A stretch of DNA of 64,000 bases from positions 352,001 through 416,000 of the forward strand of contig OY969706.1 in NCBI GenBank assembly GCA_963702095.1, in the 5' to 3' direction. This document shows, one piece after another, positions 1 to 64,000 of the stretch. A model generated the notes under the pieces. The model saw only the letters and a program-made list of their open reading frames with translations, was not told the DNA's origin and did not search any database. Positions within the stretch are counted from its first letter, which is position 1, and each line of letters begins with the position of its first letter. Both the position numbers and the translations under genes were made by a program. The stretch is from Candidatus Bathyarchaeota archaeon (GTDB lineage Archaea; Thermoproteota; Bathyarchaeia; Bathyarchaeales; Bathycorpusculaceae).

Positions 1-176
1 CCTGAATGGTCAAGGTGTGCGTGGCTGACTATTGTTGCATCAAAGTTTTTTGGGTACTCATCGGTTGTTCCCTCTAGTTTTATGCCGTAGTCTAGGGCGA
101 TCTTGGATTGGTCAGTTGCAACTTCGATGCAGGAGCCGCCGACTTCTCTAGCAGCACCTAATACTCTTATTTTCAG
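1..176 (-). CDS. MBL-fold metallo-hydrolase (beta-CASP-like ribonuclease), N-terminal part, truncated by window edge
   Basis: Manual translation (L/M)KIRVLGAAREVGGSCIEV...DYG...SHAHLDHSG contains the HxHxDH motif; apparent CTG start after GGAG; not in ORF track. Confidence 0.8.
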   Translation of the reverse strand, partial: MKIRVLGAAREVGGSCIEVATDQSKIALDYGIKLEGTTDEYPKNFDATIVSHAHLDHS

Positions 177-430
177 GTTATTCCCTACTCCAGTAAAAGC
201 GGAACCAGCCACTTTCTTATCCCAAAGAGAATCCAACAAATATTAAGGTAATCTTCGCCTAAACCGCTATTTCAGGTAGTGAAATCTGCAAGCTGCTCCC
301 AGATGCAGCACTTAAGCCAACAAACAGCTTTTCACTCCTCAAAGCCGGCTGCCGCTTGCTTAAGACGACGGTGTGTTTCCAAAACCTATAAACGTTAACC
401 ATGAAATAAACTGCAATCGAGGCGAACAAT

Positions 431-1738
431 TTGGGTCTTCGAAGCTTCATAAGCGAACTCCAAACTAAAGGCGAATTAATCAAAATTGCCAAGCCTGTCT
501 CAGTCGAGTATGAGATGGCAGGCATCATCGCCGCGTTAGGCGAAAAACCGGTTTATTTTGAGAACGTGAAGGAATCCAGTGTGCCCGTCGTGGCGGGGTT
601 GGTTTCTTCGAAAGAGTTGATTTGCCGCAGCATGGGCATCCAAAAAGAGCAGTTGCTGCCCAAGTTGCTGGATGCCATCGAGCACCCCGTAGTTCCCGAA
701 ATGGTGACTAAAGCAGCATGCCAAGAAGTCGTTGAGAAAAATGTGGATTTGACCAAGCTCCCAATTATGCATTACACCAGCCAAGACGGAAGCAAATACA
801 TTGCTTCAGCGGTATCCATCATTAAAGATTCCGAGTTGGGCAGAAACATGTGTTTTCACCGTTTAATGCTCAAAGACAAGAATCATTTTGTTCCACGCAT
901 CGTTGAGCACAGAGGCACCTATAACGCGTTGGAGAAGGCTGGCGGCGAACTCGACATTGCCATATGCATTGGCAACTCCACTGCAACCCTGCTCTCAGCT
1001 GCAACCAGCTTAACACCAGGCGTCGACGAACTGAGCATGGCTAACGCGCTGGAAAAGACGGACTTGGTCAAATGCAAAACCGTCGACTTAGAAGTGCCCG
1101 CCGACGCCGAATACGTGCTTGAAGGCAGAATAACCAAAGAAAAAGTCGCCGAAGGCCCATTCCTCGACCTCACAGGAATCGTTGATCGCACCCGCCAGCA
1201 ACCAGTCCTCGAAATCAAATGCGCCACTCACCGCCAAAACCCCATCTACCAAACCATCTTGGCAGGCAGAAACGAGCACAAGTTCCTCATGGGCATGCCC
1301 AAGGAGCCGACCATCTTTAAAGAAGTCAGCAAAGTCTGCCAGTGCAAAGACGTCTACATTACACCGGGCGGATGCAGTTGGCTTCATGCTGTTGTCCAGA
1401 TTAAGAAGCAGGACGCCGAGGATGGAAAGAAAGCCATTGCAGCCGCGTTTAAAGGCCACGGTTCGCTGAAGCACTGCGTTGTCGTGGACGAGGACATTAA
1501 CATCTACGACCCCCAGGACGTGGAGTGGGCAATCGCCACGCGGTTCCAAGCCGACAAAAACCTCGTTGTCCTCTCTAATCAGCCTGGCAGCAGCCTTGAC
1601 CCCTCAGGCGACCTCTCAGAAGGCAAGAAAGCAACCACGGCCAAAGCCGGCTTAGACGCAACAATACCTGTATCAACGACGGGAAAGGGCTTCGGCAAGG
1701 CAGACTATATCAAAGTGGACCTAAACAAGTACCTCTAG
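431..1738 (+). CDS. UbiD-family decarboxylase, probable anhydromevalonate phosphate decarboxylase
   Basis: UbiD motifs (EGPF, VVVDEDI..DVEWAIATRFQ); directly upstream of AcnX subunits and near ipk/fni. Confidence 0.85.
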   Translation: MGLRSFISELQTKGELIKIAKPVSVEYEMAGIIAALGEKPVYFENVKESSVPVVAGLVSSKELICRSMGIQKEQLLPKLLDAIEHPVVPEMVTKAACQEVVEKNVDLTKLPIMHYTSQDGSKYIASAVSIIKDSELGRNMCFHRLMLKDKNHFVPRIVEHRGTYNALEKAGGELDIAICIGNSTATLLSAATSLTPGVDELSMANALEKTDLVKCKTVDLEVPADAEYVLEGRITKEKVAEGPFLDLTGIVDRTRQQPVLEIKCATHRQNPIYQTILAGRNEHKFLMGMPKEPTIFKEVSKVCQCKDVYITPGGCSWLHAVVQIKKQDAEDGKKAIAAAFKGHGSLKHCVVVDEDINIYDPQDVEWAIATRFQADKNLVVLSNQPGSSLDPSGDLSEGKKATTAKAGLDATIPVSTTGKGFGKADYIKVDLNKYL

Positions 1739-1740
1739 GG

Positions 1741-2946
1741 ATGGCTATGGAGTTAACACAGCAAGAACAAGCCATGCTCGGCGGCGCTGAAGGCTACGCT
1801 GTTCGCAAAAGCATGGAAATCCTCGTGGCTCTGGGCGAGATTTTCGGCGCTGAGAGCCTCATCGACGTCGGCAGCGTCCAAGTGGCGGGCGTGAGCTACC
1901 ACAACCTAGGCGACGCAGGCTTAGAGTTCCTTAACTCGCTGGCGGCAGACGGCAAAGTCAAAGTGCTGACCACCCTCAACCCCGCAGGCATGGACCTCGA
2001 AAACTGGCAGCAACTAGGCATCAGCCCAGACTTCGCAGACAAGCAAAACCAAGTTATAGACGCGTTTGAACGCATGGGCATCCTCATCAGCTGCACCTGC
2101 ACCCCCTACCTCATCGGCAACCTCCCCCTCTACGGCGAGCACGTTGCATGGTCAGAAAGCTCGGCGGTCACGTTTGCCAACTCGGTTTTGGGTGCCCGCA
2201 CCAACCGTGAGGGCGGACCTTCGGCGTTGGCGGCGGCGTTTGTAGGCAAAACCCCCTGCTACGGCTTGCACCTCGACGAAAACCGCGTCCCAGACATCCA
2301 CATCCAAGTTAAAGCAGAATTATCTAAGCTCTCGGACTGGGGTGCACTCGGCTACGCCATCGGCAAAAAAGCCGAAAATAAGATAGCCTACATCACAGGC
2401 ATCAAAACGGTGGAGCTCGATGAACTCAAAAGCTTCTGTGCATCAGTCGTAACCTACGGCGCTAAACCGCTCTTCTACATGAAAGGCGTCACGCCTGGAG
2501 CCGAAGCACAAAAGCAACCCCAAGAAACAGTAACCATCGAGCAGAGCGACATCCAAAACGCCTACGACAACATCAACGACGACGTAGAAGCCATCGACTT
2601 TGTCTGCGTCGGCTGCCCCCACTGTAGCATCAAAGAAATCCAAGAAATCGCAGGCTTAATCGAGGGCAAAAAGGTGAAAGAAGGCACAGAACTCTGGGTC
2701 GCAACCTCCCGAACAGCCAAGCAACTCGCAGACAAACGCGGCTACACCGCCGCTATTGAGGCTGCGGGCGGCAAATTCGCATGCGACACCTGCATGGCCG
2801 TAGCGCCATTAAAAGGCAGGTTTAAGGCTTTGGCGACGACGTCGGCGAAGGGATGCTTCTACAGCCGGCAGAACCTGATGAAAACCAAGATGGGCAGCAT
2901 GAAGGAATGCGTTGAAGCAGCGGTGACTGGAAAATGGAACAACTAA
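1741..2946 (+). CDS. Aconitase X large subunit (DUF521), probable phosphomevalonate dehydratase large subunit
   Basis: TCTPY, WSESSA, GARTNRE and GCPH motifs of AcnX; operon context. Confidence 0.9.
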   Translation: MAMELTQQEQAMLGGAEGYAVRKSMEILVALGEIFGAESLIDVGSVQVAGVSYHNLGDAGLEFLNSLAADGKVKVLTTLNPAGMDLENWQQLGISPDFADKQNQVIDAFERMGILISCTCTPYLIGNLPLYGEHVAWSESSAVTFANSVLGARTNREGGPSALAAAFVGKTPCYGLHLDENRVPDIHIQVKAELSKLSDWGALGYAIGKKAENKIAYITGIKTVELDELKSFCASVVTYGAKPLFYMKGVTPGAEAQKQPQETVTIEQSDIQNAYDNINDDVEAIDFVCVGCPHCSIKEIQEIAGLIEGKKVKEGTELWVATSRTAKQLADKRGYTAAIEAAGGKFACDTCMAVAPLKGRFKALATTSAKGCFYSRQNLMKTKMGSMKECVEAAVTGKWNN

Positions 2947-3320
2947 AAGGCAGAATAATCTACAAAGGCAAAGCAGAAGGCGAAGCACTCGTCACAACCA
3001 TGCCAATCAGCTTCTATGGCGGCGTAGACCCCAACACAGGCGTCGTCATCGAAAAAGGCCACGAACTCATCGGGCAAAGCATCAAAGGCAAGGTGCTGGT
3101 GTTCCCACAGGGCAAAGGCAGCACAGTCGGAAGCTACACACTCTACCGCCTAAAAAAGAACGGCGCAGCCCCAGCAGCCATGATTAACCGCGAAACAGAG
3201 ACCATCGTCGCAGTCGGCGCAATCATCAGCGAAATCCCCTTCGTAGATAAAATCGACGTAACCAAGTTCAAGACTGGCGACATCATCAAAATAGAAAACG
3301 ACAGTGTCTCGATTAGTTAA
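2934..3320 (+). CDS. Aconitase X swivel subunit (DUF126), probable phosphomevalonate dehydratase small subunit
   Basis: ISFYGGVDP..G and GKGSTVGSY motifs; overlaps the large-subunit stop. Confidence 0.9.
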   Translation: MEQLKGRIIYKGKAEGEALVTTMPISFYGGVDPNTGVVIEKGHELIGQSIKGKVLVFPQGKGSTVGSYTLYRLKKNGAAPAAMINRETETIVAVGAIISEIPFVDKIDVTKFKTGDIIKIENDSVSIS

Positions 3321-4558
3321 TTAGCGCCCTCTGTAGAGGGAATCACTTCTTTACTTTTGGTTGGGGTTTTTAAGGGTAGTTTGTTTTTGATTGGCAGTGC
3401 TTTTCTTGCTTTAGACCTGTGCAAGTAAATTGTTACCAGAATAATTGATAAAACAATAGTTATAGCCACAATAGCCAGATATGTATAGATCAAGGGATTT
3501 GTTTCTGGTATTGGATTAGCCTGTGGGTAAATTGGCGATGGCGAGGGTGACAGAGGCGTTGTGCCGTACCCAATCGGAGTGTACACTTCAACACTGCTAC
3601 CATTTACGGCAAAATAATATATTTTATCGTCTAATACCGTGCTGGAGTAACCTGAAGTTGAAGTCGAAAGGGGTTCTGCGGTGCTCCAAGAATCATTTGC
3701 GGGGTCGTAGACATAGTTGAAAGCTGGGGTTGGCGGATAGTTTCCTGCTGCCCCGATATAGTAGATTCTCTGAGGAGCAAAACGCCCTGTTGTTGCACAT
3801 GCGAATGTAAGATGAGAGGCTTGAGTATTTGTAAGAGGTGGGTTGGTGCCAGATAGCCAAGTATCGGTTTTGGTATCGTAAATTATCATGCAAGGGGGCG
3901 AATTATACATTGGCGATGTAAAGCAATAAATTCGGTCGTTGACTACAACCGTTTGGTCTATACGTGTATCCTGTGTTTCTTCTGAGAGATACCATATTGG
4001 AAGCTCAGTTTTGGCTGTCCAACTGTTAGAAGACGGGTTAAACTCTCCGAGGCGTCCGCTTCTTCCATCCAAAAGATAGATTTTTCCATCCACGACATTG
4101 GCGATTGGGTAATCTTCAATGTCATAGTCTGTAGAGGTACCGTTTCTCCATGAGTCATCCGAAATGCTGTAAATTCTCATGAAAGTGAAGTGTAATTTTC
4201 GCCAGACGCTTTCAGCCCCACCTATTACGTAGATTTCGTTTTGCAGGGTCACTGCTGTATAAGCGAGGTTATCCCCTTTTCGTTCACATTTAAACGGTAT
4301 TTTTAACGGTGCTTTTTCGGTGCGAGTGCCAGTTGATGGGTCGTAGCAGAAAAAGCCATTTCGAAAAACGTAGATTTTGCCGTCTGCAGCAACTGTGCCA
4401 TAAACGTCGGCCAGTGATGTTTTTGGTATTTTGAGTTCCCATGTGTTCTCTGACTGTGCAGAGGCGTCCCTTGGAAGGGTAGCAATCAAGGTTAAACTTA
4501 TCAGTGCAAGCATGAAAACGGCAAAAGGTGATGGCTTGTGTCTACTTGTGTGATGCAT
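3317..4558 (-). CDS. Secreted, membrane-anchored Kelch-repeat protein
   Basis: Signal peptide, repeated 'IYVIGG/YDP..DSW' Kelch blades, Pro-rich linker, C-terminal TM helix and basic tail. Confidence 0.8.
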   Translation of the reverse strand: MHHTSRHKPSPFAVFMLALISLTLIATLPRDASAQSENTWELKIPKTSLADVYGTVAADGKIYVFRNGFFCYDPSTGTRTEKAPLKIPFKCERKGDNLAYTAVTLQNEIYVIGGAESVWRKLHFTFMRIYSISDDSWRNGTSTDYDIEDYPIANVVDGKIYLLDGRSGRLGEFNPSSNSWTAKTELPIWYLSEETQDTRIDQTVVVNDRIYCFTSPMYNSPPCMIIYDTKTDTWLSGTNPPLTNTQASHLTFACATTGRFAPQRIYYIGAAGNYPPTPAFNYVYDPANDSWSTAEPLSTSTSGYSSTVLDDKIYYFAVNGSSVEVYTPIGYGTTPLSPSPSPIYPQANPIPETNPLIYTYLAIVAITIVLSIILVTIYLHRSKARKALPIKNKLPLKTPTKSKEVIPSTEGAN

Positions 4559-5033
4559 CGATTTATTGGCTAATCGACTTGGCCCTTATGTAATTTACGG
4601 AAAACGTTTCTGAACTCAGCTATATCAGGGTTGTACGGGATTGATTATTGTTAGGTTGTTGGTTTGAAGTTTTTTAAAGTGCTTATCTGTAGTGTAGATG
4701 GTTGGGGTAGATTCTGGGGCTTATGCAGGCATTCGTTTTCTTTAGTCAGATTGTTTTTATGGTTGCAGTGCTACTTCGAGTGGTGTATCACCCTCTCGAG
4801 CCATGTTAGTACCTGAACCGCACTGGACACATATCGACTGCCACGCAATGTGCACCTGTGGTGCGTTTTCCGCCAACATATTAGGATCCAAATATCAAAC
4901 CTATGCAGAAACCAGCAGAGGGAGGGTAGCGTCTCGGTGAAACCGTGCGTTTTACGCAATTCAACTGATGAAAGATTCTGAATAGAGTTGGCAGAGCAAC
5001 AGAACTCCGCTTAACATACCATGCCATGACTTT

Positions 5034-5774
5034 CTACACGGGATATTTGCTGTAGAAGCGGTAGATGCTCCGTGTGTGTTCGTTGGCTTTGCGCCGCAAC
5101 GTAAACAATGACAACCCAATCAAGAGGAAGACAGCGCCTAATCCCATCACGCCGACGACAGCCAACAACGCAACCAGCCTAATAGTGTTGAAGTAACTGG
5201 GCAACGAGTTTAGCAAGTCGGTTACGGAGCCCCGAAGGTTGGCAAGGGAGGTTTTTACGTTGTCAAGCTGGATACTTATGGTTTGCAGTCTGCCCGGCAA
5301 ATCCGATACCTGCTGCCCAATCGAACCTATGCGTGAAGACACGTTTTGAAGTTGGTCTGCGGCTCCAGCAATGGGTTGCCCAATCGACGCCAAAGAGTTC
5401 CCCACATCAGTAAAAGGCGACACACCAGCAACTGAGATAGAAGACAGCGTTTGCCCGACACTTGCCACTGTGGAGCTGATTGCGGAAAGGTTGGCTGCGA
5501 TGCTGCTGGTTAGTTGGGTGGTTTGGGATAAATCTGGTAGGCTGATGTCGGAGGCTGAACTGAGGTAAAACATTGTCACCTGGGTGGAGTTTATGGCGTT
5601 TTGAGCGCTTGAAAGGGCGTTGTTGGCTTGTTCTAAGTACCCTTGGACTTGGGTTTGAAGGTTATCGAGGGTTGAATTTATGATGGGTAAAGCGATTGCT
5701 CCGCCAACGATTATGCCTACACCCAAAACGATGCAGATGATGCTTGTGAGTAGGGCGATTTCTAAGTCAGCCAT
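5034..5774 (-). CDS. Membrane protein with two TM helices flanking a long Ser/Gln-rich coiled coil
   Basis: ORF 5034..5948; probable start ATG at 5774 (MADLEI) because the upstream extension runs over a non-coding repeat. Confidence 0.65.
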   Translation of the reverse strand: MADLEIALLTSIICIVLGVGIIVGGAIALPIINSTLDNLQTQVQGYLEQANNALSSAQNAINSTQVTMFYLSSASDISLPDLSQTTQLTSSIAANLSAISSTVASVGQTLSSISVAGVSPFTDVGNSLASIGQPIAGAADQLQNVSSRIGSIGQQVSDLPGRLQTISIQLDNVKTSLANLRGSVTDLLNSLPSYFNTIRLVALLAVVGVMGLGAVFLLIGLSLFTLRRKANEHTRSIYRFYSKYPV

Positions 5775-5849
5775 AAAAAACGTCTCCTCAACCGCAGATT
5801 CAGAGGGAATGATTATTCTATTCTTTTGTTGGGATTTGAACTTTTGTTT

Positions 5850-5975
5850 GCTCGCAAAAACGCCGACGGCTAAGCCGGCAACCCCCAAAATGTGCATAAC
5901 ACAAAAGACGCATCCACAAATAAAACCGACCCGCCAATAACCATACAAGTCGGCAAAGGCAGAACAACTGCAACG
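5850..5975 (-). repeat. Dispersed intergenic repeat family B, diverged inverted copy
   Basis: Reverse complement TTTTGTGTTATGCACATTTTGGGGGTTGCCGGCT resembles TTTTGTGTTCTGCAAAGGATTTGGGTTGCTGGCT at about 16985-17018. Confidence 0.45.
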
Positions 5976-6021
5976 TTAAATTACCAGAAAGTAAATACAC
6001 ATACATAGGTCACGATTTACG

Positions 6022-6816
6022 ATGAACCCAATCATACTAAAAATCGGCGGCTCCGCCATCACAGACAAAACAGGAGAATTAGCCGCAAAAACAGAGATCA
6101 TCAACCGCCTGGCAGAAGAAATCAAACGCGCCGACCTCGACAACCTCATCATAGTCCACGGCGGCGGCAGCTTCGGCCACCCCACAGCCGCGAAATACGG
6201 CATAAAAGACGGCTACAAAGAAGACCCCGCACAGAAACTGGGCTTCGCCGAAACCCACCACGTCATGACCGTTCTAAACGGCCTAGTTATGGACGCATTG
6301 ATTTGGCATGAGATTCCAGCCGTCAGCATCGCACCCTCAAGCTGCTTCGTAACCGAAAACGGCAAAGTCAAATTCTTCGATGAAACCGTTATGAAAGCCT
6401 ACCAGAAAATGAAATTCACACCTGTCATGTATGGCGATGCGGTTCTCGACGAAAAAATGGGTTTCACCGTTCTCTCAGGCGACCAACTTGTCTCTTACTT
6501 AGCCATAAAATATAACGCCCAAAAAATCGTTGTAGGCACCGACACAGACGGATTGTTCGACTCTGACCCCAAAACTAACCCAAACGCCAAACCCTTCAAA
6601 AAACTCAACCTAAAAGAACTCAAAGACTTGCAGCCTAAACTTGGCAAAGCTCAAGGCACCGACGTCACTGGCGGCATGGCGGGAAAAATCGCTGAGTTAA
6701 TCCCAGCCGTCGAAGCAGGGGTACGTGTAACCATCACGGGCGCCACAAAAGGGTTATCTATCTACAGAGCCTTAACAGACCAGAGTGTGTTAGGCACTGA
6801 AATAGAGAAGGCGTAA
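6022..6816 (+). CDS. ipk: Isopentenyl phosphate kinase
   Basis: ILKIGGSAITDK, HGGGSFGH, SGD and DVTGGM..K motifs; adjacent to fni. Confidence 0.92.
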   Translation: MNPIILKIGGSAITDKTGELAAKTEIINRLAEEIKRADLDNLIIVHGGGSFGHPTAAKYGIKDGYKEDPAQKLGFAETHHVMTVLNGLVMDALIWHEIPAVSIAPSSCFVTENGKVKFFDETVMKAYQKMKFTPVMYGDAVLDEKMGFTVLSGDQLVSYLAIKYNAQKIVVGTDTDGLFDSDPKTNPNAKPFKKLNLKELKDLQPKLGKAQGTDVTGGMAGKIAELIPAVEAGVRVTITGATKGLSIYRALTDQSVLGTEIEKA

Positions 6817-6817
6817 A

Positions 6818-7921
6818 ATGGCTGAGGAAACGGGCAAACGCAAAGTAGACCATATTCGTATCTGTTTGGATGAGAAAGCGCAGGCTAATAAGGCTACTTC
6901 TGGCTTCGAAGACATCCAGCTAGTTCATCGTGCCTTGCCCGAAATCGATAAAGCCAAAATCAACCTGTCAACCACTTTTCTAGGCAAAAAATTCAGCGCC
7001 CCCATCATCGTCGGAGCCATGACAGGCGGCACCCAACAAGCCATCAAAATCAACACCTCTATCGCCGAAGCAGTCGAAAAACTCGGCTTAGGCATGGGGT
7101 TAGGCAGCCAGAGAGCAGCAATCGAAGATAGCGCTCTTGAGAAAACTTACCGTGTCGCACGCGAAAAGGCACCTCACGCATTCTTAATCGCCAACGTCGG
7201 AGGTGTGCAGCTTGTTCACGGTTACGGTGTAAAAGAAGTCAAAAAGATTGTTGAAATGATCGATGCAGACGCAGTCGCAGTCCACCTAAACGCCCTCCAA
7301 GAGGCAGTGCAGCCGGAGGGACAAACCAACTTCAAAGGGGTCTTATCCAAAATCGCCGAAATCACCGCGGCAATCGATGTGCCTGTCATCGTTAAAGAAA
7401 CCGGCGCAGGCATTTCCGCAGAAGACGCCAAAGCATTGACGAAGATAGGCGTGAAAGCCATCGACATCGGCGGCGTAGGCGGAACCAGTTTCGCAGCAGT
7501 CGAATACTACCGTTCAACCCCTAAAAGCGGCGGCGTACAACACTTTTTGGGCGAGGCACTCTGGGACTGGGGTATACCCACCGCAGTCAGCCTCATCGAA
7601 ACCGCCCAAACCGTCAAAGTACCCCTCATAGCATCAGGGGGCGTACGCAGCGGTACCGACATAGCTAAAGCCCTCGCATTAAACGCTAACTTAGCCAGCA
7701 TCGTGCAGCCTATCCTCCAAACCGCCGTAAAAGGCACAGAAGAAACCGAGCAGAAACTGCGGTGCCTCATCGAGGAACTCCGCAACGTAATGTTTTTAGT
7801 CGGCGTAGAAAAAATAAGCGACCTCGGCAAAACACCTGTAGTGATTACAGGCAAAACCGCCGAGTGGCTAATTGCCCGAGGCTTTGACCTCCAAAAATAC
7901 GCCAAAAGAGGAAGCAACTAA
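6818..7921 (+). CDS. fni: Type 2 isopentenyl-diphosphate delta-isomerase
   Basis: RK.DHI, AMTGG, GSQR, HLN.LQE..QPEG, KETGAG and GGTS motifs. Confidence 0.95.
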   Translation: MAEETGKRKVDHIRICLDEKAQANKATSGFEDIQLVHRALPEIDKAKINLSTTFLGKKFSAPIIVGAMTGGTQQAIKINTSIAEAVEKLGLGMGLGSQRAAIEDSALEKTYRVAREKAPHAFLIANVGGVQLVHGYGVKEVKKIVEMIDADAVAVHLNALQEAVQPEGQTNFKGVLSKIAEITAAIDVPVIVKETGAGISAEDAKALTKIGVKAIDIGGVGGTSFAAVEYYRSTPKSGGVQHFLGEALWDWGIPTAVSLIETAQTVKVPLIASGGVRSGTDIAKALALNANLASIVQPILQTAVKGTEETEQKLRCLIEELRNVMFLVGVEKISDLGKTPVVITGKTAEWLIARGFDLQKYAKRGSN

Positions 7922-7922
7922 C

Positions 7923-8993
7923 ATGGACATCGCCAAATTCCTAGAACAAACAGCCCCTCAAGTGGACAAAGCAATCGAAAGATACATTCCAAGAAAATTC
8001 ACCGAAAACTCCGTTCTCTTCAAAATTAACCCTCCAGCCTACAGCTACAACCTTGAACCCCTCAACAAAGCCATAGCCGACCCCATCTGGGACATGCTGG
8101 ATCGAGGCGGCAAACGCTGGCGTCCCGCACTGTTTTTGCTCATCTGCGAAGCCTTGGGTAAAGAAGCGGATTACTGCTTGGAATTCTCAATTATCCCCGA
8201 AGTTATTCACAATGGCACCCTGGTAGTAGACGACATCGAAGATTCCAGTGAGATGCGCCGTGGCAAACCATGTAGCTACAAAATCTTCGGACTTGACATA
8301 TCGGTAAACGCTGGCAACGCCATGTACTACCTTCCATTGTTGCCGCTGATGGCAAACCGAGACAAACTCTCCGCTGAAGCACAGCGGGATGTTTATGAGA
8401 TTTATGTGCAGGAACTAATTAACCTCAGCATGGGACAAGCCATGGATATTGCTTGGCACCGAGGCATAGCCAACGCCGGCAAGCTAAGCGAGCAGGATTA
8501 CCTGCAAATGTGCGCCTACAAAACGGGCACGCTGGCACGTATGTCCGCGAAGATGGCGGCAGTGCTCGGTGGCGCCGAACCCAAACTCGTCGAGAAACTG
8601 GGGCGTTTAGCTGAATCCATCGGCGTCGCTTTCCAGATGCAAGATGACATTTTGGATTTAACAGGAGAAGAATTTGCCAAGGGCAAAGGCTGTGTCGGGG
8701 GAGATATAAGCGAAGGCAAACGCTCCTTAATGGTAATTTACACACTCCAAAAAGCCGCCGCCGCAGACAAAAAACGCCTCACTGAAATCCTGGGTATGCA
8801 CACTACTGACCAGAACCTGCGCAACGAAGCCATCGCCATCATGCAGAAATACGGCGCAATGACCCACGTCAAACACGTCGCAGAACAAATGGTTCAAGAC
8901 AGCTGGAACGAGGTAGATAAGCTATTGCCCACGCCTCAAGCTAAGGAAAAATTAAAAGAGTTCGCCGAATTCTTGATAACCCGCAACAAATAA
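7923..8993 (+). CDS. Polyprenyl (geranylgeranyl) diphosphate synthase
   Basis: GGKRWRP, DDIED..RRG (FARM), KT and QDDILD (SARM); probable start ATG 7923. Confidence 0.92.
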   Translation: MDIAKFLEQTAPQVDKAIERYIPRKFTENSVLFKINPPAYSYNLEPLNKAIADPIWDMLDRGGKRWRPALFLLICEALGKEADYCLEFSIIPEVIHNGTLVVDDIEDSSEMRRGKPCSYKIFGLDISVNAGNAMYYLPLLPLMANRDKLSAEAQRDVYEIYVQELINLSMGQAMDIAWHRGIANAGKLSEQDYLQMCAYKTGTLARMSAKMAAVLGGAEPKLVEKLGRLAESIGVAFQMQDDILDLTGEEFAKGKGCVGGDISEGKRSLMVIYTLQKAAAADKKRLTEILGMHTTDQNLRNEAIAIMQKYGAMTHVKHVAEQMVQDSWNEVDKLLPTPQAKEKLKEFAEFLITRNK

Positions 8994-9009
8994 CGGCAGG
9001 CGTATCTGA

Positions 9010-10758
9010 TTGGCATTAGAAAACGAGTCTGAATTACGTGAGTTTATCTGCAAAGCCGCGCTCCTAAACGCGGTTGGTCATGATGGGAAAGCGCAGGCAG
9101 TCGCCATGGTTGGCAAAGTTTTGGGTGAAAAAGCTGAGTACCGTAGTCGCGTCAGAGAGCTTTCAGTTGTGATTAATCAGGTTGTTGCTGAAGTTAACAG
9201 CCTCTCACTCCAAGAGCAGAAAGCCATTGTAGAGAAGAATTGGCCCGAAACCCAAAAGAAGCATGAGACGGAAGAGAAAAAGCTGTCGCCACTTCCGAAC
9301 GCCGACAAATACAAAGTGATAACCACAAGGTTCTCCCCCAACCCCGACTGCGTCCTCCACCTGGGCTCCGCACGCGCCATCGTTTTAAGCCATGAATACG
9401 CCCGCATGTACAACGGCAAATTCATCCTACGCTTCGAAGACACCGACCCCAAAACCAAGAAGCCCCAACTCCAATTCTATGACGCCATACGCGCTGACCT
9501 CAAATGGCTGGGCTGCAAATGGGACGAAGAATACATCCAAAGCGACCGACTTCCAATCTACTATGACTGGACAGAGAAACTCATCTCAGTGGGCGGCGCC
9601 TACGTCTGCGAATGCACTCCTGAAGAGTTCCGCAAGAAAACGCTGGCAAAAGAAGCGTGTCCATGCCGCAACCTATCAGTGGCTGAGCAGCTTGAGCGTT
9701 GGCACAAAATGCTTGCTGGCGGCTACCAAGAAGGGCAGGCGGTTGTCCGCGTAAAAACCGAATTGGATCACCCTAACCCAGCGATTCGCGACTGGCCGGC
9801 CCTACGCATCATCGACACCAAAAAGTATCCTCATCCACGGGTAGGCAGCAAATACTTCCTCTGGCCACTCTATAACCTTGCAGCGGGCGTAGATGACCAT
9901 TTGATGGGCATGACCCACATTATCCGCGGCAAAGAACACTACACTAACATGGTCCGCCAGAAATACATGTACCAGCATCTTGGCTGGGAATACCCTGAAG
10001 CCATCCATTATGGCAGACTAAAAATCACAGGTGCGGCATTGAGCAAATCCAAAATCGTGGCAGGCATCAAAGAGGGAGACTACGCCGACTTTGACGACCC
10101 AAGGTTAGGCACTTTCCAGGCGCTGCGCAAACGCGGCATCACCCCTGAAGCCATAAAAAAAGTCATAGTCGACGTCGGCATCAAACCGAACGATGTCACA
10201 CTCAGCTGGGAGACACTTAACGCCTACAACCGCAAAATCCTCGACTCCACAAGCAACCGATACTTCTTTGTCGCTGACCCTGTTGAACTCAAAGTTACGG
10301 GAATACCCAAAGCATTCCATGCTAAGCTGCCGCTGCATCCTGAGCAGCCAGAGAAGGGTTGCAGAGAATACACTGTTGAACCAAACGGGGAACACAAAGC
10401 CGTAATTGTCTGGATTGCGAAAGCAGACGCCGAAGCCATTCAAAAGAAACAAACCATCCGCCTTATGGAGCTTTTTAACATTGAAATCACGGAAACGGGC
10501 GGTTGCATTAACGCCGTTTATCAAAGTGAGGCTTATGAGGACGTCCGCAAAATCAAGGCGCAACTTATCCAGTGGATACCCAAAGGCACAGAGTACCCCG
10601 CTGAAGTAGTCCAGCAGGATGCCTCAGTAACGAAGGGGTTTGCGGAGTCTGCATGCAAAAAGTTAAAGCCAGACCAAATCATACAGTTTGAACGCTACGG
10701 CTTTGTCCGAGTGGAAGAAGTCGCAAAAAAATTAACCACATATTACGCCCAGAAATAG
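9010..10758 (+). CDS. gltX: Glutamate--tRNA ligase (archaeal type)
   Basis: RFSPNP..LHLG (HIGH-like), RFEDTDP, LSKS, QFER.GF. Confidence 0.95.
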   Translation: MALENESELREFICKAALLNAVGHDGKAQAVAMVGKVLGEKAEYRSRVRELSVVINQVVAEVNSLSLQEQKAIVEKNWPETQKKHETEEKKLSPLPNADKYKVITTRFSPNPDCVLHLGSARAIVLSHEYARMYNGKFILRFEDTDPKTKKPQLQFYDAIRADLKWLGCKWDEEYIQSDRLPIYYDWTEKLISVGGAYVCECTPEEFRKKTLAKEACPCRNLSVAEQLERWHKMLAGGYQEGQAVVRVKTELDHPNPAIRDWPALRIIDTKKYPHPRVGSKYFLWPLYNLAAGVDDHLMGMTHIIRGKEHYTNMVRQKYMYQHLGWEYPEAIHYGRLKITGAALSKSKIVAGIKEGDYADFDDPRLGTFQALRKRGITPEAIKKVIVDVGIKPNDVTLSWETLNAYNRKILDSTSNRYFFVADPVELKVTGIPKAFHAKLPLHPEQPEKGCREYTVEPNGEHKAVIVWIAKADAEAIQKKQTIRLMELFNIEITETGGCINAVYQSEAYEDVRKIKAQLIQWIPKGTEYPAEVVQQDASVTKGFAESACKKLKPDQIIQFERYGFVRVEEVAKKLTTYYAQK

Positions 10759-10770
10759 GAGAAAACAAAA

Positions 10771-11088
10771 ATGCGAAAACTTGACGGGAAAGCCATCATT
10801 TGGCCAGTCTACTTTGACTGCAACAAAACACGCAAAGAAGGACGCCGCCTACCCAAGAACCAATCAGTCATATCGCCTAAAATCGCTGAAATCAAAGAAG
10901 CCGCTGACAGATTGGGATTGGAGAATGAACTCAGGGTAGAAGCGCGTTTCCCCAAAAATCACTGGGCAAAAACAGGCATGTTGGTTGTGGAGAAGAGGGA
11001 AGCTAAAGAAGCCATAATTAAAAAGTTAGCTAGGCAATTGGTAAAGATTAAAAATCAGCAGCAGTCTGAGCAGCCTAAAAGACGATGA
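10771..11088 (+). CDS. srp19: Signal recognition particle 19 kDa protein
   Basis: IWPVYFD..KTR.EGRR motif. Confidence 0.9.
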   Translation: MRKLDGKAIIWPVYFDCNKTRKEGRRLPKNQSVISPKIAEIKEAADRLGLENELRVEARFPKNHWAKTGMLVVEKREAKEAIIKKLARQLVKIKNQQQSEQPKRR

Positions 11089-11130
11089 AGTTCAGGGTTG
11101 ATCAGTTAAACAAATTAGGAAAGCAAAAAA

Positions 11131-11523
11131 TTATGCTTTTTCTTTACCGATGAGTATAGCGTTGATGATGCCGTCATTGCCTGGTCGGCTTGTAACCTTT
11201 GCCAATCCCAACTGAGTTTCGATTTCTGCGCCTTTGGTGATGACGCCTCGACGGTTATAATCTACGTTTGCTCCGTTGCGGACTACGCGGACAATCTCGC
11301 TTTTCTGGGTTTCACCAGTCTGGGGATTGGTGACAGATGCGTATTTGTCGGTTAAGGCTTTGATTTTGCTTCCGCCGCCTATGGTGCGTTGAATTTTGCG
11401 TTTGGGTTTGCCAAGGATGGTTTCGGCTGGGTATCCGCCTGCTTCGTACAGTTTTTTGGTGCGGTAAACGCGTTTTTTGCCGCCTGTAAGTTTCCTTTTA
11501 CGTAAACTGCTATGAGTAGACAT
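11131..11523 (-). CDS. rps8e: 30S ribosomal protein S8e
   Basis: KRKLTGG, RRGVITKGA.I.T..G.A.VTSRPG.DG.INA. Confidence 0.95.
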   Translation of the reverse strand: MSTHSSLRKRKLTGGKKRVYRTKKLYEAGGYPAETILGKPKRKIQRTIGGGSKIKALTDKYASVTNPQTGETQKSEIVRVVRNGANVDYNRRGVITKGAEIETQLGLAKVTSRPGNDGIINAILIGKEKA

Positions 11524-11625
11524 ATTCTACATTCCTACGAATTGCGTTGTCATTAAACTGTAAATTTCAATATAAACGTATCCGTTGACAGATTCATCTT
11601 CACGGTTATTGACCATGTTTTGAAG

Positions 11626-11932
11626 CTGTTGCTCTGCAGAGGCTCCCCCTGATTTCGGTAAATTGTTTTTTCTCTTTATGTGGGTGTGGCGTTTTATGGG
11701 GTGCCACAAGACTGCAAGCGGATGCGGTTGCTTTTTTGGGAAGCATTGCGTTTCCGCGTCTGTTTCGGTGTGGGATATGCTTTTTCTTCCACACGCCATA
11801 CATGGCTCCATGCAGAGGCCGCCGGGATGTGTGTGAATACATGTATCATTTGCTTTCTTAGCGTGGCAGTGAACAGCAATGACAGCACAATACAAGCGGA
11901 CACCAGTATGGCCCTTGGGCAACTTTAGCCAT
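11626..11932. repeat. Dispersed structured repeat family A, copy 1
   Basis: Colinear similarity over about 300 nt to 28681-28994, e.g. the shared TTTATGTGGGTGTGGCGTTTTnnGGGGTGCCACAAGA. Confidence 0.85.
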
Positions 11933-12366
11933 CTCTCACTTCCAACCGCACAAAAACAACCCACCCCTAAAAGCAATTTTGCCCACAAAAACTAGTACTT
12001 CTACCAGCCGTAGTTGCAATAATAGTGTCCATCTTTATCGTTGGCGCTGTACTCGCAGTGCTTGTTAGGAAACGGCCATAAGTAGCCATAAAAAAACCCC
12101 TTTTTCTTTTTTTGGATTGAAAATCGGTAAAATAACTGTGGGCTAGGTGGGCTCTGGATAAAGTTAATGCAGTCGCGGTTGAAGGATGGTTTAGTTGCAT
12201 TTTCCATTCTTTCTTACTTGGGTTTCAGAGCTCCAGCAAACCCATCGCATACTTCTTTGTGACTGTATAGTATCAATCACAAATCATTAAAAGCTTTTAC
12301 AAGCACATTCTGTACTCAGTTCGGTACGAGAGCTAAAACGGTTAAAATTACGAGGTAAATGGAAAT

Positions 12367-12639
12367 ATGAGTAAGAATAAAGCCAAAAAAGCCCCTCCAC
12401 ACTTCTACGAAGGACCACCACCCAGTAAAGAAGACAAAGTGGAAGAAACAGATGACCTCTATGACACGGATGAGCGGGAAGAAATGCTCGACGACGACGA
12501 AGTCACCGCCGCCGAAGCAGGTTTCATGGAAGGCAGAGAACAGGAACCGCCTAGCAAAAAAGAAACCCGCAAAAACGCGGTCAGCCACACCGACGAAATC
12601 GCCGATGAGTTGGCTAAAGAAGACGCAGAAGACGACTAG
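12367..12639 (+). CDS. Small acidic, probably disordered protein
   Basis: GAGGT SD before ATG; D/E-rich with core 'EMLDDDEVTAAEAGFMEG'. Confidence 0.7.
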   Translation: MSKNKAKKAPPHFYEGPPPSKEDKVEETDDLYDTDEREEMLDDDEVTAAEAGFMEGREQEPPSKKETRKNAVSHTDEIADELAKEDAEDD

Positions 12640-12717
12640 AGACATATTTGGCTCCATTGAGATATCTGCATAAGCATATTGAGGTTCTTCTGCACTGGCT
12701 ATTTTTGAGGCGTTTGC

Positions 12718-14547
12718 CTACTTTTTGGGTTTAGACTTTTTCTCTTCTTCTTTATCCTCTTTTTCCTTAGTGATTTTGGTGTAGTAGTATTCGCCGATGC
12801 TTTTCTGGAATTTATCCATCTGAGATTCTTCCTTGTTCACGCGGGGTCGGAAGGTAACAGAATCCCGTCGGAAGGTAATGTCCATCTCTTTGAGGAACGC
12901 GTTCATGCCGCCTCTTAGACTCGTTGGCGGATGCGCAACACCGCACTCTCCCGGTTTACCGTTGAAAACCATAAGGCGGTCAGCGATAAAGTCCTGAGTA
13001 ACCACATCGTGCTCAACCACAAACGCTGGGATGCCGTGGGCTTCGACGACTCGCCGCAGGGTTTTGGCGACGTTGAGGCGTTCTTCGACGTCGAGGTAGG
13101 CGCTGGGTTCGTCGAGCAGGAACAGGTCGGTTTTGCGGCTGAGGCAGGCTGCTATTGCGACTTTTTGGAGTTCTCCTCCGCTGAGTTCCATCACGTTGCG
13201 ATCCATCAAAACCTGCAGTCGGAGGGGTATGGCGATTTCGGTTTTGTACCAGCTTGAGGTGAAATTCTCTTTTGCCACGTTCATCAGCAACTCCTGCACG
13301 GTACCCTCGTAGTCTGGAGCGATGTATTGGGGTTTGTAGCTGACTGTTAATTTGCTAAGTTGGCGTTTATCGTCGGTTTCCTCTATGCCTGCGAGCATTT
13401 TCACAAACGTGGTTTTGCCGATGCCGTTGGGTCCCAAGATACCGATGATTTCTCCTGTGCGGATTTCGCCGGCTTCAACTGTTAGTTTGAATTCCTTGAA
13501 AGTTTTCTCCATTTTACTCCAGTTTAGCAGGGGTGCACCGACGTTTTCTCCTGCAGTTGGGGGTTTCTCGTGGAAAACGATGCTTTCTTTTCTGAACATG
13601 ATGTTTTCATCTGGGATGTAGCCTTGGAGGTAGATGTTGATGCCTGTGCGGACACCATGCACGTGGCTTACGACGCCGTAGACGGCTGGTTCACCGTAGA
13701 AGACGCAGATTTGGTCGCTTAGGTAGTCGATGATGGCTAAGTCGTGTTCGGCGACGACAATGGTTTTTTGTTGTTCTTTGAGGCTGCGAATTGTCCTTGC
13801 CACCACAAGACGCTGCTTAACGTCTAAGTAGCTGCTGGGTTCGTCGAAAAGGTACACGTCGGCTTCTCGACTAAGCGCCGCCGCAACCGCCACCCGCTGC
13901 AACTCGCCCCCGCTCAAGATATCAAGCGCGCGGTCCCAGATGTTTTTGAGCTCCAACTCCTCAGCGATAGCGTCGAGTTGTTTGCGTTCGTCAACTTTAT
14001 CGAGGAGGTCGCCGACTTTGCCGGTGACGGCTTTGGGGATTTTGTCGACGTACTGGGGTTTACTGCTGACTTTTAGTTTCTTTTCGCTTAGCCGCGTGAA
14101 GTAGTCTTGGAGGCTGCTGCCCCGGTAGTACTGGATGATTTCAGGCCAATCAGGCGGGTCATCAAACCTGCCTAGGTTAGGTTTGATTTCGCCGCTAAAC
14201 ACTTTAAGTGTGGTGCTTTTGCCGATGCCGTTTTGCCCCAGCAAACCCAAGACGGTGCCCGGTGAAGGCATGGGTAGGCGGAAGAGTTTGAAGCTGTTGG
14301 CGCTGAAGCGGTGGCTGCAGTCTTTTTCCAATTCATCGGGCAGGTTGACGATGCTTATGGCTTTGAAGGGGCATTTTTTAACACAGATTCCGCATCCGCT
14401 GCATAGTGCTTCGGATATTACGGCGTGGTTGCCTTCTATTCTGACTGCTTCCACTCGGCTGCGTACCATGGGGCAGAAGCTTACGCATAGGTGGTTGCAT
14501 TTTTTGACTTTGCATTTATCTGTGTCTAATACGGCGATTCGCGTCAT
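12718..14547 (-). CDS. rli: ABCE1/RLI ribosome recycling ATPase
   Basis: N-terminal 4Fe-4S Cys motifs; two NBDs (GQNGIGKST, GPNGIGKTT, LSGGELQ). Confidence 0.96.
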   Translation of the reverse strand: MTRIAVLDTDKCKVKKCNHLCVSFCPMVRSRVEAVRIEGNHAVISEALCSGCGICVKKCPFKAISIVNLPDELEKDCSHRFSANSFKLFRLPMPSPGTVLGLLGQNGIGKSTTLKVFSGEIKPNLGRFDDPPDWPEIIQYYRGSSLQDYFTRLSEKKLKVSSKPQYVDKIPKAVTGKVGDLLDKVDERKQLDAIAEELELKNIWDRALDILSGGELQRVAVAAALSREADVYLFDEPSSYLDVKQRLVVARTIRSLKEQQKTIVVAEHDLAIIDYLSDQICVFYGEPAVYGVVSHVHGVRTGINIYLQGYIPDENIMFRKESIVFHEKPPTAGENVGAPLLNWSKMEKTFKEFKLTVEAGEIRTGEIIGILGPNGIGKTTFVKMLAGIEETDDKRQLSKLTVSYKPQYIAPDYEGTVQELLMNVAKENFTSSWYKTEIAIPLRLQVLMDRNVMELSGGELQKVAIAACLSRKTDLFLLDEPSAYLDVEERLNVAKTLRRVVEAHGIPAFVVEHDVVTQDFIADRLMVFNGKPGECGVAHPPTSLRGGMNAFLKEMDITFRRDSVTFRPRVNKEESQMDKFQKSIGEYYYTKITKEKEDKEEEKKSKPKK

Positions 14548-14620
14548 GAGTAAACGTCCAAGTATGAATTGAAAGGGTAAGTTATAAATCTAAAACCCGA
14601 AAGCTGCAGGTTTCCGTTTT

Positions 14621-15025
14621 TTAAATGATGAATTCAACTGCTTTTCTGGGATTGTTAATTTCTATAGCTTTGGTTCCTGTTGCTATCTTTGACAATTTGG
14701 GGTTGGCTTCTGAACCTAAAGTTACCACAACCTTGTCCTTGTAAGAGAAGGTTACAGTTATGCCTGCTTCGGATAATTCCTCTGCAACCCCTCTGATCAT
14801 GCCAAGGTTGCTTCGAACAGTTTTGATTTGGGTAGCAGCACCGTATATGCCTTTGCTCGATTCGGCTTTTGAGGTTGCAAGAATGTTCTTTACGATTTTC
14901 TTGTTTAGGGCTTTAACGTCGATTTTTTTGTCTGCTGCCTTAATCTCAAGGGCTTCAGCGTTATTGGTGGAAACTGTGATTTTTCCTGATTTGAGTAATT
15001 CGCCTAAAAATGAGGCAAGGGGCAT
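14621..15025 (-). CDS. Hypothetical protein
   Basis: 134-aa ORF in tandem with 15040..15249. Confidence 0.6.
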   Translation of the reverse strand: MPLASFLGELLKSGKITVSTNNAEALEIKAADKKIDVKALNKKIVKNILATSKAESSKGIYGAATQIKTVRSNLGMIRGVAEELSEAGITVTFSYKDKVVVTLGSEANPKLSKIATGTKAIEINNPRKAVEFII

Positions 15026-15039
15026 TTGGTTGCCTACGT

Positions 15040-15249
15040 TTAGGCTTTAGCGTCTTTGGCGTAAACGATGTCTAAGACGATGGCACCGTTGAGTTTAGCT
15101 TTAAACATGCCCATGTCCAGGGTTAAGTCTTCAAAACTCAGTTTAAGGTCTGACTCTTTTCCAGCAAGCTTATCGATGATAGTTAACATCGTTTCAGCCA
15201 TACTTTGTGCCGCTGTTTCAAGAGATTTTCCAGATTTTGTTTCTACCAT
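15040..15249 (-). CDS. Hypothetical small protein
   Basis: 69-aa ORF with protein-like composition. Confidence 0.6.
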   Translation of the reverse strand: MVETKSGKSLETAAQSMAETMLTIIDKLAGKESDLKLSFEDLTLDMGMFKAKLNGAIVLDIVYAKDAKA

Positions 15250-15392
15250 AATGATACACCATCCTTACTATGGGCTTTCAGAACCTAAATAGTTATTGCT
15301 CCCCAGCCGCCCATTCAAGTAGGCGCTGTACGCAAAAGAGGAAAAACATCAAAATTTAAAAGAAAGGTATGATGGTGGCATACTGGGTTATT

Positions 15393-15461
15393 TTACCATT
15401 CTTCTTCTTCCCATTCTTCGTCTTCGCCTTCTTCCCATTCATCTTCTTCTTCGAATATCAT
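15393..15461 (-). CDS. 22-aa acidic Glu/Trp micro-peptide MIFEEEDEWEEGEDEEWEEEEW
   Basis: Perfect GGAGGTGA Shine-Dalgarno upstream of ATG; below the ORF-track cutoff. Confidence 0.65.
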   Translation of the reverse strand: MIFEEEDEWEEGEDEEWEEEEW

Positions 15462-15666
15462 ACCTTTTTTCACCTCCAGATAACACGCAAAATCTATCTT
15501 ACCCTCCGATGGGTTTAAGGATTTAGATACGTCAAATGTCGTTAAAAGTCATCGAGAACTTCGGGGGTTTTCATGATTTTTGTGTGAATTTTTGTACGAT
15601 TTTTCAGGGAAAAGCAAAAATTATTTAGTAAGTCCATAGTCAACGCTTGTATTAGAGGCTTGCAGA

Positions 15667-16236
15667 ATGAGGAGAATATTCAAAATAATCATAGCCGTAT
15701 TCGCTGTCATAATCATCGTAGTGGTCGCTTTAGGAGCCATCGTCTTGTTGGATTTAGCCGCCTACACCGCCACCGGTTCACAGATTTTGCCTGCTACCGG
15801 CTCAGAAATGGGAACTGCGCTGGTACTCTATGACCCCGGCTTAACTGGCGCTTCAACAAAGGTAGCCACTCAAGTTGCCGACGACCTGCAAAGTCAGGGT
15901 TTAACCGTTACTTTGGCTGGGATAAAAAGCTCGGCGGCATCTGACATTTCAGGCTACACCGTCATAGTCGTCGGAGGCCCCGTTTACGCTGGTGCACCCG
16001 CCGCATCTGTTAAAGACGCCATAAACAACCTGCACGTTGATTCTACTACAGTTGTGGGCGTGTATGGCAGCGGTCAAGGAGCAACATCGCCTGACGATGT
16101 AGCGCAAATCAAGAATTCCGTTTCAACTCTTCAAAGCGGCGGCGACCTATCCAACGCTGTCATAGTGAAGATTGGAGAAACCGAAGACATCAACGCTCGA
16201 GCATCCGACTTCGTCAACGAACTGTTGAACCAATAA
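15667..16236 (+). CDS. Membrane-anchored flavodoxin-like protein
   Basis: N-terminal TM; Y....G.S.KVA and VVGGPVYAG flavodoxin-fold motifs. Confidence 0.65.
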   Translation: MRRIFKIIIAVFAVIIIVVVALGAIVLLDLAAYTATGSQILPATGSEMGTALVLYDPGLTGASTKVATQVADDLQSQGLTVTLAGIKSSAASDISGYTVIVVGGPVYAGAPAASVKDAINNLHVDSTTVVGVYGSGQGATSPDDVAQIKNSVSTLQSGGDLSNAVIVKIGETEDINARASDFVNELLNQ

Positions 16237-16289
16237 ACCCCACAGAGAAAACTTGTGCCGCCTTGTCTTGTGGCAGAAGTACCCTTTCT

Positions 16290-16841
16290 TTATTCTAACT
16301 CTAAAGTTTTAGCGTCAAAGGGCTTGCCGAACTCTTCTTCGCTGGCTACTTGGCTGAGCACTTTTCGGGTGCGCACAAGCCGCAGCAGCTTACTGGATAA
16401 ATCCAGCTTTTCCTGCGGGTACCCAACCGTCAACATCACCAAAACTTCAAAGTTCTCAGGCACTTTCAATAGCGCCTTAACATCTGCTTCTTTGAAGCTG
16501 CCTACGCAGCAAGTGCCCAATCCCTCACTTACCGACGTTAAAACCATGTTTTCCAAAGCCAAAGATGCGTCAACCACATACCAGTCTGATGAGGCTTTTT
16601 TGTCTCCGCAGACCACGATTACCAAGGGTGCTGAACCAACAAATTTGCCGTAGAGCCCCTTGGAGAGGGCTTTTAGTTTCTCTTTGCCAGTTACCGCTAT
16701 GAAATGCCATGGCTCGATGTTTTGGGCGGAAGGCGCCAATCTGCCAGCCTCCAAAATCCGCTCCAACTTATCACGTGGCACAGGCGTGTCTTGGTAACTT
16801 CGAATTGATTTGCGTTCCTGTACTGCCTCAAAAACATCCAT
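16290..16841 (-). CDS. Nitroreductase family protein
   Basis: RKSIRSY, APSA.N.EPW.F, GLGTC motifs. Confidence 0.9.
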   Translation of the reverse strand: MDVFEAVQERKSIRSYQDTPVPRDKLERILEAGRLAPSAQNIEPWHFIAVTGKEKLKALSKGLYGKFVGSAPLVIVVCGDKKASSDWYVVDASLALENMVLTSVSEGLGTCCVGSFKEADVKALLKVPENFEVLVMLTVGYPQEKLDLSSKLLRLVRTRKVLSQVASEEEFGKPFDAKTLELE

Positions 16842-16980
16842 TTGGGTTGCCTCAAAGAATAGATGGGGGACTGTGGAATATTAGTTTAGCAGTTCACAAA
16901 GCGTTCACTTCGTTTTTTTATTGTTAGATGAAGGCAGAGGCGCCCTTGCTCATCTTCTTCTTGGGGGCTTGGTGGGCAAC

Positions 16981-17048
16981 TGTGTTTTGTGTTCTGCAAA
17001 GGATTTGGGTTGCTGGCTGGTTGTGGCGTAATCCTCAAACAGAACAGA
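16981..17048. repeat. Dispersed intergenic repeat family B, copy 1
   Basis: 17004-17048 matches 35498-35542 at 37/45 positions, ungapped (manual count). Confidence 0.65.
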
Positions 17049-17113
17049 GGAACCTATGAAAGCAGCAACCTCAATGTTTCGATAGATTCAAATTTCCAAA
17101 CACCCAAGCCTAC

Positions 17114-18196
17114 TTGAACGCCATGAAAGAGAAAAAATGCTTCATCTTCCACCTCGACATGGACCACTTCTACACCGCCGTCGAACAACGGGAAAACCCA
17201 GCCCTCAAAGGCAAACCCGTCGTCGTCGGCGCAGACCCCAAAGAAGGCAAAGGCAGAGGCGTAGTGAGCACCAGCAACTATGAAGCCCGAGCAGCAGGCG
17301 TCCGCAGCGGTATGCCCATCTCGCAGGCTTGGCGACTCTGCCCCAACGCCGTTTACCTGCCGCCCAACTTTCCCCTCTACATCAAGGCATCAGCTGAAAT
17401 AATGGCGATTGCACGCCGCTATGCGGGCAAGTTTGAGCAGTGGGGTATAGACGAGGCTTTTTTGGATGTAACTGATAAAGTCGGGGATTGGGCGGAAGCT
17501 GAAGCGTTGGCGCGGCAGATCAAGGGCGAAATAAAGGAAAAGGAGCATCTTACTGCTTCAATCGGGGTTGGACCCAACAAGTTGGTGGCGAAAGTCGCCA
17601 GTGACTTCCAGAAACCCGACGGCTTAACATTTGTCAAAGAGGAGGACGCCCAACGATTCCTCGCCCCTCTGCCCGTGCGGAAGCTTTTGTGGGTGGGGCG
17701 CAAAACCGAAGCCAAACTCAAGGCGTTGGGCGTCAACACCATCGGCGACTTGGCGCGCTATGACCCTACTGCGCTTAGCTCCCTGTTTGGGGTTATGGGG
17801 GTGCAGATGCATTTGATGGCTCAGGGTTTGGACCGCAGCGAAGTCGAGGAACGGGTAGGAGTCAAAAGCATCAGCCACGAAACCACTTTTGAAGTTGACA
17901 CCTCAGATTCAGCCGCGATCCTCCAAGCGCTCGATGTCCTCTGCGTCGAGGTGCAGAAAGAAACCGACGAACAGAAACTTCTCTTCAAAACCGTAACCGT
18001 CAAAATCCGCTACCAAGGCTTTGAAACCCACACAAAAAGCAAAACCCTACCCCGCCTAACCAACCGAGTGGAGGACCTAAAGAAAACCGCCAAAGAACTG
18101 TTACTGCCCTATTTGGGGTCGGAGAGGAAAATGAGGCTTATCGGAGTCCGAGTTTCGAGTCTCCAATCCAGCGAAAAACAGAAAACCCTATTCTGA
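17114..18196 (+). CDS. dinB: Y-family DNA polymerase IV
   Basis: HLDMD.FY.AVE, NYEAR..GVRSGM, IDEAFLDV, K.ASD..KPDG. Confidence 0.95.
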   Translation: MNAMKEKKCFIFHLDMDHFYTAVEQRENPALKGKPVVVGADPKEGKGRGVVSTSNYEARAAGVRSGMPISQAWRLCPNAVYLPPNFPLYIKASAEIMAIARRYAGKFEQWGIDEAFLDVTDKVGDWAEAEALARQIKGEIKEKEHLTASIGVGPNKLVAKVASDFQKPDGLTFVKEEDAQRFLAPLPVRKLLWVGRKTEAKLKALGVNTIGDLARYDPTALSSLFGVMGVQMHLMAQGLDRSEVEERVGVKSISHETTFEVDTSDSAAILQALDVLCVEVQKETDEQKLLFKTVTVKIRYQGFETHTKSKTLPRLTNRVEDLKKTAKELLLPYLGSERKMRLIGVRVSSLQSSEKQKTLF

Positions 18197-18433
18197 ATGT
18201 TTGCCTATGTTTAGGCGAGCCCACTGTTTTGATAAACGGTTCTCTGCGTACTTGCCAATTTCATAACCGCCCAAAAATACAAGAATAAAAATAAAGACCG
18301 CTGAGCCCATAAGGTTCGAACCAGAAACATTGTTTGTGGTAACTGAGATTAAACCAGCTACAGAAATTATAACTAAGATTATTCCTATGACAAGGTTTGT
18401 TGTTCTTGCTTTGTGCGGAGGATAATTAGACAA
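18188..18433 (-). CDS. Small two-TM membrane protein
   Basis: Two hydrophobic helices; AT-rich. Confidence 0.55.
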   Translation of the reverse strand: MSNYPPHKARTTNLVIGIILVIISVAGLISVTTNNVSGSNLMGSAVFIFILVFLGGYEIGKYAENRLSKQWARLNIGKHSE

Positions 18434-18551
18434 ACTAGAACACCAAAGAGGTTAATTCGCAAGGAAATTTATTGTTTATCCTTGCAATAAGTTTGATTCT
18501 GTTTGGGTTTGACTGTTTTCTTTTAAAAAAGGGTGAAGGCAGAAGAAGCAA

Positions 18552-19208
18552 TTAGGCCTCATATTCTGTTGGGTCAGCTACGCCTGCTTCAACAAACGCT
18601 TTTTTGCGGTTTACACAAGACTCGCATCTGCCACAGTGTTTGGCACCGTCAAGGTAGCATGACCACGTCAACTCGAAGGGCACACCCAGTTTGGCGCCCT
18701 CTTTGATTAGCTCTGACTTTTTACCGCCGCTAAAGGGTGCTTTGATGGTGATTTCTTGGCAGGTGCCCAGTCGGGCGGCTTTTTCGAAAGCTTCGTAGAA
18801 TTCTCGGCGGCAATCGGGGTAGAAGGGTTCGTCGCTGCCTTGTGCGCCGTAGAAGATGTGGGTTGCTTCTACGGTGACTGCGTATGCGACGGCTGCTGAG
18901 AGGAAGATGGCGTTGCGGAAGGGTACGATGATTGGGCTGCTGAACTCCGCTGTTAAGGGGATGTCGCGGTTGACCAGTGAGGTGGCGCCGCTGAAGATGT
19001 CTTTGAGGTTTGAGAGGTCGATGGTTTTTGTGGTTGTGCCAAGTGTTTGGGCGATTTTTTGGGCTGCCTCTGTTTCTTTGACGGCGATTTGGCCGTAGTT
19101 GAAGGTGATGGGGTAGATTTGGTAGCCATGATTTTTTGCCCAGTATGCGACGGTGGCTGAGTCTGGACCGCCGCTGAGCACTATGACGCATTTCATGTTT
19201 TGTCTCAT
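18552..19208 (-). CDS. queC: 7-cyano-7-deazaguanine (preQ0) synthase
   Basis: SGG.DS, VPFRN, YPDCR, TWSCY and CGRCESC motifs. Confidence 0.95.
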   Translation of the reverse strand: MRQNMKCVIVLSGGPDSATVAYWAKNHGYQIYPITFNYGQIAVKETEAAQKIAQTLGTTTKTIDLSNLKDIFSGATSLVNRDIPLTAEFSSPIIVPFRNAIFLSAAVAYAVTVEATHIFYGAQGSDEPFYPDCRREFYEAFEKAARLGTCQEITIKAPFSGGKKSELIKEGAKLGVPFELTWSCYLDGAKHCGRCESCVNRKKAFVEAGVADPTEYEA

Positions 19209-19726
19209 GGTTTTTTTGCTCCATAATTTGTTTGTGTTTCAAACCACCGTTGCAAGCCCGCTTTTTTCAGCAGCTTGAACAGTGGCCAACCGATCAGCAC
19301 GCTTGCGATTAGGTTTCCAGCCACGACGTATGCGATGCTAATTGGTAACGGTATGTTGTAGGGTGCGGATAACATCCAGCCTACAGTAGTGCCCAAGACC
19401 AATGAGTAAGCTACGCATGTGGCGAGTACAGAGTAGTCGTTGTGTGTTTTCTTGTAAACATAGTAGACGACAAACGCCATGACAAACGATGGTATAGTGT
19501 TAAGTAAGTCAATTACGCCAAGGGTTGAGAAAAGGTTGGCGATGAACACTCCTAAGGTGTGTCCCAAAACACCTGCTATACCCAGCAGGGGAACAGCAGC
19601 AACCATAGAATCTGCTATTCTGATATTGAGGGGTCCATAAGAGATGAATCCGAGGGCAACAACTAGTGCCACATACAATGCAGCATAAACTGCCATAAGA
19701 GCTATTTCTTTACTTCGTAGTTTCAA
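19205..19726 (-). CDS. queT: QueT-family (ECF S-component) deazaguanine precursor transporter
   Basis: A.YAALYV, ISYGP.N.RIAD, G..IAN..S..G..D; overlaps queC start. Confidence 0.85.
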   Translation of the reverse strand: MKLRSKEIALMAVYAALYVALVVALGFISYGPLNIRIADSMVAAVPLLGIAGVLGHTLGVFIANLFSTLGVIDLLNTIPSFVMAFVVYYVYKKTHNDYSVLATCVAYSLVLGTTVGWMLSAPYNIPLPISIAYVVAGNLIASVLIGWPLFKLLKKAGLQRWFETQTNYGAKKP

Positions 19727-19735
19727 ATGTTATTT

Positions 19736-19802
19736 GCCTCCCAACTCCGGGTTTTATATTATTTGGCGCAACGGGTGGGAAGCTCCACTCACGCGCCAGC
19801 TC
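19736..19802 (-). promoter_or_regulatory. Candidate riboswitch-like leader of queT-queC
   Basis: Hairpin UGGCGC..GUGG-AGCUUC-CCAC..GCGCCA, A-rich linker, then GGAGUU complementary to the loop, adjoining SD GGGAGG. Confidence 0.5.
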
Positions 19803-19970
19803 GCAGTAAACAGCAGAGTTGCCTAAAAACGTTTAGGAAAGCACTCTGGGAGTTGAGAGTCTTTTTAATGTTGGCGAAATATTAATTAGGCGCACAGAAA
19901 GATTACATGATGCATCTTCATCCAGTGGATGGCATTCCGCACAAACGGAGTTTTAAGGGAGCACAAAACT

Positions 19971-20615
19971 ATGTCACAAAATAATACAGCTAGCCAACTA
20001 GTCCTTAAAGGAACAACTACAATCGGCGTCGTCTGCAAAGACGGCGTAATCTTAGCTTCAGACACCCGCGTAACCATGGGCTTCTATGTGGCACATAAAT
20101 TCGGCAAAAAAGTCTACAAAATCGACGACCACATCGGCATGACCATAGCCGGCACAGTCGCCGACGCTCAACGCGTCGTAGACATCCTAATTGCTAACGC
20201 TCAGCTGTATAAAATCAACCTGAACCGCCCCATCCCCGTGGCTTCCGCTGCACGTTTAGTCGCCAACCTCCTGTTCTCAGCAAGATATGTTCCACTGGCA
20301 ACACAGGTTCTTGTCGGCGGCGTAGACAACACTGGACCCCACGTTTTCAACTTGGATCCATACGGCAGCTTAAACGAAGAAAAAATGATCTCCACCGGCA
20401 GCGGTTCACCCATCGCGCTTGGTGTACTTGAAGACAAGTACCGCGAGGGTATGACCATCCAGGAAACTTTGCCCACTATCGCCAGAGCGGTGAATGCCGC
20501 CATGAAACGTGACGTAGCAAGCGGCAACAGCTACAATATCATCGTCATCGACGAGCATGGTTACAAAGAGTTGTCTGAAGAGGAAAAAGCTAAACTGCTC
20601 AAAGCAGGAAGTTAG
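19971..20615 (+). CDS. psmB: Proteasome subunit beta
   Basis: Propeptide cleavage site LKG/TTT, GSGS, RD.ASG; probable start ATG 19971. Confidence 0.95.
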   Translation: MSQNNTASQLVLKGTTTIGVVCKDGVILASDTRVTMGFYVAHKFGKKVYKIDDHIGMTIAGTVADAQRVVDILIANAQLYKINLNRPIPVASAARLVANLLFSARYVPLATQVLVGGVDNTGPHVFNLDPYGSLNEEKMISTGSGSPIALGVLEDKYREGMTIQETLPTIARAVNAAMKRDVASGNSYNIIVIDEHGYKELSEEEKAKLLKAGS

Positions 20616-20618
20616 ACA

Positions 20619-22544
20619 GTGGCAAGAACACAAGAGAAAGACAGAGATAAAATAGAAATCAGCCAATATATTCTTCAAAAAGTTCCCCGCGAAGCAGAAG
20701 TCACCCGCATCGAATACGAGGGACCGATGCTTGCGGTTTACACTAAAAGACCAGAGATTTTGGTTGACCAAAGCAGCATCGTAGCGGAGATAGTCGGCGT
20801 CATCCGAAAAAGAATCGTTATCAGACCAGACCCATCCGTGCGTATACCTGAAGCTGAAGCAGAAAAAATTACTCGCGAACTCATCTCGCCAGAAGCCGAA
20901 ATCACCGACATCAACTTCGACCCAAGCCTAGGCGAAATCATCATCGAAACCAAAAAGCCGGGTTTAGTCATCGGCAGAAACGGCGCTGTCCTCCAAGAAA
21001 TCATAAAGAAAACCAAGTGGCGCCCCCACGTACTTAGGAGCCCACCCATCAAATCCAAAATAGTCACTCACATGCGTCACTACCTCCACTCAGAGAGCAA
21101 AGAGCGGGAACGCATCTTGCGCACTGTGGGCGAACGTATTTTCCGACCGAAAACCTACGATGTCGGAGACATCCGTATGACCGTTCTTGGCGGCGCTCAA
21201 GAAGTGGGGCGCTCAGCTTTCCTAGTTAAAACCCGTGAAAGCAGCGTTCTTTTGGACTGCGGTATCCACCCGGGCTCTAATCGACCCTTCGAGTCTTTTC
21301 CACGGTTTGACTCGCCCGAATTCGAAATTGACTCGCTTGACGCTGTCATCATTAGCCATGCGCACCTTGACCACTGCGGTTTGGTGCCGTTCCTCTACAA
21401 ATATGGTTACGACGGTCCAGTCTACTGTTCAGCGCCAACATCCAACTTGATGACGATGCTACAGCTTGACTACTTGGACGTAGCCAACAAACAAGGCGTC
21501 ACGCCGCATTACGATCAAAAAGACGTCCGCGAATGCGTCTTGCATACTATACCTCTCCGCTTTGGTGTAGTCACCGACATTGCACCAGACATCCGCTTAA
21601 CCCTGCATAACTCAGGTCACATCCTAGGCGGCGCCATGGTGCACCTCCACATAGGCGAAGGTCTACACAACATAGTCTACACCAGCGACTACAAATTCGG
21701 CAGAACCATGCTGCTTGAAGCCGCAGCCACAGAGTTCCCCCGCATCGAAACAGTCATCACCGAGAGCACCTACAGTGGACCCGACGACATCGTGCCCAGC
21801 CGTGTAGAAGCCGAAGAAGCACTCACAAGAGTCATAAACCAAACACTTGAACGCAAAGGCAAAGTCCTCATCCCAGTTCCCGCTGTTGGACGTGCACAGG
21901 AAATCATGCTTGTCATCGACGGCTACATGAAACGCGGCGCCCTCAAAGAGGCACCTGTCTTCCTTGAAGGCATGATCAGCGAAGCCACAGCCATACACAC
22001 TGCATACCCCGAGTACTTAGGCAGAGAAGTACGCCACAGCATACTCCACGAAGAAGTCAACCCCTTCCAAAGCGACTACTTCACTATCGTCGACCACCCC
22101 AGCCAACGCGCAAGCATAATGGAAGGCGAACCCTGCATCGTATTAGCCACAAGCGGCATGCTTGAAGGCGGACCAGTCATCGAGTACTTCAAAAACTGGG
22201 CATCCGACGAACGCAATCAAATCATATTCGTAAGCTACCAAATCGAAGGCACCATGGGCAGACGCGTGCAAAAAGGCGTCGGCGAAGTCACCATGATGGA
22301 TAACGAAGGTAAAATGGCTGCAATTAGCATCAAAATGGGTATCCAAACCATCGAAGGTTTCTCAGGTCACAGTGACCGCCGCCAACTAGTCAACTACCTA
22401 ACTCACCTGACACCGAAACCTGAACGCATCTTCGTAGTCCACGGCGAAAAACAGAAAACCCTCAACTTCGGCCACTTCTTAGACCAAAAAGCAGGCATAA
22501 ACACGGTGGTTCCAGCGACACTGGAAACCTTTAGGCTGTTGTAG
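20619..22544 (+). CDS. fttA: aCPSF1 beta-CASP ribonuclease / transcription termination factor
   Basis: N-terminal KH domains (KPGLVIG), SHAHLDH, GFSGHSD, HGE; conserved psmB-aCPSF1 pairing. Confidence 0.95.
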   Translation: MARTQEKDRDKIEISQYILQKVPREAEVTRIEYEGPMLAVYTKRPEILVDQSSIVAEIVGVIRKRIVIRPDPSVRIPEAEAEKITRELISPEAEITDINFDPSLGEIIIETKKPGLVIGRNGAVLQEIIKKTKWRPHVLRSPPIKSKIVTHMRHYLHSESKERERILRTVGERIFRPKTYDVGDIRMTVLGGAQEVGRSAFLVKTRESSVLLDCGIHPGSNRPFESFPRFDSPEFEIDSLDAVIISHAHLDHCGLVPFLYKYGYDGPVYCSAPTSNLMTMLQLDYLDVANKQGVTPHYDQKDVRECVLHTIPLRFGVVTDIAPDIRLTLHNSGHILGGAMVHLHIGEGLHNIVYTSDYKFGRTMLLEAAATEFPRIETVITESTYSGPDDIVPSRVEAEEALTRVINQTLERKGKVLIPVPAVGRAQEIMLVIDGYMKRGALKEAPVFLEGMISEATAIHTAYPEYLGREVRHSILHEEVNPFQSDYFTIVDHPSQRASIMEGEPCIVLATSGMLEGGPVIEYFKNWASDERNQIIFVSYQIEGTMGRRVQKGVGEVTMMDNEGKMAAISIKMGIQTIEGFSGHSDRRQLVNYLTHLTPKPERIFVVHGEKQKTLNFGHFLDQKAGINTVVPATLETFRLL

Positions 22545-23100
22545 GCAAAGGTTCACTGCCACTTTTTACTGGCGCCGGAGTTTTCTCCCGCCAAATCCTA
22601 ACACTTTTCGGACAAATAACCACGCGTTCCTCGCCTAAACGTGCGATGTCTCCGCCTGTTTCTTCAGCAAACTGGAACAAGTCATTAACGGCGGTTTTTA
22701 CATCCTCAATGCTTTTGGTGGCAAGAGGCGTTATGCGTAGAATTATGATGTTGCCTTCTTTGACTTCAGCTTTAACTTTCTCTACGTCGGAGAGTTCTTT
22801 GAGGGGCATCGCTTTTAGGTAGGTTTTGCTGTTTGTCGTTTCAGCTTTAATTTCTTGTTTCTCTTCAACTGGTGGCGTAACGGTTGGCTCCTCCTGCGGT
22901 GACGCTTGGGGAACAGACGGGGCTTCCTGCGGTTGGCTTTCCTCAGTGGTAATCATTTCAGCGGCAGCTACGGGTTCCTCAACAGTGGCAGGTTCGGGCG
23001 CAGGTTGGTCGGACACTGTTTGTTGCGATGTTTCTTGAGAAGGTACAGCTGACGCTTCGGATTCTACCTGTTTCTTTTTGTGGAATAGATTCAACGGCAT
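22531..23100 (-). CDS. sepF: Cell division protein SepF with acidic N-terminal linker
   Basis: C-terminal GNIIIL.I.PL ... GGDIARLG...V.ICP. Confidence 0.8.
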   Translation of the reverse strand: MPLNLFHKKKQVESEASAVPSQETSQQTVSDQPAPEPATVEEPVAAAEMITTEESQPQEAPSVPQASPQEEPTVTPPVEEKQEIKAETTNSKTYLKAMPLKELSDVEKVKAEVKEGNIIILRITPLATKSIEDVKTAVNDLFQFAEETGGDIARLGEERVVICPKSVRIWREKTPAPVKSGSEPLPTTA

Positions 23101-23344
23101 TTTACTCTCAACCTTATGTATTCTAGGTTGTACAGTTAAGCGTTTCTTTACTGCTGCTTTCTAGACGCTTATTTAATGTTAGATTTGCTGACCACCAATA
23201 TTTGATTTGCGTTTCACAACTCAACTTGAAACTTGCTTTCAACAGGTTTAAGGTAGTTTCTAGCGGTTTTTGAGGCGGTTAAGCAAGAAAAGTTGGAGCC
23301 CCCGTTGCGCGATGGAGTTGACTGCCAGATTGGATGAGGGTGTT

Positions 23345-23716
23345 TCATGAGAGTAAGACCAAGAAGTTATTGGTGATGACTATAGCTAAAAACAGGATTA
23401 CGCCTGCATAAGCGACTTTCGTAAACAAGTTGGAGTAGTGATAGCTTTTACTCGTTTTATCTTGGGTTTGATTGAGCATTCTCCTCGCAACTATGTAGGT
23501 GATTCCGATGAAGAATGTCGCCGCAAGCTTGAGGACCACAAACGCAAAAATGTTTGTATGGACTATGCCCGCTAAGAATGGGTTAAGTTCGCTTGCTCCA
23601 TAATGGAGAACGCCAATAATTGTGGTTAATGCGTCAATTGACCCCATCACTATCAACATAATACTGGGCAGCATTACTGCTCTAAAGTGGTACATGGCCT
23701 TTCTCCTTTCTCCCAA
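23345..23716 (-). CDS. Membrane protein (DUF5658-like)
   Basis: D.LTT..G...GA.ELNP motif, 3 TM helices. Confidence 0.7.
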   Translation of the reverse strand: MGERRKAMYHFRAVMLPSIMLIVMGSIDALTTIIGVLHYGASELNPFLAGIVHTNIFAFVVLKLAATFFIGITYIVARRMLNQTQDKTSKSYHYSNLFTKVAYAGVILFLAIVITNNFLVLLS

Positions 23717-23927
23717 ATTTTAATTCGTTGGCTTATCTTAATAAGGACATTCCCAAAATCGATATATCAAAAACAAAAACATTCGTCGGCTGGCTTTCTT
23801 AGGCGCTGTTGCCTTTTTACCTGTTACTGCAATAGTGTTTAACGATTTAACCCATAAACGTTATCAATATTAACAAGCAACAGTGAATTTAACTAAATTT
23901 TAAATACCACTTCTATAGTTAAACAGA

Positions 23928-24122
23928 TTGGGGATACCTATACCGGCAGAATTTGAAATTAGAAATACAGTTGATGGACGATTCTACTGGCGATTTAAGG
24001 CAATTAACGGTGAAATCGTCGCCGTTAGCGAAGTGTATGAATCAAAGCAGGGCTGCAAGTCGGGTATAGACTCGATTATGAGTAACGCAGTTTTTGCTCT
24101 TATTCGAGATCAAACTCTTTAA
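23928..24122 (+). CDS. YegP/DUF1508-family small protein
   Basis: FYWRFKA.NGEIVA.SE.Y.SK..C..GI.SI. Confidence 0.8.
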   Translation: MGIPIPAEFEIRNTVDGRFYWRFKAINGEIVAVSEVYESKQGCKSGIDSIMSNAVFALIRDQTL

Positions 24123-24244
24123 CCACTTCTTTTTTCTGAGAAGCTAAGACTTGAAGCTAACAGTTATCTTTGGTTAAAAGATGACTTTACCTGCGCATAA
24201 GCCTTATATTTTTAAAGTTAACCTCTTTTGCTGAAGGGTTACCT

Positions 24245-25315
24245 ATGCATAAAAGACTCCTAATCCCGGGCCCCACAGAAGTAAGTAAAGAAGTGCTTGA
24301 AGAACAAGCTCACTACCTAATCGGTCATAGAGAAAAAGAGTTCTCCGAGTTATACGGCGGAATAACAGATAAAATCGCCAAATACTTCCAATTACCCGCC
24401 GACTACAAACCGACTGTCACCACTGGTTCAGGAACCCTATGGTTTGACATAATCGGCAGAAGCGTAGTTAAGGAACGTGCGCTCGCATGCGTCAACGGCG
24501 CCTTCAGTCAGCGATGCGCTCAAACACTTACCTCATGCGGCAAACAAACCGACATCTTAGAAGTCGAGATGGGCAAGCCAATTAAACCAGAAATGGTCGC
24601 ACAGAAACTTGCCAGCGGCAAATATGACACCTTAACCGTTTGCCACAACGAAACCAGTACAGGCGTCCGCAGCCCAATCGCTGAAATCGGCAAAATGGTC
24701 AAAAAAGAGTACCCCGACGTCATCTTTGCAGTGGACGCTGTTTCGTCGATGGCAGGCGATAAAACCCTTCCCCACGAAATGAACTGCGATATCGTTTTTG
24801 GGTCGACACAGAAATGCTTTGCCCTTCCACCCGGCTTAGCTATAGGGCTCGTAAGTGACCGTGCCGTCGAAAGAGCCAAAACCGTGCCGAACAGAGGCGC
24901 CTATACTGACTTAGTTGACATATTCGAGTTTGAAAAGAAACACCAGACCCCTTTCACACCTAACGTTTCATTGCTTTATGCATTAAACAAACGCATGGAT
25001 TTGCTCCTCGCCGAAACATACGACAAAGTTTACCAGCGACATCTAGACATGGCAAACTATACTCAGGCGTGGGCAAAGAAGCACTTTAGTATGTTCCCAG
25101 AGCCAGGCTACGAATCCATAACGGTCAGTTGTATAAACAGCAATGGCAAAGACGTCAAAGCAATGAACAACACACTCGGTGAAAGAGGCTACTTGATCTC
25201 TGCTGGCTACGGAAAACTAAAAGAAAAAACCTTCCGTATCGGCCACATGGGCGAATGGAACCTCGATGGCATCAAAGACGTACTCGCCAATATAGACGAC
25301 GTTTGGGGCTTGTAA
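24245..25315 (+). CDS. Class V PLP aminotransferase (serine-pyruvate / archaeal phosphoserine aminotransferase-like)
   Basis: IPGPT, HNETSTG, VDAVSS, STQK (PLP Lys), FRIGHMG. Confidence 0.88.
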   Translation: MHKRLLIPGPTEVSKEVLEEQAHYLIGHREKEFSELYGGITDKIAKYFQLPADYKPTVTTGSGTLWFDIIGRSVVKERALACVNGAFSQRCAQTLTSCGKQTDILEVEMGKPIKPEMVAQKLASGKYDTLTVCHNETSTGVRSPIAEIGKMVKKEYPDVIFAVDAVSSMAGDKTLPHEMNCDIVFGSTQKCFALPPGLAIGLVSDRAVERAKTVPNRGAYTDLVDIFEFEKKHQTPFTPNVSLLYALNKRMDLLLAETYDKVYQRHLDMANYTQAWAKKHFSMFPEPGYESITVSCINSNGKDVKAMNNTLGERGYLISAGYGKLKEKTFRIGHMGEWNLDGIKDVLANIDDVWGL

Positions 25316-26218
25316 TTGACCATTAAAATCCTTGTTAGCGACAAAATCGCTGACGAAGGCTTAAGAATCCTTGAAGACCAAGGTTATCAGGTTACCCGGG
25401 GATGGGATATACCTAAACCCGATTTGCCCAAAGTGATCTGTGAATACGACGTCTTAATTGTGCGGAGCGCCACCAAAGTTAAGGGTGAACTGCTTGATAA
25501 CGCCAAAAAACTCAAAGTTATCGGCAGAGCAGGCGAAGGCTTAGACAACGTGGATTTTGAACGTGCCAAACAACTTGGAATCACCTTGGTTAACACGCCT
25601 CATGTTTCCTATGTCAGTGTCTCAGAACTCAGCATAGGACACATGATTGCGCTTGCACGCAACATCGTCCAAAGCACACTCTCCATGCGTGAGGGTAAAT
25701 GGGAAAAAGACAAGCTTATGGGCACCGAACTCAACGGCAAAACGCTGGGCGTTATCGGCTGCGGCTTCATCGGCAAAGACGTCGAGCGGCTGGCTTTGGC
25801 GTTGGGCATGAAAGTCATCGTTGTAGAAGAATGCGTCTTTGACCGTTTTGTGCCCCTCGGCGACATGCTGCCTAAGGCAGACTTCATCACAATTCATGTG
25901 CCTCTAACGACTAAGACAAAACATATGATTTCAACCAAAGAGTTCAACCTCATGAAAAAAGGCGTGTACATTATCGACTGCTCACGGGGCGGCGTAATCG
26001 ATCAGGCTGCCCTCTACCAAGCACTCTTAAGCGGCAAAGTTGCGGGTGCCGCACTTGATGTTTTCGAGGAGGAGCCGCCTAAAGACCGCAGGCTTTTCGC
26101 CCTCAGCAATGTCATAGCTACACCTCACATGGGTGCTCAAACACATGAAGCGCAACATAGAGCAAGCATACAAATAGCCAATAACGTTATAGATGCGCTT
26201 GAAAAACTCAACCTCTGA
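25316..26218 (+). CDS. serA: D-3-phosphoglycerate dehydrogenase-like 2-hydroxyacid dehydrogenase, no ACT domain
   Basis: VRS.TKV, RAG.GLDNVD, GCG.IG, ALDVF..EP, TPH.GAQT. Confidence 0.8.
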   Translation: MTIKILVSDKIADEGLRILEDQGYQVTRGWDIPKPDLPKVICEYDVLIVRSATKVKGELLDNAKKLKVIGRAGEGLDNVDFERAKQLGITLVNTPHVSYVSVSELSIGHMIALARNIVQSTLSMREGKWEKDKLMGTELNGKTLGVIGCGFIGKDVERLALALGMKVIVVEECVFDRFVPLGDMLPKADFITIHVPLTTKTKHMISTKEFNLMKKGVYIIDCSRGGVIDQAALYQALLSGKVAGAALDVFEEEPPKDRRLFALSNVIATPHMGAQTHEAQHRASIQIANNVIDALEKLNL

Positions 26219-26230
26219 AGCTGAAAGCGC

Positions 26231-27508
26231 ATGGTAGACGTCAGACCCTTCAAAGCCCTAACTTACACGCCAAAAGCCGGCAAAACAGAAAACCTCATCA
26301 CACAGCCCTATGACAAAATCGACGTTGCCGCCCAGAAACGCTACTATGACCTTTCACCCTACAATTTTTGCCGCTTAATTCTGCCCCTTGAAGAAGACAA
26401 ATACCGTGTCGCCAAAGAACGCATCGACATGTGGCAAAGAGAAGGCGTTATGACCAAAGAAGCCCAACCCGCCATCTACGTTTCCCGCCAAACGTTTAGC
26501 TTAGAAGGCAAACGCTACTCCCGCACAGGCTTAATCGCGGCGCTACGGCTCTATCCCTACAATGAAAACATGGTTTACCCTCATGAACGCACCTACAAAG
26601 CCCCCAAAGCCGACCGCTTAAACATGCTGCGAACGGTCCAGAAGGATTTGGAACCTGTGTTTTTGATGTATCAAGACCCAGAAGCCCAGACTATCCGTTT
26701 TATGGATGAAGTCGCAAAAACCAAGCCGCAGATTGAGGTTACAGATGCCTTGGGGGTTCATCATTGGCTTTGGAAGGTGTCTGACCCACAGAAAATCCGT
26801 CAAATCCAAGCAGTTTTGGCGCCAAAAGCGATGGTTATCAACGACGGTCACCACCGCTACGAAAGTGCATTGGCGTACCGCGACGAAATGCGTGCAAAGG
26901 GCGTTTGGAGCGAGGATTCCGGGTTTAACTTTCACATGTGCTACATGGTGCCTGTGCAGGAAGAAGGATTGGTTGTGTTGCCCACTCATCGACTGCTAAA
27001 AAACTGCAAGTTAACCCCCGAAGTTCTTGGCAGTCTCAACTGCTTCTTTGACGTATTTGAAATCCCAGCGACGGTGGATGCCCTCGAAGGTTTCTTGGGC
27101 AGGCATGTCGGTGAACATGCTTTCTGTGTTTATGACGGTAAAAAAGCCTTTGGATTAACCCTAAAACACGACAAAGCTGTCTACGACTTCATAAACACCC
27201 ATGTGTCGAGGGAAACCAAGGTTTTCGATGTTGTGATTCTCCGTGACATCGTTTTTAAGCAGGTTTTGAAAACTGGAGAGTTGAATTTGGATGACACGAT
27301 TCTCTATGAACGTTGGGCTAAAGACGCAATGGCTAAAGTTGATCAGGGAGAAGCGTCTGTGGCGTTTTTGGTGAATCCGATTCCGGCGAAGACCGTGGCG
27401 GAGATTGCATTGCAACATGAGCTTTTGCCCGAGAAAAGCACTGATTTTTACCCTAAAATGGTGTCTGGCTTGGTGCTTATGGATATTTCTGCCGACGAAA
27501 AGCTCTAG
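26231..27508 (+). CDS. DUF1015 family protein
   Basis: PYD, PHE.T, DR, DGHHRY, PTHR and KST.FYPK motifs. Confidence 0.85.
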   Translation: MVDVRPFKALTYTPKAGKTENLITQPYDKIDVAAQKRYYDLSPYNFCRLILPLEEDKYRVAKERIDMWQREGVMTKEAQPAIYVSRQTFSLEGKRYSRTGLIAALRLYPYNENMVYPHERTYKAPKADRLNMLRTVQKDLEPVFLMYQDPEAQTIRFMDEVAKTKPQIEVTDALGVHHWLWKVSDPQKIRQIQAVLAPKAMVINDGHHRYESALAYRDEMRAKGVWSEDSGFNFHMCYMVPVQEEGLVVLPTHRLLKNCKLTPEVLGSLNCFFDVFEIPATVDALEGFLGRHVGEHAFCVYDGKKAFGLTLKHDKAVYDFINTHVSRETKVFDVVILRDIVFKQVLKTGELNLDDTILYERWAKDAMAKVDQGEASVAFLVNPIPAKTVAEIALQHELLPEKSTDFYPKMVSGLVLMDISADEKL

Positions 27509-27600
27509 GCCGCAATTGAGTTAGCGATTATTTGATGCAAAGTATTATTTAGCCCTACCTTGAATAGGGTTTAACATGACAAAGAGAGGAGAATCTCGGT

Positions 27601-28329
27601 ATGACTGAAGTGGAGAAACCAGCATCTGTACCAGAATCCATCAAACCAACAACCCGGTATCTTGCCGAACTCATCGGAACCATGGTTTTAGTGTTGATAG
27701 GCTGCGGCAGCGCAGTAATTGCAGGCGGTTACACGGGGGTAGGCTATGCTTACCTAAGCATTGCTTTTGCCTTCGGCTTAGCTGTGTTAGTGATGGTTTA
27801 TGCCATCGGCGGAATTTCAGGTTGCCACATAAACCCTGCAATCACGGTTTCTATGTTGGTTGCCAAAAAAATAGGCGTTAAAGACGCTGCATTCTACATT
27901 GTCTTCCAATGCATCGGCGCAGTGATTGGCGCAGGCATACTCTATGCAATCGCAGTGGGCACTCCGATTTTCAACATCAACGTAACAGGCTTAGGCCAAA
28001 ACGGCTACGGCAGCGCTTCTATGGCTAATTACAATCTGCTCTCAGCTTTGATCTCTGAGATTGTGTTAAGCTTCATCTTCATATTGGTTGTGCATGGCGC
28101 AACGCATCAACGTGTGCCCAAGGGCTTCGCAGGATTAGCCATCGGCTTGTCATTGACCATGGTTCACATAATAGGCATACCCATCACGGGAACATCGGTT
28201 AACCCCGCGAGAAGTCTGGGTCCAGCGGTTTTTGTGGGCGGATTGGCGCTGGAGCAGCTGTGGTTGTTCTTGGTTGCCCCCATCATAGGTGGCATCATAG
28301 CTGCGTTGGTGTGGAGAGCCTTCAAATAA
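27601..28329 (+). CDS. MIP family aquaporin
   Basis: ISGCHINPA and SVNPARS. Confidence 0.93.
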   Translation: MTEVEKPASVPESIKPTTRYLAELIGTMVLVLIGCGSAVIAGGYTGVGYAYLSIAFAFGLAVLVMVYAIGGISGCHINPAITVSMLVAKKIGVKDAAFYIVFQCIGAVIGAGILYAIAVGTPIFNINVTGLGQNGYGSASMANYNLLSALISEIVLSFIFILVVHGATHQRVPKGFAGLAIGLSLTMVHIIGIPITGTSVNPARSLGPAVFVGGLALEQLWLFLVAPIIGGIIAALVWRAFK

Positions 28330-28360
28330 AAAACTGAAAATTTAAAATCCTTTTTCTTTT

Positions 28361-28507
28361 TTATTTCACGAATTTTGTAGGTTGACGCTTGAAACGCTTC
28401 TTGCACACTAAACTGCAGAAATGGTAAGTTTCGCCATCATAAGAAATCTTAAACTTCGCAGTGTTCTCGTCGAGAACTGCTCCGCAAACTGGGTCTCTCA
28501 TCGACAT
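28361..28507 (-). CDS. YHS/TRASH metal-binding domain protein
   Basis: DPVCG...Y.FCS..C..F...P. Confidence 0.8.
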   Translation of the reverse strand: MSMRDPVCGAVLDENTAKFKISYDGETYHFCSLVCKKRFKRQPTKFVK

Positions 28508-28680
28508 TGGTAGTGTTATAGCCTCAGTGCACAAATCGCTGTTCACGCATTTATGGTTAGTGGTGCCCGCCGAGTGAATTGACCTTTTTTTCTTTGGCGG
28601 TTTTGTGGAAAAACGGTTTTTTGGGCAGTTTTCGTGGGTTTAACCTCAGATTGGTTGATGCTTCTGTATACAGCGAGGCT

Positions 28681-28994
28681 CTGCTGCTCTGCCGACCTCT
28701 CCCCTCCCCTATAAGCGTTGAATTGTTTTTCTCTTTTTATGTGGGTGTGGCGTTTTGCGGGGTGCCACAAGATGGCAGTTGGGGGCGTTTGTGTTTTGGG
28801 GTTGCAACGGTTTTCTTTGTCTGTTTTGGTGTGGGAAGTGCGTTTTCTTCCACATGCGGTGCATGGACGCATGTTGCGGTGGACTGCATGTGTATGTGGG
28901 GGCATGTATCGTTTGTTTTTTTAGCGAGCAGTAAGTGGCAATGACGGCGCAATGCAGTCGGGTACTGGTGGCTCATTCAGGCAGGTTAAGCCAT
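28681..28994. repeat. Dispersed structured repeat family A, copy 2
   Basis: Colinear with 11626-11932, same orientation. Confidence 0.85.
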
Positions 28995-29071
28995 ATCATG
29001 CCCCTAAACCGCCAAAAGCCAGAGCCAACCGCCGCTTTAACGAATTTGAGCACAGAAAACGGCAAGTTTCC

Positions 29072-30331
29072 CTATTTGCGTTTCTTCAACAAAACAACCA
29101 CAAAAGCAACCAAAACAACCCCAACCACCACCGAAACCAAAGCAGCCGCAGCAAAAGGAAACGACTCCAAAACATCAAAAGTCAAGGTTTCAGAAGCACC
29201 AATATTACCATACGAATCATTAGCGAAAACCCTAATGCTATGGGCCCCGCTTGAGAGTCCAGTTAGGCTGGTGTTGCCTGTTACAGTGACGTTTTGTTGT
29301 CCATCGAGGCTGTAGCCTGTCCAGTTGACGAGTTTGGCTTGGGAGATAACGTCGATTGTAAACGAAAGAGGCAGAGTTGTGTTCTGGTATGTTTGGTTGA
29401 TTGGCGATTGCATGGTTATTTGGGGCGGGGTTGTCTGCAAAGCAAAAAACGTGCTGTTGAAGGGCTCCTTAAGGGGATAATGGTCCACATTCTGTGAATC
29501 TATCAGGTATGGGGTGTCGCCGATTTTTGAGTTGTCTATCTCTGTTGCGTTGGGATATTTGTGATGGTAGTCAATCCAGTAGTTTCCGCCACCGGGAAAG
29601 CCGAGGTCCCACACGTTAGATGAGTTATAAATGCTAACCTGATCAGACCATAAAATGAATATCGCGTTCCTAATGTTGTTGTGAACTATGGTGTTGTTGG
29701 ATGCTTGGTCAAACGCCATTGTTGGACCGATTAAATCAGTTACGTCATCGATTATGGTGTTTTCGGCAACAAGATTATTCTGGGTTTTATACAAGTATAT
29801 CCCGAATTGGTTGTCTCTGAGGTTATTTCTTATAATCGTGTTTGAGTTTCCGCCTTCAACTCGGATTCCAGCATACGTTTTCCCGCCGACGCTCTGAAAT
29901 TCGTCAATTCCCCGCATGTTTTGTATTGTGTTGTTGGTTACGGTTACGTTTGATGAGTCCTTCACGAGAATTCCATTATACCCATGCGGTTCGGCGTTAT
30001 AGACCACAATTTTCATCTCAAAGTTCTCTACCGTAACATTGTAAACGGTACTTAGCAAAACTTGGCCACCCATGAACCCGTTGCCGTCAATCACACAATT
30101 GTTTTTTTCTACGGTTAATGATCCAGCAAGGTTGTTTGCTGTATTATTCAGGTCGCCTGTTAACGTATAAGTGTCACCTGTTTGTGCGATGAGGGTTGTT
30201 GGTGGGGTTATGCTGCCGTCGCTGTTTATGGTGATGTCGCCTTGGTACTGGGCATCGGCTGGCAGAAAACACGCCCCATCCAGAGCGATTAAGCCGATGA
30301 GGATCAGGACTACGATAACCTTTTTCTTCAT
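29072..30331 (-). CDS. Secreted NosD/CASH beta-helix protein with Ig-like domain and C-terminal TM anchor
   Basis: Signal peptide, N.I..N repeats, GGNYW.DY, D.YPL motif, TM plus KKRK tail. Confidence 0.8.
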   Translation of the reverse strand: MKKKVIVVLILIGLIALDGACFLPADAQYQGDITINSDGSITPPTTLIAQTGDTYTLTGDLNNTANNLAGSLTVEKNNCVIDGNGFMGGQVLLSTVYNVTVENFEMKIVVYNAEPHGYNGILVKDSSNVTVTNNTIQNMRGIDEFQSVGGKTYAGIRVEGGNSNTIIRNNLRDNQFGIYLYKTQNNLVAENTIIDDVTDLIGPTMAFDQASNNTIVHNNIRNAIFILWSDQVSIYNSSNVWDLGFPGGGNYWIDYHHKYPNATEIDNSKIGDTPYLIDSQNVDHYPLKEPFNSTFFALQTTPPQITMQSPINQTYQNTTLPLSFTIDVISQAKLVNWTGYSLDGQQNVTVTGNTSLTGLSSGAHSIRVFANDSYGNIGASETLTFDVLESFPFAAAALVSVVVGVVLVAFVVVLLKKRK

Positions 30332-30548
30332 TCTTGGGTCAATTTCTCTGAGGATCGATTTGTTATAAAGCCTTTTTCGTCAGGGTTTCTTGACTAAGAG
30401 CTGTTTTTCTTGTTTAGAGCTTAGCCTCGCTTAATGTGCAGAAAAGCGAATTAATCTGGGATGCGGTGGCTTCTCTTCGATAAAGCTTTAAATTCTGCGT
30501 AGGTCAGAGAACATGTGCAAACCAGCCTTTTGGGTTGGTTCTTTATGT

Positions 30549-30665
30549 GCCGGGGTCTCCTAGCCCGGCAGGGAGCAAGCCTGGAGATAACACTCTTCAG
30601 GGTGTGACCTGTTAGCTTGTGGCGCTTTCGGGGCCTTGGGGGTTCAAATCCCCCTCCCGGCGCCA
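30549..30665 (+). tRNA. tRNA-Ser(GGA) with 27-nt intron (30587-30613) at canonical 37/38, CCA encoded
   Basis: Acceptor GCCGGGG/TCCCGGC, G discriminator, anticodon arm CAAGC-CTGGAG^A-GCTTG, BHB-like bulges AGA and TTA, long variable arm, GGGGG-TTCAAAT-CCCCC. Confidence 0.9.
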
Positions 30666-30667
30666 TA

Positions 30668-31064
30668 TCAAATCCACATTCTTCTGGCTTCTTTTATCAA
30701 ATCAAAATGCAGATCATCAGAAATTACTCTCGCTTGGTTCCTTATTGCAGTGGCAGCAATGATGCAATCACCTATCGAGATGTCGCTGTGAATGCTTTTC
30801 AGAATGCCCGCCTCTTTTGCTAACGATGGAGTAAGCGCTTCAAGGGTCAAGCCACTTGAGGAGTGAAAGATAAACTAAGTCAGCTTTTTCCTTGCCTTCT
30901 TTTGTGTATGTTAAGCGGATTGTTTCGCTAATCGCAATTGTTGGGATTATTCCTTCCTTTGTCTCAGTGAGTTCTTCTATCTTTCTAGTTATTTTCCGTC
31001 GGGTGTTCTCGTCTTTGGTGTAGAAATATTGGATTAGGAGGCGGCTGTCTAAGACTTGTCTCAG
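30668..31064 (-). pseudogene. PIN-domain (VapC) toxin, frameshifted near 30856
   Basis: N-part (L/M)RQVLDSR..IPTIAISE ends in a premature TGA; C-part ..SIGDCIIAATA...SDD.HF is in another frame. Confidence 0.75.
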
Positions 31065-31066
31065 AG

Positions 31067-31291
31067 CTAGTATTCCTCGCGCATTTTATCGATTTCTTTT
31101 TTGAGTTCCTCGACATCGGCGTGTCCCGCAAATATTCCTGCCAGTTCGGTAAGGCGTGGGATTCGTTTGAACAGGACCCCTTCTTGGGTTGCCTCGACCA
31201 TGAGTTCGTCGCCTTCTTCTATTCCTAGTTGCTCTCGGATTTCTATAGGAATAGTGGTTTGCCCTTTTCTGGTTACTTTTACTTTTTGCAT
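31067..31291 (-). CDS. AbrB/MazE-family antitoxin
   Basis: KVTRKGQTTIP.EIRE.LGI.EGD. Confidence 0.9.
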   Translation of the reverse strand: MQKVKVTRKGQTTIPIEIREQLGIEEGDELMVEATQEGVLFKRIPRLTELAGIFAGHADVEELKKEIDKMREEY

Positions 31292-31445
31292 TCTAAGTCC
31301 TGAATTAAATAGAGAATACTACATATAAAAAAAATTTTACTGCATTCATCAATTGTGCTACTGAGAAACATAAAAATTTCGGCAACTTTTCCTATTTTAG
31401 CCCGCAAGAGTTCAAATCCCTTCCCGGCGCCAATCTCACAAATTT

Positions 31446-31883
31446 TTACCATGCTCCGTTGGTTCCACGTACCTCAAAATGCTCATCCGTGGCGATATGG
31501 TCGAATGTCATTTGGACAGAAATATGTGCACCATCGTTGGAGACAATGTAGCGGTCGGGGGTTTGTTCATAATACTTCCAGACCAAAGTGATGTTGCCCC
31601 CGAGGAGCTCAGTTGGGAAGGTTACGCGGAACATAACGGTTTTGCTGCAGGAGCCTATGAAGTCAATTGAAATGAACTTCGAACCGGTCGAGGAGTTGGA
31701 TAGGGAAACCTCGGGAGGGGAATTCCAGTTGGTGCATATGGTTACGGGGTAGGTTTTGTCTCCGACGGCGATGGGGTAGGTGTACTGTTTGGCTGCGGCT
31801 ATTTCGTACCAGAGAAGCCCCGCAGTCAATGATAGGATTATGGCAGCCGCTGCAAGGGGTATCGCTATTTTTTTCTTTTTCAT
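31446..31883 (-). CDS. Membrane-anchored hypothetical protein
   Basis: MKKKK plus hydrophobic N-terminus, beta-rich body. Confidence 0.6.
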   Translation of the reverse strand: MKKKKIAIPLAAAAIILSLTAGLLWYEIAAAKQYTYPIAVGDKTYPVTICTNWNSPPEVSLSNSSTGSKFISIDFIGSCSKTVMFRVTFPTELLGGNITLVWKYYEQTPDRYIVSNDGAHISVQMTFDHIATDEHFEVRGTNGAW

Positions 31884-31994
31884 AGCTTCCGATATGAGGA
31901 GTTACCTTTCTAAAAGGTATTTCTTATTTTGCTCATAAACGCTCACAAGCAACAGCACGGCATCAAAAAAGGGATAAAAAGCTACTTCTATGCC

Positions 31995-32399
31995 CTATTT
32001 GACGGCATAAACCTTGAAGGCATATTCGCCTGTTGCCATATTGTAGGTAGCTTCCGACCAACCCTTAGTTGCGTTTAGCCATGCCAATCTTTGTGAGGGC
32101 GTTTGATAGCTCAGGTTTCCCTCGATTTTCCCAATTGGCGTGGGATCCACAAGTTTCCCCTCTGCTTTGCCCCATGCAAAGATGGGTTCGCCGCTGCTAA
32201 AGATGATTGATTTGAGGTCCAATTCGCTTACGCCTCCGGGCTTCATGAGTATATTGTGGGTTGATAGAATTTGTCCTGCGATTTTGCCATTAATTTTCCC
32301 TGCAACAGTAATATCGAGCCTTACGCCTTGGGCGCTGAATTCTTTGACGTTAGCAGAGGTCGTGTATTCCACTCCTTCGTATAGCAATTCTTTCTCCAA
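31995..32399 (-). CDS. Hypothetical protein (beta-rich, DUF3237-like)
   Basis: 134 aa; 'YQTPSQRLAWLN' resembles the DUF3237 C-terminus; GGTGA SD. Confidence 0.55.
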   Translation of the reverse strand: MEKELLYEGVEYTTSANVKEFSAQGVRLDITVAGKINGKIAGQILSTHNILMKPGGVSELDLKSIIFSSGEPIFAWGKAEGKLVDPTPIGKIEGNLSYQTPSQRLAWLNATKGWSEATYNMATGEYAFKVYAVK

Positions 32400-32531
32400 A
32401 AATTCTCACCATAAAAAGAAACGGTTAAGCTGGCGAGTTAAGCTTTTGTGACTGCTCCCCGACTGCAACTATTCCAATAGTTTTTACGGTGTTTTTGCAT
32501 AATAGATAAATTTCTCCGTTGATGCATTACA

Positions 32532-32605
32532 GCGTGGGATGATGTGAGGCGACGGCTTCGAGCCAAAAGCTGTGAGAGCTCGTCAATCATCGCTGACCCA
32601 CATGC
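32532..32605 (+). ncRNA. Candidate C/D-box small RNA
   Basis: Terminal stem GTGGG/CCCAC directly flanks C-like ATGATGT (32539-45) and D box CTGA (32593-96); AT-rich TATA-like element about 25 nt upstream. Confidence 0.5.
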
Positions 32606-32785
32606 TTTGCAGTTTTCCTGCCTTTTTCACCCTGCATCCCCATCGGGTTTGACTGTATTGTTGCTAAAAGTTTTTATACGCGCCAGCCCAATTGGAGGAT
32701 GTCACATTAACTCATGTATCACAAAGCTGCCAAAGCTTTTAGGGAATCCATGAAGAAACATCTGTGGCAGAAGATATAGTAGAAC

Positions 32786-33940
32786 ATGCAAATTCAAACA
32801 TTTAAGGACCTCCCATTAAACCCAGAGGTCTTAAGAAGCATAAACGAACTCGGGTTTGAGAGTCTTTTTCCTATTCAAGCCCAAGCAATAACCCCTTTGC
32901 TGGAAGGCAAAGACGTCATTGGGCAAGCGCAAACCGGAACAGGCAAAACCGCTGCTTTCGGCGTGCCAATGGTCCAAAACCTAAATCGAGAGGTGCGCGG
33001 AGTTCAAGCACTAGTTTTGACTCCCACACGCGAATTAGCCAATCAAGACGCTGAAAACATCGCTAAATTCGGCAAATACGCCAAAGCGAAGGTTCTGGCT
33101 GTTTACGGAGGAGAATCCATAAACAAACAGGTACACTCACTTGCAAGCGGAGTCAACATCGTCGTCGGTACACCCGGCAGACTCATTGACCTCATGGAAC
33201 GCAGAGTGCTGAACTTGGGCTCAATACGTTTCGTCGTTTTAGACGAAGCAGACCGCATGCTAGACATGGGCTTCATCGAAGACATCGAATTCATACTCTC
33301 CAAAACTCCCCGTGACCGCCAAACCGCACTGTTCAGCGCAACCATAGACGACAACGTCATGCGCTTAGCAAACAAGTACATGAAGAACCCACAGAAAATC
33401 CTAGTCAGCAAAGACGAAATAGCACTCACCCAAATGAAACAATACTACATTGTCGTCAACCAAGGCGGCAAACTCGGTGCCCTCTGCGACTTACTCCAAG
33501 ATGACCGCGTAGAAAAAGCAATCATATTCTGCAGGACACGCCATGAAACCAGCCGCGTATCCGAACAACTCTATAAACGGGGCTTCCGCAGCCAAGTGCT
33601 CCACGCAGGCTTCACACAGGCGCAGCGCGACCGCTCAATTAACGAGTTCCGCCATGGCAGACGCAGCCTCCTGTGTGCAACCGACGTCGCCGCAAGAGGA
33701 CTCGACATCGAAGGTATCACCCACATCATCAACTATGATGTCCCAAACGATCCCCCAGTTTACTTCCACCGCATCGGCAGAACCGCACGCAAAGGCGAAG
33801 AAGGCACAGCTATTACTTTGGTCAGCTACGGGGAAATGTCCAACTTCCACAGCATCAAAGCATTAACTAAAACCAAAATCGAAGAAATCAAAGGGCAAGC
33901 AGCGGAACAACAAGATTCGCCGGTACAGAGTTTCTATTAA
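32786..33940 (+). CDS. DEAD-box RNA helicase
   Basis: Q motif, AQTGTGKT, PTRELA, DEAD, SAT, ARGLD, HRIGRT. Confidence 0.96.
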   Translation: MQIQTFKDLPLNPEVLRSINELGFESLFPIQAQAITPLLEGKDVIGQAQTGTGKTAAFGVPMVQNLNREVRGVQALVLTPTRELANQDAENIAKFGKYAKAKVLAVYGGESINKQVHSLASGVNIVVGTPGRLIDLMERRVLNLGSIRFVVLDEADRMLDMGFIEDIEFILSKTPRDRQTALFSATIDDNVMRLANKYMKNPQKILVSKDEIALTQMKQYYIVVNQGGKLGALCDLLQDDRVEKAIIFCRTRHETSRVSEQLYKRGFRSQVLHAGFTQAQRDRSINEFRHGRRSLLCATDVAARGLDIEGITHIINYDVPNDPPVYFHRIGRTARKGEEGTAITLVSYGEMSNFHSIKALTKTKIEEIKGQAAEQQDSPVQSFY

Positions 33941-34020
33941 ACTCTGTTGGCTGTTTGTTTTTCTTTTTTTACTCTTTTTTTGATTAAATATAAAAGTACA
34001 TTGCTATAGTATGGTGAGTT

Positions 34021-34953
34021 ATGAGCAAACTCGCCTCCAACATCGCGCGCGGCATTATCGGTTTCACAAACCGGAGCTTAATCAAAAACCTCATCATAAT
34101 CACTCTTTGCATACTGCTCGTGTTTTCTTTAGCGTTTTTTCCCTACCAGTACTATGTATCCGCAAAAAGCGGTAAAGCTGACTTCCAAGTGGGGATACAT
34201 TATGTTTTTGAACAGGACGAAGTGGAGCAAATCGCTGACCAAGTAGCACGTATCCACGACTTAGGTTTTAAAGTGATCCGTATAACCCTGGAGTGTGACA
34301 CTGACCCCCTTGGCTATAACTACCCCACCAACCAGAGAAACGACGCTTTCTTCACAGCTGTCCAACAATACGGAATGTCTGTGGCACTGGTGATAAAGAA
34401 TCTAGACGACACAGCAAAAGTGGATTATTACCTCAACCGCTGGGGCAGCTACCTCAAGTACATCCAAATCTTCAATGAACCCGAATTATCCTCCACTTGG
34501 TCTCTGGGCGCAATGTTTACTGATGATGAAATCTCCTCCAAATTCGGCATAATGTACAACACCGTCCAAGCGCACCACTTAAACGTGCAGTACTACACGA
34601 ATTTCGGAATCAGCTACATAATTCGGAGCAATGTTCCAATCGCGTTGGCGCCGAAACTGGATTTTGTGGGGCTGGACCTGTTCATGGATGCCTTTGTGGT
34701 TACTTCTCCCCATTTCATACAGGTTTTACAGCAAATCACTAATCGAGAAGTGGTAATTACAGAGTTTGGCATGTCAACAACGGACTATGCGGCTCAAACT
34801 GATTTTATCCTAAAAGGGCTCAATCTCTTTAAGAATATGGGGTTGCCTGGGTGCTGGCTGGTTTACTGGAACAGCGCCTATGACAGCTACGGAATACGGG
34901 ATACTCCAACAGAAACAGCAGTAGGTGAATGGATTGCAGCAAACTGTAACTAA
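34021..34953 (+). CDS. Membrane-anchored glycoside hydrolase-like TIM-barrel protein (clan GH-A-like)
   Basis: N-terminal TM; 'FNEP' acid/base and 'ITEFG' nucleophile motifs. Confidence 0.65.
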   Translation: MSKLASNIARGIIGFTNRSLIKNLIIITLCILLVFSLAFFPYQYYVSAKSGKADFQVGIHYVFEQDEVEQIADQVARIHDLGFKVIRITLECDTDPLGYNYPTNQRNDAFFTAVQQYGMSVALVIKNLDDTAKVDYYLNRWGSYLKYIQIFNEPELSSTWSLGAMFTDDEISSKFGIMYNTVQAHHLNVQYYTNFGISYIIRSNVPIALAPKLDFVGLDLFMDAFVVTSPHFIQVLQQITNREVVITEFGMSTTDYAAQTDFILKGLNLFKNMGLPGCWLVYWNSAYDSYGIRDTPTETAVGEWIAANCN

Positions 34954-34954
34954 A

Positions 34955-35350
34955 ATGCTCCAACGCATACAGAGTCTGCCGATAGTGGTGAAACTGCTAG
35001 CTGAAGGCTTGACACTGTCAATACTGATGGTTGCGCTAAAAGTGTGGTTCGATGGCCAATTGACTGGGTTTATGGTGTATATGCCACCCATCGGCTTGGT
35101 TATATATGGGGTTTTGATGTTTCTTGTTGAGCCAATCGCTCTTGGTGCAGTAAACATCGTCCTTATCAATGTGCTATTCGGCACTAGAGGCTGGCAAGTT
35201 AATTTTTGGCTAAATGGCATATTCCTGCTACTGGTCTTTACCGCAATCAATGTTGCAATGCAGACCGCAGGAAACTTGTCCTTCACATACATAGCGGTCA
35301 TTGATGTGGTGGCGCTGTCATTTCCCTTCGGCTGTCTTAGCACGGTTTAG
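34955..35350 (+). CDS. Small multi-TM membrane protein
   Basis: Hydrophobic ORF starting right after the upstream stop. Confidence 0.6.
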   Translation: MLQRIQSLPIVVKLLAEGLTLSILMVALKVWFDGQLTGFMVYMPPIGLVIYGVLMFLVEPIALGAVNIVLINVLFGTRGWQVNFWLNGIFLLLVFTAINVAMQTAGNLSFTYIAVIDVVALSFPFGCLSTV

Positions 35351-35414
35351 CAACGGCGGATGGAAAAAACCCATAAACTAGCCAAATGATATAACTGCAA
35401 ATCAACTTTTTTAT

Positions 35415-35542
35415 TTGTAGTTGTTGCAGAGAACCCCCTATACACAACAACAACCAGCCGATTGAGCGGTGCAGTGCTTTTTTGTGGCGGCGCCTGGTTT
35501 GGGTTGCAGACTGGTTGTGGAGCAAACCGCAAGCACAACAGA
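35415..35542. repeat. Dispersed intergenic repeat family B, copy 2
   Basis: See 16981-17048. Confidence 0.65.
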
Positions 35543-35655
35543 TTTTTGATCTGCTGATAAATGAAGTATGCTTTTCTAAGGATTACTAAATTCAACCGTT
35601 ATTGATTATACCATTCAGAAAGTTGATTATCGCTTGCATGAAGTATAAAAGGCAA

Positions 35656-36276
35656 TTAGTAAAAATGCCCTATAGTCCCTAATGTGCCTGTATCTGCCCA
35701 GACACTAACCAGTAAGCCTGTTGGGAAATTCGTTTTTTCAGCTAAAGTACATGTGGTATTATCTGTCAAAGGCACAGTTCTATAATTAACATAGTTGATA
35801 TCGATGAAGTGTACCTCAACATGCCATACTGGAAAACATGGAAATAGTATTGAGGAGCTAGCCGGTGAGAGGTTGGGATTTTGCGTGACCTCTCCAAGAG
35901 AGTGCCCGCCTCTGCTGCCCTCAAAATCCTGAATCTCGTTCAGGCTGGCGGTTACGGAAGTTATGGTCCTATTGTTTTCCGAGGCATATTTTTCGATAAC
36001 AGGCATTGCCAAGGCCAAAGCTTCTTCCTCAGAGATTAACGTAGGGTTGGCATCGTTGGTTTGATTTTCAGCTGTTGGAGGGAGAGTGGGCGCTGCCTCA
36101 GTGACAGTCGGCGTGGACGAGGTTTCGCCAGGTTGTATCACACCTGAAGCGTTAGAGCCAGAAAACATAAACATAACAAGCGATAAAATCGTGCATAAAA
36201 TAAGCGCTACTGCAATGAAACCATAATGATTTTTCGCGTTGCCAGCTACTTTTAGCAAGCATCTCACCGCTTTCAA
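35656..36276 (-). CDS. Membrane-anchored hypothetical protein (PepSY-like 'ISEEEA' and 'VWADTG')
   Basis: TM, Pro/Thr linker, ISEEEALALA. Confidence 0.55.
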   Translation of the reverse strand: MKAVRCLLKVAGNAKNHYGFIAVALILCTILSLVMFMFSGSNASGVIQPGETSSTPTVTEAAPTLPPTAENQTNDANPTLISEEEALALAMPVIEKYASENNRTITSVTASLNEIQDFEGSRGGHSLGEVTQNPNLSPASSSILFPCFPVWHVEVHFIDINYVNYRTVPLTDNTTCTLAEKTNFPTGLLVSVWADTGTLGTIGHFY

Positions 36277-36357
36277 AAAAGACGATGTAAACTTTTAAGC
36301 TTTGCCTGAAATGCAGTCAATATTAAAAAGGAAAAAAAGAGGTTTTGAAGTCGTCGT

Positions 36358-36630
36358 TTACATGAATTCTTTGACTGTTGTCGCTGGCATCGTGTGGGTG
36401 TTGACGACGCCGTCGATGGAGCGGATTTTTTCGCCCACAAAATGCACTGCATTGTCGTTGCTATCTGCTTCAAACCACACAGCCATGTCCCAGTCGCCGA
36501 AAAGGTTGTAGGCGCCCATGAGTTTTACGCCTTCCATCGGCGTAGAATTCATGCCCTGAACTGTGTTGAAGAAGGGCAGGGTTTTGGATGGGTTAAGTTT
36601 CACCAGAACCAGATATTTTTGGTTGTTCAT
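36358..36630 (-). CDS. Lrp/AsnC ligand-binding (GYD-like) domain protein
   Basis: LFGDWD..V and IRSIDGV..T.T; probable start ATG 36630. Confidence 0.7.
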   Translation of the reverse strand: MNNQKYLVLVKLNPSKTLPFFNTVQGMNSTPMEGVKLMGAYNLFGDWDMAVWFEADSNDNAVHFVGEKIRSIDGVVNTHTMPATTVKEFM

Positions 36631-36710
36631 GTTTTTTTCCAAAGAATCACCGATACACCTCACGCTATTTGCATGCTTAAGGGTGTGTGGTTGTGCCAAA
36701 ACAACAGCAA

Positions 36711-37019
36711 CTAAGCAAAATGCAGCACTGACAGGGCTTGTTTTATCTGTGCTTGGCAAACCCTGCACTTCTTCATGAACTCTGCCCTATTCAGGGGGCC
36801 GTTGCAGTCGCAGACAAACTGGGACTGTGCGTCAAGCCTAAAACAGCAAACTGGGCTGTCAGCGGATTCTCTAAAAGCCCCCTCTATAATGGAGAGTTGA
36901 GCCGCAATGTTATCCGCGGTTTCCCCATCAGGTTCTGTGCCCAACGCAGAGAGCGCCTCTAAGACGTAGTCTAAGCGTTTCTTTAAACTGGTCACCCTTC
37001 TCTCTTCCCAACCATCCAT
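36711..37019 (-). CDS. Hypothetical Cys-containing protein
   Basis: Probable start MDGWEE; CC, CxC and CxxC. Confidence 0.5.
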   Translation of the reverse strand: MDGWEERRVTSLKKRLDYVLEALSALGTEPDGETADNIAAQLSIIEGAFRESADSPVCCFRLDAQSQFVCDCNGPLNRAEFMKKCRVCQAQIKQALSVLHFA

Positions 37020-37234
37020 TAATATCGGTACTATAAAAAAATAGTCAACTGAACACCCTAAAAATTCAGGCAACTAACCCAAATACTCTTAAAACACTGG
37101 GTGATACGGTTACTTATCGGTTAAATATCTCAATAGATTGGGCGTTTGATACGTTTAAATAGCCGATTAAATGTTATCTTAATTGAGGAGTAACCTCCTG
37201 CTTGTTTTAGAATAATTTTTATTATCCGCTTCCA

Positions 37235-37627
37235 ATGGGGAGGGATTTTTTAGACGTGAGCCTAAACCAGAAAGAAACAGTTGACGATTTGAGGCATCAA
37301 TGGAGACAGCTCTGGCATGAACGTTTAGACGACCATGTGCGAGCGGAAGGCGTCGCTGTTCAAGATTACCGCCAACTCTTCATAGACAAAGGCACTGTCA
37401 TCCACGCTACAAGAGACTGCCAAACCCTCAACTTCAAAGAAATCCTAAAAAAACATGCGGTCTCCGAACGCTATTTTCCTCCAGATCCTCTCGTCGGTGG
37501 ATGGACAAAATTCACAAAAACACACATAACCAAAAACCTCAAGAAACCAACCCGGATAAAACCCCTTACAGAAAAAAACGTTAAGCGGCAACTTAAAAAG
37601 AACGGCAGAGGCTGGCTGCACGCTTAA
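37235..37627 (+). CDS. Hypothetical protein
   Basis: 130-aa ORF, basic C-terminus ending GRGWLH. Confidence 0.55.
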   Translation: MGRDFLDVSLNQKETVDDLRHQWRQLWHERLDDHVRAEGVAVQDYRQLFIDKGTVIHATRDCQTLNFKEILKKHAVSERYFPPDPLVGGWTKFTKTHITKNLKKPTRIKPLTEKNVKRQLKKNGRGWLHA

Positions 37628-37679
37628 CCCCAATAAACCACACCGTAGACAAGCCTAGATAACCATAGCTGGTGCCCAA

Positions 37680-38651
37680 ATGCAGCCCATTTTCACTGCC
37701 GATTTACCTTTTGTCTCCATAGTCATCTGTACCCTTAACAGGCATAAAATGCTCAGAGAATGCTTAACCTCTATCTACGCTATGACTTACCCCAAATCCC
37801 ATTTTGAAGTCATCGTTGTAGACGGCGGCTCCCACGACGGCACACACCAAATCAAAGAGGAATTCTCCCAAGTACGCTTAGCCGTTGAACCCTGCTTCGG
37901 CATAGCGTATGCACGCAATAAGGGGGCAGAACTCGCAAAGGGCACTATAATCGCCTATACAGATGATGACTGTGTTGTAGCAAAAAGCTGGCTTCTACAT
38001 CTAGTTAACGGTTTTGAACGTTCAACACAGATTATGGGGGTCGGCGGACCAGTGTTCCCCGCTTTTTCTGAGTGGCCCAAAAACATACTGGTGCACCCAG
38101 CTTTGGGCCTCTTCGACGAAGGGCAGAAACCAAAATATGTCAGCGGAATCATAACCTCCAACTCTGCTTTTAGACGAGAACTCTTCTCCAGTGCACACTT
38201 CGACGAGGGTTTAGGAGCCACCAGACGCGGACAACTGCTATTATGTGGAGAAGACGTTGAATTCTGCAATAAAATCACAGATAGCCAATACAAACTCTTC
38301 TATGAACCCAACGCCAAGGTTTACCACAGAATCCGAAGCGACCGCGTAAAAGTCACCTACATAATACGTCATGCCGTCAACAACGGGGTAAGCGTGGCTC
38401 GAATCATACAGAAATCCAAGAGCTCAAAAATCTGGATGTTCCGCTACAGCCTCGTGGGGTTGCTTAAAAGTCTGTACTGCGTCATTTTCGACCGATCCTT
38501 TTCGGCATGCTATCAAATAATCTTGTATTCTTCTGCTTCATTCATAAGCCTCGCAGGGATAGAAAATGGTTCGTTGTTCGTAACTAAAACGTTAGATGCC
38601 CTCAAACGTCCGCCACCCGCAACCAAGACTGATCAAACCATTCTGTGCTGA
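37680..38651 (+). CDS. Glycosyltransferase family 2
   Basis: SIVICT.NR, VVDGGS.D, ARN.G, TDDD, GED. Confidence 0.9.
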   Translation: MQPIFTADLPFVSIVICTLNRHKMLRECLTSIYAMTYPKSHFEVIVVDGGSHDGTHQIKEEFSQVRLAVEPCFGIAYARNKGAELAKGTIIAYTDDDCVVAKSWLLHLVNGFERSTQIMGVGGPVFPAFSEWPKNILVHPALGLFDEGQKPKYVSGIITSNSAFRRELFSSAHFDEGLGATRRGQLLLCGEDVEFCNKITDSQYKLFYEPNAKVYHRIRSDRVKVTYIIRHAVNNGVSVARIIQKSKSSKIWMFRYSLVGLLKSLYCVIFDRSFSACYQIILYSSASFISLAGIENGSLFVTKTLDALKRPPPATKTDQTILC

Positions 38652-38670
38652 GAACTTGGAGCGCCATTCA

Positions 38671-40776
38671 ATGTTTGAATCCAAACCGTTCCAATTTGAA
38701 GCTAACGGCATAAGCGTCGCCATACTCCTACAGGTAACACTGATTCTAACAATAATATTCAACATACCCTTTGCCCGGCAAATCATCGGTTTTCTATACC
38801 TGACCTTTATCCCCGGATTTGCTATTCAACGCCTGCTCAAACTAGAACTCAGCCGCATAGAATCAGCGCTCTTCGACGTGGGCTTAAGCCTAGCTTTTTT
38901 GATGGGAATCGGTTTTCTCCTCAACACTTTAGCCCCAGCAATAGGCTTAACAAACCCACTTAACCTAAACTTTATTCTGGCTCTAACAAGCGTCTTCGTT
39001 ATTACAGCCCTCACCCTTCGCCGACAGGACACCTATAAAACCCTGCAAACGTTTTTTAACTTCAAAAAATCGCTCCCAATCCTTGTAGTTCTCGCGGTGG
39101 TTTTAGCATTAAGCATTGCAGGCGGCTTATCAGCCAGCTACAACTCGAACGCCAACACCTACATTTCGCTTATTATGTTGGGTTCGGTTGCCGTGTTGAT
39201 TGCCGTTGTGGCTTTGTTTAGAAAAAGTTTTTCACCAAGCCATTACCCCGTAATGGTTTTCGGCTTAGCTCTTGCGTTGCTGTTGAACGTGTCGCTTTTT
39301 TCCCAGTATATTGTGGGATTCGACATATTCGCCGAGTACTCCCTGTTCTCTAGCACCCTAAACAACCTGTATTGGAGCTCAGGGTTCCAATCCAGCTACA
39401 ACGCCATGTTAAGCGTCACCATACTGCCGACCATTTACTCAGTTGTTTTAGATTTAAGTGGCACTTGGCTGTTCAAAGTGATTTACCCCGCCATCTTCGC
39501 GTTTGTCCCATTGGGGCTCTTTATGCTCTTCAAGTTAAAGATGAGCAGAGAAGTCGCGTTTTTCTCAGCTGTCTTTTTCATATCCAACGTTGCCTTCTTC
39601 ACCGATTTAACCCAGCTTGCACGGCAAATGATAGGCGAAGTATTCTATGTCCTGCTGCTCCTAACCCTCTTCAACCACAAAATCGAAGGTACCTCAAAAT
39701 GGGTGATCTTCGCCATTTTCGGTTCAAGTTTAATCATGTCACATTACTCGTTGGCATACATCTTCTTGGCTTCAATCGCTGCAGTTTGGGTAATTGCCGC
39801 GTTGCGGGGACGGCGGTTTAAAGCGGTTACGGGTATCATGGTAATTTTATTCGGCGTTATGACTTTTGCCTGGTTCATCTATACTTCTTCAGGCGCCGCC
39901 TTCAACAACCTCCTAGTGGCAATAGACAGCGTACGCGCCCACTTGTCTTTCGACTTCTTTGACCCCGCATCAAGAGGCACCCAAGTTATGCAGGCAATCG
40001 GCGGCACCGCCGGAGTTACCTCTCTGTGGCATTCCATCGGCAGAGTCCAATTCTACATAGTCGAAGGCTTAATCATAATCGGTTTCCTAGCCGCACTACT
40101 GCAAAAAAGACTGAAAATCTTCAATGACGACTTCAAAATCCTAGTTTTCTTTAACCTCCTCCTTCTCTCTCTATGTGTGATTTTACCAAACTTTGCTGCA
40201 ACCTTCACCGCTTCCCGCTTCTACCAAGTTGCCTTAGTTCTGATAGCGCCTCTCTGTATTTTAGGCGGGTTGGCTACGCTGAAGTTTGTGACTAGAAACA
40301 GAGTCAAAAGAAAATACCTCATCGCATCCCTAGCCCTCCTTGTGTTGGTGCCGTTCTTTTTGTTCCAAACGGGCTTTGTCTACGAAATCTTCCACGACGA
40401 CACCATTTCGCTTCCACTTAGCGCTTATCGGCTAAACCCATTTGAGCTTGCACAAAGAGGAGTCATAACAGGTTATGAGGTGGCGGGTGCAAACTGGCTG
40501 ACTAAAAACCAAAACGCCAGTTACCCAGTCTACGGGGACGTAACTTCCTACTCCATCTTCGGCTACACCAATATAATCAACGGTGTCCCGCTGGCTCCAC
40601 AGTTTACTGCTTCTTCAGGCTCCTATGTTTACCTCAACCAGTACAACATTCGAGATGGCGTTGTTATCCAGTACAGTGGCGGCCAAACCTTCAACGTAAG
40701 CGAGATGTCTCCTACAATGGTTTCTTTGAACACGGTTTACTCAGCCGGCGACTGCGAAATATACACTGTTCCATAG
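38671..40776 (+). CDS. Polytopic membrane protein (DUF2206-like, GT-C-like)
   Basis: Many TM helices, 'G.D...EY', 'ARQ', 'SHY' and a soluble C-terminal domain. Confidence 0.7.
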   Translation: MFESKPFQFEANGISVAILLQVTLILTIIFNIPFARQIIGFLYLTFIPGFAIQRLLKLELSRIESALFDVGLSLAFLMGIGFLLNTLAPAIGLTNPLNLNFILALTSVFVITALTLRRQDTYKTLQTFFNFKKSLPILVVLAVVLALSIAGGLSASYNSNANTYISLIMLGSVAVLIAVVALFRKSFSPSHYPVMVFGLALALLLNVSLFSQYIVGFDIFAEYSLFSSTLNNLYWSSGFQSSYNAMLSVTILPTIYSVVLDLSGTWLFKVIYPAIFAFVPLGLFMLFKLKMSREVAFFSAVFFISNVAFFTDLTQLARQMIGEVFYVLLLLTLFNHKIEGTSKWVIFAIFGSSLIMSHYSLAYIFLASIAAVWVIAALRGRRFKAVTGIMVILFGVMTFAWFIYTSSGAAFNNLLVAIDSVRAHLSFDFFDPASRGTQVMQAIGGTAGVTSLWHSIGRVQFYIVEGLIIIGFLAALLQKRLKIFNDDFKILVFFNLLLLSLCVILPNFAATFTASRFYQVALVLIAPLCILGGLATLKFVTRNRVKRKYLIASLALLVLVPFFLFQTGFVYEIFHDDTISLPLSAYRLNPFELAQRGVITGYEVAGANWLTKNQNASYPVYGDVTSYSIFGYTNIINGVPLAPQFTASSGSYVYLNQYNIRDGVVIQYSGGQTFNVSEMSPTMVSLNTVYSAGDCEIYTVP

Positions 40777-41364
40777 GTGGAAGGCTTGTTTTTCTCCACA
40801 TTCCTAGACGTTATCTGGACAAATATAGTGTCCAAATTCTCCAAGCCACTGGGCACAGTAGCCATCGGGCAACACACCTATGGAAAACCAAAAATCCTAA
40901 GCCTAAGCAGAGACAACGTGTTAGTCATAGGCAAATACTGCTCTATCGGCGACGACGTCACATTCATCGGCATCGGCGGACAACACACTTACAAACACGT
41001 AGCCAATTTCCCACTGTTTAGCCAAACAAAATATTCGCCGGATTGGAGTCAAATCGAAGAATGCAGGGGTACGCCGACCATAATCGGCAATGATGTCTGG
41101 ATAGGCAAAGGAGCCACAATAATGCCCAAGGTTAAAGTCGGCGATGGCGCAGTTGTGGGTGCATGTGCGTTGGTGACTAAGGATGTGCCGCCTTACGCGG
41201 TTGTAGGCGGCGTCCCCGCAAAAATCATTCGGTATCGTTTCACGGATGAGCAGATTGAATGGTTGCTAAGAATTGCTTGGTGGAATTGGAGCCGAGAAAA
41301 AATCACAGAGAATATCGCTTTTTTCTACAGTGACGTAGCTGATTTTATCCGGCGCTTCTCTTAA
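40777..41364 (+). CDS. CatB/Vat-like hexapeptide O-acetyltransferase
   Basis: IGNDVWIG, VTKDVPPYAVVGGVPAK.IRYRF, WW.W. Confidence 0.9.
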   Translation: MEGLFFSTFLDVIWTNIVSKFSKPLGTVAIGQHTYGKPKILSLSRDNVLVIGKYCSIGDDVTFIGIGGQHTYKHVANFPLFSQTKYSPDWSQIEECRGTPTIIGNDVWIGKGATIMPKVKVGDGAVVGACALVTKDVPPYAVVGGVPAKIIRYRFTDEQIEWLLRIAWWNWSREKITENIAFFYSDVADFIRRFS

Positions 41365-41376
41365 GGAGACGGTTTT

Positions 41377-42243
41377 TTGGATTTAGACATCATTGTCTGC
41401 GCAAAAAATCAAGCTGCCTACCTAAACCAAATCCTAAAGCAAATAACCAAAGAAGTGCCCCATAAAAACCTAATTGTAATCTATGGATCGTCAAAAGACA
41501 CGACGCAGCAGGTGGCAGAAAAGTACACACGACAGGTTTTCTGGGATGAAGACCATGGACTCGGCGCCGCCCGCGCCCTAGGAGTGGCTAAAGCATCTTC
41601 CGAAATTGTGGCGATGGTTGACGCCGACGTTATTTTGGCAGAGGACTGGTATAGAAAACTTATCGGCTGCTTTGACAATCCAGCGGTTGCAGCAGTTATG
41701 GGCACCTGCGTCTACGGCTATGGATGCAAACCCCTTGAAGCATATTGGGAGTACATTCGCCGCACTGAAAAAGTCAATTATGGCTGCCAAAACACAATGT
41801 TCCGGCGGGAAGCCGTACTGGAAGTCGGCAACTTTGACTCATGTATACGGGGCGCCGGCGAAGATTACGATTTGTTTCTACGGCTGTCTGCGGCAGGATA
41901 CGTTTGGCTGTGGGCAAAGCAGGCAAGCGTATATCACCCTATGACTATGCATGAATACCTAAAGCATGTAAGCTGGTGGACACGGGGCAGACCCTATGTG
42001 GATGAAGTTGAGCGGTGGGCAGGCGAAACCTCGGTTTTTCGGGTCTACATGCGCCAGATGCTTCTGATGTTTGAATCACTCAAGAAAGCAGAAAAACTCT
42101 CAGTCAAGGTGCACCCCACATTTCTCGTCTACTGGCCTGCAGTCAGCCTAAACAGCGCCTTAATCGTTCTTAGCGAACTGAAAAAACGAAACCTCCAATA
42201 CCTTAAACAGCCTGCCGCCTGCCAGCAGACCCACCCTGCGTAA
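41377..42243 (+). CDS. Glycosyltransferase family 2
   Basis: AR..G, VDAD, GED.D. Confidence 0.85.
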   Translation: MDLDIIVCAKNQAAYLNQILKQITKEVPHKNLIVIYGSSKDTTQQVAEKYTRQVFWDEDHGLGAARALGVAKASSEIVAMVDADVILAEDWYRKLIGCFDNPAVAAVMGTCVYGYGCKPLEAYWEYIRRTEKVNYGCQNTMFRREAVLEVGNFDSCIRGAGEDYDLFLRLSAAGYVWLWAKQASVYHPMTMHEYLKHVSWWTRGRPYVDEVERWAGETSVFRVYMRQMLLMFESLKKAEKLSVKVHPTFLVYWPAVSLNSALIVLSELKKRNLQYLKQPAACQQTHPA

Positions 42244-42255
42244 ACTCAGCTAACA

Positions 42256-43449
42256 TTGGAAAGATGCCCTATGCGTATCTGTCATGTTTGGCACAATTTT
42301 CAGCCTTGGGCAATGGGTGGCGTCGAACGCTACATATTAACGCTGTCCAATTATCTAGGCAATAGGCACCCTGAAATAGAATTCGCCCTAATCACCGATA
42401 ACACTGAGTACCAGTTTTTTAAGTCGCGTAAACTTCCCAAACATGAACAGTTTGACCGGTTAGGAGTCTACAGGTTTGGTCCAAACCTGCTAAGCGTCAG
42501 CAGAAGCGTATATTATCAACTAAGCCACCGTAACTCCAAAAAACTCATGGAGATGCTGGCTTCAAAACTCTACAAAGAAATGGCGAGCACCCCCCAGATC
42601 GCAGACTCCGATATTTTTCATGTTCATGGCTTGTGGGATTCACAATACCCGACCGTGGGTTTACAGCTTAGTCAACGCTTCAATAAACCTCTCGTTGTCT
42701 CATTGCACGGCGACAGCGTGGGCACCGAGCATCCCCATTCTATGCCACTAGAAAAAAACGCCTTCACATCTCTGCTCACAAAAGCTTCAGCGATCACAAC
42801 ATACTCCCAAACAGTGTTTGCGGCACTAAAAAAAATGGGGTTTACCCACAAAAGCCACTTAATCCCCAATTTCATCGACACCGCCTACTTCAAACGTCCC
42901 TTCTCAGCAGAAAACGCTTCATTAGGCAATAGTGTGGTCATGGTTTGCCGACTTGACCCTTTCAAAGACCCCCTAACAGCGGTGCAGGCATTTGCGTTAG
43001 TAGCCAAAGTGGAACCTCATGCTACTCTACAGATCGTGGGGGACGGACCGTTGTTTGAACCGATGAAGAAGCTTATTTGCGAACTTGGGTTGGAAAACAA
43101 CGTTTTTTTGATGGGGCAGCATGCGGATGTGCGTCCGTTTCTGTGGGGCAACGACATTTTTTTGACTGGCAACGCATTCATCAGTGTCTTGGAAGCGTGG
43201 TCGGCTGGGTTGGCAGTGGTTGCCGCCAAAGGTGAAACCACCGGGAAGCTTATCGCTGACGGCGAAAATGGGCTGCTTGTGCAGCCAAAAAACCCTCGGG
43301 ACCTTGCGTCGGCGTTGCTGCAGGTTATGCGTGACAACTCATGCCGCACAGTATTCGTTAAGAACGGGTTGGAAGCAGCAGGTTTATTTGACGTGGGCTG
43401 TTCGGGGGAACATTTCTCGGAGATTTATAGGTCAATTTCGGCTGCTTAG
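42256..43449 (+). CDS. Glycosyltransferase family 4
   Basis: GGVE, H.H, IPN.ID, R...K, LEA...G. Confidence 0.88.
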   Translation: MERCPMRICHVWHNFQPWAMGGVERYILTLSNYLGNRHPEIEFALITDNTEYQFFKSRKLPKHEQFDRLGVYRFGPNLLSVSRSVYYQLSHRNSKKLMEMLASKLYKEMASTPQIADSDIFHVHGLWDSQYPTVGLQLSQRFNKPLVVSLHGDSVGTEHPHSMPLEKNAFTSLLTKASAITTYSQTVFAALKKMGFTHKSHLIPNFIDTAYFKRPFSAENASLGNSVVMVCRLDPFKDPLTAVQAFALVAKVEPHATLQIVGDGPLFEPMKKLICELGLENNVFLMGQHADVRPFLWGNDIFLTGNAFISVLEAWSAGLAVVAAKGETTGKLIADGENGLLVQPKNPRDLASALLQVMRDNSCRTVFVKNGLEAAGLFDVGCSGEHFSEIYRSISAA

Positions 43450-43553
43450 CGGCTTTACGTTAGAAAACAAAAGCTTTAAACACTTTCAACCGATAACTAA
43501 TCTAGGTTTCTATTAAGCAACCGTTTTTTAAGCTGTAATATTGAGGTTTTTTA

Positions 43554-46500
43554 ATGAAGCAAAAATACATAGTTTTAGCGTTGTTCTTGGTTTTGTTTGT
43601 AAGCAGCGTTTCAGAAAGTATCACTCTCTTTATTGGCAATTCAGTTTTCGCTCAAGGAGGCACTTCATCCTCTTGGCTAGACCCTGCTTGGAGTAACCGC
43701 CAAGCCATAACAGTAGATAACTCCCATAACGCAAACAGCCTCACAGACTACCAATTACGCTTCAACGTAACCTACGCTGACGCTATGAAAAGCGACTTCT
43801 CGGATTTGCGTTTCACATCAGGCGACGGAGTAACCCTTGTTCCCTTTTGGCTTGAAAGCTATGTGCCCTCTGTTTCCGCTGTCGTCTGGGTAAAAGTTCC
43901 TAACGTCGCAGCTTCAGGCACAACAACCCTCTACATGTACTATGGCAACCCCGCTGCAACCAGCATTAGCAATGGAAAGGGTACCTTTGATTTCTTCGAC
44001 GACTTCGAAAATCCTGCCTCAGGCTGGATGACAAAGCAGTCGATTCCTCACACCACTGCAGATGCAACTGCAGCCGTATACAACGGTAAACTGTACGTTT
44101 TTGGTGGGTACGATAAAACTGCAACCGACATACTTGACATAGTTTATGAGTATAACCCTCAGACGAACACTTGGGCAGAGAAAACCAATATGCCTACTGC
44201 CCGATGGGGTGAAATCGCTGTCCAATACAACGGTAAAATCTATGTTTTCGGCGGACAAACCAACCCAGCTGTTGACCTCCAAACGGGTTCCCCGCAGAAC
44301 ATCAACAAGTACTCCAACAACCCATTAACCGCCATTCCACAGTATGGTGCCTTAGGAAACGTTCACCCAGACGTCGTCTATTTCCCAGAGGGCCAAGACG
44401 GCTACAAATACTGGATGACCTACACCCCCTACACCTATGGTGCGCTCTCCGAAAACCCAAGCATTGTTAGAAGCAACGACGGCTTAACTTGGACAGACGC
44501 TGGCATCACCAACCCTGTTATTCCCCCAGGAACTGCTGGTGCATTCAATGACTTAGAAAACCCTGATCCAGACTTCCTCTATGTTGCAGACTACAATAAG
44601 TGGTTCATGGTTTGGGACGGCGGCAACGCAGCAACCGATAGCAGGAAAATAGCGTTAGTGTATTCAACCGACGGAAAAACTTGGACGCAGTACAATGGCA
44701 TTGCAGTAAACGGCAACATTGATCCAGTGATTCTTTCAGGAGATGACTCAAACGGGCAAGCTTGGGAGAGACTGGGTTCGGTGTCAAAAGTCAGCGTGCC
44801 CACGTTGTACTATGAAAACGGCGTTTTCTACCTGTACTACGCTGAAGAGGCAAGCGGCAACAACCGTGGACAAGTCGGTTTAGCTACCTTCACATGGAAT
44901 GACGCCTCCAACAGCGTCACAAACCTAGTGCGCAACCCCAACAACCCGATAATCAACCTGCCCGAAGATAGCACTTTTAAAAGCGGCATTGGCCACCTCG
45001 ACATCGTCAAGAGCCCTGATGGCAGCCAATACTGGATGTACGGCGTCAGAGAAACCGTGGCTTCCTCAGTTTTTGAACTCGTCCAGCTTTCGTCATCAAC
45101 AAAGACAACATGGAACTATGACGGAGTAGTCCTATCGCCTGGTGCTTTAGGAAGCTGGGATGGACTCTATATTTACCGTTCCGCACCAGTCGTCGACCAA
45201 ACTGGAAAAGTGGTCTTATTCAACAATGCGATGCAACTCTACTACAGTGCTTGGACATCAACCTCTGTTCCCAGCATCGGTTTAGCATCGGTGATCCCAT
45301 ACTACGGGGTCTTAGGAAACCCCTATGCCGGGCAACCCAACGTGTGGGATGAGGCAATCCAAATGACCAAATTCCGCTTCGACGGCGTCACAGGAACATA
45401 CACTGGCTCCATTTCAGTCTATTTATCTTCAGTAGCAAGCGCCTCCAATAACAAGGTAGTAGTGGGAATCTACGATCAAAACCTCCAAAAAATCGCTGAG
45501 AGCACCGAAATAGTCGGTTTAACCACTGGATGGCAAACCTTCAACTTAACAGGCACGTTTTCACTCGTCGCTGACACCGATTACTACCTTGTCTCCCACG
45601 CGCCACAGGGTAACCAAGGAGCATTCATCGATGGAAGTCAACCGCAAAGCAGTTGGAAAACAAGTCCCTACACCGGAACATTGCCCGCCTCGCTTTCGCC
45701 GGTTTCAAGTCAAGAAAACGGCGTCTACGCAATATTCTGTACCTACACCAACCCAGCGATGAACACGGCAGCAAAGATACCGCCCCTGTCTTTGCCTGTA
45801 CCACACACAAACGAAGTTTACGACCCCTCAACCGACACTTGGACAACAAAAAGCGATGTACCAGCAGACATTGCCTACCAAGGTTTAATGGGCGTGTTGT
45901 TTGGAAACCAAATTCACCTCTTCTACAAGAACTACCACTACGTCTATTTCACAGAAAACGACAGCTACGTCAGAAAAGCCGATGTTCCCACCCAGAGGAC
46001 ATGGGGCACCTGCGCTGTTGTAGACAACAAAATCTACGTCATCGGCGGCTACTCATACAGTGAACCAACTGGTGCTTCCAACGTAAACGAAGTCTATGGC
46101 CCAGCGACCGACACTTGGACAACCAATGCACCTCTGCCTGTAAGCCTAATCGGGACAACCCGGGAAAACCCTGTTATCGACGGTAAAATCATCGTTACCC
46201 ACGGGTTAGACGCTTTAGCAGGTAACTTCCATGTGGAAACCTACGTTTACGATCCAGCAACCAACGCGTGGGTTGAAGGGTCTTCTGCAGGTTATCCTCG
46301 TGACGGAGTCGCATGTGGCGTCATCGCAGACAAACTCTATGTGGTCGGTGGCAGAGCAGACATTCCAGGACCCTATGGACTTGACTACAACGAAGTGTAT
46401 GACCCCAGCCTCGACAACAGAGATGGCAGTTTATGGGCTGTCTCCAGTAGCGCAAACGTCTATGCTGACTCATCCGCTAAATACCAGGGCAACTACGGCT

Positions 46501-47243
46501 TATTAATCAACGACAACTATACCAGCAACTCACAGTATGCAGAACACAAAATCAGCTTAGACCAAGCTGTGGTTGACTTAGACTGGGACATAACTAACGA
46601 TTTAGGAATAAGTTCGCTGCAGCCTCAGGGAAGAATCTTGTTTGTTGACCCTTCACTGGCACAATATGGAACACTATACCTGTATAACGATGCGGGTACG
46701 CCGAGTTTCAAATGGTACACAGGCGCATTCACAACGTTGCAATCCGCCAATTGGAACACTTGGTATCATATCTCGATTGTTTTTGCTGGCAGTAGCAGCA
46801 AAGTCATAATCAACGGCGTTACCTATCTGGTAACTGCGGAGTCGGTGACCGGTGACAGAATCCGATTAGACACAAGCAATGCGGAGGTAACCAGAGCCTA
46901 CTTTGACAATGTTAACGTCCACAAATACACTGCTGTAGAACCAACAGTTGCTTTTGGTCTAGCAGAGTCACAATCACCACAGGCGACAACTACACCCACA
47001 GCCACCCCGACATCCAACCCCACCACACATCCACCTACTTCCCCGACAACCCAACCCGCCGACAAGCCAACACCTACAGCCACACCTCCATCGCCGACAC
47101 CAACCCCCACACCCAGCTCATCGGACAACGGAGCAAGCGTACCCATTGAGGTAATCATTGCAGCCTCCGCTTCAGTAGCCGTTGCCGCAATATTTGGCGT
47201 CGCTGCCACAATAATAAGCCGCAGGAAAAAACCGAAGATGTAA
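43554..47243 (+). CDS. Large surface protein: DUF2341 + Kelch repeats + GH43-like propeller + beta-sandwich + PT linker + TM
   Basis: DFSDLRF..VWVK.P..YMYYGNP (DUF2341), VFGG/VIGG Kelch blades, S.DG.TW Asp boxes, C-terminal TM and RRKK. Confidence 0.8.
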   Translation: MKQKYIVLALFLVLFVSSVSESITLFIGNSVFAQGGTSSSWLDPAWSNRQAITVDNSHNANSLTDYQLRFNVTYADAMKSDFSDLRFTSGDGVTLVPFWLESYVPSVSAVVWVKVPNVAASGTTTLYMYYGNPAATSISNGKGTFDFFDDFENPASGWMTKQSIPHTTADATAAVYNGKLYVFGGYDKTATDILDIVYEYNPQTNTWAEKTNMPTARWGEIAVQYNGKIYVFGGQTNPAVDLQTGSPQNINKYSNNPLTAIPQYGALGNVHPDVVYFPEGQDGYKYWMTYTPYTYGALSENPSIVRSNDGLTWTDAGITNPVIPPGTAGAFNDLENPDPDFLYVADYNKWFMVWDGGNAATDSRKIALVYSTDGKTWTQYNGIAVNGNIDPVILSGDDSNGQAWERLGSVSKVSVPTLYYENGVFYLYYAEEASGNNRGQVGLATFTWNDASNSVTNLVRNPNNPIINLPEDSTFKSGIGHLDIVKSPDGSQYWMYGVRETVASSVFELVQLSSSTKTTWNYDGVVLSPGALGSWDGLYIYRSAPVVDQTGKVVLFNNAMQLYYSAWTSTSVPSIGLASVIPYYGVLGNPYAGQPNVWDEAIQMTKFRFDGVTGTYTGSISVYLSSVASASNNKVVVGIYDQNLQKIAESTEIVGLTTGWQTFNLTGTFSLVADTDYYLVSHAPQGNQGAFIDGSQPQSSWKTSPYTGTLPASLSPVSSQENGVYAIFCTYTNPAMNTAAKIPPLSLPVPHTNEVYDPSTDTWTTKSDVPADIAYQGLMGVLFGNQIHLFYKNYHYVYFTENDSYVRKADVPTQRTWGTCAVVDNKIYVIGGYSYSEPTGASNVNEVYGPATDTWTTNAPLPVSLIGTTRENPVIDGKIIVTHGLDALAGNFHVETYVYDPATNAWVEGSSAGYPRDGVACGVIADKLYVVGGRADIPGPYGLDYNEVYDPSLDNRDGSLWAVSSSANVYADSSAKYQGNYGLLINDNYTSNSQYAEHKISLDQAVVDLDWDITNDLGISSLQPQGRILFVDPSLAQYGTLYLYNDAGTPSFKWYTGAFTTLQSANWNTWYHISIVFAGSSSKVIINGVTYLVTAESVTGDRIRLDTSNAEVTRAYFDNVNVHKYTAVEPTVAFGLAESQSPQATTTPTATPTSNPTTHPPTSPTTQPADKPTPTATPPSPTPTPTPSSSDNGASVPIEVIIAASASVAVAAIFGVAATIISRRKKPKM

Positions 47244-47563
47244 CCTGCCTTGGGTTGCTACAAAACAGTCGGCGTTAGAAGTGTGTCAACGCCAAGAAAC
47301 TTTTTTACTCTTTTTTTCGTAAAACGTGAAGCTTGGCAGTGCTGTCGTAGTCTAATTTGACCCGCCCTGCACCATTAACATAGAAAACCTGCACATGTTT
47401 TCCACAGTGCGAACAAATCAGATGCTCATTTTTGTGCAAGGGATGCTCTCACCTATCCATGCATTGACTAGCTGCATGTAAATACTTATGTGGTTGTGTC
47501 CAAGAAGCAAACAACAAAATGCCCCATTCATGCTTTGGCGTTTCCCCAGTTGGGCGCTGGAAA

Positions 47564-48490
47564 CTAATGTTTTCTAACGTACGCTGAAGCCTTCATCGCC
47601 GCCATCGCGCCTTCACCTGCAGCCGTTACCACTTGCATTCCGCCACATGTGCAGTCTCCCGCGGCAAAAACGCCTTCTACGTTGGTTTGCTGGTTTCGGT
47701 TCACGGTTAAGCAGCCGTTGCGGTCGGTTGCTAATCCTGCTTTTTGCACGATAGCGGTGAGGGGTACGCCGCCTAAAGCGATAAAGACACCTTTTACCTC
47801 CAACTCGCCTTTCTTTTGAGTGCCGAAGTCAATTAGTGCTATGGATTTCACGATTTTTTCGCCCTTAATCTCTGTGACTTTACCCATAACTATCTCCACG
47901 TTAGCCTTGGCTTTAAGCCGCTCAAGCAGCATACCCTCCATGTTGAGCGAGTTTTCCTGGCTAACCACCGTTACTTTGCTCGCTAACTCCGCAAGCGTCA
48001 ACGCATCCGCCGCCGCTTCTTCGCCGTTGCCTACCACTGCCACCTCCTTCTTGCGGAAGAATGGGCCGTCACAAATTGCGCAGTAGCTTACGCCGCCGCC
48101 TAAAAACTCGTTTTCGCCGGCTACGAGAAGCTTACGCCTTTGTGTCCCAGTGGCAACTATGAGAACCGGTGCCTCATAGGTTTTCTTGCGTGAAACCACC
48201 CGCTTAGCATCGCCCAGTTCTATGCCCACAACGTTTTCGTCAACTCGGAATTCAGCGCCAAAACCAGCCGCTTGAGCATTCATTTTCTCAACGAGTTCTC
48301 TGCCTTTAATGCCGCCTGGGAAACCGGGGAAATTCTCGATTTTGGGCGCCAACCATGCTCTGCCACCTGCGATGCCTCCCTCTAAAACCACGGTTTTTAA
48401 TCCTAACCAGGCTGCGTAGATGGCGGCGGTTAAACCTGCGGGGCCGGCACCCACTATTATTAGGTCAAATTTCTGGGTTTCATTCAACAA
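47564..48490 (-). CDS. trxB: Thioredoxin reductase
   Basis: GAGPAG, ATG, GVSYCAICDG, FAAGD. Confidence 0.9.
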   Translation of the reverse strand: MLNETQKFDLIIVGAGPAGLTAAIYAAWLGLKTVVLEGGIAGGRAWLAPKIENFPGFPGGIKGRELVEKMNAQAAGFGAEFRVDENVVGIELGDAKRVVSRKKTYEAPVLIVATGTQRRKLLVAGENEFLGGGVSYCAICDGPFFRKKEVAVVGNGEEAAADALTLAELASKVTVVSQENSLNMEGMLLERLKAKANVEIVMGKVTEIKGEKIVKSIALIDFGTQKKGELEVKGVFIALGGVPLTAIVQKAGLATDRNGCLTVNRNQQTNVEGVFAAGDCTCGGMQVVTAAGEGAMAAMKASAYVRKH

Positions 48491-48562
48491 AAAACCTCCC
48501 GAAAAAGCTATTTCCTAGAGCGGGTGGGGAAACTAAAATGTTTTGGAAAACTGTTTCCGGGT

Positions 48563-48922
48563 TTACTCGATGGGTTCTTCATCAACGTTGAGGAACTGCT
48601 TGATTTGGCTCATGATCTTCTGGAGTTCTTTTTCTGTTAAGGGGGGATCATAGGGTATACGGAGGACATCCCAACCCTGCATTGTAAGGAGGTCGTCGAT
48701 TTCCTCGTCTTTTTCTAGTTGCTTATCTTTTTTGTGCACTGGGTTGCCGTCTAAGTAGACGATTTTACGTTTCTCCATCCAGCAGAAGTCGGGTATGGTG
48801 GATTTTAAAATGATTGGTTGCTGGGTAACCATGCCGCCTGTTAATCCGGAAATGCTAAGTGCCTTGAAGACTTCGATTTCTGCTCGGCTGACTTTAGGGT
48901 GCATCCTCTCTTTGTAACTCAA
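48563..48922 (-). CDS. Vsr/DUF559-like PD-(D/E)XK endonuclease
   Basis: S.AE, PDF, DG..H, D..L...GW.VLRI. Confidence 0.7.
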   Translation of the reverse strand: MSYKERMHPKVSRAEIEVFKALSISGLTGGMVTQQPIILKSTIPDFCWMEKRKIVYLDGNPVHKKDKQLEKDEEIDDLLTMQGWDVLRIPYDPPLTEKELQKIMSQIKQFLNVDEEPIE

Positions 48923-48989
48923 ATTAGTTCACAAAGTATTGAGGTGCTACTAAGCGCCTAATAAATTCTATACAACAAACCACATAAAG

Positions 48990-49162
48990 CAGTATGAGAA
49001 TACTGTAACCAAAAGTAAGCCTAGCGGATCAGTTACTGTTATCCCGCGACTCGAACCAAAAATAGGTCCCTAATCCTTCCCTTAGGGGCTGAAGCGATTC
49101 GAGCCCAGTTTAACTGCTGACCCGCCAAGCATGGGTGTACCTCTTGGATGGCTATTTCTCGC
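48990..49162 (-). ncRNA. Candidate rod-shaped ncRNA (about 170 nt)
   Basis: 14-bp helix 49117-49130/49019-49032, fully paired only on the minus strand (G-U); nested stems; TTTATACT at 49184-49191. Confidence 0.5.
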
Positions 49163-49275
49163 AAGATAACTACTATTTTGACAAGTATAAATGACCTTGT
49201 GACTGTGTCCAGTAGACAACAAACAGGCAAGTGTTATTATCAAAAACTAGAAGTCAAATGGTTGTTTTTGACTTT

Positions 49276-49497
49276 TTAATGCATTATTTGTTGTTCCTCT
49301 TCGAGGAATGCTGGGATAAAGGTGACGCCGTCATCTTTCTGCTGTGCATTGGGCTTGTATCGCTGGGGTTTTTGGGGTTTGCGTTTGGAATCAAAAGCAT
49401 AAATTAACCAACCTATGAAACCGATGAAAACGAGTGCTGGAAGCATAAGCAACACTAAGCCTTTGCTGCGTCTAATTTTTTTTCCGCCGGTCACCAA
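49276..49497 (-). CDS. Small single-TM protein
   Basis: Basic N-terminus, one TM helix, polar tail. Confidence 0.55.
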   Translation of the reverse strand: MVTGGKKIRRSKGLVLLMLPALVFIGFIGWLIYAFDSKRKPQKPQRYKPNAQQKDDGVTFIPAFLEEEQQIMH

Positions 49498-49560
49498 TTT
49501 GCACCTTAACGTATTGTTGATTCGTTTAGAAGATAAGCTTTGATTGTTTAGAATTCATAT

Positions 49561-49901
49561 TCAAAATCTATGTCTGCATGGGGTATGCCATAATTCGGCG
49601 ATGTCTTTCCAAGTCATGTAGTCAGAGCAGCTTGTGTAAGAGGTGACTATGGCAAAGGTGGCGTCGAAGCCAAAGCCTTGCAGTACTGGGAGGGCGTCGA
49701 GTTGGCTTTTCCATCCGTCGTCGAAAACTATGTAAACCACCTTCTCTGGTTGGCTGAAGGCATATTGGGCGAGTAAATTTGGTTGGGTACAGCAGGGGCG
49801 AAAAGCACAGCCATAAACGTGTTATCGTAGTCTACGGCGATAAAACCCCCGACCAGCAGTGTTAATGTTACCGCCAACGCTATTGTTCCTTTGTTCTTCA
49901 G
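49561..49901 (-). pseudogene. Polysaccharide deacetylase (NodB) fragment, frameshifted and truncated
   Basis: Signal-peptide frame (KNKGTIALAVTLTLLVGG), then a shifted frame VVYIVFDDGW..ATF.IV..YMTW..I.EL ending early. Confidence 0.65.
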
Positions 49902-50061
49902 TTTCCCCCTCTCCCTTCATGGAGACAAACGTCAACCCATTACTCAAATTTTCTCTTAAACGATGGGTATATTCGGGTAATCTTTTTTTGCAAGAGAGGT
50001 TTGAAGTTTGGAGTTGACAAGGTTTTTATGGATGCAGAGGAAATTAGTGTTGCACCAGCGT

Positions 50062-50139
50062 GGGGCCTTCGGCTAGCTTGGTCTAGGCTTGTAGACTTGG
50101 GCTCTATAGACTCCGGTTCAAATCCGGGAGGCCCCACCA
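50062..50139 (+). tRNA. tRNA-Pro(TGG), CCA encoded
   Basis: GGGGCCT/AGGCCCC acceptor, GTAGA-CTTGGGC-TCTAT anticodon arm, TCCGG-TTCAAAT-CCGGG. Confidence 0.93.
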
Positions 50140-50377
50140 TCAATTCCTTAAAAGAAGCATTTCCTGAGCTTTTCTTGATTAATACATCCTTATCGAAATC
50201 CCTAAGACCCTTAGAACTATCCCTAAGATTGCCCAAGAAACCAGCATTCTGCAATAATGTGAACTCTTCATTTAACGCTTGTACTTTATTTTTAATCTGA
50301 TGTTTTAGATAATAACGATAATTGGCGTTGAATCCATCTGGATTGCGCAAGAATTCAATCTCTTTTTGGCTAAGCAT
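50140..50377 (-). pseudogene. Probable int(N) fragment reading into the tRNA att site
   Basis: ORF MLSQKEIEFL... continues antisense through the tRNA 3' end (VGPPGFEP), as expected for a partitioned integrase. Confidence 0.5.
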
Positions 50378-50435
50378 GATGTTTTGGGCTCCGTTGGTAG
50401 ATACAAGCGCATTTTGGGCTTAAAAAGGCTTGCAT

Positions 50436-51203
50436 CTACCGAATTATAGCAGCCTTTCGATGCCTAACTGTGGTAGCAACAGCCAACAAACAAATAAGCA
50501 GAGGCACAATTGCTAACGCTGGAAACTCTGGAACAGTAGGTGTAGGAGAAGGCTGTGTAGATGTTTCACCCAAGGTTATTGTTTGGGTGTTGCTCCAACC
50601 GCTATCTGCGTAGGAGACAAAATCCGTTCCTGTTGGATAAAGAAAATCGTAGATAGTATATTGATAGCCATAACTTGCTTCAACTTGAAAGTCTTCTTGA
50701 CCGCCTGCTTGAATGTAAACGTCAGCATACCCCATAATGATGTCGTTTGGGGAGCCTATAACCAAAGTCACAACTGTGTAATCGGAAGTTGATGCAAAAA
50801 CTCGTGTGAAAGAATCACCATTTTCTGTAAGAGATGTCCAAGGATCTACTAGATATGTTGGCCAATAATCAGAAAAATGCCCCTTAGTTCTGACAGTATA
50901 GTATAGATTCGCCACAGTACCGTTTGGCAAAGTAGCAGATGTCAATGCGGGATTTCTTATCTTTATGTCCAATGTTTGATTTTTCACATACTGACCGCCA
51001 CTTGTTTGGGTTACTTGTTGTCCCGTGAAAGGGTCGGTTGTTTGTGTTGCAGTAATGGGAACAGTGTAGGAACGGTCAACAAATGAAACCGTAAACTCAG
51101 GAGCAGATGGTTTGGGTATTGATTGAGCACAGGTATTTCCTACCATAATCATGATTGATGTTACCAGAGCCATTATGAGCACTGAGGTTATGGTTTTATT
51201 CAT
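50436..51203 (-). CDS. Secreted protein with PEF-type C-terminal sorting motif
   Basis: Signal peptide; C-terminal 'VPEFP' + TM + basic residues. Confidence 0.75.
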   Translation of the reverse strand: MNKTITSVLIMALVTSIMIMVGNTCAQSIPKPSAPEFTVSFVDRSYTVPITATQTTDPFTGQQVTQTSGGQYVKNQTLDIKIRNPALTSATLPNGTVANLYYTVRTKGHFSDYWPTYLVDPWTSLTENGDSFTRVFASTSDYTVVTLVIGSPNDIIMGYADVYIQAGGQEDFQVEASYGYQYTIYDFLYPTGTDFVSYADSGWSNTQTITLGETSTQPSPTPTVPEFPALAIVPLLICLLAVATTVRHRKAAIIR

Positions 51204-51539
51204 GTTGCGCCAGCCACAATAGAGCCTTGGCGTGGACTCTAAATTAAAGGGTTTTTGTCCAGAATACTTGACTAACTTCTTGTCAACGTTTCTCGACTAA
51301 AACGGCGAGAGCTCTAAAGAAACCACGGGAGCAATGAACTAAAGCATGAAAGTACAGCGGTTGGGACATAGACATCTTAGCGGTTGATTTAACTTAAGAA
51401 TTTTATGGCATAAGCAATCCTAGCGCAACAAAAGTTCTCTCTAAGCGTTATTTGTTAAATTAGGTCATACGTCTCAATACCTGTTTATGGTACTTTTTCG
51501 TCTTAGACCTTGCCAGCTCTGGGTACCCTAAGTTGTATT

Positions 51540-51844
51540 TAAGATTCAAGAAGCTGAGAGGTTGGAGTAATATTACCTTCGAGTTTGGGGAGGTTTTCTA
51601 AGATTTAATCGCTTAGTGCTTTGGGGTTCTCTTTAAAGTAATGCATTAAGAAAATAGTCTTGCCTATTCTGCCTTCAATAAGGTCAATCTGTTCTGATAA
51701 TAGCCCAAGTTTTCTCATCTCAGTAGCATAGTATGACCTTAGCGGTTTAACTCTCATTGGCAGGTTGGCTTTGTTTAGCTTCTTATCTATTGCATTGTAG
51801 GAAACTTTGCTAGATTTCGCTATTTCATCAAGCAGGCATTTTGG
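51540..51844 (-). pseudogene. Tyrosine recombinase C-terminal catalytic fragment, int(C)
   Basis: Manual translation ...MRVKPLRSYYATEMRKLGLLSEQIDLIEGRIGKTIFLMHYF... (K-x-x-R, R, Y); no start codon, stop at 51605-51607. Confidence 0.75.
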
Positions 51845-51968
51845 TTATTCAAGAGATTAGCAGCTCTTACTATTATGCAAGAAGGGACTTTGACGAATCT
51901 ATAGGTTTAGCTTTATGCTCCGGTTCAAATCCGAAAGGCCGCAATCATCAGTCTATTGTTTTGTAGCT

Positions 51969-52475
51969 TCAATCAGAGCGACACAATAGTTTTCTTGTTA
52001 GTGAAGCAACTCTCTTATCGGTAACCGAGAGCCCTATTTTAGCTGCGACGATGTCTAAACAGTCTTTGACGATGGTTTGGGCAGCTTTTCCAATCTCTGG
52101 GGTAGCACTCATTTCGCCGGTGCAAATGCCTTTGCAGTTTTTAACTGCAAGCGGATTTAACCCCACAAAAATCTTTCCTGTTTTAGGATCATAATCCTTT
52201 ATGATGAATGGTTCCAAAATGCATATGGACGGTTTGACATCGTGAATTTTGCAGGTGTTTTCTTCACTAAAGAAAAAACAGCCGCCGCCATCTTTTCTGC
52301 GAATATTCCTGTTTCTAGGATTAGAGGGCTCTTCTAAAAAATCCACAAATCCCTTGGCTTCTATCTGTTGTTGTTCTCTCAAATTAATATCCGGTGGCTG
52401 GGTTTTACAGCAAACCCCACAACCCTTACAGCGAAAGCCCACAGACTCTAGAAATATGACGTTTTCAAAACGCAT
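51969..52475 (-). CDS. YkgJ-family Cys-cluster protein
   Basis: FRC..CG.CC, C.F, C.IH..KP.IC..PF. Confidence 0.85.
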   Translation of the reverse strand: MRFENVIFLESVGFRCKGCGVCCKTQPPDINLREQQQIEAKGFVDFLEEPSNPRNRNIRRKDGGGCFFFSEENTCKIHDVKPSICILEPFIIKDYDPKTGKIFVGLNPLAVKNCKGICTGEMSATPEIGKAAQTIVKDCLDIVAAKIGLSVTDKRVASLTRKLLCRSD

Positions 52476-52488
52476 GGTAACCCTCCCA

Positions 52489-52686
52489 TTATGTTATTAT
52501 TGATTGTACTCTGCCGACTTTGCCGTCTGTTAGGCGCACTTTGATCCCATGAGGATGCACTGCGCTGTTAGTTAAAATGCTTTTAACGATGCCTTCGGTT
52601 AATTTACCGCTCTGCTGATCCTGCTTCAAAACGATTCTTACGTGGATGCCTGCTTTGATATTGCTTCTTTGCTGATTCGGCTGCAA
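52489..52686 (-). CDS. YwbE (DUF2196) family protein
   Basis: VLK.DQ.SGKLT.G.V..ILT.S..HPHGIKVRL..G.VGRV. Confidence 0.88.
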   Translation of the reverse strand: MQPNQQRSNIKAGIHVRIVLKQDQQSGKLTEGIVKSILTNSAVHPHGIKVRLTDGKVGRVQSIIT

Positions 52687-53206
52687 TAGTATTACCTGCT
52701 CTTTTAAGAAATTAAAAAATTGTTAGTTGCCAATTCGCCCTTGAAAAGGCTACTTTTCTTTTAGTTTGGGAAGACTCTTAGTTATCCATTCAGTTCTAGA
52801 CGAGTAGATTGCACGCAGTTTAGGTGTAGCAGGCGAATTCACGGTTTTAGGGGTTGCATGCATTTGCCTTTTGGATTTGCTGACTGCACTGTTTGGTTTT
52901 GGCCTCTTTTTTTCTTATAATTTTCTGGGTTCATATTCGATCTCCACTTCAAAGCCACGATGTAGCATATAGGCGTTTGCGTCAATTTTTATTTTTAATC
53001 GATTAAAACAGAAAGAAGTTGTTCCAAAGTTGAATTTGTTTTTAGACGCGGTTCAAACACTGCTGCAGATTGAGAGCAGCCTCAGTTTTTGATGGAAAAA
53101 ATCGGGCATGTTTAACCCTTAAACCCCCTGAGAATCCACTGCACAGTCGCGGCGACCGCAAATCTTAAAACCAAATCAAAACACACAACAAGTGAGGGAG
53201 TTAGGC

Positions 53207-53542
53207 GTGGTTTACTGTACTAGATGTGGCACTCAAAACCCCGATAACGCAAGGAACTGCTCAAACTGTGGAGCACCACTCTACACTTTAGGCGAACAGT
53301 ATCCGGGCAGCGACCGAGAGCACTATAAGCGTATGGAGGGGGAATGCTTCGGCTTACCCAACGGCGGCATGATTGTAGCCATTGTCTTCGGTGCCATAAT
53401 CATTATTGTGGGCTTAGGTTTGTTCTTGGAAGCCAGCGGAATCATCATCAGCTTCTGGGGTGCGCTCTGGCCTATCATAATCATAATCTTTGGAGTCCTA
53501 ATCGTTTTGGGCGCAATCTTTGGGCGACGCAGGCACCGTTAG
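53207..53542 (+). CDS. Zinc-ribbon membrane protein
   Basis: YC..CG.......C..CGA.L plus 2 TM helices. Confidence 0.8.
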   Translation: MVYCTRCGTQNPDNARNCSNCGAPLYTLGEQYPGSDREHYKRMEGECFGLPNGGMIVAIVFGAIIIIVGLGLFLEASGIIISFWGALWPIIIIIFGVLIVLGAIFGRRRHR

Positions 53543-54231
53543 GTAGTGCATAACCTGCACTTCTGGCAAATTCGCTTGTTGTTCCACTCGGACAGCAAAA
53601 TCCTAAACCACAACAGAAAGACAATCAACCCAAGCATATAGGCATCAACCAGAAGACTCTGGGCAATCAAATCCGCTGCAGCCAAACCTAAAAATGAACC
53701 CACAACAAACAGAGCATTCATCGCCGATTTAATGTAGCCGCTCATCTTTATTTGACCCAACCCCACAAGCATCAAAACTTCCCCTGCTATCAGAACCCAG
53801 AGGCTACCAACCGCCAAACCACAATAACCCAAAGAAAACAATGCTGTCCCCGCCAAGGCAACAACTGCCCCAACCAACAAGCCGCTACAGGCAGCGCAAG
53901 AGACTTTGCTCCTGATTGTGATCCGATTCGCTGAGAAGTGTTCACAGTCTGGATGGTGTCCGCTAAACTGCATAGCGGAAGCAGATTTTTCAGTGTTGGG
54001 TGAAGCGTTGGGTTTCTGGAACATCAAACGGCATTTGCCCGGATAAAACACCGCTACTACGCCCAAGACGCAAACCCCACTGTAGACTGCACTTATAACG
54101 GGGCGGCGGAAGGGTGAGGGATCGGCTTGCAGGTTGGGTTGGAGCACAAAAAGCGGGACAAGCGCCAACGCTATCACTGAGACAGCCACAAAAAACAGCA
54201 AGAGAAATTTTGAGGGCATAGTTTTCGGCAA
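53539..54231 (-). CDS. Multi-TM membrane protein with His/Cys motifs
   Basis: GHHPDC, CAAC and C-terminal CxxC. Confidence 0.65.
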   Translation of the reverse strand: MPKTMPSKFLLLFFVAVSVIALALVPLFVLQPNLQADPSPFRRPVISAVYSGVCVLGVVAVFYPGKCRLMFQKPNASPNTEKSASAMQFSGHHPDCEHFSANRITIRSKVSCAACSGLLVGAVVALAGTALFSLGYCGLAVGSLWVLIAGEVLMLVGLGQIKMSGYIKSAMNALFVVGSFLGLAAADLIAQSLLVDAYMLGLIVFLLWFRILLSEWNNKRICQKCRLCTT

Positions 54232-54240
54232 AGCTTTCGC

Positions 54241-55665
54241 CTAGAACATCGATTTCACTTTGCCCAGCACACCCCACGAAACCATGTGCATGAACGTGCG
54301 CCGTTTCATCGCGTTGCTCGAGAATAATCCGCGGAACCGTCTGCTCCAAGACCCATAGAAGCTGCGGTAGCAACCATACAGTTCCTCTTGGACCTGATGG
54401 GTAGACAGTGTTTCGGTTGGCATGATGGCGTGGATCATGTCGTAGTGGCTCCAGTTGCGGTCCTCTATCCAGCCGTTGCGTTCTGCTTCGGCGTAGACTT
54501 CTGTGCCGGGAAAGGGCGTTAGGATGCCGAACATTATGAAGTCTGGGTCTAAGCTGTTGGCGAATTCTCGAAGCTGCAAGATGGATTGGCGGGTTTCTTT
54601 GCGGTTGCCAATGATGACCATGGCGTGGGCAAAGATGCCGTTGTCCTGAAGCAGCCGAACAGCAGTCTTTGCATCGTTAGGTGTTATGCCTTTTTTGAAG
54701 TAATCTAGTGTGGTGGGATTCGAATTCTCCACTCCCAGAAGCACCCAGCTTAACCCCGATTTAGCCAGCCTCGGAAGAATCTCTTTGTTGCGGATGATGT
54801 CGTCGCACCGCGCCTGAACAAACCATGTCGCGTCATCAGGCAACTGTTTAGCGATGATTTCCTCGGCGATTTCTTTGGGGCGTTGTCCAGTGCCAAAGTT
54901 GTCGTCGGTTAACCAAATCATCTCACTGCCGAACTCGCGGCTGCAAAACTCCATTTCGTCTGCGATGCGCTTGGCTGATTTGAGGCGCCAGCAACCTTGC
55001 CAGTGACGCCACTGAGTGCAGAAAGTGCATTGGTGATTGCATCCACGTGCGCCCTCGATAAGCGCATAGGGTGCCCTTTTGCCTGCCATGACTGAGAAGT
55101 GGTATTTTGGCATGTTGTCCTTGACGAGGTGGTAGCCGGGAAACGGCAAATCCTCAAGGTTCGCAATCAACGGTCTTGAAGGGTTATGTATCACCTCGTC
55201 GCCGTTTCTGTAGGAGATGCCCTCAACGTTTTGGAAGCCTCTGCCAAGTTGGCGTGCTCTTACCAGTTCAGTTAAGGTCTGTTCTCCTTCGTTTCGGATT
55301 ATAACGTCGATTTCGGGGTAATGTTGCAGGCTATCTTGGGCTGTTGCGGTGAAGTGCTGTCCCCCTGTAACGGTTAAGGCGCTTGGCGCCATCCGTTTTG
55401 CGGTTTGAAGTGTTTTGGCTACGGCGTAAGTGTTGCAGGTTGACAGTGAAGCGCAGGCTACCACGTCGGGGTTGAAGTTGGCTATGTGTTGTTCCATGGC
55501 TTTCCAATCGACTTTTTCAGCGTTGCAATCAAGCACCTGCAATTGGACGTCGCCCATTTGCTTTTCCAGATAAGCGGCAAGCTGGATGATGCCGTAGGGC
55601 GGCGGCAAGTATTCTCCCATAACAAACCAGACGTCTTTAGGCGGCTCAATGAACAGCACTTTCAT
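54241..55665 (-). CDS. Cobalamin-dependent radical SAM protein
   Basis: N-terminal B12-binding domain (GG.H.T, EGE), RGCNHQCTFC, DDNF, TPFPGT. Confidence 0.9.
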   Translation of the reverse strand: MKVLFIEPPKDVWFVMGEYLPPPYGIIQLAAYLEKQMGDVQLQVLDCNAEKVDWKAMEQHIANFNPDVVACASLSTCNTYAVAKTLQTAKRMAPSALTVTGGQHFTATAQDSLQHYPEIDVIIRNEGEQTLTELVRARQLGRGFQNVEGISYRNGDEVIHNPSRPLIANLEDLPFPGYHLVKDNMPKYHFSVMAGKRAPYALIEGARGCNHQCTFCTQWRHWQGCWRLKSAKRIADEMEFCSREFGSEMIWLTDDNFGTGQRPKEIAEEIIAKQLPDDATWFVQARCDDIIRNKEILPRLAKSGLSWVLLGVENSNPTTLDYFKKGITPNDAKTAVRLLQDNGIFAHAMVIIGNRKETRQSILQLREFANSLDPDFIMFGILTPFPGTEVYAEAERNGWIEDRNWSHYDMIHAIMPTETLSTHQVQEELYGCYRSFYGSWSRRFRGLFSSNAMKRRTFMHMVSWGVLGKVKSMF

Positions 55666-55805
55666 TTTAGTTGTCTCCTAAGCCATGATTGGTTGGCTGT
55701 GCTTATTAGACTGCCGTTGCTATGAAGGCACCTTGAGCTTGTAGGCACAATTTGGAGCCACAAAGGTTTTTTCAACTGTGTCCGTTGCTGGAACAAGGTG
55801 ACTTT

Positions 55806-55967
55806 TTGTCAGAACCTTTTAAGCGTACAAACCGAGCCAATTTGGGGCCGAAAAGAACCGCTGACGGCAAATACCTCTGCTTAGCCGACAACAAAACGTT
55901 TGATTCCATAGCTGAGTGGGATAGGCACTGCTCAACTGCCCATCTGCAAGAGAAGGCATCAAGATAG
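55806..55967 (+). CDS. Small C2H2-like zinc-finger protein
   Basis: AAGGTGA SD before TTG; Y.C..D.K.F.....W..H....H. Confidence 0.5.
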   Translation: MSEPFKRTNRANLGPKRTADGKYLCLADNKTFDSIAEWDRHCSTAHLQEKASR

Positions 55968-55985
55968 ACGGTTACCCTGTTGGCT

Positions 55986-56068
55986 AAAAGAGGTCGAAGT
56001 GGGCTAAGAGTTGGTGGAGATGCAGTTAGGATGGCGAACCATCAATGCATTCCCTCTTAACCCAACCT
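55986..56068 (-). ncRNA. Candidate about 85-nt hairpin ncRNA with UUCG tetraloop
   Basis: GGGUUAAGAG/CUCUUAGCCC, AUGCA/UGCAU, GAUGG-UUCG-CCAUC, 3' U-tract; TTTAATGG about 25 nt upstream. Confidence 0.5.
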
Positions 56069-56181
56069 ATTGTTTGGATAATTATCCATTAAACCTTATG
56101 GTACCTAAATCAATATCCAAAATTCATCTAAAATCAGGGTGGTTTGAGTAAAAATAAAAAGAATAAAAAAAGATCCGAAAG

Positions 56182-56415
56182 CTACTGTACTGCTTCTACA
56201 CTCTGCACTTCGGGTACAGTTGCTTTGAGGTGTGCTTCGATGCCGTTTTTAAGGGTCATCTGCGACATGGGACAGCCGGCACAGTGGCCGACCAAGCGGA
56301 CCTTCACGATGCCGCCTTCCACGGCGACCAATTCTACGTCTCCGCCGTCCATTTGGATTTGTGGTCGGATTTCGTCGAGTGCTGCTTGTACTTTTTTCTG
56401 GATTGAGTCAACCAT
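56182..56415 (-). CDS. NifU C-terminal (Nfu) domain protein
   Basis: IRP....DGGDVELV, G.C.GCPMS..TLK.GIE. Confidence 0.9.
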   Translation of the reverse strand: MVDSIQKKVQAALDEIRPQIQMDGGDVELVAVEGGIVKVRLVGHCAGCPMSQMTLKNGIEAHLKATVPEVQSVEAVQ

Positions 56416-56576
56416 ATAATTTCACACTTTACCCTTGCAAGGGAAAAATTGTACTTTAAAAGGTTCCTGTTCAAAAAAACGTGAATTATGGTCATTTTCA
56501 GGTTGTTTCTCAGCCATTTAGGAGTAAATTGCCAAATTAATTTCATCGCCGTAGACTTTGGTAAACATAGTTTTGG

Positions 56577-58334
56577 ATGGTTAACTATTTAGCATTAAAC
56601 ATCTATTCCTTCCTTCAGTCGGCGGCAAAAGTGAAGACATCTGCTAAAGCCTTAACTTTAATGTTGATTGTAATTGTCAGTCTTCCGCTTGTCTGTTGCC
56701 AAAGCGTTGCCGCGCAGACCTCCCAGCCGACTCTAGCAGAAACCATCCACAACGTGCTCAGCACGGTGCATGATACAAATTCCTCTTGTAACGTCATATA
56801 CGACCAAATCTTCTGCCGCCAAAACACCACCGTCTTCGACAACGCCATCACCCAAGCCCTAAACAGAAGCGACTACAACGAGGTAATCTTTATCGCCCGC
56901 TTAGCCGAACTTAACGGCTACTCCTCACAGACAATCAATTCCTGCCTAAAAACGGCACTGCAAAACATCCCCCTGTGCGGCAGTCTACCCCTCACTTACA
57001 CTGCCACCCAGTACGCGCCAGACAGCTTCATACTCTATGACCGCTATATGATCAACGCATACCGTTATGCACAGGAGCTTAACGTTTCACGATGGAACAT
57101 CAATAGTGCCTATCAAGATTTCGTCAAAGCATATCTTCACCCGAATGGTAGCGGCGAAATGCTTTGGATTAATCCCCAGACTAATTTTGAGAAATCATGG
57201 TCTTCGCGTTACTATGACGAGCACGCCGAAACCTTGGGGATGTTTCTTCTTTTCGCAATGGCAGGTATTAGCGATTCCATGGCGTATGCTGATGACGCTT
57301 GGCTGAACGTTCAGGATCATTGGAACGGCAGCATCTATGGTTACACAAACAAGGATGCCGGCGTCGAATGTGAAGAGGGCAATTTTGCAATAGTTATTAC
57401 TGAGTACCAGAATAATCGTGGTCTATTGCCCTATTATGATCGGGTTATTGTAGATTTAGAAGATAAGCTTCTTACCAACGGATATAATTCTTCAAGTTGG
57501 ATCGGTGATGGCGTAATTAGGCATGCAGATGGAAACAATGAGAATCGACTTTATGAAACCATGGGTAACTTGATGGCGCTTCAAATGCTCTACCCAGACT
57601 TCACTGAGGGCAATCAAACTAACTTCCAAAATATGCTCCTGACTGGCTGGCAGGGTCTAGTAGGCAGCAACTTATTCAGCAACAACCAATTTCGATTCCT
57701 CAACACCACCGACAGCTACAATGGCGATGCCTCTCTGCTGGGCGCTATGACCCTGTTTCTCTACGGAATAATCCCGGGCACAGGTAGTTTAGCCATAACC
57801 GCCAGCAACGAACGCTATCAAGACTACCGCACCTGCTTCCAAACCTCTCAGTGGCAATTCAACTACACAGACCAATCAATCCGCCTGCCCATCAACAAGG
57901 GCAACCTCACATTTATTTTCGGTTCCCAAAACGTAACCGCCGATTTCCCCCAAGACGGCGTCTACGACATCCAATTCAGCAGTGACTGGAACAACATAAC
58001 CCAAACCACCAAAATAGAGGACATAACCCGCCCCAACTTGCAACCGGTAACATTGCAACCCATAACTAAGCCCACGCCGACTCCCGTTGTATCGCCGACG
58101 GTTACGCCCTCACCATCCCCCTCGACGACAACTACTCCTAGCCCTACTCCATCTCCCACACCTACCCAGCAGCCACCGACAAACCCGCCCACAACTAAGC
58201 CTACAGATGACAGCAATTCACCGCCCAATACCCCCCCGGTCCTCCTCTGCATAGTTATCGTGTTGGTGGCGTCTTCGGCTGTGATTCTCGCTTTTGGTAT
58301 CAGTCGCTTTGTCAAAGATAAATCAAAAGTTTAG
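56577..58334 (+). CDS. Secreted protein, possible (alpha/alpha) toroid glycosidase-like, with PT linker and TM anchor
   Basis: Signal peptide, 'RYYDE' and aromatic-rich core, Pro/Thr repeats, C-terminal TM. Confidence 0.65.
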   Translation: MVNYLALNIYSFLQSAAKVKTSAKALTLMLIVIVSLPLVCCQSVAAQTSQPTLAETIHNVLSTVHDTNSSCNVIYDQIFCRQNTTVFDNAITQALNRSDYNEVIFIARLAELNGYSSQTINSCLKTALQNIPLCGSLPLTYTATQYAPDSFILYDRYMINAYRYAQELNVSRWNINSAYQDFVKAYLHPNGSGEMLWINPQTNFEKSWSSRYYDEHAETLGMFLLFAMAGISDSMAYADDAWLNVQDHWNGSIYGYTNKDAGVECEEGNFAIVITEYQNNRGLLPYYDRVIVDLEDKLLTNGYNSSSWIGDGVIRHADGNNENRLYETMGNLMALQMLYPDFTEGNQTNFQNMLLTGWQGLVGSNLFSNNQFRFLNTTDSYNGDASLLGAMTLFLYGIIPGTGSLAITASNERYQDYRTCFQTSQWQFNYTDQSIRLPINKGNLTFIFGSQNVTADFPQDGVYDIQFSSDWNNITQTTKIEDITRPNLQPVTLQPITKPTPTPVVSPTVTPSPSPSTTTTPSPTPSPTPTQQPPTNPPTTKPTDDSNSPPNTPPVLLCIVIVLVASSAVILAFGISRFVKDKSKV

Positions 58335-58335
58335 T

Positions 58336-58731
58336 TTAGGTTTCGATGTTGTGGTCCTTTAACTTGCTATCTATTATGCTAAGCAGGCACTCTGGGTTGA
58401 CGGGTTTGCTCACCAATGCGTCTGCGCCTTCGGCGAGTTCTTTTTTGAGGGTCTTTCCGGTTAACATGATTTTGATTGTACTCGGCGACGTTTTCTGTAT
58501 GAGGGGGAAAAGTTGGGTTCCCTCCATATCGGGGAGGCAGAAATCTATGAGTGCCACGTCAAAGTGGCTGCGGCTTAATTGTTCTATGGCTTCTGCGCCT
58601 CTTGCTGCCACGGTGACTTGGTAGCCCCTTCGCTGGAAAATCCTTTGGAATGCATGAAGAATACTTGTGTCGTCGTCTATGATTAGAATGGACGGCTTGT
58701 TTGGTACAAGCAACGGCTTAAAAGTCTCCAC
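58336..58731 (-). CDS. Stand-alone response-regulator receiver protein
   Basis: ILIIDDD, D..LPDM.G, LTG, KP. Confidence 0.88.
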   Translation of the reverse strand: METFKPLLVPNKPSILIIDDDTSILHAFQRIFQRRGYQVTVAARGAEAIEQLSRSHFDVALIDFCLPDMEGTQLFPLIQKTSPSTIKIMLTGKTLKKELAEGADALVSKPVNPECLLSIIDSKLKDHNIET

Positions 58732-58887
58732 TATACCTAAAGTAGCGGTAAGTTATAAAAATTGTGCAACTGCTTATTTTTCTTTGTGGCTTCGCCGATA
58801 TCCATCTCCGGCATATATATGCAAATCGATTTACTTTGGAATAATTTAAATGGACTAAGGTCATTTCAATACTGAAGGCTTACCCTA

Positions 58888-59946
58888 TTGCAGAGGCAAA
58901 AAGCAGAAACCCGCACTTCAATCATCAGCAAGTACTTGGGTTGGTTAGCAATACGGGTTGCAGCTATCGTCGTTATGTTTGTTGCGCTGGAGTCCGTTTA
59001 TCGATTCGGCATTTTTGACTTCGCAGGTGCTAGCGCTATCGATATTTATAACGCAATCCAAAAGGTCATATTCTCCGTAATTGTCTGGTTCTTCCTAGCG
59101 GCCTCCAAAAAAATCCTCATCCCTGCAATCGTGATCACTGTTTCACCTGCCCTCGGCAAGATAGTGCGCGACCACAGTTCACGACAAAAAACCAACAAAT
59201 CCATGATCCAATACCTAACATACTTTGTCTACTTCACCGCAATAGTCGCCCTTATCCTAATCTGGGCTTACTCCTTCATTGGCGATTGGATATCCAGCGT
59301 GCTCGGCACTGGCTTGGTAATCAGTTTAACCTTTATCTTGGGTTTGTTCACCTCCAGCGTTTTAGGAAATGTGCTTGCCTACGCTATTCTTGGAGGAACT
59401 AACGAGTTTAAAGTCGGCGACCGCGTGCAAGTCGGAGAAAGCTACGGTGACATCGACGAAATCGGTTTCTTCTTCACCCGCATAAAGACCATAAAAGATG
59501 AAATCATAAGCGTCCCCAACTTGATGATTATGAATAAAGAAATCCGCAACTTTAGTGCTCTAAAAGAAGTCCTCATTTATGTCTCTGTCACTTTGGGCTA
59601 TGATGTTGACAAAAACGACGCTCAAAGACTACTCATTGAAAGCGCCCAGAAAACCACAGGCATAATAACCGCTCCCGGCAGAACCCCCTTCGTTTTGCTC
59701 CGGGACCTTGGGAACTACTATATAACCTACGAAATCAACGCTTACACTAACCAGCCAAACCGGCTTATCTACATAAAAAGTGACCTCATAAACAACATAC
59801 TTGACGATTTCAAGCGGTCAGGCGTCGAAATAATGTCCCCGACACATATCGCCGTACGCGATTCAGAGCGCACCGTACCATCGCCCGTGCTTCAAATTGT
59901 AGGCGTCACCAAAACCAAACCCAACCCCTCCGCAGACGAACAGTAA
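58888..59946 (+). CDS. mscS: Small-conductance mechanosensitive channel
   Basis: FKVGDRV, G.I..IG...T.I, VPN, V.LGYD. Confidence 0.85.
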   Translation: MQRQKAETRTSIISKYLGWLAIRVAAIVVMFVALESVYRFGIFDFAGASAIDIYNAIQKVIFSVIVWFFLAASKKILIPAIVITVSPALGKIVRDHSSRQKTNKSMIQYLTYFVYFTAIVALILIWAYSFIGDWISSVLGTGLVISLTFILGLFTSSVLGNVLAYAILGGTNEFKVGDRVQVGESYGDIDEIGFFFTRIKTIKDEIISVPNLMIMNKEIRNFSALKEVLIYVSVTLGYDVDKNDAQRLLIESAQKTTGIITAPGRTPFVLLRDLGNYYITYEINAYTNQPNRLIYIKSDLINNILDDFKRSGVEIMSPTHIAVRDSERTVPSPVLQIVGVTKTKPNPSADEQ

Positions 59947-59948
59947 CT

Positions 59949-60197
59949 TCAAAGGACTTCATCTGACGGCTGCTTAATCCACACTTTAACTTTATCCTGC
60001 ACTTTAATCCGCCCCTCTGTCTGCATCAGCTTCACCTGTTCCTCGACGAATCTGTCGTCGCTTTTGTGGAACTCTCGGCATATGGCGTCTTCTAGTTTAG
60101 GGATGTTTATGTGTTCTAGGGAGCCAACAATGCCCCAGAAATGGCGCTGAATGTTATCCCTTTTTTCCTGTGCCTCTGAACCTGACTTTTTAGTCAT
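59949..60197 (-). CDS. Hypothetical small protein (possible winged-helix)
   Basis: 82-aa ORF with an SD-like GGA. Confidence 0.5.
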   Translation of the reverse strand: MTKKSGSEAQEKRDNIQRHFWGIVGSLEHINIPKLEDAICREFHKSDDRFVEEQVKLMQTEGRIKVQDKVKVWIKQPSDEVL

Positions 60198-60203
60198 TTC
60201 CTA

Positions 60204-60323
60204 TTACCTTGCGCAGTAGGGTAACTCGTTTTTTGCCTTATGGTAGTTTACGCATTCTTGGCAGTCGCCGTGGTGGGGGCAATCCTTTTTTGGGCAGGGA
60301 CAATTCGGAGCAGTAACTGGCAT
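60204..60323 (-). CDS. 39-aa Cys/His-rich peptide (DUF6485-like)
   Basis: MPVTAPNCPCPKKDCPHHGDCQECVNYHKAKNELPYCAR; below the ORF-track cutoff. Confidence 0.7.
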   Translation of the reverse strand: MPVTAPNCPCPKKDCPHHGDCQECVNYHKAKNELPYCAR

Positions 60324-60396
60324 ATGATCAGTGAAATCAGCAAACAATATAATAGTTCCTTTCTAGGAGAATAACAGAAGCAGACTTACCCGATGG

Positions 60397-61209
60397 TTGG
60401 GGGCAGACGCTTTGGCAGGCATCGTTAATTCACTCAAGAAACTTGTAGCTTCTCTGGTTTTCATCATAATCCTCGCTGGGGTAACTTTTGCTGTCTTCGA
60501 AGTTTTCGTAGCGGCCCCCACAAACCTTTCTTCAACTTTAGAAGTATTGTCTAGTTTAACGATAGTCTTCATCTTTGCTGCAGTCACATTCTACCTTTTG
60601 GGACGTACCAAAAAACTCTTAACACCCCATATTGGCGTCCAAGCCGCCACTGTTGCCCAAGCCTTATTGCTTGTATTGGCAGCTACCGTTACAGGATTCG
60701 TCGTCTTAGGCATATTCAGCGTTACTCCCGCGGCATTACTGACCAGCGCCGGTATAATCACCATAACCGTCGGCTTAATCATCTCCACTTTCGTCGGCGG
60801 CATACTCTCAGGCGCATTAGTTTTTACAACGCATAAGCTTAAGATAGATGACTCAGTAATGGTGAACAATGTGCCCGGCAAAGTCTCTGACATGACCGCC
60901 CTCGTTACTCGTATCCGAACCGATGTTGGGCAGATTACTATTCCTAACAGTGCCATAGCCTCGGGAGGAGTTATCATAACGGCAGTACTTCCACAGGAGC
61001 CGGGGCTGGCGTCAAGGCTGCCCTATGTGTTAGGTGACAGAGTATTAACCTCTTTCCGAAATGAAGAGGGCGTTGTCAAAGAGTTAACTCCCCTCAGCAC
61101 CACGGTGTTGCTGGATTCAGGCAAAGAGATAACCTTCCTAAACAATACTGTTCTCATGGGTTTGACAGCCATTGCAAAAATCGCGCAGGTTAAACCGCCG
61201 AACCAATAG
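60397..61209 (+). CDS. MscS-family protein with duplicated beta domain
   Basis: TM helices followed by two 'D.V....G.V......T.....G.....PN/NN' modules. Confidence 0.7.
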   Translation: MGADALAGIVNSLKKLVASLVFIIILAGVTFAVFEVFVAAPTNLSSTLEVLSSLTIVFIFAAVTFYLLGRTKKLLTPHIGVQAATVAQALLLVLAATVTGFVVLGIFSVTPAALLTSAGIITITVGLIISTFVGGILSGALVFTTHKLKIDDSVMVNNVPGKVSDMTALVTRIRTDVGQITIPNSAIASGGVIITAVLPQEPGLASRLPYVLGDRVLTSFRNEEGVVKELTPLSTTVLLDSGKEITFLNNTVLMGLTAIAKIAQVKPPNQ

Positions 61210-61252
61210 CAGTTGGTATCTCAGAGGAATTTTTCACTTATAGTCTTGTGTG

Positions 61253-62812
61253 TTAAGAAAGTTCTTCGTCTTTATCTTCTGTCTTTTCCTCTTCCTCGTC
61301 CTCATCTTCTTCTTGTCTGTCCTCTTTCTGCTCTTTTTCTTGTCGCGCAGCCATCTGCTCGATTTTAGCCACTACCGAACGATGATTGTTGTTCCTGAGG
61401 CGTTTCTCTCTGGTTCTTGAAAGCGCAACTAAGAAAACCATGATTTCAACACGGCCAAGCAGCATCAACAGCATGAACAGCCACTTCAGCTCTAAAGGCA
61501 AGGTTGGACCCACCACACCCGCGCTTAACCCGGTTGTGGCTATAGCTGAGGTGCAGTCGAAAATCGCGTTTATGGGTTTGTAGCCGTAGTAGCTGACGAT
61601 GAATGAAGAAACAAAGACTGCGATGGCTGTTAAGAAAATCATGGTGGCGGCTTGCACGACTTCTGAGTAAGTGTAGTTTTTGCTGAGAAGCCGGACTTTG
61701 CTGTTTTTGGTGTCTTTGCCTATGATTGTGAAACTGACGGTTTTAGGAATGCTTTTGATTAAAAGCAGGAAGCGGTAGATTTTGATGCCGCCTGCCGTGG
61801 AGAAACTTGCTCCGCCGATAAACATGAGCAGTACCAAGAATAGTTTGAGGGAATCGTTTAAGCTGGAGATGGCGGTGTAGCTGAATCCGCTGGTGGACAT
61901 GGCGCTTATCACTTGGAAGCCCGCGTCGTATGAGGGGTACTTAAAGAAGAAAATCAAAAGCCCCGTTGATACAGCGGCAAGTATCAGAAACACAGTGGTT
62001 TCTGAGTTAAGGAATTCTTTGAATTTGCGCTTATACAATGTAGCTAAAACCAAAAAGTTGGATGCGCCGAAAATCATGCAGAATGGAACAATGAAGTTGA
62101 GGGGTGGCTGGGTGATGAGCGGCGTTAAATCGTTAACGGGCGAGAAACCGCCGGTGCTCATTGCAGAGAGGACTATGGCGCCTAAATCGATTAAGTTATG
62201 GAAGCCAAAGCCGTAGCCTATAACCACCATGACTGCGGTGACTATGCAGTAAATACCGATGATAAAGAGGAAAGTGGTTTTGATTTTATGGTTGTTTTTG
62301 GTGAGTCCCATGCTTTTGGCGAATTCACGCAGTTTAGCTTCGGGGTAGAAGAACGCCAGCAACACCACCACTACACCCATGCCGCCGATGAACTGTGTCA
62401 GCGACCTATACAGTATGATTGATTGGGGCAGGGCGGTTAAATCTGGTATGACGGAGAAGCCTGTGGTTGTGAATCCTGATACTGATTCGAAAATGCTGTC
62501 GGTGATGTGCTGGTAAATGTTGCCGCTGGATATGCCGATGTAGAGGTATGGGATTGAGCCTATGACGCTTAAGAGTATGAAAACCAGCACGATTAAGGCG
62601 CAGGACTGTTTAAACGTCATTACTTTTCTTTCGCAGAGCGAGTTAGTTAGAAAGCCCAGGACAAGAAAGGCGGTGGCAGTTATGAATAGGGCTAAGGTTG
62701 CGTCTGTTTCTCCTAAAATGAAGGATGCCACTATAGGAAGTAAGATGAAGACGCCTGAGATTTGGAGAACAAACCCCATGTTAGCAAGCAGAACAGCTAT
62801 AGAGGACTTCAT
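61253..62812 (-). CDS. trkH: Trk-type potassium uptake membrane protein
   Basis: Four pore loops (TTTGFS, STGGFS, STSGFS, ATTGLS), GGIK and GRVE. Confidence 0.9.
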   Translation of the reverse strand: MKSSIAVLLANMGFVLQISGVFILLPIVASFILGETDATLALFITATAFLVLGFLTNSLCERKVMTFKQSCALIVLVFILLSVIGSIPYLYIGISSGNIYQHITDSIFESVSGFTTTGFSVIPDLTALPQSIILYRSLTQFIGGMGVVVVLLAFFYPEAKLREFAKSMGLTKNNHKIKTTFLFIIGIYCIVTAVMVVIGYGFGFHNLIDLGAIVLSAMSTGGFSPVNDLTPLITQPPLNFIVPFCMIFGASNFLVLATLYKRKFKEFLNSETTVFLILAAVSTGLLIFFFKYPSYDAGFQVISAMSTSGFSYTAISSLNDSLKLFLVLLMFIGGASFSTAGGIKIYRFLLLIKSIPKTVSFTIIGKDTKNSKVRLLSKNYTYSEVVQAATMIFLTAIAVFVSSFIVSYYGYKPINAIFDCTSAIATTGLSAGVVGPTLPLELKWLFMLLMLLGRVEIMVFLVALSRTREKRLRNNNHRSVVAKIEQMAARQEKEQKEDRQEEDEDEEEEKTEDKDEELS

Positions 62813-62920
62813 TTAGCTTATCATAATTTTCAATAGGCTTTTAATTTCTTTCCTATCTTCGGGTTGATCTTTGTCCAATTATGGTAGTGTAAACTAGTAA
62901 TTAGTTCAGGATTGGAAATA

Positions 62921-63322
62921 TCATTTTGCCACTTGTAAATTAGCCGTTGACATATGTAGGCTATATCCGATGCAGGAATCGGTAACACGCTGAATGTCGT
63001 GCTGAGGCTGGCTATGTTTTTGCTTGTCTTCGCATTTTTTCTCCGGCTCAAACCTGTAGACCAAATAAATGCCCAACGCATAGATGCCAATCGAAAAAAT
63101 CCCTATCGCAAATATGCCTGCAGCAAAAAATCCCACGGCAAAGGTGCCAGCCGCAAAAATTCCCACCGAAAACTGCCCAGCCGCGAGGTATCCGAGGGCG
63201 AAGTTGGATCCACTTAAAAGGGGAAACCAATCTATCGAGGTAAACCCTGCCAAGTAGAGCCCTAAAGCGATAAGCAGAAGTACAACTGGCACTACAGCAG
63301 ACACCACAGAATACTTTGCCAA
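62921..63322 (-). CDS. Membrane protein with G-x-F-[AS]-x glycine repeats
   Basis: GQFSVGIFAAGTFAVGFFAAGIFAIGIFSIG. Confidence 0.55.
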   Translation of the reverse strand: MAKYSVVSAVVPVVLLLIALGLYLAGFTSIDWFPLLSGSNFALGYLAAGQFSVGIFAAGTFAVGFFAAGIFAIGIFSIGIYALGIYLVYRFEPEKKCEDKQKHSQPQHDIQRVTDSCIGYSLHMSTANLQVAK

Positions 63323-63407
63323 AACAAACCTCTCTACTGAAAGGGAATCAGCGTTTGCCTTTTAATGTATGTGACTCAAGCAAGACAGCAACAAAAAGAA
63401 AAAAGGG

Positions 63408-64000
63408 TTAGGCGAACAGCGACAGCAGTCGGAACGCCAATCCTCCCACAAGGAGGGCGACGCCTATGTTTGCGGCGGTTATGACTGCGGTTGCTTTCCA
63501 CCCGAACTCTTTGCCTAAAATAGTCATTGTGGATACGCAGGGTATGTAGAGCATTGCAACCAATGCCATCACAACCAACTGTATAGGGGTGAAGCCGACC
63601 AGCAGGTCTGTGGTGCCGAGGATGACTACTGCGCCAAGGATTATGAGTTCCTTTCGGATGGTGCCCAAGATGAGCAGCACCCCCGCGAAGAGGGGTAACC
63701 CAAGCCACCACACCGTCAACGGAGCCAAAGCGTTGCCGATTGGGGTTAGTATGTTGTAGGCAAATAGGACTTGAATGATTGCGCTGCCTATGGTGTAGAT
63801 TGGGAACACTATGTAGATGAGTGATTTGGTTCTTGCCCAAGTCTGCTTTAGCACCACCTTCATCGAGGGCCACTTAAAGCTACTCATCTCCATGATTAAA
63901 CCGGTGGATTTGCCGGGAACCGCTTTCATGGCGACCCTGCCCAATACAAAGATCAGTATGATATCGACTACGTAGAGGAGAAGTGCCCACTGGACGCCAA
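63408..64000 (-). CDS. feoB: Ferrous iron transporter B, C-terminal part, truncated by window edge
   Basis: LIME...F..P, G..RKE, LYIPC..T....KE.G.K. Confidence 0.85.
   Translation of the reverse strand, partial: GVQWALLLYVVDIILIFVLGRVAMKAVPGKSTGLIMEMSSFKWPSMKVVLKQTWARTKSLIYIVFPIYTIGSAIIQVLFAYNILTPIGNALAPLTVWWLGLPLFAGVLLILGTIRKELIILGAVVILGTTDLLVGFTPIQLVVMALVAMLYIPCVSTMTILGKEFGWKATAVITAANIGVALLVGGLAFRLLSLFA

What the first reader, a model, noticed from the sequence alone, without database searches (positions are those of the whole stretch)
19736..19802. Candidate archaeal preQ0/preQ1-type riboswitch ahead of queT-queC
The leader reads GAGC-UGGCGC-GUGA-GUGG-AGCUUC-CCAC-CCGUU-GCGCCA-AAUAAUAUAAAA-CCC-GGAGUU-GGGAGG-(9 nt)-UUG. 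The hairpin loop AGCUUC can pair with GGAGUU directly beside the SD, across an A-rich linker, giving an H-type pseudoknot. A TATA-like TTTTTAGG lies about 25 nt upstream of the hairpin. Bacterial preQ1 riboswitches are SD-sequestering pseudoknots found upstream of queT/queC, class I with an A-rich tail. I do not recognise this sequence as class I, II or III and know of no validated archaeal example. In archaea preQ0 feeds archaeosine, so a preQ0-sensing switch is plausible (inference).
Basis: partly seen in the sequence, partly recalled or inferred. Interest (0 to 1): 0.8.

Follow-up and report, generated by a model that had tools for sequence, protein, structure and literature searches.

The report
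Candidate archaeal riboswitch before queT-queC
The leader of an archaeal gene pair for taking up and making the tRNA-modification precursor preQ0 holds a widely conserved RNA knot that hides the ribosome-binding site, and it looks like a new, so far undescribed kind of metabolite-sensing riboswitch.

Summary
On the minus strand, 19802..19736 lies between a TATA-like box and the UUG start of queT, which overlaps queC. The organism is a Bathyarchaeia archaeon.

The hairpin alone is not exceptional (z -1.27). Comparison is decisive. A covariance model finds one copy in this genome (78 bits). It matches 96 of 151 genomes of the class. It matches 33 of 151 of the phylum, including families outside the class. 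A pattern scan gave at least 120 metagenome stretches. In 93 of 97 aligned cases a QueT gene follows directly.

Covariation supports a 5-6 bp stem P1 and a pseudoknot. In the pseudoknot the 3' half of the hairpin loop pairs with CGG and with the Shine-Dalgarno sequence itself. Seventeen positions are invariant in 97 sequences, many of them unpaired.

No Rfam family matches, including the three preQ1 classes. No paper found describes it.

Best reading: a new class of translational OFF riboswitch for a 7-deazaguanine, most likely preQ0. Ligand binding is untested.

The parts
19822..19829 (-). TATA-like box TTTTTAGG of the queT promoter (predicted)
   Evidence: Read. It is conserved as TTTTTAGG, TTTTTATG or TTTTTAAG in relatives. 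A TTTWWW word starts 31-36 nt before P1 in 123 of 257 distinct upstream regions, and A+T content peaks at -35..-26. Its function as a promoter is inferred.
19793..19797 (-). P1, 5' strand (GGCGC). G19792 may add a G.U wobble with U19770.
   Evidence: Pair counts on 97 sequences. Pair 6/48: GC 65, AU 21, GU 4, CG 1, UA 1. Pair 10/44: GC 84, CG 13. The three middle pairs are invariant. G11 and U43 are invariant.
19784..19791 (-). L1, the 5' half of the hairpin loop (UGAGUGGA). It begins with the conserved GUGAG word together with G19792.
   Evidence: G11 and U12 are invariant in 97 of 97. G13 is G in 89 of 97 and column 14 is A in 71 of 97. The rest varies in length and sequence.
19772..19783 (-). 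Pseudoknot 5' strand, the anti-SD (GCUUCCCACCCG)
   Evidence: RNAduplex predicts 12 bp with 19749..19736 at -18.2 kcal/mol. Covariation is shown.
19770..19771 (-). L2, UU between the pseudoknot strand and the P1 3' strand
   Evidence: Column 42 is U in 92 of 97 and column 43 is U in 97 of 97.
19765..19769 (-). P1, 3' strand (GCGCC)
19750..19764 (-). L3, the A-rich linker ending in AAAACC. It holds invariant AAA and two invariant unpaired C.
   Evidence: A60, A61, A62, C64 and C65 are invariant in 97 of 97. The upstream part of the linker varies from about 3 to 11 nt.
19736..19749 (-). Pseudoknot 3' strand (CGGAGUUGGGAGGC). It includes the Shine-Dalgarno GGGAGG at 19742..19737.
   Evidence: The 16S rRNA 3' end of this genome reads GGAUCACCUCCU.
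19724..19726 (-). UUG start codon of queT
   Evidence: ORF list. Relatives carry ATG, GTG or TTG at the aligned place.
19205..19726 (-). queT, an ECF-type S component and predicted 7-deazaguanine importer
   Evidence: Pfam PF06177 at 4.5e-23.
18552..19208 (-). queC, the 7-cyano-7-deazaguanine (preQ0) synthase. It overlaps the end of queT by 4 nt.
   Evidence: Pfam PF06508 at 3.5e-61.

Best explanation
The roughly 67-nt leader is a cis-acting regulatory RNA at the very 5' end of the queT-queC mRNA. It is a candidate new riboswitch class.

Shown by comparison:
- There is a 5-6 bp stem P1 with an invariant G-C/C-G/G-C core.
- The 3' half of its loop pairs with the sequence that follows an A-rich linker. 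That pairing covers first CGG and then the Shine-Dalgarno sequence and 1-3 bases on its 3' side.
- Together these make an H-type pseudoknot of about 11 bp that buries the ribosome-binding site.

Inferred:
- The invariant unpaired bases are G11-U12 after P1, UU before the P1 3' strand, and AAA plus CC of the linker. They would sit at the junction of the two helices and form a pocket for a guanine-like ligand.
- Ligand binding would lock the pseudoknot and block translation initiation of the importer QueT and, where present, QueC.
- The most likely ligand is preQ0, the base that archaeal TGT puts into tRNA on the way to archaeosine.
- Most of these archaea seem to lack de novo synthesis, so the element would set how much salvage machinery is made.
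For: Conservation and specificity:
- There is one hit in the own genome.
- 96 of 151 class genomes have a hit, usually one per genome.
- 33 of 151 phylum genomes have a hit. These include unnamed families outside the class: f44 9 of 15, f56 3 of 3, f60 2 of 2.

Gene association:
- QueT follows in 93 of 97 aligned hits.
- The other 4 are followed by a 230-aa membrane ORF that is distantly QueT-like (hhalign 84%, E 7e-6).
- QueT follows in 72 of 74 metagenome loci with at least 300 nt downstream.
- QueC follows QueT in 68 of 140 instances with at least 1400 nt downstream.

Structure:
- P1 and pseudoknot pair counts exceed all 500 shuffles for paired cells, double changes and covariation score. 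They far exceed slid registers, at 90% paired against 44-55%.
- G.U pairs are common: UG 22 at pair 33/84, and GU 17 at pair 22/88. This fits RNA on this strand.
- Cognate loop-tail duplexes average -16.9 kcal/mol against -14.66 for permuted partners, with 0 of 5000 permutations as low. With one representative for each of 51 distinct loops the figures are -16.13 against -13.22, again 0 of 5000.
- Lineage-specific complementary words exist: UUUCCGAC/GUCGGAA, CCUUCCA/UGGAAGG, CCCUCU/AGAGGG, GCCCUCCU/AGGAGGGC and CCACCUCC/GGAGGUGG. CAUCUCC/GGAGAUG is read from the listing.

Pocket-like conservation: 17 columns are invariant in 97 sequences, 8 of them outside the helices counted.

Position: a TATA-like word lies 31-36 nt before P1.

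Pathway context:
- TGT is present. QueF and QueD were not found in the own genome.
- QueD is in 13 of 151 class genomes and QueT in 112 of 151.

SD use is plausible. The 16S 3' end reads CACCUCCU. SD-like words lie before 259 of 1081 long ORFs against 60 of 1081 in a control window.

A second, unrelated-looking pseudoknot leader precedes a QueT paralogue in the same genus. Known riboswitch ligands often have several such leader classes.
Against: - No ligand binding, no transcription start and no expression data are available. No RNA run holds the locus.
- The hairpin's folding energy is unremarkable.
- The predicted pseudoknot duplex is strong on its own, about -17 kcal/mol. It is not shown that a ligand is needed to close it.
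- A competing nested helix that would make a classical two-state switch is weak, at a mean of -4.7 kcal/mol. It shows no lineage-specific complementarity: -4.46 against -4.55, with 3628 of 5000 permutations as low.
- Part of the SD/anti-SD complementarity is expected for any anti-SD, because both are tied to the 16S tail.
- Related genomes are not independent, so shuffle tests overstate significance.
- QueT genes in some families of the class (f20 7 of 7, f21 5 of 5) have no such leader.
- The ligand could be CDG, preQ1, guanine or something else.
- At least 2 of the 96 class hits are false or doubtful. G054 is a tRNA 3' half at 25 bits. G134 scores 20.8 bits.
Confidence: 0.6

Rival explanations
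1. It is a diverged member of preQ1 class I. The fold would be the same small H-type pseudoknot with an A-rich tail, but with a long insertion in L1 that carries an extended anti-SD. On this reading it is not a new class.
For: The order of elements is the same: P1, loop strand, P1 3' strand, A-rich tail, tail strand. The tail word AAAACCCGG is nearly the same as in the small leader of the QueT paralogue, GGUAG-UUU-CCG-UAUAUAAC-CUACC-UUAAAAAACCCGG. That leader has UU after the P1 5' strand and AC before the P1 3' strand. The 2024 review lists these as class I features (passages seen).
Against: There is no match to Rfam PreQ1 even at E up to 10 on 101 nt. Nothing matched on 401 nt or on 9 relatives' loci. 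The bases before the P1 3' strand are UU (92 of 97 and 97 of 97), not UC or AC, so the class I specificity cytosine is missing. L1 is roughly 8-20 nt rather than 2-3 and L2 is 1-2 nt. The small paralogue leader is not matched by Rfam either.
Confidence: 0.12
2. It is a structured leader recognised by a protein or by another RNA, not by a small molecule. Candidates are ArcTGT, another RNA-binding regulator of the pathway, or a tRNA. That partner would control SD access.
For: Sequence data alone cannot tell a protein site from a metabolite pocket. Invariant unpaired bases would fit either. The pseudoknot looks stable without help. The model's weak hit to a tRNA 3' half (L109) shows some likeness of P1 plus the inner hairpin to an acceptor/T-arm.
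Against: No regulator gene travels with the element. The neighbours are only queT and queC. The element sits before transporters of a purine-like base. In bacteria three RNA classes sense that ligand family directly (review passages). The tRNA hit scores 25 bits against 30-90 for real members.
Confidence: 0.15
3. It is a constitutive translational damper or a temperature or ion-dependent structure. The pseudoknot would merely lower or tune QueT synthesis without sensing a metabolite.
For: The loop-SD duplex is strong, with a median of 11 bp. No supported alternative helix exists.
Against: A simple occluding helix needs no invariant P1 core, no invariant AAA-N-CCC linker and no invariant GU and UU junction bases. 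All of these are kept across classes of a phylum while the helices themselves covary.
Confidence: 0.1
4. It is a DNA-level operator. The inverted repeat GGCGS...SCGCC would bind a transcription factor.
For: The P1 arms are an inverted repeat close to the promoter.
Against: The spacing of the arms varies. The loop plus junction runs from about 16 to 30 nt. G.U pairs are frequent on this strand: GU 4 at 6/48, UG 22 at 33/84, UG 16 at 23/87. The conserved pairing partner of the loop lies at the SD. The element is downstream of the TATA-like box.
Confidence: 0.03

Closest known systems
preQ1-II riboswitch (Rfam RF01054; queT leaders of Streptococcaceae and Lactobacillales)
   Same: It lies before queT. 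It is a translational design in which the whole Shine-Dalgarno sequence is one strand of a pseudoknot helix stacked under the presumed ligand site (review PMC11625349, section 6 read). Here the SD 19742..19737 lies inside the pseudoknot strand.
   Different: There is no CM match. No P4 hairpin is inserted between the helices. The linker is a plain A-rich strand, and the variable extra piece sits in L1 instead. The size is about 65-70 nt. The hosts are archaea, whereas class II is reported only from Bacillota.
preQ1-I riboswitch (Rfam RF00522, types I-III)
   Same: It is an H-type pseudoknot with a 5-bp P1. The loop pairs with the 3' tail. An A-rich tail is expected to lie along P1. It occurs before queT and queC genes (passages seen).
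   Different: There is no CM match. It is about twice as long. L1 is long and L2 is only UU. There is no UC or AC before the P1 3' strand. The pseudoknot helix has about 11 bp rather than 3-4.
preQ1-III riboswitch (Rfam RF02680)
   Same: It was found before queT, and an anti-SD/SD helix is part of the model (legend).
   Different: Class III is about 100 nt with five helices and places the SD helix far from the pocket (passages seen). Here the SD helix is continuous with the junction. There is no CM match.
Small leader of the QueT paralogue in the same family ('motif 2'; L028, L030, L031, L160, L161, L163, L206)
   Same: It has the same host group and the same kind of gene. The same tail word, A-rich then CC(C)GG, pairs with a CCG in the loop.
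   Different: It is 40 nt, with L1 of UUU and L2 of 8 nt ending in AC, which is class-I-like. It was found in only 2 of 151 class genomes, one of them a weak hit. It is itself unmatched in Rfam.

Membership tests
preQ1-I (RF00522) | Scores against the Rfam covariance model | tested here: not met
   There is no PreQ1 hit at gathering score on the window. There is none at E up to 10 on 401 nt or on 101 nt. There is none at E up to 1 on 9 relatives' loci.
preQ1-I (RF00522) | Cytosine (UC or AC) directly before the P1 3' strand that pairs with the ligand (review PMC11625349, passages) | tested here: not met
   The two bases before the P1 3' strand are U (92 of 97) and U (97 of 97).
preQ1-I (RF00522) | Compact H-type pseudoknot: short L1, 3-4 bp P2, A-rich tail | tested here: inconclusive
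   The H-type topology and the A-rich tail are present. L1 is roughly 8-20 nt and the second helix has a median of 11 bp.
preQ1-II (RF01054) | Scores against the Rfam covariance model | tested here: not met
preQ1-II (RF01054) | HLout pseudoknot with P1-P4, including the inserted P4 hairpin | tested here: not met
   The stretch between the P1 3' strand and the SD strand is an unstructured A-rich linker of 9-17 nt.
preQ1-II (RF01054) | Whole SD sequestered in the pseudoknot helix | tested here: met
   All six SD bases 19742..19737 are paired in the predicted duplex. Pairs 31-35 with 81-86 are 90% paired in 97 sequences.
preQ1-III (RF02680) | Rfam model, with about 100 nt and five helices and a distal SD helix | tested here: not met
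   There is no CM hit. The element has two helices in about 67 nt.
Riboswitch (general) | Conserved structured 5' leader with covariation, tied to genes of one pathway | tested here: met
Riboswitch (general) | Direct, selective binding of a metabolite that changes gene expression | not testable with these tools
   This needs in-line probing or ITC and a reporter or toeprint assay.

The most novel reading that the evidence does not exclude
This would be the first riboswitch class native to archaea. It would be a preQ0 (archaeosine-precursor) sensor. It is widespread in Bathyarchaeia and in other Thermoproteota, and it shuts off translation of a 7-deazaguanine importer through a Shine-Dalgarno-burying pseudoknot. 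Its ligand pocket would be built differently from the three bacterial preQ1 classes. Its spread, together with the rarity of queD, would mark most Bathyarchaeia as dependent on scavenged 7-deazaguanines in sediments and soils.
Probability: 0.45. Interest if true: 0.88.

Novelty: new variant of a known kind. Interest (0 to 1): 0.8.

Why it matters
Riboswitches are rare in archaea. McCown et al. 2017 (PMC5473149, passages seen) report that archaea use very few known classes, mainly TPP and fluoride, all shared with bacteria. The 2024 review of the preQ1 family (PMC11625349) does not contain the word archaea.

A class found in a large share of one archaeal class would have several consequences:
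- It would show that archaea evolved, or kept, their own metabolite-sensing RNAs.
- It would give a fourth, structurally distinct solution for 7-deazaguanine recognition.
- It would give direct evidence for SD-based translational control in an uncultured lineage.
- It would offer a small, well-defined RNA for testing preQ0 versus preQ1 discrimination.
- It would flag QueT(-QueC) salvage as a common trait of Bathyarchaeia.

Tried and rejected
- Folding energy as evidence: the leader and the hairpin fold no better than shuffles (z -1.08 and -1.27). This was dropped as an argument.
The fourth base of CGGNG varies (A, U, G, C) as a bulge would. Lineages with CGGUG lack the first GGAG.
- Pairing of the tail ACCC with the 5' GGGU was rejected. 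The window and 12 other sequences in A3 have GCGCGU there while the tail is unchanged.
- Pairing of GUU with the linker AAC was rejected. The GAU and GCU variants keep the same linker.
- The nested inner helix as the second state of a switch: column counts look good, but the cognate versus non-cognate test shows nothing. It is left as unsupported.
- A local CCC/GGG hairpin at the SD is 97% paired but shows no covariation.
- Rfam searches gave only chance hits: MIR2275, CRISPR-DR22 and Ms_IGR-8.
- Pfam and NCBIfam gave nothing for the 230-aa ORFs.
- QueE searches were inconclusive, with only radical-SAM core matches of 20-33 bits against cut-offs of 206 and 300.
- No RNA holder is listed for the locus. 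One DNA run holds a small share. Read laying was not used, so there is no transcription start or expression evidence.
- Literature searches found no paper on an archaeal preQ-type riboswitch. Only listings and the passages named in the report were read. PMC4770233 matched 'QueT' only through the word 'QueTGT'. PMC11130926 has no mention of CDG or riboswitch.

Full report
**What is there.**
The finding lies on the minus strand. Read 5' to 3' from 19830, the RNA-sense strand holds the following:
- a TATA-like TTTTTAGG at 19829..19822;
- 23-24 nt of variable sequence;
- a hairpin with the stem GGCGC (19797..19793) paired to GCGCC (19769..19765);
- an A-rich stretch ending in AAAACC (19764..19750);
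- CGGAGUUGGGAGGC (19749..19736), which holds the Shine-Dalgarno GGGAGG (19742..19737);
- 10 nt of spacer;
- the UUG start of a 173-aa ORF at 19726.

That ORF is QueT (Pfam PF06177, 4.5e-23). The next ORF overlaps it by 4 nt and is QueC (PF06508, 3.5e-61). On the other strand a proteasome beta subunit gene diverges. Record titles of close relatives name Bathyarchaeia, including Candidatus Bathycorpusculum.

**Is it more than chance?**
Not by energy. The 67-nt stretch folds at -21.7 kcal/mol, z -1.27. The longer leader gives z -1.08.

By comparison, yes.
- Upstream of queT in about 50 relatives the same words recur while the promoter-to-stem spacer and the hairpin tip vary.
- A covariance model was built from 45 such leaders (R1). 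It finds exactly one place in the window's 2.94-Mb genome, the finding itself (78.1 bits).
- It matches 96 of 151 genomes drawn across the class, nearly always once per genome.
- It matches 33 of 151 genomes drawn across the phylum. These include families outside the class: f44 9 of 15, f56 3 of 3, f60 2 of 2.
- Hits at or below about 25 bits are unreliable. One (L109) is the 3' half of a tRNA. L106-L108, L129 and L131 do not look like the motif.

**Gene association.**
- Of 97 model hits at E up to 1e-5 (alignment A3), 93 are followed at once by a QueT-family frame.
- The other four (L071, L073, L074, L083) are followed by a 229-234-aa membrane ORF without Pfam or NCBIfam match. This ORF aligns weakly to the QueT profile (hhalign 84%, E 7e-6).
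- In metagenome loci with at least 300 nt downstream, 72 of 74 have QueT.
- Over all distinct regex-defined instances, 238 of 252 have QueT. The regex is looser than the model and includes a few false places.
- Of 140 instances with at least 1400 nt downstream, 68 have QueC right after QueT.
- Genomes with two copies of the motif have two QueT genes.

**Structure.**
Pair counts on A3 (97 distinct sequences) give the following.
- P1 pair 6/48: GC 65, AU 21, GU 4, CG 1, UA 1.
- P1 pair 10/44: GC 84, CG 13.
- The three pairs between them never vary.
- The outermost pair 5/49 is paired in only 53 of 95 cells, so P1 is 5 bp with an optional sixth.

A long-range pairing joins the 3' half of the loop to the tail.
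- CCG (columns 38-40) with CGG (66-68) is 96% paired.
- Columns 31-35 with 81-86, which is the SD, are 90% paired. Pair 32/85: UA 59, CG 12. Pair 33/84: CG 55, UG 22, UA 12. Pair 35/81: CG 76, UA 7, UG 4.
- Two further pairs 3' of the SD core (22/88, 23/87) carry six pair types each.
- For the whole structure no shuffle of 500 reached the observed paired fraction, number of double changes or covariation score. Slid registers pair 44-55% against 90%.

Column alignment underrates this helix, because its register shifts between lineages. I therefore also compared duplex energies of each loop with its own tail and with the tails of other sequences.
- Own tails give -16.9 kcal/mol and permuted tails -14.66. 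None of 5000 permutations was as low, over 189 distinct combinations from 205 unique sequences.
- Keeping one sequence for each of 51 distinct loops gives -16.13 against -13.22, again 0 of 5000.
- An earlier run on genomes only gave -16.8 against -14.65. Shuffled loops gave -11.3.
- Lineage-specific complementary words make the point concrete: UUUCCGAC/GUCGGAA, CCUUCCA/UGGAAGG, CCCUCU/AGAGGG, GCCCUCCU/AGGAGGGC and CCACCUCC/GGAGGUGG. CAUCUCC/GGAGAUG is read.

In the window itself the duplex is 12 bp, 19783..19772 with 19749..19736, at -18.2 kcal/mol. All six SD bases are paired.

That register fails in lineages whose tail reads CGGUG or CGGCG.

A variant group lacks CGG and has AAAA before the SD: L104, L115, L120, L123, L126, L130, L132. 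There the loop pairs with the SD only.

**What is not paired is as telling.**
Seventeen columns are invariant in all 97 sequences:
- the P1 core, G7 C8 G9 with C45 G46 C47;
- G11 and U12 just after the P1 5' strand;
- C38 and G40;
- U43 just before the P1 3' strand;
- A60, A61, A62, C64, C65 and C66 of the linker and the first pseudoknot pair.

G11 and U43 can extend P1 by a wobble pair, as RNAfold draws it. In an H-type pseudoknot these bases meet at the junction of the two helices. I infer, and do not show, that this is a ligand pocket. C64/C65 would be candidates to pair with the Watson-Crick face of a guanine-like base. The AAA run would lie in the groove of the invariant P1 core.

**Is there a second state?**
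A nested helix between GUGAG and CUCCYAC is 90% paired by columns, with AU 57 and GC 18 at pair 14/32. However, it is weak, at a mean of -4.7 kcal/mol. It shows no lineage-specific complementarity: -4.46 against -4.55, with 3628 of 5000 permutations as low.

I therefore read the element as a 'pseudoknot closes on the SD' device, like preQ1-II or translational preQ1-I. I do not read it as a two-hairpin switch. This is a weak point, because the pseudoknot looks stable by itself.

**Position in the transcript.**
A TTTWWW word begins 31-36 nt before the first P1 pair in 123 of 257 distinct upstream regions. A+T content peaks at -35..-26. Archaeal TATA boxes are centred some 26-27 nt before the start, which is established knowledge and was not tested here. 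The mRNA should then begin a few bases before P1.

No RNA data exist for the locus.

SD-led initiation is plausible in this organism. Its 16S rRNA ends in GGAUCACCUCCU. SD-like words precede 259 of 1081 long ORFs against 60 of 1081 in a control window, which is a crude count.

**Which ligand?**
- The genome has one TGT in a 552-aa frame, the size of archaeal ArcTGT.
- No QueF was found and no QueD.
- There were only radical-SAM-core matches to two QueE models.
- The genome is one contig, estimated 90% complete.
- Across the class sample, QueD occurs in 13 of 151 genomes, QueT in 112 of 151 and the motif in 96 of 151. Only 4 of the 13 QueD genomes carry the motif (G100, G108, G114, G169).

These archaea therefore look like salvagers. 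ArcTGT uses preQ0 (established; PMC5372724 passages, PMC4770233 passages). preQ1 has no known use without QueF or a bacterial TGT.

QueC next to the importer suggests that CDG may also be taken up and converted to preQ0. An end-product OFF switch on preQ0 is the simplest reading. CDG, preQ1 or guanine are not excluded.

**Comparison with what is known.**
Rfam 15 has no family that matches.
- The window at gathering thresholds gives only a tRNA.
- The 401-nt and 101-nt regions at E up to 10 give only chance hits.
- Nine relatives' loci at E up to 1 give nothing.

The three preQ1 classes are described in the 2024 review (PMC11625349; passages, section 6).
- Class I needs a UC or AC before the P1 3' strand. 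Here it is UU.
- Class II has four helices with an inserted P4 and is known only from Bacillota. Here the linker is unstructured.
- Class III has five helices in about 100 nt with a distal SD helix.

The element works most like class II, with the SD as a pseudoknot strand before queT. It resembles class I in topology and in the A-rich tail. It fails the membership tests of all three.

**Literature.**
I found no paper that describes it.
- Seven full-text searches returned nothing relevant. The terms included 'preQ1-IV' and 'preQ0 riboswitch'.
- The review has no occurrence of 'archaea'.
- McCown et al. 2017 list only TPP, fluoride and occasional FMN, Mg2+-I and guanidine-II in archaea.
- A 2026 preprint on intergenic clusters does not mention preQ1 or queuosine.
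- Supplements were closed, so motif lists there could not be checked.

**Verdict.**
- It is a strongly supported, apparently undescribed cis-regulatory RNA family of Thermoproteota.
- It is most likely a riboswitch for preQ0 or a close relative, acting by SD sequestration.
- The probabilities are about 0.6 for the riboswitch reading and about 0.45 for the full novel case, including preQ0 as the ligand.
- What is missing is entirely experimental.

Noticed in passing
L028:1454-1495, L030:1454-1495, L031:2018-2060(-), L160:583-624(-), L161:258-299, L163:253-294, L206:134-175(-): A second, different leader precedes a QueT paralogue (27-33% identical to the window's QueT) in some genomes of the same genus and in genus g28. 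It reads GGUAG-UUU-CCG-UAUAUAAC-CUACC-UUAAAAAAC(C)CGG. This is a 40-nt candidate H-type pseudoknot with class-I-like marks: UU after P1, AC before the P1 3' strand, and an A-rich tail. Rfam does not match it. Its model R2 hits only 2 of 151 class genomes, one of them weakly. Genome G030 has both leaders, each before its own QueT (L163, L164).
   Followed up: partly
L162 (G054:C3) and L204 (G064:C1), upstream of queT: Two queT leaders from other families share a longer pattern of about 110 nt. It starts with GGCGGGU-8 nt-CCGCC-(G/U)UUACC and goes on with GGAUGAUGGG, GAAAUC and CCGCAGAAGUGGG. This may be a third leader type or a rebuilt form of the motif. There is no Rfam hit.
   Followed up: no
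own genome G000 and the 151-genome class sample: QueD (PF01242) was not found in the window's genome. It occurs in only 13 of 151 Bathyarchaeia genomes, while QueT is in 112 of 151. queT-queC without queD/queE suggests salvage of CDG or preQ0 rather than de novo synthesis.
   Followed up: partly
L109 (G054:C21), L199, L201, L202 (family f21): The weakest model hits include the 3' half of a tRNA with a long variable arm. It holds the T-arm GGGUUCAAAUCCC and the end GGCGCCA. In family f21 the same kind of tRNA gene sits about 35 nt upstream of queT, in place of the motif.
   Followed up: no
L071, L073, L074, L083 (family f35): Here the motif precedes a 229-234-aa multi-pass membrane ORF with no Pfam or NCBIfam match. 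It is only distantly like QueT (hhalign 84%). It may be a new branch of 7-deazaguanine importers.
   Followed up: partly
L205 (G066:C29), upstream of queT: A C/D-box sRNA-like sequence lies just upstream of queT in one genome of family f18. It matches Rfam sR47 at 27.8 bits, below the gathering score.
   Followed up: no
window 17114..18196 (+), 19929..20615 (+), 50062..50136 (+): The neighbours are a DinB/Y-family polymerase ORF (IMS domains, 3.3e-51) and a proteasome beta subunit ORF divergent from queT. The listed ATG of the proteasome ORF at 19929 may be too far upstream: a GGGAG word lies 9 nt before an in-frame ATG at 19971. The only Rfam hit in the window is a tRNA.
   Followed up: no

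Follow-up and report, generated by a model that had tools for sequence, protein, structure and literature searches.

A 158-nt rod-shaped RNA is encoded on the minus strand of the analysed window (a 64,000-nt stretch of contig OY969706.1 from a Candidatus Bathyarchaeota archaeon), and it belongs to a lineage-restricted family of structured small RNAs of Bathy-6-type Bathyarchaeia that is new relative to Rfam 15, a conclusion that we regard as well supported. On balance we are inclined to think that this RNA, called paralog A in the following, is transcribed independently and acts in trans by means of a scaffold shared with its paralogs and a paralog-specific element, and that its position next to a DUF559 nuclease-like gene reflects synteny. 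To our knowledge few structured ncRNA families other than the universal ones have been described in archaea. In sediments and soils the Bathyarchaeia belong to the most abundant archaea that are still uncultured, and the family gives experimenters a defined RNA for pull-down from Bathy-6 enrichments; it would gain further interest if a protein partner emerges. A literature search at the level of its result listings found no such RNA for Bathyarchaeia.

Locus and fold of the window RNA

Read along the minus strand, the locus starts with the element CAGTCACAA and a TATA box, followed by about 22 variable nt and the conserved stretch from G49162 to C49005, behind which a hairpin with a U-rich tract, the box AATTTATTAGG and the DUF559 gene are located (Table 1). 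The TTTATACT that a sequence-only reading of this DNA had pointed out is present, and in 29 of 29 aligned loci the CATTTATA box is conserved and (nearly) invariant, while the about 22 nt down to the RNA start are variable. Behind this spacer the conservation of the 29 loci sets in abruptly at GCGAG, and from the distance between TATA box and RNA we infer a start near G49162. Elements of the CAGTCACAA type also precede paralogs in other genomes (CAGTCACAAG, CAGTCACATA, CAATCACAA); as the element is also found before the TATA-like boxes of about ten other genes of the source genome, including protein genes, it is a general promoter feature which is not specific to the rod RNAs. A tRNA gene and an integrase fragment lie 1–2.5 kb upstream.

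Table 1: Features of the RNA locus and further family members in the source genome (window positions unless a genome contig is given).
Feature	Position	Strand	Basis or remark
Promoter-proximal element CAGTCACAA	49197..49205	(-)	immediately before the TATA box
TATA box TTTATACT of the RNA gene	49184..49191	(-)	kept in relatives
Conserved RNA core, 158 nt, paralog A	49005..49162	(-)	fold, covariance-model matches, pair changes, RNA-library contigs
5' tail GCGAGAAAUAGCCAUCCAAGAGGUACACCCA, 31 nt	49132..49162	(-)	near-invariant; for the most part unpaired, with nt 19-25 as the 5' strand of P1
P2 5' strand GCUUGGCGGGUCAG	49117..49130	(-)	14-bp helix; partner CUGAUCCGCUAGGC at 49019-49032
Distal rod P3-P6	49038..49114	(-)	P3 GUUA/UAAC, P4-P5 CUGGGCUCGAAUCG / UGGUUCGAGUC-CGG, bubble, P6
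Apical hairpin P6 CCCUAA/UUAGGG	49068-49087	(-)	tip of the distal rod
U-rich 3' strand of the central bubble, UAUUUUU	49058-49064	(-)	part of the distal rod
P1 3' side UACUUUU	49011..49017	(-)	closing helix with AGAGGUA 49138-49144
Variable hairpin CAGUA-UUCUCA-UACUG (49005-48990) and U-rich tract	48973..49005	(-)	window sequence and fold
Promoter AATTTATTAGG of the DUF559 gene	48957..48967	(-)	same box kept in RNA-less loci
DUF559/Vsr-fold small endonuclease-like gene, 119 aa	48563..48922	(-)	Pfam match; TTG start at 48922
Further family member	G000:C1:247439-247546	(+)	R3 match
Further family member	G000:C1:1332194-1332310	(-)	R3 match

The core folds with an MFE of -59.5 kcal/mol (z -4.16), and none of 200 shuffled sequences folded as well. 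For a longer segment of 191 nt (48985-49175, minus strand) the values are -66.8 kcal/mol and z -3.39 with 1 of 200 shuffles as good, and the plus strand of the locus gives a weaker fold of -52.0 kcal/mol (z -2.11). The structure is one long rod in which P1 joins the 5'-proximal and the 3' ends, followed by four helices, a central bubble and an apical hairpin. A rod of about 170 nt had been proposed from the sequence; the single long rod is real and its conserved core comprises 158 nt. Of the helices named at that time CCAAGAG/CUUUUGG, GCUUGGCGGGUCAG/CUGAUCCGCUAGGC, GUUA/UAAC, the UCGAA/UUCGA region and CCCUAA/UUAGGG are all part of the MFE fold, but the outermost GAGAA/UUCUC is not part of the conserved RNA, as it uses sequence past the 3' end GUUAC (49005), where the relatives are unalike. 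The closing helix is better read as AGAGGUA/UACUUUU, and the U4 run on its 3' side is a possible archaeal termination signal. The CAGUA-UUCUCA-UACUG hairpin before the U-rich tract, also noticed before, does exist and may serve as a back-up terminator; at its place relatives show unrelated hairpins followed by T5-T7. It is not reached by any RNA-library contig, which is weak evidence since such contigs cannot show RNA ends.

The U-run of the central bubble is (nearly) invariant among the aligned loci and is retained in the paralogs. The bubble itself consists of 7–9 nt against about 10 nt, and the apex of paralog C forms a single large loop. An inspection by eye for K-turn, bulge-helix-bulge and GAAA-receptor motifs was negative. 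A pseudoknot of the tail with the U-loop (AGAAAUAG with CUAUUUUU) exists in the window sequence and was rejected, as the loop side varies without compensation in relatives when inspected by eye. The same applies to a leader peptide, as the SD-like GAGGU of the tail and its AUG open a frame of only 16 codons and the AUG is changed to ACG, AAG or AAA in many homologs.

Conservation, covariation and the RNA family

Judged by blastn the RNA is single-copy in the 2.94-Mb source genome. Among 36 other genomes of its genus 28 carry a counterpart, and among 24 genomes from other families of the order there is none. A first covariance model, made from the window sequence and its closest relative with the structure predicted for the window, aligned the 29 loci end to end. 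The covariation test on homologous loci that the sequence-only reading had suggested was positive: with 45 pairs in the genus alignment, which is fitted to the model structure and leans towards it, 93.4% of the cells are standard pairs and 21 of the 45 pairs are changed on both sides. None of 500 shuffles reached any of five pairing measures, a comparison that related sequences can also win without structure, and slid controls with the 3' partners moved by 1–3 columns were only 30–47% paired with 5–9 pairs changed on both sides. Within the genus the double-sided changes include 5 of 14 pairs in P2, 10 of 14 in P4-P5 and 4 of 6 in P6, with none in P1. In the cross-paralog alignment, likewise fitted to a model structure, 38 of 44 pairs are changed on both sides compared to 14–19 in slid controls, and these changes include 6 of 7 pairs in P1 and 7 of 12 in P2. 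Because of this fitting of the alignments we also folded each homolog alone, and the single-sequence MFE structures recovered P2 in 26, P3 in 24, P4-P5 in 22 and P6 in 25 of the 29 homologs.

The first 31 nt show a mean column conservation of 98.9% over 29 species compared to 62–76% in the distal helices. At four pairs G-U is found in 27, 26, 29 and 25 of the 29 sequences, and these abundant G-U pairs fix the strand of the RNA as minus. This agrees with the orientation concluded before from three G-U pairs in the long helix, which are present, and with the poorer fold of the plus strand. With a second covariance model, R2, 100 of the 120 genus genomes gave a match, and among the 73 of good quality 65 did so; the window RNA itself scores 164.4 bits.

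Near-identical contigs exist in soil metatranscriptomes from two runs of two studies. The X6 contig covers 49008-49157 with 2 mismatches and the X8 contig covers 49019-49151 with 1 mismatch and a depth of 13; other X8 pieces represent the conserved 5' part of the RNAs of relatives. No RNA-library contig among these metatranscriptome contigs bridges the RNA and DUF559, and in two DNA runs the region is covered far more evenly than by the RNA-library contigs. Contigs that lie within the RNA are a hint that it is expressed in soil; as they show neither ends nor strand, and as one X6 contig from a relative crosses the RNA promoter up to 49232, DNA carry-over or read-through might also account for them, and stretches without RNA contigs are no evidence of silence. 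The search of sequencing runs returned small shares of the words of the query (at most 0.12). The conserved promoter, the covariation and the confinement of metatranscriptome contigs to the RNA support the stand-alone structured ncRNA that had been suggested from the sequence.

R2 also gave weak full-length matches (27–37 bits) at second places within genus genomes and in a sister genus, and these proved to be paralogs. With R3, a trimmed core model across paralogs with 17 pairs which also gives weak reverse-strand echoes of 22–35 bits, the source genome contains three family members with 84 (the window RNA), 77 and 63 bits. In the genus at least one R3 match is present in 103 of 120 genomes and two to five in 68 of 120, counts that the reverse-strand echoes may inflate. 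The paralogs have in common the promoter type, P1, P2 (UUGGCGGRUCA/GAUCCGCCAA), the GUUAA/UUAAC helix, the U-run of the bubble and the 3' end (CUACUUUU / CCUACUUUU), and P2 can be seen as the signature of the family as it is kept in sequence by all paralogs. The window RNA carries each of these elements, with CUACUUUU as its 3' end. Divergence is found in the 5' tail and in the apical loop, and one paralog type (C) has a conserved CU-rich loop, CUCUCUCCUCGCUCUUCC.

The genomic surroundings of the paralogs are diverse. Paralog B has a holin-like gene and a DUF5518 gene as neighbours, none of them of nuclease type, paralogs C and D sit between genes for Toprim-domain and ParB_N-domain proteins, and a paralog type of genus g26 is located between a ketol-acid reductoisomerase and an NTPase gene without any nuclease neighbour. 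For B and C there is no co-oriented gene close downstream. In an even sampling of the own taxonomic family a member was detected in 10 of 150 other genomes, corresponding to five of 70 genera, and a member was detected in 0 of 135 genomes of the class outside this family. Among the genomes sampled the RNAs are thus confined to one Bathyarchaeia family, where they occur in five genera. The presence of two to five diverged paralogs on one scaffold suggests a modular RNA-protein system, and the restriction to five genera of one family suggests that it is of recent origin. Two exact-pattern scans of IMG/VR for a viral origin gave 0 matches.

The DUF559 gene next to the RNA

The Vsr/DUF559 identity assigned to the downstream gene could be confirmed, as Pfam DUF559 (PF04480) matches with an E-value of 2.6e-8 and 34.1 bits against a cut-off of 20.6, aligning residues 5–111 to positions 8–108 of the 109 in the profile. 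A DUF559 profile also weakly matches the PDB entries 3hrl ('endonuclease-like protein', E 0.027) and 3r3p, and the single sequence searched against the PDB gave no match. Invariant columns are S12, E15, L22, T42, D45, D58, G59, H63, D72, G83, V86 and Y91. Among sampled genomes orthologs with 59–85% identity are present in 12 of 12 from genus g1, 4 of 4 from g23, 6 of 6 from g26 and 2 of 2 from g28.

Paralog A is located directly upstream of a co-oriented DUF559 gene in 29 of 29 and in 38 of 38 loci, together representing 52 distinct genomes, and among named MAGs it precedes 46 of 55 DUF559 loci. The spacer between both genes is 82 nt long in the window, not 70 nt as stated before, and 74–91 nt in 24 of 29 loci; in the remaining 5 of 29 an insertion of 142–460 nt is found, and the sequence of the spacer is unconserved among relatives. 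The outer neighbours vary, with a small membrane-protein gene in 16 of 29 and a thioredoxin reductase in 7 of 29 loci. DUF559 orthologs without the RNA (59–78% identity) occur in the genera g23, g26 and g28 and in the g1 genomes G006, G036 and G061, and searches with R2 and R3 with filters off found no family RNA in 19 DUF559 loci and in 9 further ones, the latter being the named MAGs without a match. In RNA-less loci the box (A/T)TTATTAAGG is present about 30–40 nt before the conserved M-S-Y-K start of DUF559, so that the own TATA-like element of the nuclease, already recognised in the sequence-only reading as the AATTTATTAGG box, is conserved where the RNA is missing. In g23 the membrane-protein gene is found upstream of DUF559 with another gene between them, an arrangement that points to a neighbourhood older than the RNA.

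The adjacency of A and DUF559 is most simply explained as inherited synteny, and on present evidence we regard DUF559 as a neighbour and not as part of the RNA function. Strict adjacency is explained equally well by inherited synteny and stays compatible with a functional tie. The locus is also a cautionary case, since the RNA stands beside a nuclease gene without exception in 52 genomes and inherited synteny can explain this.

Comparison with known RNA classes and possible roles

Rfam 15 was searched with the whole window, where nothing but a tRNA passes the gathering threshold, and with permissive settings on 48800-49400, where the only match was snoR114 on the other strand with 14.5 bits against a gathering threshold of 45 (E 9.9, chance); eight paralog loci gave nothing relevant either. 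The Rfam search proposed for the RNA has therefore returned no family. SRP RNA, RNase P RNA and tRNA had been judged not to fit, and indeed the SRP RNA of the source genome is encoded at G000:C1:1951085-1951400 (150.7 bits) and its RNase P RNA at G000:C1:1389120-1389415 (177.5 bits), both outside the window.

Y RNAs are Ro60/Rsr-associated small RNAs of animals and some bacteria. The rod RNAs resemble them in paired 5' and 3' ends, one sequence-conserved helix, pyrimidine- or U-rich internal loops, a U-rich 3' end and the occurrence of several diverged paralogs per genome, each with its own upstream promoter. In Y RNAs the conserved helix is the Ro-binding one, which has a bulged nucleotide and lies in the stem of the paired ends; in the rod RNAs the sequence-conserved helix is P2. 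Unlike Y RNAs the rod RNA is archaeal, about 160 nt long and provided with a conserved 31-nt 5' tail. Against an assignment as Y RNA stand the missing Rfam match and the absence of a TROVE/Ro partner: PF05731 had 0 matches in the 90%-complete source genome, with Deinococcus and Bacteroides as positive controls. Bacterial 6S RNA (RF00013) is likewise rod-shaped, measures about 160–190 nt and consists of closing stem, central bubble and apical stem, and it is a stand-alone gene kept beside an unrelated protein gene (ssrS-ygfA), but the rod RNA differs by its small bubble, its long conserved single-stranded 5' tail and the missing Rfam match.

Like Sm/Hfq-dependent sRNAs and archaeal sRNAs with C/U-rich loops, as in Methanosarcina and Haloferax, the rod RNAs are driven by a promoter of their own, contain U-rich tracts and display conserved single-stranded segments on a folded body. 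Here the differences are the far more extended rod scaffold, the multiple paralogs, the 31-nt conserved stretch in A and the lack of a target in our searches. By analogy the CU-rich loop CUCUCUCCUCGCUCUUCC could pair with purine-rich ribosome-binding sites. In type III toxin–antitoxin systems of the ToxIN type, too, an RNA gene immediately precedes that of a nuclease and the two are separated by a terminator-like element, but there the antitoxin RNA consists of short tandem repeats that the toxin processes, and both genes share one promoter. In the window we find a single rod RNA, two promoters and a conserved single-copy nuclease that also occurs without the RNA; as a self-search gave no internal or genomic repeats and the DUF559 promoter is separate, this class was rejected. 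A guide RNA (omega-RNA- or tracr-like) was discarded as well, because the tail is 98.9% invariant, DUF559 stands alone at 28 of 28 examined loci that lack the RNA and paralogs are located away from DUF559; where the sequence-only reading had proposed to test for a variable guide-like segment, the single-stranded tail is nearly invariant.

Several other explanations have to be weighed against an independent RNA with inherited synteny. One of them is an RNA-nuclease module in which RNA A would bind, guide, inhibit or otherwise regulate the DUF559 protein, for instance in the role of a guide, of a decoy substrate or of an RNA antitoxin. This would fit the directly upstream, co-oriented position of A in all 52 genomes with varying outer flanks, and two other paralog types also lie between genes of nuclease-type domains (Toprim, ParB_N), but we consider it rather improbable as orthologs in g23, g26, g28 and some g1 genomes have their own conserved promoter without any RNA, paralog B and the g26 type lack a nuclease neighbour, a guide would vary whereas this tail is invariant, and the spacer tolerates the insertions mentioned above. 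Also, a short spacer makes separation through rearrangement rare by itself. More speculative still, and in our opinion quite improbable, is the idea that the rod RNAs are RNA subunits of lineage-specific machines acting on nucleic acids, each with the adjacent nuclease-type protein. In such machines A would work with DUF559, and C and D with the flanking Toprim- and ParB_N-domain proteins, the scaffold common to the family would bring in the enzyme, and the choice of substrate would lie with the tail or loop that is specific to each paralog; if true, archaea would possess an RNA-directed nuclease system of a new kind. That the RNA is a cis-acting leader or attenuator of the DUF559 mRNA seems very improbable to us. 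It is encoded on the same strand 82 nt upstream, and the intervening hairpin and U-tract could terminate conditionally, but between the RNA and DUF559 lies the promoter box of the latter, which is retained even in RNA-less genomes, paralogs B and C have no nearby co-oriented downstream gene, no RNA contig bridges RNA and DUF559 and the spacer is unconserved with its long insertions. The module or attenuator considered, and called unproven, in the sequence-only reading is thus mostly contradicted by the own DUF559 promoter, by DUF559 loci without the RNA and by paralogs at unrelated loci.

The main rival is a protein sponge or a polymerase- or enzyme-binding decoy of the 6S or Y RNA type without any base-pairing target, in which the rod and its central bubble would imitate a nucleic-acid substrate and thereby tie up a protein; we regard this as unlikely but still take it more seriously than the explanations above. 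The rod with its paired ends and central bubble, the sequence-conserved helix, the several paralogs, the pyrimidine-rich loops in some of them and the U-rich 3' end are all in line with it, as are the empty antisense target searches described below and the known position of 6S beside an unrelated gene. Against it stand the absence of a match to 6S or Y RNA in Rfam and of a TROVE/Ro gene in the source genome, a bubble (7–9 nt against about 10 nt) much smaller than that of 6S, and a peak of conservation in a 5' tail of which 6S and Y RNAs have no equivalent. Furthermore, as far as we know Archaea lack the sigma-70 holoenzyme for which 6S mimics a promoter, and their RNA polymerase offers no sigma factor that such an RNA could capture. 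A relic of a mobile element (an inverted repeat of MITE type) or a chance palindrome that has no function as an RNA is largely refuted and the least probable of all. Inverted repeats do yield rod-like folds, the reverse strand scores 22–35 bits with R3 and the tRNA gene and integrase fragment are not far away, but each paralog is single-copy, the position of A in 52 genomes is syntenic and fixed, the G-U pairs are strand-specific, 21 of 45 pairs are compensated, the promoter is conserved, the unpaired 5' tail is invariant and IMG/VR gave 0 matches.

Returning to the reading of an independent RNA acting in trans, paralog A would have arisen in an ancestor between the small membrane-protein gene and DUF559, with the synteny being inherited since. 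The parts common to the paralogs (P2, GUUAA/UUAAC, the internal U-run and the CUACUUUU 3' end) might form a protein-binding scaffold, for which an Sm-like protein on the U-runs is one candidate partner, guessed solely from these U-runs. LSm genes are present in the source genome. A paralog-specific single-stranded element would then choose the target in trans by base-pairing or by protein recognition, and this specificity element could be the invariant 31-nt 5' tail in paralog A and the CU-rich loop in paralog C. By analogy such a layout of scaffold and specificity element looks like the logic of Y RNAs or of Sm/Hfq-dependent sRNAs. A usual sRNA seed is far shorter than this invariant stretch of 31 nt, a length that a contact with a protein or within a tertiary structure fits at least as well as base-pairing does.

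Complementarity of the 5' tail to the rRNA operon, SRP RNA, RNase P RNA and neighbouring mRNAs was no better than that of shuffled tails, and a genome-wide seed-and-duplex scan gave only scattered 17–18-nt matches of the kind expected by chance. A 20-nt antisense pattern with up to 3 mismatches matched the RNA gene itself and sporadic places in 41 genomes of the genus, with no recurrent near-perfect site. One antisense 20-mer with 3 mismatches, absent from the source genome, recurs in the genomes G003, G013 and G031.

Paralogs of the rod RNA and a shared upstream motif

Besides the rod RNA of the window, its genome (G000) carries two further members of the family, B and C (see table). B is located between a gene for a holin-like protein of 119 aa and a DUF5518 gene. 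C possesses a CU-rich apical loop and is flanked by one gene with a Toprim domain and one with a ParB_N domain. This order of Toprim, RNA and ParB_N was also found in at least eight other genomes of the genus, and some of these loci possess two divergent RNA genes separated by about 200–800 nt. The motif CAGTCACAA lies directly 5' of TATA-like boxes of the rod-RNA genes and of several protein genes and is often preceded by TGT..G; it may represent an upstream promoter element specific to this lineage or a binding site for a transcription factor.

Sequences resembling or opposing the 5' tail

An identical 20-mer recurs in three related genomes, showing three mismatches to a perfect antisense of the near-invariant 5' tail of the RNA; counted manually, the two can form 17 Watson-Crick pairs and one G-U pair. 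The copy in G031 is located just 3 kb from the RNA gene. No counterpart within four mismatches was found in G000. The start region (ACAAAGAGAGGAUGCACCC) of the message of DUF559, the Vsr-fold endonuclease-like gene downstream of the RNA, was compared by eye with a part of the tail (CCAAGAGGUACACCC) and is alike rather than complementary to it, a likeness that may be due to chance.

Genes around the RNA locus

Just upstream of the RNA locus are a polysaccharide deacetylase fragment, a tRNA gene and a fragment similar to the C-terminal portion of an archaeal phage integrase. An integrated element may have left this group of features behind as a scar.

Positions of the features discussed
Feature	Position	Strand	Remark
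Rod-RNA member B	G000:C1:247405-247560	+	L099, outside window
Rod-RNA member C	G000:C1:1332185-1332345	-	L130, outside window
Motif CAGTCACAA	window 49197-49205	-	about ten other places in G000
Identical 20-mer	G003:C1:90007-90026; G013:C35:4531-4550; G031:C5:90161-90180
DUF559 message start region	window 48904-48935	-
Compared part of 5' tail	window 49132-49147	-
Deacetylase fragment, 59 aa	window 49561-49740	-	Pfam E 4.6e-4, below cut-off
tRNA gene	window 50062-50136	+	49.9 bits
Integrase-like fragment, 50 aa	window 51605-51757	-	E 2.9e-4, below cut-off
1229-aa ORF	window 43554-47243	+	ORF translation alone

From its translation, the 1229-aa ORF looks like a large surface protein, showing a signal-like segment at the N-terminus, recurring YVFGG/YVIGG motifs that recall Kelch-type repeats, a long linker rich in Pro/Thr and a hydrophobic anchor at the C-terminus.
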